Source of the DNA: Callorhinchus milii
Lineage: Eukaryota
Length of the DNA: 64,000 nucleotides
Direction of reading: 5' to 3'
NCBI RefSeq assembly: GCF_018977255.1
Contig: NW_024704742.1
Location: 67,706,001-67,770,000 of the forward strand
The translations under genes were made by a program, and so were the position numbers. A model generated the notes under the pieces. The model was given only the letters and a program-made list of their open reading frames with translations. It did not search any database and was not told the DNA's origin. Positions 1-64,000 of this stretch are shown here, piece after piece. Each line of letters opens with the position of its first letter. Position 1 is the first letter of the stretch.

Positions 1-360
1 GGCAGCCAGTGTAGTCTGGCAAGGACCGGAGTGATCGGGGAGCGGACTTTCGTGCGGGTGAGAATGCGGGCGGCAGAGTTCTGAATGAGTTGGATTTTAT
101 GGATGGGAGACCAGCGAGGAGGGCATTGGAGTAGTCCAGCCGAGAGGTGACAAAGGCATGGACCAGAGTCTCAGTGGCTTTTGGGGAGAGGTATCTCAGG
201 GAAACTTATGAACCATATAGAGCAGGACACATGTTTCGAGTCTGGTTTCAGCTTACGCAAGCACCGTTTTAGTTGCAGGTGATGCTTTAAACAAACATTT
301 GAGAGTTTCAGACCCTGATAGCAGGTGAGCTCATCCATAAACCAGTGAGCTAGAGGGGGC

Positions 361-361
<1 letters not shown>

Positions 362-394
<33 letters not shown>
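362..394. repeat. (TAA)n microsatellite, tail of a minus-strand SINE
   Basis: Tandem triplets abutting the SINE 3' end CCTTGCATTTGATATAGCG. Confidence 0.85.
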
Positions 395-395
<1 letters not shown>

Positions 396-1521
396 CCTTG
401 CATTTGATATAGCGCTTTTCACGTCAGGACGTCCCAAAGCGCTTCACAGAACACACTGTAAAGTGAAATCTATCAATCGCCCACAAAATATACACTTTAC
501 AATATATTCTGTGAAGTGCTTTGAGAAAATCACAACAATGTGATGAGGCACTATATCAAATTATTATTATAATAACAACAACACATTACATTTGTGTAAC
601 GTCTTTCAAGTCAGGAGGACCTTCCCAAGGTGCTGGACAGTCAGGCATATGCACCCGATCTGGTGGTTGGGATCAGACAAGCAGGGAGTTTGCATAGTTG
701 AGCCTAGATGTGATGAATGTGTGGATGAGGGTCTCGGTGGCTTGGGGTGAGACACAGTGGTGGAGCCGGACAATGTTGCGGAGGTGGGGAAAAGAGGAGC
801 GGGTCATGGCACGGATGTGGAGGATAATTGATGGTTAACTATCGCCAAGGTTCCATACTGGCTCCATGAGGTGTAGAGTACATCCATGAAGGGTGCAGTA
901 CCAGCTTTTGGGATGCCTTCTGATGTGAAAGGCAGTAAATACATGTAAATTTGTATTGTATTCTGGACCTGAGGGATACCAGAACTGCCGTATGCTTCAG
1001 TCTCCCTGCGCTGACTGGCTGGCACCTCTGCTTTGCCAGCAGCACTCCTAGTGCCAATGGTGTCCTATCAACCAAGTCATGGCACAACTCGGTAGTAGAA
1101 GCTGATTGTTTAGGTAGATGTTAAAGATCTCACGGGACTATTTAAAAAGAGAAAGGAGATTCTCCCAGTGTCCTGGCCCACAATCCCCCAAATAAAATTG
1201 GTCATTCACTATTATGGCTGTTTGTGGGATATTGCTGTGTGCAAACTGGCATCCCCATTTGCTCACAAAGTACAGTCACTACATTTTACAGTAAATGTAA
1301 ACCTACCTCTTTGACCACACCTGTGATGACCTCCCATCCCTCTCTCCCGTGTCTGACTCGCATCTTTGTACAGTGCTACGAGACGCTATTCCACATGAAG
1401 GTCACTAAATGATTGTGGTTTGAATTAATTCACCTCCAAAAAGACATTGGATTCCGCAAAGCGCTTTGAGATGTCCTCCCGACGTGAACAGCACTGTGTT
1501 AAATGAAAAGGTTATTATTAC

Positions 1522-37172
<35,651 letters not shown>

Positions 37173-37231
37173 TTTTGCGTAACGGTCATGAACCAGAGAG
37201 TGTGGAGGGCCCTGTCCGGGGGGGGACAGAG

Positions 37232-37575
37232 AGGGGCCGGGGCCCGGCACAGTGAGTGATGGCCGGGCTGGGGCCGGGCGGTGGGGCCGGGGCTGGGGCC
37301 GGGCAGAGTGAGTGATGGCCGGGCGGTGGGGCCGGGCTCGGGCCGGGCAGAGTGAGTGATGGCCGGGCGGTGATGGCCGGTGGGGCCGGGCAGAGTGAGT
37401 GATGGCCGGGCAGAGTGAGTGATGGCCGGGCGGTGATGGCCGGTGGTGGGCGGTGATGGCCGGTGGTGGGGCCGGGGCCGGGGCTGGGGCCGGGCACAGT
37501 GAGTGATGGCCGGGCGGTGATGGCCGGTGGTGGGCGGTGATGGCCGGTGGTGGGCGGTTGATGGCCGGTGGGGCC
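37232..37575. repeat. GC-rich compound minisatellite (units GGCCGGGCAGAGTGAGTGAT, GGCCGGTGGTGGGCGGTGAT, GGGGCC)
   Basis: Tandem units read directly. Confidence 0.92.
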
Positions 37576-37717
37576 GAGGCAGCGGCACGTGGTCGGCGGA
37601 CTGTGCGACTCTCAGCCACACGGAGGGGGGGGAGGAGGAGAATCAAAGCCTCCGCGTGGATCGTACACCAATCACATAGATCCGGTTTCCCTTTCTCACT
37701 GGTTTGCTGAGTGGGCG

Positions 37718-37890
37718 CTGTGTGTGTGTGTGTGTGGGCTGTGCTGTGCCTGGGAGCTGTGTGTGTGTGGGGGCTGTGCTGTGCCTGGGAGCTGTGTGTG
37801 TGTGTGTGGGGGGGCTGTGCTGTGCTGTGCCTGGGAGCTGTGTGTGTGTGTGGGGGCTGTGCTGTGCCTGGGAGCTGTGTGTGTGTGTGT
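37718..37890. repeat. Minisatellite GGGCTGTGCTGTGCCTGGGAGC(TG)n, 4 units
   Basis: Tandem units read directly, ending about 22 nt before the PTCD3 ATG. Confidence 0.92.
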
Positions 37891-37912
37891 ATCTCCGCTG
37901 TCGGTGTCGGTG

Positions 37913-38001
37913 ATGGCGGCGGTGCCCTGCGCTCGGGCCTGGCGGCAGTTCGCTCGCTGCAACGGCTGCGGCGGCCTGAGGAGGGTGGGCCTGGCACCCC
38001 G
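37913..38001 (+). CDS. PTCD3: PTCD3 exon 1, Arg-rich presequence ([15 protein letters not shown]...)
   Basis: ATG in CpG island, donor CG|GTGAGT, 89 nt, phase 2 fits exon 2; no acidic residues, consistent with a mitochondrial targeting peptide. Confidence 0.88.
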
Positions 38002-41000
38002 GTGAGTGCTGCGGAGATGGAGCCGTGCCGGGGGGGGCGCGGGCCTTTCGACAGGGAGAGGCGGGCGGGCGGGCGGGAGAGAAGGCGATCTTGGGCGGGC
38101 GGGCGTGAGCGAGGGCGGGCGGCCGCGTGGGTGACGGTCTGACCTCGCGCGGCTCTCAACGGTCGCAGCGCGAGGCCCGGGGGTGGCAGTTGGTAGTGAT
38201 TTCAAACCCCACGTCAGGACGTGGCGCCACACGGTCTAAACTGACACCAGTGCAGTGCACTGCACTGTATCGTCTGAGGTGTTGGTCCTTCGTGTGAGAT
38301 GTTAAGCCGAGGTCCCCCCTCCCTCCCTCTCTCTCTCTCTCTCCCTCTCTGCCTCTGTCCAGGTGGATGTTAAAGATCTCATGGCGCTATTCAAAAAGTG
38401 TAGAGTCTCTCTCTCTCTCTCTGTCTCCCTCTGTGACTTGGCCAACAATCCCCGCACATCAACATGGGGTCGCTCACCCACCCCACCCCACCGCTGTTTG
38501 CGAGGCGTTGCTGCCGCGCAAAACGATTGCCGCGGTTTCGCCCCATAAATACGGTCGCTGCACTTCACGGTACGTCCCGTGCAGCACCTTGGGATGCCCT
38601 CCCGATGTGAACGGCGCGGCGCGGCGCCAAGTGTCGGGACAGTTATTACTGTGTCAAGGCAGCTGACTGCATGTGGGGAGAAACCGCCTGTTGCAGCCCT
38701 TGTTATGCAGCAGTTTGGGAGTGTATGGATCCGAACCACCGTGTTATTTATTACAGGGCCTCCGAAAGCTTAATAGTCTTGTCGATAACCGATTGCTTTG
38801 GGTTGATTGGAGACGAAGTGTCGTTGATTACACCCCAAAGCGCTTTGCTTTTCATCGTTTTCAGATGGACGTCCTTACTCGAGGTCGACGTTTCAAGGGG
38901 GAGAATTGAAAGTCTTGTCAATCGGTTTTGAAAAAAGGGACTCGGTTGCTTTACAAGGAATATTAAGGGTTACAGCGAGCGAGCAAACTCCGTTAGAGCA
39001 GTTAACTTGTGGGGAAAAAAGCACCATCCGTACACACAGAAGGGACATTCACGTTTTCTTTCCAGTCAGAACCATCTCCAAATAGTTTTTGGAGACAGCA
39101 AAGATGAATTCAATTTTGGTTTCTCACCTGCACAGAATCAAAGCTCATCACAACAGAGTGTCTTCACGTTCTTTTAAAGAAACATGCCTTAATTAATTAT
39201 AGATTTGAGAATCTGAGATAGAAAAGATTGAAATATGATTTTTAGTAAAATTATATTTCCCATTTTTGCATACTGTATTGTAATATTCATGTGTGGTCAT
39301 AATTGAAATTATTCTAGCATGATTTTAAATTGCAGTTCTTTCATTTTAACAAGATTGTTGCTAGAGCATATAAGCTTTAAATATTCCTTGTTAAGTCATT
39401 TGAGCTGACACCTACCCATTTCAGAGGTGACTGTTGTATTATAATTCCCGAAAGCAGGAATTACGTGGAGTCCTGGAGCACAGTGGTTAGAGCAGTCGCT
39501 TTGCAAGCGAGAGTTCTGAGTTCAATTCCAGGCAGAGGGCGAAACCTTGGGCAAGTTTCCTTACTCCACACAGAGCCTAATAATAATCCCTCCAAAACCC
39601 ACAACAATAATAAATTGGTCATTTTCAATCTACGACTGTTTGTGGGACATTGCTGTGCGCAATTGGCTGCCGCGTTCGCCCACAAATATACAGTCAATTC
39701 ACTTTACAGTGTGTTCTGTGAAGTGATTTAGGACGTTCTCTCGACGTGAAAAGCGGTATATCAAATGCAAGGATTATTATTATTATTATTTTCTGTGGGG
39801 TAGATTCTATGATTCTATTATATAATTATTTGATTTTTGCTTTAATTCTTTGACAGAAGTTATTCCTCCAGCCGTCTTCTATGTCAGCAAATTGCACCCA
39901 GCCAAACAGGTAATTTTTTACTGGTTCTCAATCAGTTCTATTGTAATTTCTGTTAAGTGTGGGTGCAAGTGAGTTACATTTGCAGTTGTACCACAACTTT
40001 GGTGGTTTCATTATTCAATGTTTTGAACTTTTAAGGTTCTGCAGAAGAGATCGTTATTCCAAGAAAGAAAACCTGGTAAGTATTGTCTATTTTTCTAAAT
40101 CTTCTAATTTGTTTCTGAATATCATTTTAATCCTTTCAAAAAAAACTAATAATTTAGAAACTTAATCCATGATTGTTTGTGGGGCACTGCTTTGTGCAAT
40201 TGGCTGCTGTGTTTCGCCCACAAAATATACAGTCAATTCACCTTACAGTATATGCTGTGAAGCGCTTTGAGACGTCTCGAAGACTTGATAAGGTGCTATA
40301 TCAGATGCATGGATTAAACATGGATAAAAGTAGTGCAGTTGATGTAGTTTATATGGACTTTCAAAAGGTATTTGACAAAGTGCCACATGAAAGACTTGTA
40401 AGAAAGATAGAAGCCCATGGTATAAAAGGGACAGTGGCAGCATGGACCCAGAACTGGCTGGGAGACAGAAAGCAGAGAGTTGTGGTGAACGGCTGCTTTT
40501 CTGACTGGAGGGAAGTGTACAGTGGTATCCCCCAGGGATCGGTATTAGGACCACTGCTCTTCTTAATATACATAAATGATCTGGACTTGGGTATAGCAAG
40601 TACCATTTCCAAGTTTGTGGACAACACAAAGTTAGGTAGGGTGGTAAACAGTGAGAAGGATAGCAGCCAACTGCAGGAAGACATAGACAGAATGGTAAAA
40701 TGGGCAGACACATGGCAGATGAATTTCAATGTAGATAAATGCGCGATAATGCATTTTGGTAGAAAGAATGAGGGGAGGCAATACAGGCTGGTAATACAAT
40801 CTTAAGGCGGGGGTGAAAGAACAGAGAGACCTGGGGGTTCAGGTAAATGAATCCTTGAAGGTGGCAGGACAGGTAGATAAGGCTGTAAAAAGGGCAGATG
40901 GGATACTAGGCTTTATAAATAGGGGCATAGAGTACAAGAGTCAGGAGGTTATGATTAACCTATATAAAACACTGGTTAGGCCTCAGTTAGAATATTGCGG

Positions 41001-44000
41001 TCCAGTTCTGGGCACCAGACTATAGGAAGGATGTTAAGGCATTGGGAAGGGTGCAGAGGAGATTTACAAGGATGGTACCAGGAATGAGATGCCTTGATTA
41101 TGAGGAAAGACTATAGAGGCTGGGATTATTCTCATTGGAGCAGAGAAGGTTACGAGGAGACCTAATAGAGGTCTTCAAAATCATGAGGGGATTTGATAGG
41201 TTAGAAAGGGAAAAACTGTTTCCACTGGTGGGTATGTTGGTGACTCGAGGTCACAGATTCAAAGTAGTATCTAAAAAGCAGAGGGGAGGTGAGAAGAAAT
41301 GTTTTCACGCAGCGAGTTGTTCGAATCTGGAACGCATTGCCTGAAAGGGTGGTCGAAGCCGATTCGATAACTACTTTTTAAAACGCAGTGGACGGGTATT
41401 TGAGGAGGACGGATCTGCAGGGTTATTGGGGAAAGGGCTGAGGAGTGGGATTGACATTACATTGCTCTTTTCAAAGAGCCGGCACAAACTCGATGGTCCG
41501 AATGGTCTCTTTTTGTGCTGTACGATTCTATGATTATATGATTATTATTGCACAACCCAATTCTTGAAATGGGAAAAGTCACAATAGTTCAGAGGCATGA
41601 ACTTTTGTAGCACCGTTTACGTGGGGTGAACATGTCAGACTTGCTTCAAAGAGCGAAGTCGAAAGAGTGGAGTTGGAACTTGTAACTTGTAAGATAGCGG
41701 CAATTTAATCCTGTTTTGAGTTAATAATAGTTATTTGCTTCCTAGGGACAAGTTAGCAGTCCTTCAAGCCCTTGCCTCGACAGTGAACAGAGTGAGTAAT
41801 TTTCTCATTAAATCAGTTCTATTTCTGGTCGAGGCATATGTTTTGCGATGTCTAGAAGTGCTCAACCTCTTGTTGCTCCATCTCACAGGACCCCACTGCT
41901 GCACACTACCGCTTTCAGGATGACTCGTACCTCATTCCAAAGACATCACCTGAATTTGTAAGTATAGCCAAGTGCTGCAGAATCGCTGTCTTAATGCGTT
42001 GTTGGAGGAACCATAAATCCTAACCGACCATGCATCGAGCCAGCACTCCGCAAAATGTTGTCATTGATCATTCCTGCACTACAAAATGACCGACTACTAT
42101 GTCGGCAGGTCCGACCTCAACATCACTTCTTGTGCATTGGCCTCCCAATCTAATATGATGCTCCAATGCAATACTGGAGGAATGCTGTACTGTCGGAAGC
42201 AAAAAGGTACCGGCTTTTCAATACACAGCCTAAGGTCCTAGTGTGCACATAGGCTAGGTTGTACGTTGTCGTGTGTGCAACAAACCTAATACCAAGAATG
42301 GGTTAGGTTGTACATTGTCACTTCCTGCGTAGTTTACTACTTTTACCTAACAGTCCTGTTGTTTACTACTTTTAAGCTAAAATGGCCAACTTCGAGGTTG
42401 TTCACTCACAGCTGAAGTCACTTCCTGCTTTGTGCGCACCCAGGAAGGAAGCAAATTGGTTGTGTGCATACGTAGAATAAATACAATTTGTTATAACCAA
42501 GTTTTCGCTATAAAGAAGCAACAACAACAACAACTTGCATTATATAGCAGTTTTCACAGGGGAGCGCTTGACAGTGGCGGAGTCGGGCATGAGCTGAGGG
42601 GAGAGGTGACCGTAAGGACGATCAGAAAGGAAGCTCTTTAGGCGGGATTTGAAAGTGGGGAGGCAGGGGCAAGGCAGAGGGATTGAGGGAGAGAGTTCTA
42701 GAGTTTCAGGACATAGTGGCTGAAGGCACGGCCACTTATGGTGGAGGGGATGAGGTCAAACAGGAGGCCGGAGTCAGCCGAGTGGAGACAGCGGGTAGTG
42801 GAGTGGGGAGTAAGCAGATAGGTAGGGAGGTGTGAGGGCATGAAGAGATTTGAAAACAAGTGAGAGGATCTTGAAATTAATCCGTTTGGTAATTGGGAGC
42901 CAGTGGAGCCTGGCAAGGGCTGGTGTGATGGGGGAACGGAGTTTTGTGCAGGTGAACATCTGGACGGCGGAGTTTTTAATTAATTGGATTTTGTGTATGG
43001 TGGAACTGGGGAACCAGAGAGGAGGGTATTGGAATAGTCCAACTGGGAAGTGACGAAGGTGTGGGTGAGGGAGAGTCCAGGGAAGTTAAGGAGTTTAGAC
43101 CCGCAGGAGAGAAGAGTATGGTTTCCATCTTGTCGACATTCAGCTGGGGGCAAAGGAGTAGGGTGAGGGCCATAGTAGGAGGAGAAGGTGATGAATATAA
43201 TCCTTGCATTTGAAGGAGTCATGAGAGGGAAGAGGAGGAGGCAGGCAGATGTTATCTTTACATTGATTGTTGTGGACCAGGGGCCAACTCTTCCCCCCCC
43301 CCCCCCCACTGTCCCTTGTCCAACACATGCTGCACCTGGGATCCCTGAACACAATACTCCCTTCATCTCCTCGACCCTCTTCACCCCCCCCCCACACCTC
43401 TCTCCCCCTCCCCCCTCTCTCCCTCTCCCCCCTCCCCCCTCTCTCTCCCTCCCTCTCCTTCCTCTCTCTCCCCCCCACCCCCATAATGAGGCCACACTGC
43501 CCTTTAAAACATTTCTACCATAAAAAAGTTTGCAAGTTCGGATTTCATTAACTAATTTTTTTTTTCTCTCTCTCGTAGAGACTCTATTCCCTTTCACAGG
43601 AATCCGGACGTACTGCTGCCAAATACATTTTCAGCAATTATCCAAATTTTTTCCAGAGAGACTTTGCTGAACCTTCTATACCTGTGAGTTGTGCCCATTG
43701 ATTGTACTGTTTTGGATCCTCGGTATCCAATGCTATCTTCATTGTGTTGATCCAATCTCCATTATTTAAGATTAGCACCAGCTTCCTAAAATGTACCAGT
43801 GTGAGGTAGTCTACTCACCCAGTGATGGAGCACTAAATGCCTGAAGATAAACAGGAATGCTAGAATTATGTAAGTATAGAATTTTACAACACTGAAGTAA
43901 GCCAGTTGGCTTATCAAGTCTGTGAAATACAGTCTCTTTGGAAGAACTACCTATTGAGTCCCATTGCCCTAACTGCCTTTTCCCCATTCCTGTGCAAATT

Positions 44001-47000
44001 ACTCTTTGTTCCTGGCCAACAATATCGTAAGTAATATTTGTTACTCACTCCATGGCTGTCTGTAGGATACTGCTGTGCACAAATTGGCTGCTGTGTTCGC
44101 AAATCGCATACACAAATCTAATATGGATCCGGTCCTTAACCACCGTTCCCCTGGGGTATTCTCATCCTAACAACGCATTCCTCCTAATCTTACCCCTTTT
44201 TATTTTTGCTCCTTTGAGAGCTATCTGAAATTGTCACTGAACTCACCAACTAGTGGAAATATGTTTATACTCTATTAAAGTCATCTATCAGATCTCCCTT
44301 CAATCTTCTCTGTTCCAGTTAAAATGGGCTCAAATTCCTGTAGTCTATGTTCAGGCCAAATCACTCATCTTTCCTGTCTAGCTGTTCACTTAAAAATGAC
44401 ATTATACTATTCAAAAGGAGAATTTTAACGACCTCTATCAAGTCTTGCCTCGAGCTTCTTTGTCCCAATGAAAATAGGCCCAGTTTCTGGAGTCTCAGGG
44501 TTGTGCCGACCAACAATCCTAGATAAGTTGGTCATTCACCCCAAGGAATTTTGTGAAACTTTGCTGCTGGTATTATATTCACTACACTTCACAGTATTTA
44601 CCTGTGAATCGCTTTTAACATGACACTTTGGGAAGTTTAATTTTATTAATGGTGGTGGGGTGGGTGCATAAACACGGGTTGAGGATTGTATGAAAGCTTC
44701 AAAGCAAAAGGATGAATTTTATGCGTTTATTTTTCCGTTTAGTGTTTAATGCCTCAGCAGCTGGAGCCACTGATAGAAGAGATCAGCGAGGCTGCCTTGA
44801 AGGAACGGATTCAACTGCGGAAAGTGAAGGACTCGGTCAGTCTGTACGATCAACTTGTACAAGCAGGTTAGGCTTCACCTGTATTTGTGTAAACTGTATA
44901 TGCGGATTTACTTTTATATAATGCCTTTCAGGTCAGGAGGATCTCCCAGGGTATTTAATAATAATGGCTTGGAACCCAAGGTAGGATTGGGAGCCAAGAG
45001 GGAGAGGGGAAAGGTGACCAAAAGTGTGGTCAAGGAGGTAGGGCTTGAGACGGAACTTTGAAAGAGGTGAGGAAGGGACCAAGTCAACACAGTCTGGTAT
45101 GGGGGCAGATAGACTGAAAACCCAACCGCAGATTGTGTGGTGGCTGGAATGGGAGGCATAAAGCAGGTGGTATAATTAGCCATAAGATGGTAACTGCTCA
45201 CACAGGAGGCTCAGGAGATATCAACAGCCTGATTCTGTTATTTCTAGACACCCACACACACCCATGTCAAGAAGAGGGATCACTGGATAGTGATCAGCCA
45301 CAGGCCCCCTGCCTCATTTATCCCTGTAGAGCCCATGGTTGTTAGGTCTAAGCTGGGACAGAAATTGAAGCTACAGTTTGCTTTGGTTCACTGGACTGGG
45401 GCTCCGATGTAACATGAAATTCTGTTGGAATTGAAGGACGCTCCAAGCGTAAGAAGCCATCAGACTTTGATATTTGTATTTTCCTCTACAGGGACTCCTC
45501 TGTCTCTTGGGACCACAAATGGCTTGTTGGATCTACTTTGTGTTTATGGAGACCAAGAGCCGCCCAGTGATGATCAGATAGAGCTCGGAGAGGGTGAAAG
45601 TCTGGTAATGAAAAGTCTGCTCCTTTGATGAACAATAATAATGCTAGCATTAAATATAGCAACAGGCTTTACGATAGTAACTAGTGACTGCGTATTTGTA
45701 GGCAAACACAGCAGACAGTGTACGCGCTGCAGTGTCCCACAAACAGCCATGAAGTAAATGACCAATTTAATTTGGATGTTCATTGGTCAGAACAATGGGA
45801 GAAACTCCCTTCTCTGTTCGAATAATACCATGAGATCTTTAATGTCTGTCCAATGGACAGGGCCTCTGACAGTGCAGCACTCAGCACTCAATCGAGTTCT
45901 TTTTTCAGTGCTGTTTGTGGGCTTGGCCTCAACAGCCTTTTGTAGTAAAACAGTCTGTACCCTGAGGTATTGTTTTTAGGTGATCAGTGATTACTTTTTG
46001 CTATAAGGTGTCTCTGTAGCTGAATATGTATCTGTCCTGTAACTGAATATGAACAAGACGGAAGCCATATTCCTTGGCTCCTGTCAACATCTTCACTCTA
46101 AATTCCTCAACCTCCCTGGGCTCAGACTCACCGAACCATTACACAATCTAGGTATCCAGTTCGAACCCCAGCCGTCCTTCCTCCCCCAAATCTGGTCACT
46201 GACCAGGACCGCCTTCTTCCACCTCCGCCACATTGCCCGAGTCCCACGTTTACCCTAAATGCAGTCGAAATACTCGTGCATGTTTTTGTCACCTCCCGCT
46301 TGGATTACTCCAATGCACACCTCGCTGGTCTCCCCAGCTCTGCAATTTAAAAAATCCAGCTCATTCAGCACTCTGTCGCCCGCATACTGACCCAGACCAA
46401 ACTCTGTACATCCCATCAGTTCTGGCCAGGTTCCACTGGCTCCCCATCACCGAATGGATCAACTTCAAGATCCTCACACTCATGTTCAAATCCATTCACT
46501 CTCTGGAATCTTCCTAACTCCAACCTCCTCACTCCACAATCCACCACCTGGTGCTTCCACTCGACTGGCACCGGCCTCCTGCTCGTCCCTCGCACCCTCC
46601 GCCCCACCATTGGAGGTCGCGCTTTCAGCCACTACGCCCCGAAACTCTGGAACACTCTCCCTCAATCCCAGTGCCCTGCCCCCCTCACCTTTTCCTGCCT
46701 GAAAACTTTCCTCTTCGACCCTACTTACGGCCGCCACCTCCCTCCCCCGGCTCGGAGTCAGGCTCCGCCACTGTTAAGCGCTCTGAGATGCTACCCTACG
46801 TAAGTGCAAGTTGTTGTTGTATGTGCTAACCTCCAGCTGTATTCCCCCCCCCCACTGGAAGCCAGCAGCCATGAACACACAGAAGCGGAGAGGGCGCCTA
46901 CGTAAAGCTTCAGAGCTGCTTACCATCACCTGGAGGTAAGAGCACCTGGTAATGGAGCCCCTGTCACTAGAATCCTAGTGCAGGGGGAAATCACTGAGTC

Positions 47001-50000
47001 AAGTAGAGAGGGAGAATCACAGACCAGCAGGGATACACACTTCATACATATATTATACATACTTTATTACTAATAGTCTTATTTGTTTAATCGCCTCTCT
47101 CCTGTACGAAGCTGGTGCCTTTGCCAGTTGCATTTCAAAAAGTCTTGTATTTGGAAAAAAAATTAATTAATTCACAAAAAAGTGCTATCTTAACAACTTG
47201 GATTTTGGTAGTTATCACATGTGTTGCAATTAAACACTGCAGAAATCTTTTTGGTGATGGAGGAGGGAAGAGCGAGTTACAGGTTCTGAAAAGACTTAAC
47301 TAGCTGAAAATATGAGCATACAACAACTCATTTACATTTGTATCAAGCCTTTCACATATGGAGGACATTCAAGGAGCTTAATAATAGCTTGGCACCTGAG
47401 CTGGAATGTATTGTTCACTTTTTTAATGTTTCTTTTTTCTTCTTCCCTCCATTCAGAGACAACAACAATGCTGAAAGGATATTTAACCTGATGCCCGAAA
47501 GGAACGAACACTCATTTTGCACACTGATTAGAGGAATGGTTAAGGTACTGTTCTTCAAACTCTCTGCCGGGTGTTTTTGTTGACCGTTATCGTACCGTCG
47601 CTTGAGGAGTGTGTCTTATCTTGTTCCCGTTTGTCTCCTCAGTTTGGAGCCTACACAAAGGCGATCAACATGTACACAGATTTGCTGAACAACCGAATGA
47701 AAGGTGAGAGTTTGAAAAGACTCTTGACCCATAAGAACTCCTAGAATTGCAACCAGCATTTCTCTCTGTGTACACGGCTGCAGGGGTAGTCTTAATAATA
47801 AGTAATCCTTGCATTTAACCTAGCGACTTATCATGTCGTTGAAACGTCTCAAATTATACTGTAAAGTATATTTGTGGGTGAAACAAGCCCCTTTCACTTT
47901 AACACAGTGTCTCAAAGTGCTTCATAGGATTTACTGTAAAGTTTAGTGACTGTTCATTCGGTAGGTACATGCCTACAAGGAGAAAAAACTTGGACACATT
48001 GATGAAAAGAGTAACCCTAGCTGGGTGAAGCTTGCCGGACAGTGTTCACAATGGCATGCTTTAGCCGGTTAAACTCCAGCAGAGCCCCAATACACTCCCT
48101 GGGATCTGCAAGCTTCAGCTCTTGTCAACCTGCTCTTAATATTTTCTGGACTTATGGAAGCAGAGTGGGTCCTTCCAGATAGACAGTTCACATTCCATTC
48201 AAGACATAGGCAAATTTATCCTACATCTGTGGAACTCTCAGTCTGATTTGGATAATATTAAACATGGCAATGGGTTTCCTCATGTGTCATACACGAGGAA
48301 AACCATTTCAGTCATGGGGTCATGTGGCGACTGACCCCCCCCCAAAACACTCACCTGGTCATGTAGAGCGAGACATTGCACCCTGACACTTGTCTCCGAT
48401 TTCATATTGCTGAGAGATATTCACTATTATTCATTCACGACATTATGCATGTGACCCAAAAATCACTGGGTCTCCCAAGGAACTGTTGGCAGATATTAAT
48501 TGGAATATAATTCTTTTTAAGGAACCCAATTTGTTTACCAGCAAGTGTTGTGTGTTTTTTGTTTTACAGCTGATGTTCACACCTTCAATGCACTGATAGC
48601 AGCAGCCCCTGAGCTGAAGGAGAAGTACAATGAGAAATTGGATTTTATTGTGGTGAGCGTAAAAATAATACTTGCATTTGATATAACACTTTAACACGTC
48701 ATTGAGCCACCTAGAAGGGTTTCACAGGATATACTGTAAAGTGGACTGACTGCATATTTTGTGGGTGAGCATTGGAAGTTAAAGTTGGAAATATGCAATG
48801 ATTACCTGGACAGTAAACTTAGCAAGTGGATTTCATGTGTTTATGGTGTTCTGTGGTTTGAATGGGTATGTGCTGACCTGTGAGCCTTCCTGTTTTGAGT
48901 CATTTAACTTTTGTGTAACAGGACTTGTTGAAGCAAATGGCAGAGCAGGAGGTGCGGCCAAACCTGTTGACCTTTAACTCTGTGTTGAAGAGTTTTCGTA
49001 GGTGCGGGGCATACGCTAAAGGACCCTCCTTGCAAGTGGTGAATGAAATGAAAGCACTTGGCATCGGTATGTTACTGTGTACAGTGTGTTAAGACTTAAC
49101 TTCATAGTCATTTGCGCAGAGTGTGACGATAATAATTTGATATAGTGCTTTTCACGTCCGAAGAACATCCAAAAGCAATTCACAAGATTTTACTGTGAGT
49201 GGAGTGACTTGTGCATTTATATAGTGCCCCTCACTCAGGAACGCTACACTGCATGAGAGGTGCTATATAAATGCCAGTTGTTGTAGACAAGCGATAGAAT
49301 TAACTGAATAACACTGTGTCCAAGGTATGATAAAATTGACTCTAGCTTTGGGTACAGGTTGTGATATTATTTAGCATTGTGTTGAGTACAGTGAGTATAC
49401 TTCAGTCACTTTGTGTGTTCAGTAACATTGGTGTATTTTAAAGTGATATCTCTGATCCCAGTGTGATGAAAGCTGAGCCATTCTGTGTACCTTGTGTTCC
49501 TGGCAATGATGATTGGCGCAGGGGTACTTACCTCAGCTGGATAATGGGAGCTGAGTGCTTGCGTCTTCTGCTCAGCCTACGTGTGGTGGGCTGTTCAAGG
49601 AGCGTCTGCACGAGAAAAACGCCTAAATCTGAGCCAGGGCTGCTGAGAGACAGAGTGAGATTTGTTTGAAGGGAAATGCAGGATTAACAGGAGCTGAGTG
49701 GAGGAATCCCTGCTGCCAGTCTGCATCTCCAGTCCTGCCGATGAGCCAGGGTAGTGGTGCTGATGCTGTTCGCACGATTCTTACTGAACTGCTTCCCCAG
49801 TTCTCCTTCCTGGTTCCAAGCTTCTGTGCGTGCAGCAGAACGTTTTCTTCAGCACATTTGCAAAGACCTGGTACCTGCCATCCATGTAGCGAGGTTCAAA
49901 CCTGCATTTGTTGGAGGTAATGACTACCTCTAATGAGGTAAATGGGGTCTCCTTGGAGTTGAACTGGCTCCAAGGTGACATGCCTGGCAGTGGAATGTTG

Positions 50001-53000
50001 GAATCGAGCCAGGCCTCTGTGGTGGTCTCGGTAGTCCGATTCCTGAGCCAGACGGGTGCGCATTGTTCCAGGGCACTGCTGATGACAGCACAGCCAGTCT
50101 GGCTCATTGGCACTGTCACTGGGAGTAAAGAGTTATCCCACTCAGCTCCTGTTAACGCTGCAAGCCAAAGCCCTAACGGGTAGGGTAGTCCTAGCGGGAA
50201 AAGCAGCAGGAAAGCTTGCCAGATGGCAATATCAATGTCAAGCTATGTGGATTTAACTGGTTAGACTCAAGCAGTACCCCAACACAAACTCTGGGGTCCC
50301 CAAGCCACGGTTCTTGCCAGATTGATCTTCAGTTATGGGAATATTGATTCTGTGTGTGTGTGTGGAGCGGGTCAATTTACAGGAACATTGGGAATAAAAT
50401 TACGTAAATTTCCCATTGTTTAAAAAAAAGCTTGATTCCAGTCTCATAACCATTTGTTCCAACTAAGGCATGAATGTTAACGTGTCCTTCAATTTCTTTA
50501 ATTCCCGTTTTAGAGCCATGTTTGGCCACCTTTGATCACCTTCTTGCCATATTCTCAAAATCTGGTAAGTTGTTTTTTTTTAGTTGAATGCAACCCAAGA
50601 GCCAGGTTTCTTGAGTTTAATGAAGTTCAATATCTAATATAATTGGATGAGATTTTTTTTTGCTTCTGTTTTGTTCTACAATGTTTCCAGGTTCACAAGG
50701 TATTTCCTGTTCAGTCGCTCGCTTCCGATTCTCTAGACCTGTTAAGTTCCATTGGTCTATAATGGGCGTGAAAGACATTGACTTCAGTGGGTGTGGTGTG
50801 TGTGTGATACATATACATTGACAGTGCAGGGGTAGGGGCTCAGGGGTACAGACCTCAGCTGGATAATGGGAGCTGAGTGCAGATGTTATCTGTTCAGCCT
50901 GGGTGTGGTGGGTTGTTCCAAGAAGCATCTGCATGAGAAAAAACGCCTGTATCTGAGCCTCTGGAACAAGTCCCTCGTAAAGCCAAACAGTGGTGAAATC
51001 TGAGTGGTGTCAAAGACTGAAAGTTAGGGTATATCTTTATGTATTCATATGCCTGTTTTACATTGATTCAACGCCTTGGGACGTCCTCCCGACGTGAATG
51101 GCGCTATACAAATGTAATCTTGTTGTTGTTGATACACAATCTCCACTGTAAATCGGAATAATTGAATACCATATTAGAGCTATCTAGGCAATTCGACAGT
51201 TCATCTGCCCTGGGAAAAAGGACATGTGTTCCTCGGTATAGTTGTTGTTCAGGTTACCACCCACTCGCCCCCCCCCACCGTTTGAAATTCCAGTTTGCCT
51301 TGATCTTCTTTTCTTTTCCTCCACCCCAAATCCCCTCTACCTTGAATAGCCTGTTATCAGCCTGGCTCAAAATGTTTTAGGTTCAACTACCACATTGTGG
51401 TTGAAGTTGAGCTCTTATAGTCTAGACTGACACTCCAATGCTGTTAGGGGAGCATTCTCAGAGGTTCTGTCCTGTGGATCAGACTTTTAAACCAACTAAT
51501 GTTCAGACAATTAATCAATGTAATGTGGATATTAAAGATCTCATAACATTATTCAAAAAAGGAGGTACTATAAGGTGTCCTGGCCAACAGTCCTCCAGAA
51601 AATAATTGGTTATTCACTTTGAAGCTGTTTATGGGACATTGTTGTGCACAAATAGGCTGCCGCGATTGCCTGCAAATATACGGTCACTTCACTTTTTACT
51701 GTAATTCTTGTGAAGAGCTTTGAGACGTTTCAGCAATGTGGTGGTATATCACATGCAAATATTAATATTGTGTAGGCTGGCATCCAGGGCTTCACAAAAT
51801 AATAATCATTTGAAATGATTCAAAACATCTCCAATTACTGTCGTGTTGTGACACGTTAATGTAGACAAATGTGGCAGCCATTTTGCCCATAGCAATGACC
51901 CACAAACAACCATGAAGTGAATGATCAATTTTATCTGGGGTGTTGGTCATGGGGGAGAAACTCCCCCTTTTGATTTGTGTTGTTGATTTGTTTAACATAA
52001 CAGTAAAAAAATGATTCTTGCATTTGTTTTACCACCTTTCACTTTAGGAGAGTGCCTCAAAGTGTTTCACAGGAGTCTCTTGTAAAGTGTAGTGACTTTC
52101 ACTGACAAAAGAACAGCCAGATTTAGCATCTGAGGCAGCAACTCAACAACTTCCCCAGTCCTTGCAATCAATTCAATTCCCCCAGTCAATGGCTAAGTTG
52201 CTAAAGATTAAAGTTTTGTGTATTGACCTATCAAGTACTATACATCTCTCACTCTCTCTCTATCTGTCTGTGTCTGTGGGCTTGGGTGATAACGCACATC
52301 ATTACCTGCAGTACTGTAACATTTTTCTCTTTATCCTCAGTCATAGCTGGTCGGTCACAGGCAGACATTATCTTTAAGATCTTTGATGAAATGGAACAGA
52401 AGTATTTTGTTCCCCAGGATCCTGATGATGGTAGGTGTTATACAATTCCTACTGGGCTAATGTGAGATTAGCTTTACAATCAGCCTCTCCTTTGTCTTTA
52501 ATTATTTAAGGGCAGATGGTTGAAGCCAGGACACTGGACTTATTTAATAAACCAATTAAATTCTGTAATGGGAAGATTGCAGGGTTAATATACTGATGGG
52601 TTGAGACCAAGTGGGCCAAACGCACTTAAGGTGATTCAGAAAGCTGTAGTGGTGGAATGGATTGACATGTTTACAAGAGAGATGGACAGAAAAGGGGGTA
52701 GAGGCTTTATTAATGGGTATGACTAAAAAGAGTGGGCACTGAGATTAAAAGATATGATGAGGTCTAATATTGCTTTGCACATTGTAAAATGGGATGAAGG
52801 AAGCCCTTTGGGTCATTTGATCCCAGTGAAAAATATTTCAAGATTTTCTTCAGTAATTTTGATCTGTTTCCTTTCTTCACAGTATACTTCTTTACCAATG
52901 CTATAAAAGTGGTGAGTATTACCTTTGACTTGTATGAGTAAGGATGATGATTTTTTTGAGTGTTTGAAGTTGATTGATGAGTTGTCTAAAGTGCTATCTA

Positions 53001-56000
53001 TTGAATGAGATGCTGAATGAGGTCCTCTTACAGGGGAATATTAAAGATTTATTCTATTTTCTTAGCATTTCAGAGCATCCAGAATTCTGCAAATTCTTAA
53101 ATACAGCTTTTCACTCACAAAACATACAGTCAATGCGCTTGCACTTTACAATATATTCCATGCTCCCTCTTGGCGATGTCATCCATAGACATGGGGTAAA
53201 CTCCCATATGTATACAGATGACACACAAATCTACTTTGCCTCCTCCAGCTGCAATTCCAGGTTCGCCGATGTTCTATCAGCTTGTCTGGCAGACATCAGG
53301 GCCTGGATGAGTTCAAACTTCCTGCAGCTGAATGTGGACTGTAACAACTTTCATAGCTTTAAAGTTGGAGGCAGTTGTGTGAGTGTTCTGGAAGGATGAA
53401 TTCAATGGGCCAAAGGGTCATCTTTATCTGAACTGCTCTTGTGGTGGTGTGAAAATATTCATGTCTTTGTTTTCTTCCTTGCAGTGTCTGAACTTGAAAG
53501 ACCTTGAGCTGTCTTACAGAGTACAGAAGATAGTTGAAACTGGAGACAACAGGAAATTATTGGGGGACCCTTACCAGCAAAGCATTTACTAGTAAGAGCA
53601 ATTGATTCTTTAGTTGATGAACTTCAGCCTGCGTTCAAGTTCATAGGGTTTTAACACCGCCCACAAATATACGATCAATTCACTTTACAGTCTATTCTGT
53701 GAAGCCCTTTGAGACGTCGCGAAGACATAAAAAGCGCTATATCAAATGCACGGATTATTATTATTATATAACCTATTTAAAACGTGCAGCGGGAATGAGC
53801 ATTTTGACGTTGAGCTTAACATCAGGTGTGGATTAAAATGTCAGTGACAGGAGATGGGCAAGTTTATGTCGAGTTGATAATGAGGATTGATTTCTCTGAA
53901 GAATTTTCATTCTAAAGGGCAAAGGTTCTTAATCCCATTTTATTGTGTTGTCTTCACTCTCACACTCTTATTCATGGGCACATAAATTCCAGCTCTCACA
54001 CTCGCTCTTGCACATACTCATACACACAAACATGCACATTTCCTCTCACATACACACTCATTCACTCGTGTGTGTAGGTATCACTAGATAGTGATGGGGA
54101 GAGGGAACACTGACCACTGACTGACTGTTCTGTCTTTATTCCCAGCGGGAGGCTCTTTACCATGGTCTGCATGATGGAGAATATAGACATGGTTCTCAAG
54201 TGGTACAAGGAACTCATTCCGTCGGTAAGCTTATGTTTTAACCTGGGCGTGTGGCGATTTACATTTATATAGTGTTTCACATAGAAGAAATTTCTTAAAG
54301 TCCCTTTACACACTGGTAGTTAAAACCCTGGTCATTTTCATGTAAACATTGATGTTATGCAAACTTGTCCACAGTTGTACTATCCGAACACCCAGGGTAT
54401 GAAGGAATTACTGCAGGCCCTGGACACAGAGAACCGATTAGAGCTGATCCCGAGAATTTGGAAAGGTTTGTGACCCTGTCTCAGGGTTTGTTTATACACA
54501 TGTGTGTAAACACTGATGAATACTTGTGTGTGTGTACGTGAAAGCACCAATGGATGTCAGCGTGTGTAAACTGATGTATGTCTGGAAATGGCCGTGATTC
54601 ATTTTGGTGTGGTCTAGTTTCTCAGTTCAATGAGGGTTGAGGTCTCTTTTCTATCGCCCATAGACATTAAGCAACTTGGTCACTCGAACAAGCAGGATCT
54701 TGTGGAGGAGGTGCTTGAATTGATGGCCCGGGAGAAGCACAGTCCGCAGGTAAATGAGATTTCCCGGCTGTAAGTGAGGTCTCCTTGGAACTGAACTGTC
54801 TCTTAAGATGACAAGCTTGGCAAAGCAATATCGGTATCAAGTCAACCCTCGGTAGCTGTCTTGCTGGTCTGGTTCCTAAGCTAGGCGGATCTGCAGTATT
54901 CCAGGGCACTGCTGATGACAGTACAGCCAGCCTAAAACTGGGTTGCTTATGTGCGCCCTGTACTTGAATGTGTGCCTTATAGTTCAATGTTTGCATGGTA
55001 TTGAAGTTTTCAACTGTTTGGGTCTTGCAAAGAGTTCAGATATTATGATTCTTTTTCTTTCCAAAGTTACAAGTTGAGTTTGCTGACTGTGCGCTTGATG
55101 TGAAGACTGTGTATAATAATCTGAATCATAATTCCAAACTGGAGTGGACCTCTGGCTCCTTGGGGAACATCACCACTCTGCTCTTGAGAGGAGGCAGAAC
55201 TGATGATGCTTGGTAAGAATTTGTGAGATTGTTGTTACAACTTTCACGATGATGTAGCCTGCCGGCCCTGCATAATTAACAAGGTTCATGCCTGCAGATT
55301 TGGCCACAATCTGGATTAAGAACTGTCTCTTTACAGTGATCAAGCTCTCACCCATTCTGTCCCCTTCATCCTACCTTTAAATTCCACCTTAGAACCTTTT
55401 TGTCCCTGCCTTTTGTCACCTTTACTCCCACACCCCCTTACTACACTATTTGGAGTCCTATAGCTCAGTGGTTAGAGCATTCACTTTGCAAGTGAGACAC
55501 CTGAGTTCAATTCCAGGCAAAAACCTTGGGCAAATTTCCTTACTCCACACGCCTAATAATAATAATAATCCCTCCAAACCCAAAAAAAATTGGTCATTTT
55601 CAATCCACGACTGTGGGGCACTGCTGTGTGCATTTGGCTGCCGCATTTCGCCCACAAATATACAGTTAATTCACTTTACAGCATATTCTGTGAAGCGCTT
55701 TGAGATGTCGAGAAGATGTGAAAAGCGCTATATCAAATGCAAGGATTATTATTATTTCCAGCTCCCAATCAGCCCTCTGAAGCACTTTGAGGCATCCTCC
55801 CCACGTGAAAGGCGCTACATAAATGTAAGGATTGTTATTAAAGGGGACCTTCATTTTTCAGATGAAGCTATTGTATGACGAACATAAACAGCACAGTGCT
55901 GACCAATTTCACTTCACTATAACAGGTCTGACTGTAACTTGTCTGCACTCTAGTAGCTTCCCCAACACCTCTCCCACGAAAGCCATCTGCTCTTTCCCCA

Positions 56001-58575
56001 TTCTGTTTTTATTGTTCAAGGGTTTAGTACCAGTCCCTATACCTAGCAAATGATAGAAACCATTATTTTAAATTAATTTTCTTGCACTGAATCTAGACCT
56101 ATGTTGAATGCCATTTGTCAGCTGGTTGTGTAACTGAAAAACACTGATTTGTGTGTGTGATACATTGGCAGTGATGATCGGCGCAGGGGTACAGACCTCA
56201 GCTGGATAATGGGAGCTGAGTGCAGACATTATCTGTTCATCCTGCGTGTGGTGGGGTGTTCCAAGAAGTGCTTGCATGAGAAAAACTGCCTGTATCTGAG
56301 CCTCTACGACAAACCAAACCAAACAGTGTTGGGATCCAGAATTATGCAAGTGATATGCAAAAGCTGTGAATAACACTATCTGGTGTATATTACTATGTTG
56401 ATTTCTTGTATATCTAGAAATGTTGAGTACCATGGGTGCACTGTTCAGCCAACACTGTAATCACTAGCCACCCAACTTATTTTTAGTAATCTCACTTTCC
56501 AGCTCTTTTCCCAAATCCCTTAAGATTTTTTTTATTGCTCAGGTGCTTACCTAGTTCCCCTCCTGAACAAACCCAAACAAGCCTCTGAAGTGAAGATATT
56601 TCTTCAGATCTTTCTTCCTTATATAATAAATAATAATCCTTGCATTTGATATAGTGCTTTTCACGTCTTCTAGACAACAGCAACAACAAGATTACATTTG
56701 TATAGCGCCTTTCACGTCGGGAGGACGTCTCAAAGCGCTTCACAGAATACACTGTAAAGTGAATTGACTATATTTATGGGAGAAGTGTGGCAGCCAATTG
56801 CACACAGCAGTGCAAACAGTCATGGATTGAGTGACCAAATTGTTATTTTATTTATTTCCTTGAGGTATTATCAGGTATGTGGTGTAAGGAAACTTGCTCA
56901 AGGTTTCGCCCTACCTGGAATCGAACTTGGGTCTCTCACTTGCGAGGCGAGTGCTCTAACCACTGAGCTACAGGACTTCTTCTGCTTGCAGTCCTGAGAC
57001 TGTTTCCCGTTGTTACCAATTTTCCGAAATGACCATTTGTGTTTTTGTTTAAATAAAGATATATATATATATATAACTTGTCTTGCTTATTTCCAGGGCA
57101 ATGCTTCAACTATTCAAAGCTAACAACAGAATCCCTGGGTAAGTTGGTTGTGAAATAAATTGGCACACTAATAATGTAGAATCTTTTTGCAAAGTGCAAG
57201 CATTGTCCCAGTCGGTCATTGCAGATATGACCGATAAGTGGGGTCTCCTTGAAGCTGAACTGGCTCCAAAGTGACATGCTTGGCAACGGAATGTCGGGAT
57301 TGAGCCAGACCTCTGTGGCGGTTTTGATAATCCAGTTCCTGAGCCAAGCGGGTCCGTAGTATTCCAGGGCACTGCTAATGACAGCACAGCCCGGCCTGGC
57401 TCGTCAGCAGGACCTGGAAAGGCAGAGCAGTCAGTCTGGGGCAGGGAGTCATTCCACTCAGCTACTGTTAACCCTGCAAGCCAAATCCCTAATGAGTAGG
57501 TTAGGGTGGTCCTAGCTGAACAAGCTAGCCAAACAGCAATATCAATGGCAAGCTATTTGGATTTAATTGGTTAGATCCCAGCAGTACTCCAATGCACACT
57601 CGAGTTCCCAAGCCTTGGCTCTTGCCAACCTGTGCCTAATACTTTCTGGATTAGGTAAACAGGATGTGTCCCTCCAGGGAGAGAGTTCACATTCCATTCC
57701 AACAATCCATCTCTGGGATTTCCATGTGTAGGTGGATGCCTGGAAACCTCAGTTTAGTTTGGATACTCTAAGTATAGTGATGGGTTTCCGCATGTGTCAG
57801 ACACCTGGCTGACCGAAAAAAGATTGCACCTTGCGAAATTCCATGGGAATGTATGAAAATGTCTTGTTTCACACCTTTGGATTATGTATTGCATTCAACT
57901 AGATAGATATCTAAAAAGGAATAACATGCAGATCTCCTGGGGTCAAGCAACACTGGAAACATTCCTGAGAACACCTGCCAGCTTCCTACCTGCTATGATC
58001 AGGCATTGACATCGGCAGGACTGGGAAGTGCTGACTAGCAGCCTGTTTTTATAGTGTTCCCTGTATAATACTGGGGCTTATCTTGTGCCTCCCAACTCCC
58101 TACGATGCAGTAGGGCCGGCCTGCATCTTCTAAAGATTATTTTTTTTTCAGTGAATATTTGCTGGATGAGTTCTTGGACAGTGCGAAGGAGAGCAAGAAC
58201 AATGCTCTGGCTTGGATGTGGTGAAGCTGGCCACTGCTTTCAGTTTACCTGCTGCACCAAAGCTGGCCACCAGGGTGACCACTGAATTTCAACTGACCAA
58301 CGAAGACAGGTAAGGCTTTTGCAATAGTCTTTTAACATAAAACTCGTGAGAAATTTTTGAGAAATGATGGCACCATTTCTAAGGGAAACTGGAGGCATGT
58401 CAATTTGATTGACAGTGGTTAATGGTCTTTAATACTGGGTGCATTTATTTAAAAAAGTGAACTTTTTATTGTAAATTTTAAAACTTTCTGTTTTCTTTCA
58501 AACAGAATTGATCTGGATGAGCTGAATGCCACCAGCAGCGACAGCAGCGACAGCAGTGACAGTGATAAAGAATAA
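37913..58575 (+). CDS. PTCD3: Pentatricopeptide repeat domain 3 / mitoribosomal protein mS39 gene, 24 coding exons (apparent 1-nt deletion in exon 23)
   Basis: Spliced exons give [53 protein letters not shown] repeats and an acidic SDSSD tail. Exons total 2039 nt, one short of 680 codons. Confidence 0.97.
39466..39790 (+). mobile_element. Full-length tRNA-derived Deu SINE (short subfamily)
   Basis: Closely similar to 19812-20140. Confidence 0.92.
39857..39909 (+). CDS. PTCD3: PTCD3 exon 2 ([17 protein letters not shown])
   Basis: AG/GT bounded, 53 nt, phase 2-1. Confidence 0.85.
40036..40075 (+). CDS. PTCD3: PTCD3 exon 3 ([13 protein letters not shown])
   Basis: Donor GTAAGT; acceptor either 40036 or the in-frame CAG giving a start at 40045. 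Confidence 0.88.
40315..41540 (+). mobile_element. CR1-clade LINE, 5'-truncated
   Basis: [50 protein letters not shown] motifs; 3' GATTCTAT-type tail; inserted at a SINE tail. Confidence 0.93.
41746..41791 (+). CDS. PTCD3: PTCD3 exon 4 ([15 protein letters not shown])
   Basis: AG/GTGAGT, 46 nt. Confidence 0.95.
41889..41957 (+). CDS. PTCD3: PTCD3 exon 5 ([23 protein letters not shown])
   Basis: AG/GTAAGT, 69 nt. Confidence 0.95.
42530..43160 (-). mobile_element. L2-clade LINE 3' fragment
   Basis: [29 protein letters not shown] motifs. Confidence 0.85.
43579..43683 (+). CDS. PTCD3: PTCD3 exon 6 ([15 protein letters not shown]...FAEPSIP)
   Basis: AG/GTGAGT, 105 nt. Confidence 0.94.
44743..44866 (+). 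CDS. PTCD3: PTCD3 exon 7 ([23 protein letters not shown]...LVQA)
   Basis: AG/GT, 124 nt. Confidence 0.95.
45492..45604 (+). CDS. PTCD3: PTCD3 exon 8 ([24 protein letters not shown]...ESL)
   Basis: AG/GT, 113 nt, phase 1-0. Confidence 0.92.
46040..46815 (+). mobile_element. L2-clade LINE 3' fragment
   Basis: [28 protein letters not shown] motifs and tail. Confidence 0.87.
46862..46935 (+). CDS. PTCD3: PTCD3 exon 9 ([25 protein letters not shown])
   Basis: Donor AG|GTAAGA is clear; the AAG acceptor ending at 46861 is the only nearby AG that keeps phase. Confidence 0.8.
47457..47544 (+). CDS. PTCD3: PTCD3 exon 10 ([29 protein letters not shown])
   Basis: AG/GT, 88 nt. Confidence 0.96.
47643..47703 (+). 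CDS. PTCD3: PTCD3 exon 11 ([20 protein letters not shown])
   Basis: AG/GTGAGA, 61 nt. Confidence 0.94.
48570..48652 (+). CDS. PTCD3: PTCD3 exon 12 ([28 protein letters not shown])
   Basis: AG/GTGAGC, 83 nt, PPR motif. Confidence 0.94.
48922..49066 (+). CDS. PTCD3: PTCD3 exon 13 ([22 protein letters not shown]...EMKALGI)
   Basis: AG/GTATGT, 145 nt, PPR motif. Confidence 0.95.
49499..49638 (+). ncRNA. SNORD94: Box C/D snoRNA SNORD94 (U94) homolog, copy A, PTCD3 intron 13
   Basis: C box ATGATGA 49506-49512, U6-complementary guide GCGCAGGGGT 49516-49525, CTCAGCT/AGCTGAG hairpin, D box CTGA 49629-49632, 6-bp terminal stem CCTGGC/GCCAGG; PTCD3 is the known mammalian host gene. Confidence 0.9.
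50514..50564 (+). CDS. PTCD3: PTCD3 exon 14 ([17 protein letters not shown])
   Basis: AG/GTAAGT, 51 nt. Confidence 0.93.
50822..50960 (+). pseudogene. SNORD94: Degenerate SNORD94 copy B, PTCD3 intron 14
   Basis: Body and D box (50953-50956) align with the other copies, but the C box is absent and the guide reads GCTCAGGGGT. Confidence 0.75.
52341..52430 (+). CDS. PTCD3: PTCD3 exon 15 ([29 protein letters not shown])
   Basis: AG/GTAGGT, 90 nt. Confidence 0.92.
52883..52911 (+). CDS. PTCD3: PTCD3 exon 16 (YFFTNAIKV)
   Basis: AG/GTGAGT, 29 nt, phase 1-0. Confidence 0.9.
53150..53340 (+). mobile_element. L2 RT internal fragment
   Basis: [25 protein letters not shown]...[12 protein letters not shown], very similar to 11510-11690. 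Confidence 0.85.
53485..53591 (+). CDS. PTCD3: PTCD3 exon 17 ([13 protein letters not shown]...QQSIY)
   Basis: AG/GTAAGA, 107 nt. Confidence 0.94.
54146..54224 (+). CDS. PTCD3: PTCD3 exon 18 ([26 protein letters not shown])
   Basis: AG/GTAAGC, 79 nt. Confidence 0.95.
54375..54465 (+). CDS. PTCD3: PTCD3 exon 19 ([30 protein letters not shown])
   Basis: AG/GT, 91 nt. Confidence 0.95.
54664..54749 (+). CDS. PTCD3: PTCD3 exon 20 ([29 protein letters not shown])
   Basis: AG/GT, 86 nt. Confidence 0.95.
55067..55212 (+). CDS. PTCD3: PTCD3 exon 21 ([13 protein letters not shown]...GGRTDDAW)
   Basis: AG/GTAAGA, 146 nt. Confidence 0.94.
55451..55755 (+). mobile_element. Full-length tRNA-derived Deu SINE (short subfamily)
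   Basis: Same head, core and tail as 19812-20140. Confidence 0.9.
56166..56303 (+). ncRNA. SNORD94: Box C/D snoRNA SNORD94 (U94) homolog, copy C, PTCD3 intron 21
   Basis: C box GTGATGA 56171-56177, guide GCGCAGGGGT 56181-56190, D' CAGA 56192-56195, D box CTGA 56296-56299. Confidence 0.92.
56628..56978 (-). mobile_element. tRNA-derived Deu SINE with double tail
   Basis: Reverse complement of the same head and core. Confidence 0.88.
57097..57138 (+). CDS. PTCD3: PTCD3 exon 22 ([13 protein letters not shown])
   Basis: AG/GTAAGT, 42 nt, phase 2-2. Confidence 0.93.
57230..57813 (+). repeat. Unclassified ~600-nt interspersed repeat, longest copy
   Basis: Homologous to 1935-2359, 49925-50325, 23470-23710(-), 27836-28185(-) and several shorter pieces. 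Confidence 0.85.
58152..58309 (+). CDS. PTCD3: PTCD3 exon 23 ([20 protein letters not shown] / [13 protein letters not shown]...NEDR), frame-shifted as written
   Basis: AG/GTAAGG bounded, 158 nt; homology continues in the shifted frame after about 58211. Confidence 0.9.
58506..58575 (+). CDS. PTCD3: PTCD3 exon 24, terminal ([22 protein letters not shown])
   Basis: Acceptor after pyrimidine tract, TAA at 58573-58575, Ser/Asp tail as in other PTCD3 proteins. Confidence 0.92.
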
Positions 58576-61171
58576 TTGATCTCTGGAATCATAAAATGCT
58601 GCTTTTTATTTTAAAAGATCCTATTAATCATTGAAATCTACGTATTTGAGGACCTGGTGTATTTATTTTGAGTACATAACACACTTGTGTAGTGGACTTG
58701 CAGAGTATTCAAATGCAATGTAGGAAGATGGATGAACGATCGTAACTGGTGTAAGTTGAAATATAGCTGATAAAATTTCATTATTTAAATCACTATTATT
58801 TAAGTCACTTCTGTGGTTTATCAAAAAAAAATTACACTTGCCAGGTACTTCAGAAACCAATGCTTCTGCTTTTGAGTGTTGAGTTAAACACACTTCATTT
58901 TGGAGATTAACTGGTAAAATGTCAAATTCTGGTAATTTTACTACACCTAGAGAACTCTGGTCTGTCAGAGGGCAATTACATTGATAGCTGGGAATAATAA
59001 TAATCTTTACATTTGGTATGGCATCTTTCATGTCATGAAAATGCCCAAAGCCCTTCACAGGATGTACTGTAAAATGTACTGACTATGTTGTGAGCAAATG
59101 CAGCAGCCAATTTGCACACTGCAATGTCCCACATCCAGCCACGGAGTGGGGAATTGTTGGAAATCACCGACTGGAGAAGAAACTTTGCAAATTGGGAATT
59201 TTTACATTAGAGCCAAGGGGTTAATTCAATGATGGTATAAATTAGATTAACCTGTAGTTCTCTATTCATTGTCAGACTCCACTACATGGAGCTTTCAGAT
59301 GCGGTACCCTAAGGCAATGCAAACTACACTGCCTCATCCTCAAATAACTTGCTAATGTGGTCTACCCAGGCACATAGGATTCATTGCTGCTACGTATGGA
59401 GCTGTACTTCAGCATGAAGGGAGGGAGAGATGGGCAAAAATTGCCACCTGATATTTTCTCCACTCCTAAATCCAGGGCCAACTGCAGCCACATTATTACT
59501 CCAGAATGCGTTATTTCTTGAGGATTCCAACACCGAAGATTATAGGGGAGATTTGTGGTCTCAGCAATATTTTTTTAATCCTGGGCTAAAGGTCTGGTTA
59601 AGAGTGAGGTCCCTACTGCCCAGTGGACCTTATTTAGGATTTAACTTCCTTTGAGATCAATAAATCAGTTCAGGTAAAGACTGGCAATGTATAACAGCAA
59701 AATTACATTTATAGAGTGCCTTTCACGTCAGGAGGACGTCCCAAAGCGCTGAAATAGACAAGTGTTGTAGACACTGGAAGATGGTCCTGCTTAATCCAGG
59801 AGAACAGCAGATGAGATGGGAGCTTCAGGTCTGGAAGATTTAGAAAAATGACCAGGACAAATAAAACAGCAGTAAGGAGGTGTGTCATTCCAGTACAACT
59901 GCAAAGTGATATGGGGGAATAAAATAAGGTGAAATGGGACATTGAAAAAGACAACTAAAGGTTGAAGGCAGTGTTCGTGCTTTTGTGGACTGATTGGTGC
60001 CTGAGAAAAAGGTGGAACCTGCAACTTGGTTGGGATAAATGCAAGTGGATCAGAGTACAAGGAGTGAGAGGTAAGTGTAGATCAATAAGGTCAAAGTGCA
60101 AATGGGAGGCACCATAAATGTAGGTCAGCCAAACCAGGTCAGATGGGAAGCTGAATTGGCAAGCCATAATGTCATGTGCACAACAGTTTATATTAATACA
60201 GCAACTTTCATGTACAGAACATGTCTCAAAAGTGGTTCATGGTTGCAGTAAGGGGAAGATTGAAAGTGCATTATCCACTGTATTGGCTTTGTTCAAAAAT
60301 TAAATAATAGTATACATATTTTCACTTATTGATCTTAAATTCCAGACCAATCACAAGAACAGGGAACCACCTGAAAGAAGTAGCTCATCATTTCTACACC
60401 CTTCCCAAAATGTGGCAGTTAATTGCACACAATAGTGTCCCATAAACAGTTGTGGATTGAGTGACTTAAATTATTATTTTTATTAATTTATTTTTTTGAA
60501 GGGATTTTACCCCCGGAAAAGCGATCCATATTATTACTTATAATGATCCTTGCGTTTGATTTAACGCTTTTTCACATCAGTCTTAAAGCACTTCACAGGA
60601 TTTACTGTAAAGTGCAGTGACATTTTGTAAGTAAATGCTGCAACCAATTTACATGCAATAATGTCCACATATACAGAGCCTATGCCATTAATCATGTTTC
60701 CTGTGTTGGGAATTCTCATTATGAGGTTAATGAGGAAGTCAGTCTGATCTTAGGTGATGAGTAGATAATAACAATCCTTGCCTTTGATATAGCGCCTTAT
60801 CACATCTTCGAGACGTCCTATAGCACGTCACAGAATGTACAGTAAAGTGAATCAACTGTATTTTGTGGGCAAAATGTGGCAGTTAATTGCGCATAGTACT
60901 GTCCCATAAACAGTCGTGGATTGAGTGACTATTTTTTTGAAGGGATTTTTACCCCCTGAAAAGCGATCCACCCATTGACTTAACAACCGGGTTCCTACTT
61001 ACTGCTAGGTAAACAGATGATTTAGCTTGCTGCTTTGCACTCAACTATCGGTAAAACCTTAGACCTGTGAATGTGTGACAAACATTTGAGACCTTTTTCA
61101 CTTGCAAATAATTTTGTTTACTTTATTATTACATTAATATAAATTTTAGTATATTAATGTTTCAATTTGGT

Positions 61172-61177
61172 TTTATT
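61172..61177 (-). terminator. Candidate IMMT polyadenylation signal AATAAA (second one at 61122-61127)
   Basis: TTTATT on the plus strand about 250 nt past the IMMT stop codon. Confidence 0.55.
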
Positions 61178-61427
61178 GATATGCATGTGAGGAGGAAGAA
61201 AAAAATCAACATACAGTGGCTCAAAATGATTTGGTTCAATTACAAAGCCCAATCCATGAAACTAACATTATAGCAAGCTATACACACGCACATTTCCACA
61301 TTTTACTGCACCAGCCAACAAAGTTCACTGAAAACCTGTGAAATCATCAGCCCTCGTGCTTACAGAACAGTGCTTAGGGAGGATTTGAATCATTGTTCTG
61401 ACGTGATAAGGACGGTGTTCGGTTGAA

Positions 61428-62035
61428 TCATTCCACTTGCGTAGTGCCTAAACCAACTGCGTTTGCATAAGCCGAAAGGACATCTACTATCTGTTTTGTT
61501 TCTAGGGTCAGACGAGCCTCTGTCAGCCAGTCCCGGGCCACTCTCCTCGGCTCTCCTCGGAGTTGGTTTATAAATTTCGCTGCCAGCTCCAGGTCTCCGT
61601 GTTCGATGCTAAACGTGGCATATGATAATAGTTTAAATGTGTCCAGGTCTTCGGGGTTCAGTTCCTCAGGGGGCTTAGTGATCTGGGGCTCTCTTAATAT
61701 GACGGACTGCAGGTAGGAGAGGAAGTATTGATACAGGCTGTTTCGCGTCTCGTCAATCATGGCCACACGGCGTGCTATTTTTCGTACTGCATAGAACCGT
61801 TGACGTAATGCCTCTTCACTATACACACCACGGGAGAGAGACTCTTCAGGGAGGGCTCCAGATAAAGCCCGTGTGAATGGGTTGTCTCCGCAGCTGTTTG
61901 AAATAGACTGTACTGCGTTCTTTAGAGGTTCTGTTGGGGTGTCACCAGAGGCCGTCTTTAGTGTGAACTTGAGAGCTTCTATGGACAGCCACAGCTGATG
62001 CGCCTTTCTGGCCTCCTCCTCGGCAATGGCATGGC
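61428..62035 (-). CDS. IMMT: MICOS subunit MIC60 (mitofilin), last coding exon
   Basis: HAIAEEEARKAHQLWLS...HGDLELAAKFINQLRGEPRRVARDWL...GLGTTQVE*; acceptor TTCAG, 608 nt. Confidence 0.97.
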
Positions 62036-62965
62036 CTGAAAGCATCACACAAGCTGATTAAAACAACATTATCCTTTCAACAAGGTTCATATGTAAATAA
62101 ATATTGGTATAAAACAACCATTAAAGCTTTGTGAGCCACAGATGAACTCACTCCAATTCCCCCACACCTTCCCAATGGGGACATATTTATCCTTCACTCT
62201 CCTGCAAATTAAACCTCTCACCAAGTGACTTTTAAATTTGAAATTAAAACAAGTGTGGGGAGGGGGGAGGCATCACTAGAAAACCTTTTTGTTTTCCACT
62301 TTAATTCATTACAACAAAATTAAATTTATATAACGTTTCTCACATCAGAAAGATGTCCCAAGGCACTGAACAATTAAGGGTTTGCACACCAGCTGATGGT
62401 TGGAATCAAGAGGAATGGAAAGTAGGAGAGGTAGGAGAGTGGCCAAAAGCACAATCAAAGTTTTTTTATTCAATACACTACTTAACCGTCAGTCACCTTG
62501 TCTGCTTTGCAGCTCTTAGTCCAGTATGATACATCTGCTTAAGCCAGTACCATTCCAGAGGTCATTCAGCCCATTAAGCCTGTTCTACCAGTTTATCATG
62601 ACAGATCTTTCAATCCCATTTTCCTGCCTTTTCCACAATTTCCTGAAGTTCACAAGTTTATAGGTTTAATGCCACTAAAACAAGGGCAACAACCAAAAAG
62701 ATCTTTGTTCGACCCACCACTCTCCATTTCCTGCTGACAGATTCATATTTGATTGAACCTTGCTTTTAAATTTAAGTTTACAGCGATTCACACAAAAACT
62801 CTGATGGCAGGAATGTTAAGTTAAGGCAAAACCCAACCATAATTCATTTGACCCGGCACCAAAATGTTGACTGTTGCCAGACACGACAGGGAAGGAAAAA
62901 GATCACCAAAAATTCCAGCATTTCTAAATAATTCCAAGAGTTAAAAAGAAAATATTTCCTTGAAG

Positions 62966-63290
62966 TAATAATCCTTGCATTTAATATAGTGCCTTATCAC
63001 ATCATTGACACATCTCAAAGTGCTTCACAGAATATACTGTAAAGTGGAGTGACTTTTGTGGATGGAAAAGTGGCAGCCAATTACGCACAGTAATGTCCCA
63101 CAAACAGTTGTGGATTGAGTGATCAAATCAGTATTTTGAATTTTTATTCATTTTTGAAGTATTATTACCCCTCGGAAGGCGGTCCGCTAATCAACTAACA
63201 TCCAGGTTCCTACTTCCTACTTGGTAAATAGAAGCGTGTGGAGTAAGAAAATATACCAAACTTTCGCCCTGCCCGTGAATCGAACCCAGG
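62966..63290 (-). mobile_element. tRNA-derived Deu SINE (long subfamily), head truncated
   Basis: As 23013-23352. Confidence 0.82.
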
Positions 63291-63532
63291 TGTGTGTGTC
63301 TGTCTCCTATCCCCTGCCTTTCCCCGTTTGTATCTATGTGCACATCTTTCCCCCCACCTCTGCAATAATATTCATAAACTTCCCCTCCGACAATGAGTGC
63401 TCAATATCTCAGTGGTCCCTTGGAGCACTTTGCACAGGGGAGGACAAAGTGCGTCACTCAACCAGTCAGTTGCTTTATACACCCATGAGGGCTGGTCATC
63501 TTAATTGACTACAAGATTAAATAATCACTTAC

Positions 63533-63662
63533 TCTCCACTGCTTTTTCGATTCCCTTCAACCTGGCATGAGCTGCATTTATATCCAGTGTAAAAGTGTCC
63601 ATCTGTTCCTGATTCAAGCGTTTATAATACATTTCATATTCATGTCTCTTTTGTTCCACCTC
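63533..63662 (-). CDS. IMMT: MIC60 penultimate exon (EVEQKRHE...QEQMDTFTLDINAAHARLKGIEKAVE)
   Basis: AG/GTAAGT bounded, 130 nt, phase 1 joins last exon. Confidence 0.94.
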
Positions 63663-64000
63663 CTGCAAATTAAAAAAATATATCAATTGACCATTTGTGT
63701 TAAAACAAAGCACCAAACCACCTATGAGACAACATTATAAAAAGGGATTAAAAGAGAAACTGGGTAAATTGCTGGAAATTAAAAAGATTCAGAATTATTA
63801 GATGTATTGAATAAATCTTTTGGAAGTTATAATAATAATTGTTGCATTTGATATTGTGCCTTGGTACAATACAACAAAATGGTGAGTTTACTTTTTTGTT
63901 TTAAAAAAACGCTATAGTGAACAGAAACAAAAATCAGTATACTTGACAAAATGAAACAAAAGTATTGCAAATAAATCTACCTTGATGTTTCTGAACATAT

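Follow-up and report, generated by a model that had tools for sequence, protein, structure and literature searches.

We identified four copies of the small nucleolar RNA SNORD94 in the genome of Callorhinchus milii. Three are found in introns of PTCD3, which, judging from their sequences, most likely hold two working copies (A and C) and one broken copy (B). The fourth copy (D) is intact, lies in an intron of ZNF638, and is new; frog and zebrafish already provide examples of extra copies and changes of host. We consider it very probable that the four are SNORD94 paralogs with an ordinary history of birth, death and relocation, in which A and C are redundant, B is dead, D was copied at the DNA level, and PTCD3 is the ancestral host.

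SNORD94 copies in the introns of PTCD3

The window, the whole stretch of 64,000 nucleotides that was analyzed, was scanned with the Rfam covariance model RF00613 (SNORD94), whose gathering cut-off is 60 bits. Copy A matches the model with 130.2 bits (E 9e-31) at positions 49500-49637, copy B with 87.3 bits at 50829-50961, and copy C with 110.4 bits at 56165-56304, all on the + strand and all above the cut-off. A looser scan by E-value of positions 37000-64000 yielded no SNORD94 copies beyond these three. The identification as SNORD94 is based on full-length model matches, since the short guide word alone, allowing up to one mismatch, occurs 12 times in the window where 8.2 occurrences are expected, which is not above chance. 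All three copies are sense to their host, with A in intron 13 (49067-50513), B in intron 14 (50565-52340) and C in intron 21 (55213-57096), at distances of 876, 1379 and 792 bases, respectively, from the 3' splice site. An earlier sequence-only reading of this DNA had described three homologous, sense-oriented elements of the SNORD94 type in these introns, and both the RF00613 matches and our 24-exon gene model agree with that description. The features of the locus, in window positions, are as follows.

37913-58575, + strand: host gene PTCD3 (mS39), 24 coding exons, modelled from the splice sites read
49500-49637, + strand: copy A, intact, PTCD3 intron 13, with the strongest terminal stem
49506-49512, + strand: box C of copy A (ATGATGA)
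49516-49530, + strand: guide of copy A (49516-49525), which pairs with U6 G59-C68, and its D' box CTTA (49527-49530)
49533-49613, + strand: internal domain common to all copies, given for copy A; a six-pair hairpin and a long interrupted hairpin
49629-49632, + strand: box D of copy A (CTGA)
50829-50961, + strand: copy B, PTCD3 intron 14, with D' box CAGA and box D (50953-50956) kept
56165-56304, + strand: copy C, PTCD3 intron 21, with intact boxes and a weak terminal stem
56171-56177, 56181-56190, 56192-56195 and 56296-56299, + strand: box C, guide, D' box CAGA and box D of copy C

Copies A and C have box C (RTGATGA), box D (CTGA) and a common guide, GCGCAGGGGT. Their D' boxes differ, reading CTTA in A and CAGA in C. 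The terminal boxes (RUGAUGA and CUGA in the RNA) are likewise present at the ends of copy D. The U6 sequence used for pairing was taken from the C. milii genome itself (locus L005). Against this U6 the guide forms ten unbroken pairs, on G59-C68, in copies A, C and D, and in each of the three the guide base at position -5 from the D' box faces U6 C62. The kept boxes and guide, the difference between the D' boxes, and the assignment of the RNA as a SNORD94 directed at U6 C62, all of which the earlier reading had put forward, are therefore borne out. Its suggestion that A and C may not be equivalent is not supported at the level of the target, since the two share one guide and one register, and both D' words occur in a list of annotated D' variants (PMC11863803). 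The CTTA of copy A is without the consensus G; the D' box of human and chicken SNORD94, from the Rfam consensus and the chicken sequence, is CGGA and is off-consensus too. A second guide, preceding box D, was sought on U6 and U2 in every copy and gave at most six unbroken pairs.

The 5' part of the guide (49516-49522 in A) can also pair with a conserved GCC(T) word before box D (49618-49625), and the same is true of C and D. The GCC(T) word is kept in the Rfam consensus and in the chicken sequence as well. Such pairing would possibly extend the C/D stem and mask the guide until U6 is loaded.

The internal hairpins are paired in 98 of 100 cells across the copies. Among the four copies, 3 of 25 pairs of the internal hairpins change on both sides; this covariation is not significant, as 50 of 500 shuffles reach it. 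The duplex formed by the flanks is predicted to be strongest in A (-14.9 kcal/mol) and D (-12.1 kcal/mol), followed by C (-5.9 kcal/mol) and B (-5.3 kcal/mol). Compared with shuffled sequences, the folds have z scores of -2.84 for A, -3.31 for B and -0.20 for C, the last being no better than shuffles. Given the weak terminal stem and this z score, copy C may contribute little. B has kept its internal fold, which is slightly more than one would expect if it were an old dead copy. The main predictors of snoRNA expression are box conservation, the terminal stem and expression of the host, most non-expressed snoRNAs are intergenic, and distance from the branchpoint can be made up for by a terminal stem (PMC10234308). 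By these predictors A and D look like the best candidates for expression, C looks plausible with its weaker stem, and B would fail. No RNA record is listed for positions 49000-57200. Contigs from 4 of 24 listed runs, compared with the locus at 80% likeness, were dominated by repeats, and splice joints do not occur among the matches listed.

Copy B lacks box C. In its place stands a near-repeat of the guide word, at a point where the RF00613 alignment has a seven-position deletion, and no TGATGA was found in B or in the intron upstream (50565-50850). Its guide has a mismatch at position -9, leaving seven unbroken pairs with U6. B matches C at 117 of 133 aligned bases, and the two have flanks in common (50797-50962 and 56150-56305, 84%). 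Between A and C, 114 of 138 aligned bases are the same and no flank similarity is left. The split between A and C is thus the older, and B arose later. Since box C is absent we class B as a probable pseudogene, so the working number of copies in PTCD3 would be two, and the sequence of B is most likely that of a dead duplicate of a C-type copy. The three U6 guides previously proposed for PTCD3 are therefore three copies of which two would work. The expansion within the host gene proposed by the same reading is real for B, given the flanks it has in common with C, but B is broken. That the boxes, the guide and the first hairpin were retained despite 17% divergence suggests selection on both A and C.

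A fourth copy in ZNF638

Searching the genome with RF00613 gave four matches among 42 scored candidates, all on contig C1, and a DNA search recovered the same four copies (4 of 4 candidates). Copy D is located at G000:C1:72256375-72256512 (L020 4375-4512) on the - strand, 4.5 Mb from the PTCD3 copies, and scores 129.1 bits. It is identical to A at 135 of 138 bases. The boxes and guide are intact, and none of the three changes falls on the guide or on an invariant box base.

Copy D is sense in an intron of ZNF638, between RRM exons at 72261268-72261134 and from 72251946 downward. The best matches of the first large exon of this gene are elasmobranch ZNF638, and residues 764-808 of the ZNF638 ortholog map above D while residues 864-911 map below it. 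A small, frame-consistent exon ends about 340 bases upstream of D, and its match to ZNF638 orthologs is weak. No other snoRNA families were found in the seven loci around D. Neighbours of ZNF638 include an intermediate-filament gene (L037 3913-5067), a gene with an ALMS motif (L041 8234-8755) and apolipoprotein L (L046 3707-4615).

The duplicated stretch comprises two parts of PTCD3 intron 13.

49394-49935, + strand: unique part of intron 13 (copy A and its flanks), duplicated as D from G000:C1:72256604 downward on the - strand
49935-50320, + strand: copy of a dispersed repeat, matched by 40 of 40 scored candidates; D seems to switch to another family member here

The unique intron 13 sequence around D amounts to about 90 bases upstream and about 300 bases downstream. 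The 5' junction abuts a SINE fragment, and on the 3' side the unique sequence runs into the dispersed repeat. Of 30 diagnostic substitutions in the repeat part, D agrees with the family consensus at 26, whereas it agrees with A at 3, and D continues beyond the end of the repeat copy in A. The arrangement of this sequence suggests that D arose by DNA-level copying primed in the common repeat, and not by retroposition. Alternatively, the difference between the repeat parts of D and A may reflect later decay of the repeat next to A.

Three other origins or locations for D were considered and rejected. D does not look like a retroposed snoRNA, as the copy extends beyond the mature RNA into unique intron flanks; neither a poly(A) tail nor a target-site duplication, the criteria for a retroposed copy, was seen in its junctions. 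It is not part of a segmental duplicate of PTCD3, as the seven loci around it contain no PTCD3 exon match. It is also not in RRM2, as the ribonucleotide-reductase small-subunit loci of the shark are on other contigs.

When all flanking sequence is counted, D and A differ at 3 of 138 positions in the snoRNA and at 75 of 692 in the flanks (P=0.0006); the contrast is inflated by the repeat part of D and its agreement with the family consensus. With the unique flanks alone the figures are 3 of 138 and 30 of 388 (P=0.023). If D were neutral, the unique flanks would predict 5.3 differences where 3 are seen (P=0.22), so the contrast at P=0.023 can be explained by constraint on a single copy, A alone. 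The letters particular to D (at 49626, 49765, 49772 and 49775) are present in X1 run contigs, and the D stretch is also covered by one contig from a run that carries the label of a second organism; D is therefore unlikely to be an artefact.

We suggest, tentatively, that D could be a live SNORD94, under selection and made from the ZNF638 pre-mRNA, in which case a switch of host would have been caught midway with the originals still present. If so, D parallels the move to rrm2 that zebrafish has completed, and it places a U6 guide under the gene of an RNA-binding nuclear protein and not that of a mitochondrial ribosome protein. If it is expressed, D would be a clean natural example of a guide that acquires a second host while still present in the first.

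Comparison with SNORD94 in other vertebrates

The host of SNORD94 is PTCD3 in human, and zebrafish snord94 is reported in rrm2 intron 2 (PMC6023535). In zebrafish, SNORD94_a is present twice and lettered variants are described (10.1101/858936). The chicken copy is single and located in PTCD3 intron 12, and duplication within a gene has been described as the main route of snoRNA expansion (PMC2653536). The Xenopus tropicalis genes snoRD94a and snoRD94b are 5.3 kb apart on one strand and are both assigned to U6 C62, with the remark in the supplement 'no extra copy in human' (PMC6984369). More generally, a published trend is that copies of C/D snoRNAs are fewer in placentals and more numerous outside them (PMC3349704). 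With two copies in Xenopus, several in zebrafish and this trend, multi-copy SNORD94 is not in itself novel; the sequence-only reading had itself named routine multi-copy SNORD94 in non-mammalian vertebrates as something that would take the novelty away.

The association between a snoRNA and its host is often unstable across vertebrates (PMC13736004). Two ribonucleotide-reductase small-subunit loci are found in the shark (contigs C3 and C10), and neither contains any of the four RF00613 matches. Since the RNA is in PTCD3 in shark, chicken and human, and the shark reductase loci are without a match, parsimony supports PTCD3 as the likely SNORD94 host of the jawed-vertebrate ancestor. The earlier proposal that the host association predates the split between cartilaginous and bony fish is supported by the same argument. 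The data point from a cartilaginous fish thus roots the PTCD3 host and makes the location in zebrafish rrm2 derived.

The shark RNAs resemble human SNORD94 (U94, RF00613) in the full-length model match, boxes, D' guide, U6 Cm62 target and host. However, human has one copy with the D' box CGGA, while the shark has three in the host, one of them broken, and a fourth elsewhere, with the D' boxes CTTA and CAGA. In Xenopus, as in the shark, a pair of copies lies within a few kb on a single strand, both assigned to U6 C62; unlike the shark, no broken or dispersed copy appears in the supplement (PMC6984369). Zebrafish is similar in having more than one copy and a guide in a host other than PTCD3. The new host is rrm2 in zebrafish and ZNF638 in the shark, and the shark keeps PTCD3 copies alongside. 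The donor intron, flanks and junctions of copy D are still alignable.

Among the matches listed, no literature dealt with shark SNORD94 or a copy hosted by ZNF638. The main text of a 2026 study of host genes does not mention SNORD94, PTCD3 or shark (PMC13736004), and SNORD94 is unmentioned in three SNOntology supplement files. Automatic genome annotations probably list the matches reported here. The findings add little on mechanism, as the RNA, its target and the pattern of duplication are already known. What one locus and its offshoot offer is three stages of snoRNA turnover, in the apparently old paralogs A and C, the presumed dead duplicate B and the young copy D in a new host.

Proposed function and alternative explanations

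By extension from the human RNA, A and C would be released from the spliced introns of PTCD3, use boxes C and D to bind the C/D core proteins, and undergo LARP7-aided loading of U6. The sequence fit predicts that the guide before D' pairs with U6 G59-C68, and this would direct fibrillarin to 2'-O-methylate U6 C62, a modification again carried over from the human RNA. A and C would be redundant. Copy B, which putatively arose later by duplication of the C type within the gene and then lost box C, could presumably not be stabilised. Copy D, putatively about 540 bases of intron 13 copied at the DNA level and inserted in sense orientation into an intron of ZNF638, could be produced from that host. 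In human cells the level of SNORD94 alters methylation of U6 C62 (PMC6894857). SNORD94 is listed among the guides bound by LARP7 (PMC11863803; for LARP7 see also PMC10557570). Together, Cm62 and Cm63 promote m2G72 (PMC13109388).

It seems unlikely that A and C are functionally distinct, with A (and with it D) abundant because of a long stem and C poorly processed despite a better D' box, or with CTTA allowing the target to shift to C63 or C61 within a run of four cytidines. The two do differ in their terminal stems (-14.9 and -5.9 kcal/mol) and D' boxes (CTTA and CAGA), a degenerate D' box in Snord89 has been linked to methylation of two neighbouring bases (PMC11863803), and Cm62 acts jointly with Cm63 on m2G72 (PMC13109388). 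However, A, C and D have the same guide in the same register, CTTA and CAGA each appear among published variants, and the human and chicken CGGA departs from the consensus as well. Differences between A and C in yield or efficiency are possible. Less likely again is that A alone functions, with C and D heading to loss as B did. The stem and fold of C are weak, and the 3 differences of D in 138 positions fit neutral drift (5.3 expected, P=0.22). Yet in C both boxes, the complete guide and the internal pairing persist at 17% divergence from A, and the three changes in D spare the guide and the invariant box bases.

Copies A and C may instead be ancient paralogs of the jawed-vertebrate ancestor, one around intron 13 and one in intron 21. 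Shark and frog would have retained both, with reciprocal losses in chicken and mammals, and only B and D would then represent expansion in this lineage. We regard this history as rather doubtful, though it deserves more weight than the two readings just considered. The absence of flank similarity between A and C agrees with it, as does the position of human SNORD94, which we take to be near PTCD3 intron 21. The single chicken copy in intron 12 (PMC2653536) and the two Xenopus copies 5.3 kb apart on one strand (PMC6984369) also fit. However, by eye the 3' halves of A and C are closer to each other than to chicken, which argues for duplication or conversion within the lineage, and the host gene is unnamed in the Xenopus supplement rows (PMC6984369). 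An assembly artefact as the source of B or D is very improbable. A probable assembly error is present nearby, the one-base frameshift in PTCD3 exon 23, and the 5' end of B is absent from the run contigs among the matches listed, but D and A disagree at 30 of 388 positions in the unique flanks, the letters of D occur in the X1 contigs, and 16 of 133 aligned bases are different between B and C.

Host gene and neighbouring sequences

The product of our PTCD3 model is 100% identical over residues 1-624 to the UniRef C. milii mS39/PTCD3 entry P0004. Single exons match the PPR and Rib_mS39_PPR models below the curated cut-offs. At residue 625, in exon 23 (window about 58210-58220), there is a one-base frameshift relative to P0004, which is probably an assembly error. 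Exon 9 (46862-46935) has an unusual acceptor context (AAG after a run of C) and agrees with P0004. The next gene after PTCD3 is IMMT, on the other strand (Mitofilin match). On the other side, the segment 37098-37172 on the - strand is the first coding exon of a gene arranged head-to-head with PTCD3. This gene reads like POLR1A, which we take it to be, and the order POLR1A-PTCD3-IMMT would then presumably equal the human order.

A degenerate SNORA70-like copy was identified at 63402-63514 on the - strand, sense in an intron of IMMT, with 41.4 bits against a cut-off of 40; a strong SNORA70 copy (106.9 bits) is found on contig C31. The window also has tRNA-like Rfam matches at 19722-19886, 39473-39535, 55461-55516 and 56906-56977. 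Those beginning at 39473, 55461 and 56906 are the heads of an abundant SINE, and those remaining are similar in appearance. Elsewhere in the genome, U6 genes are clustered at G000:C21 1.10-1.17 Mb, with at least four best matches of equal score, and a tandem U2 array at C4 21.33-21.45 Mb has at least 17 best matches of equal score.
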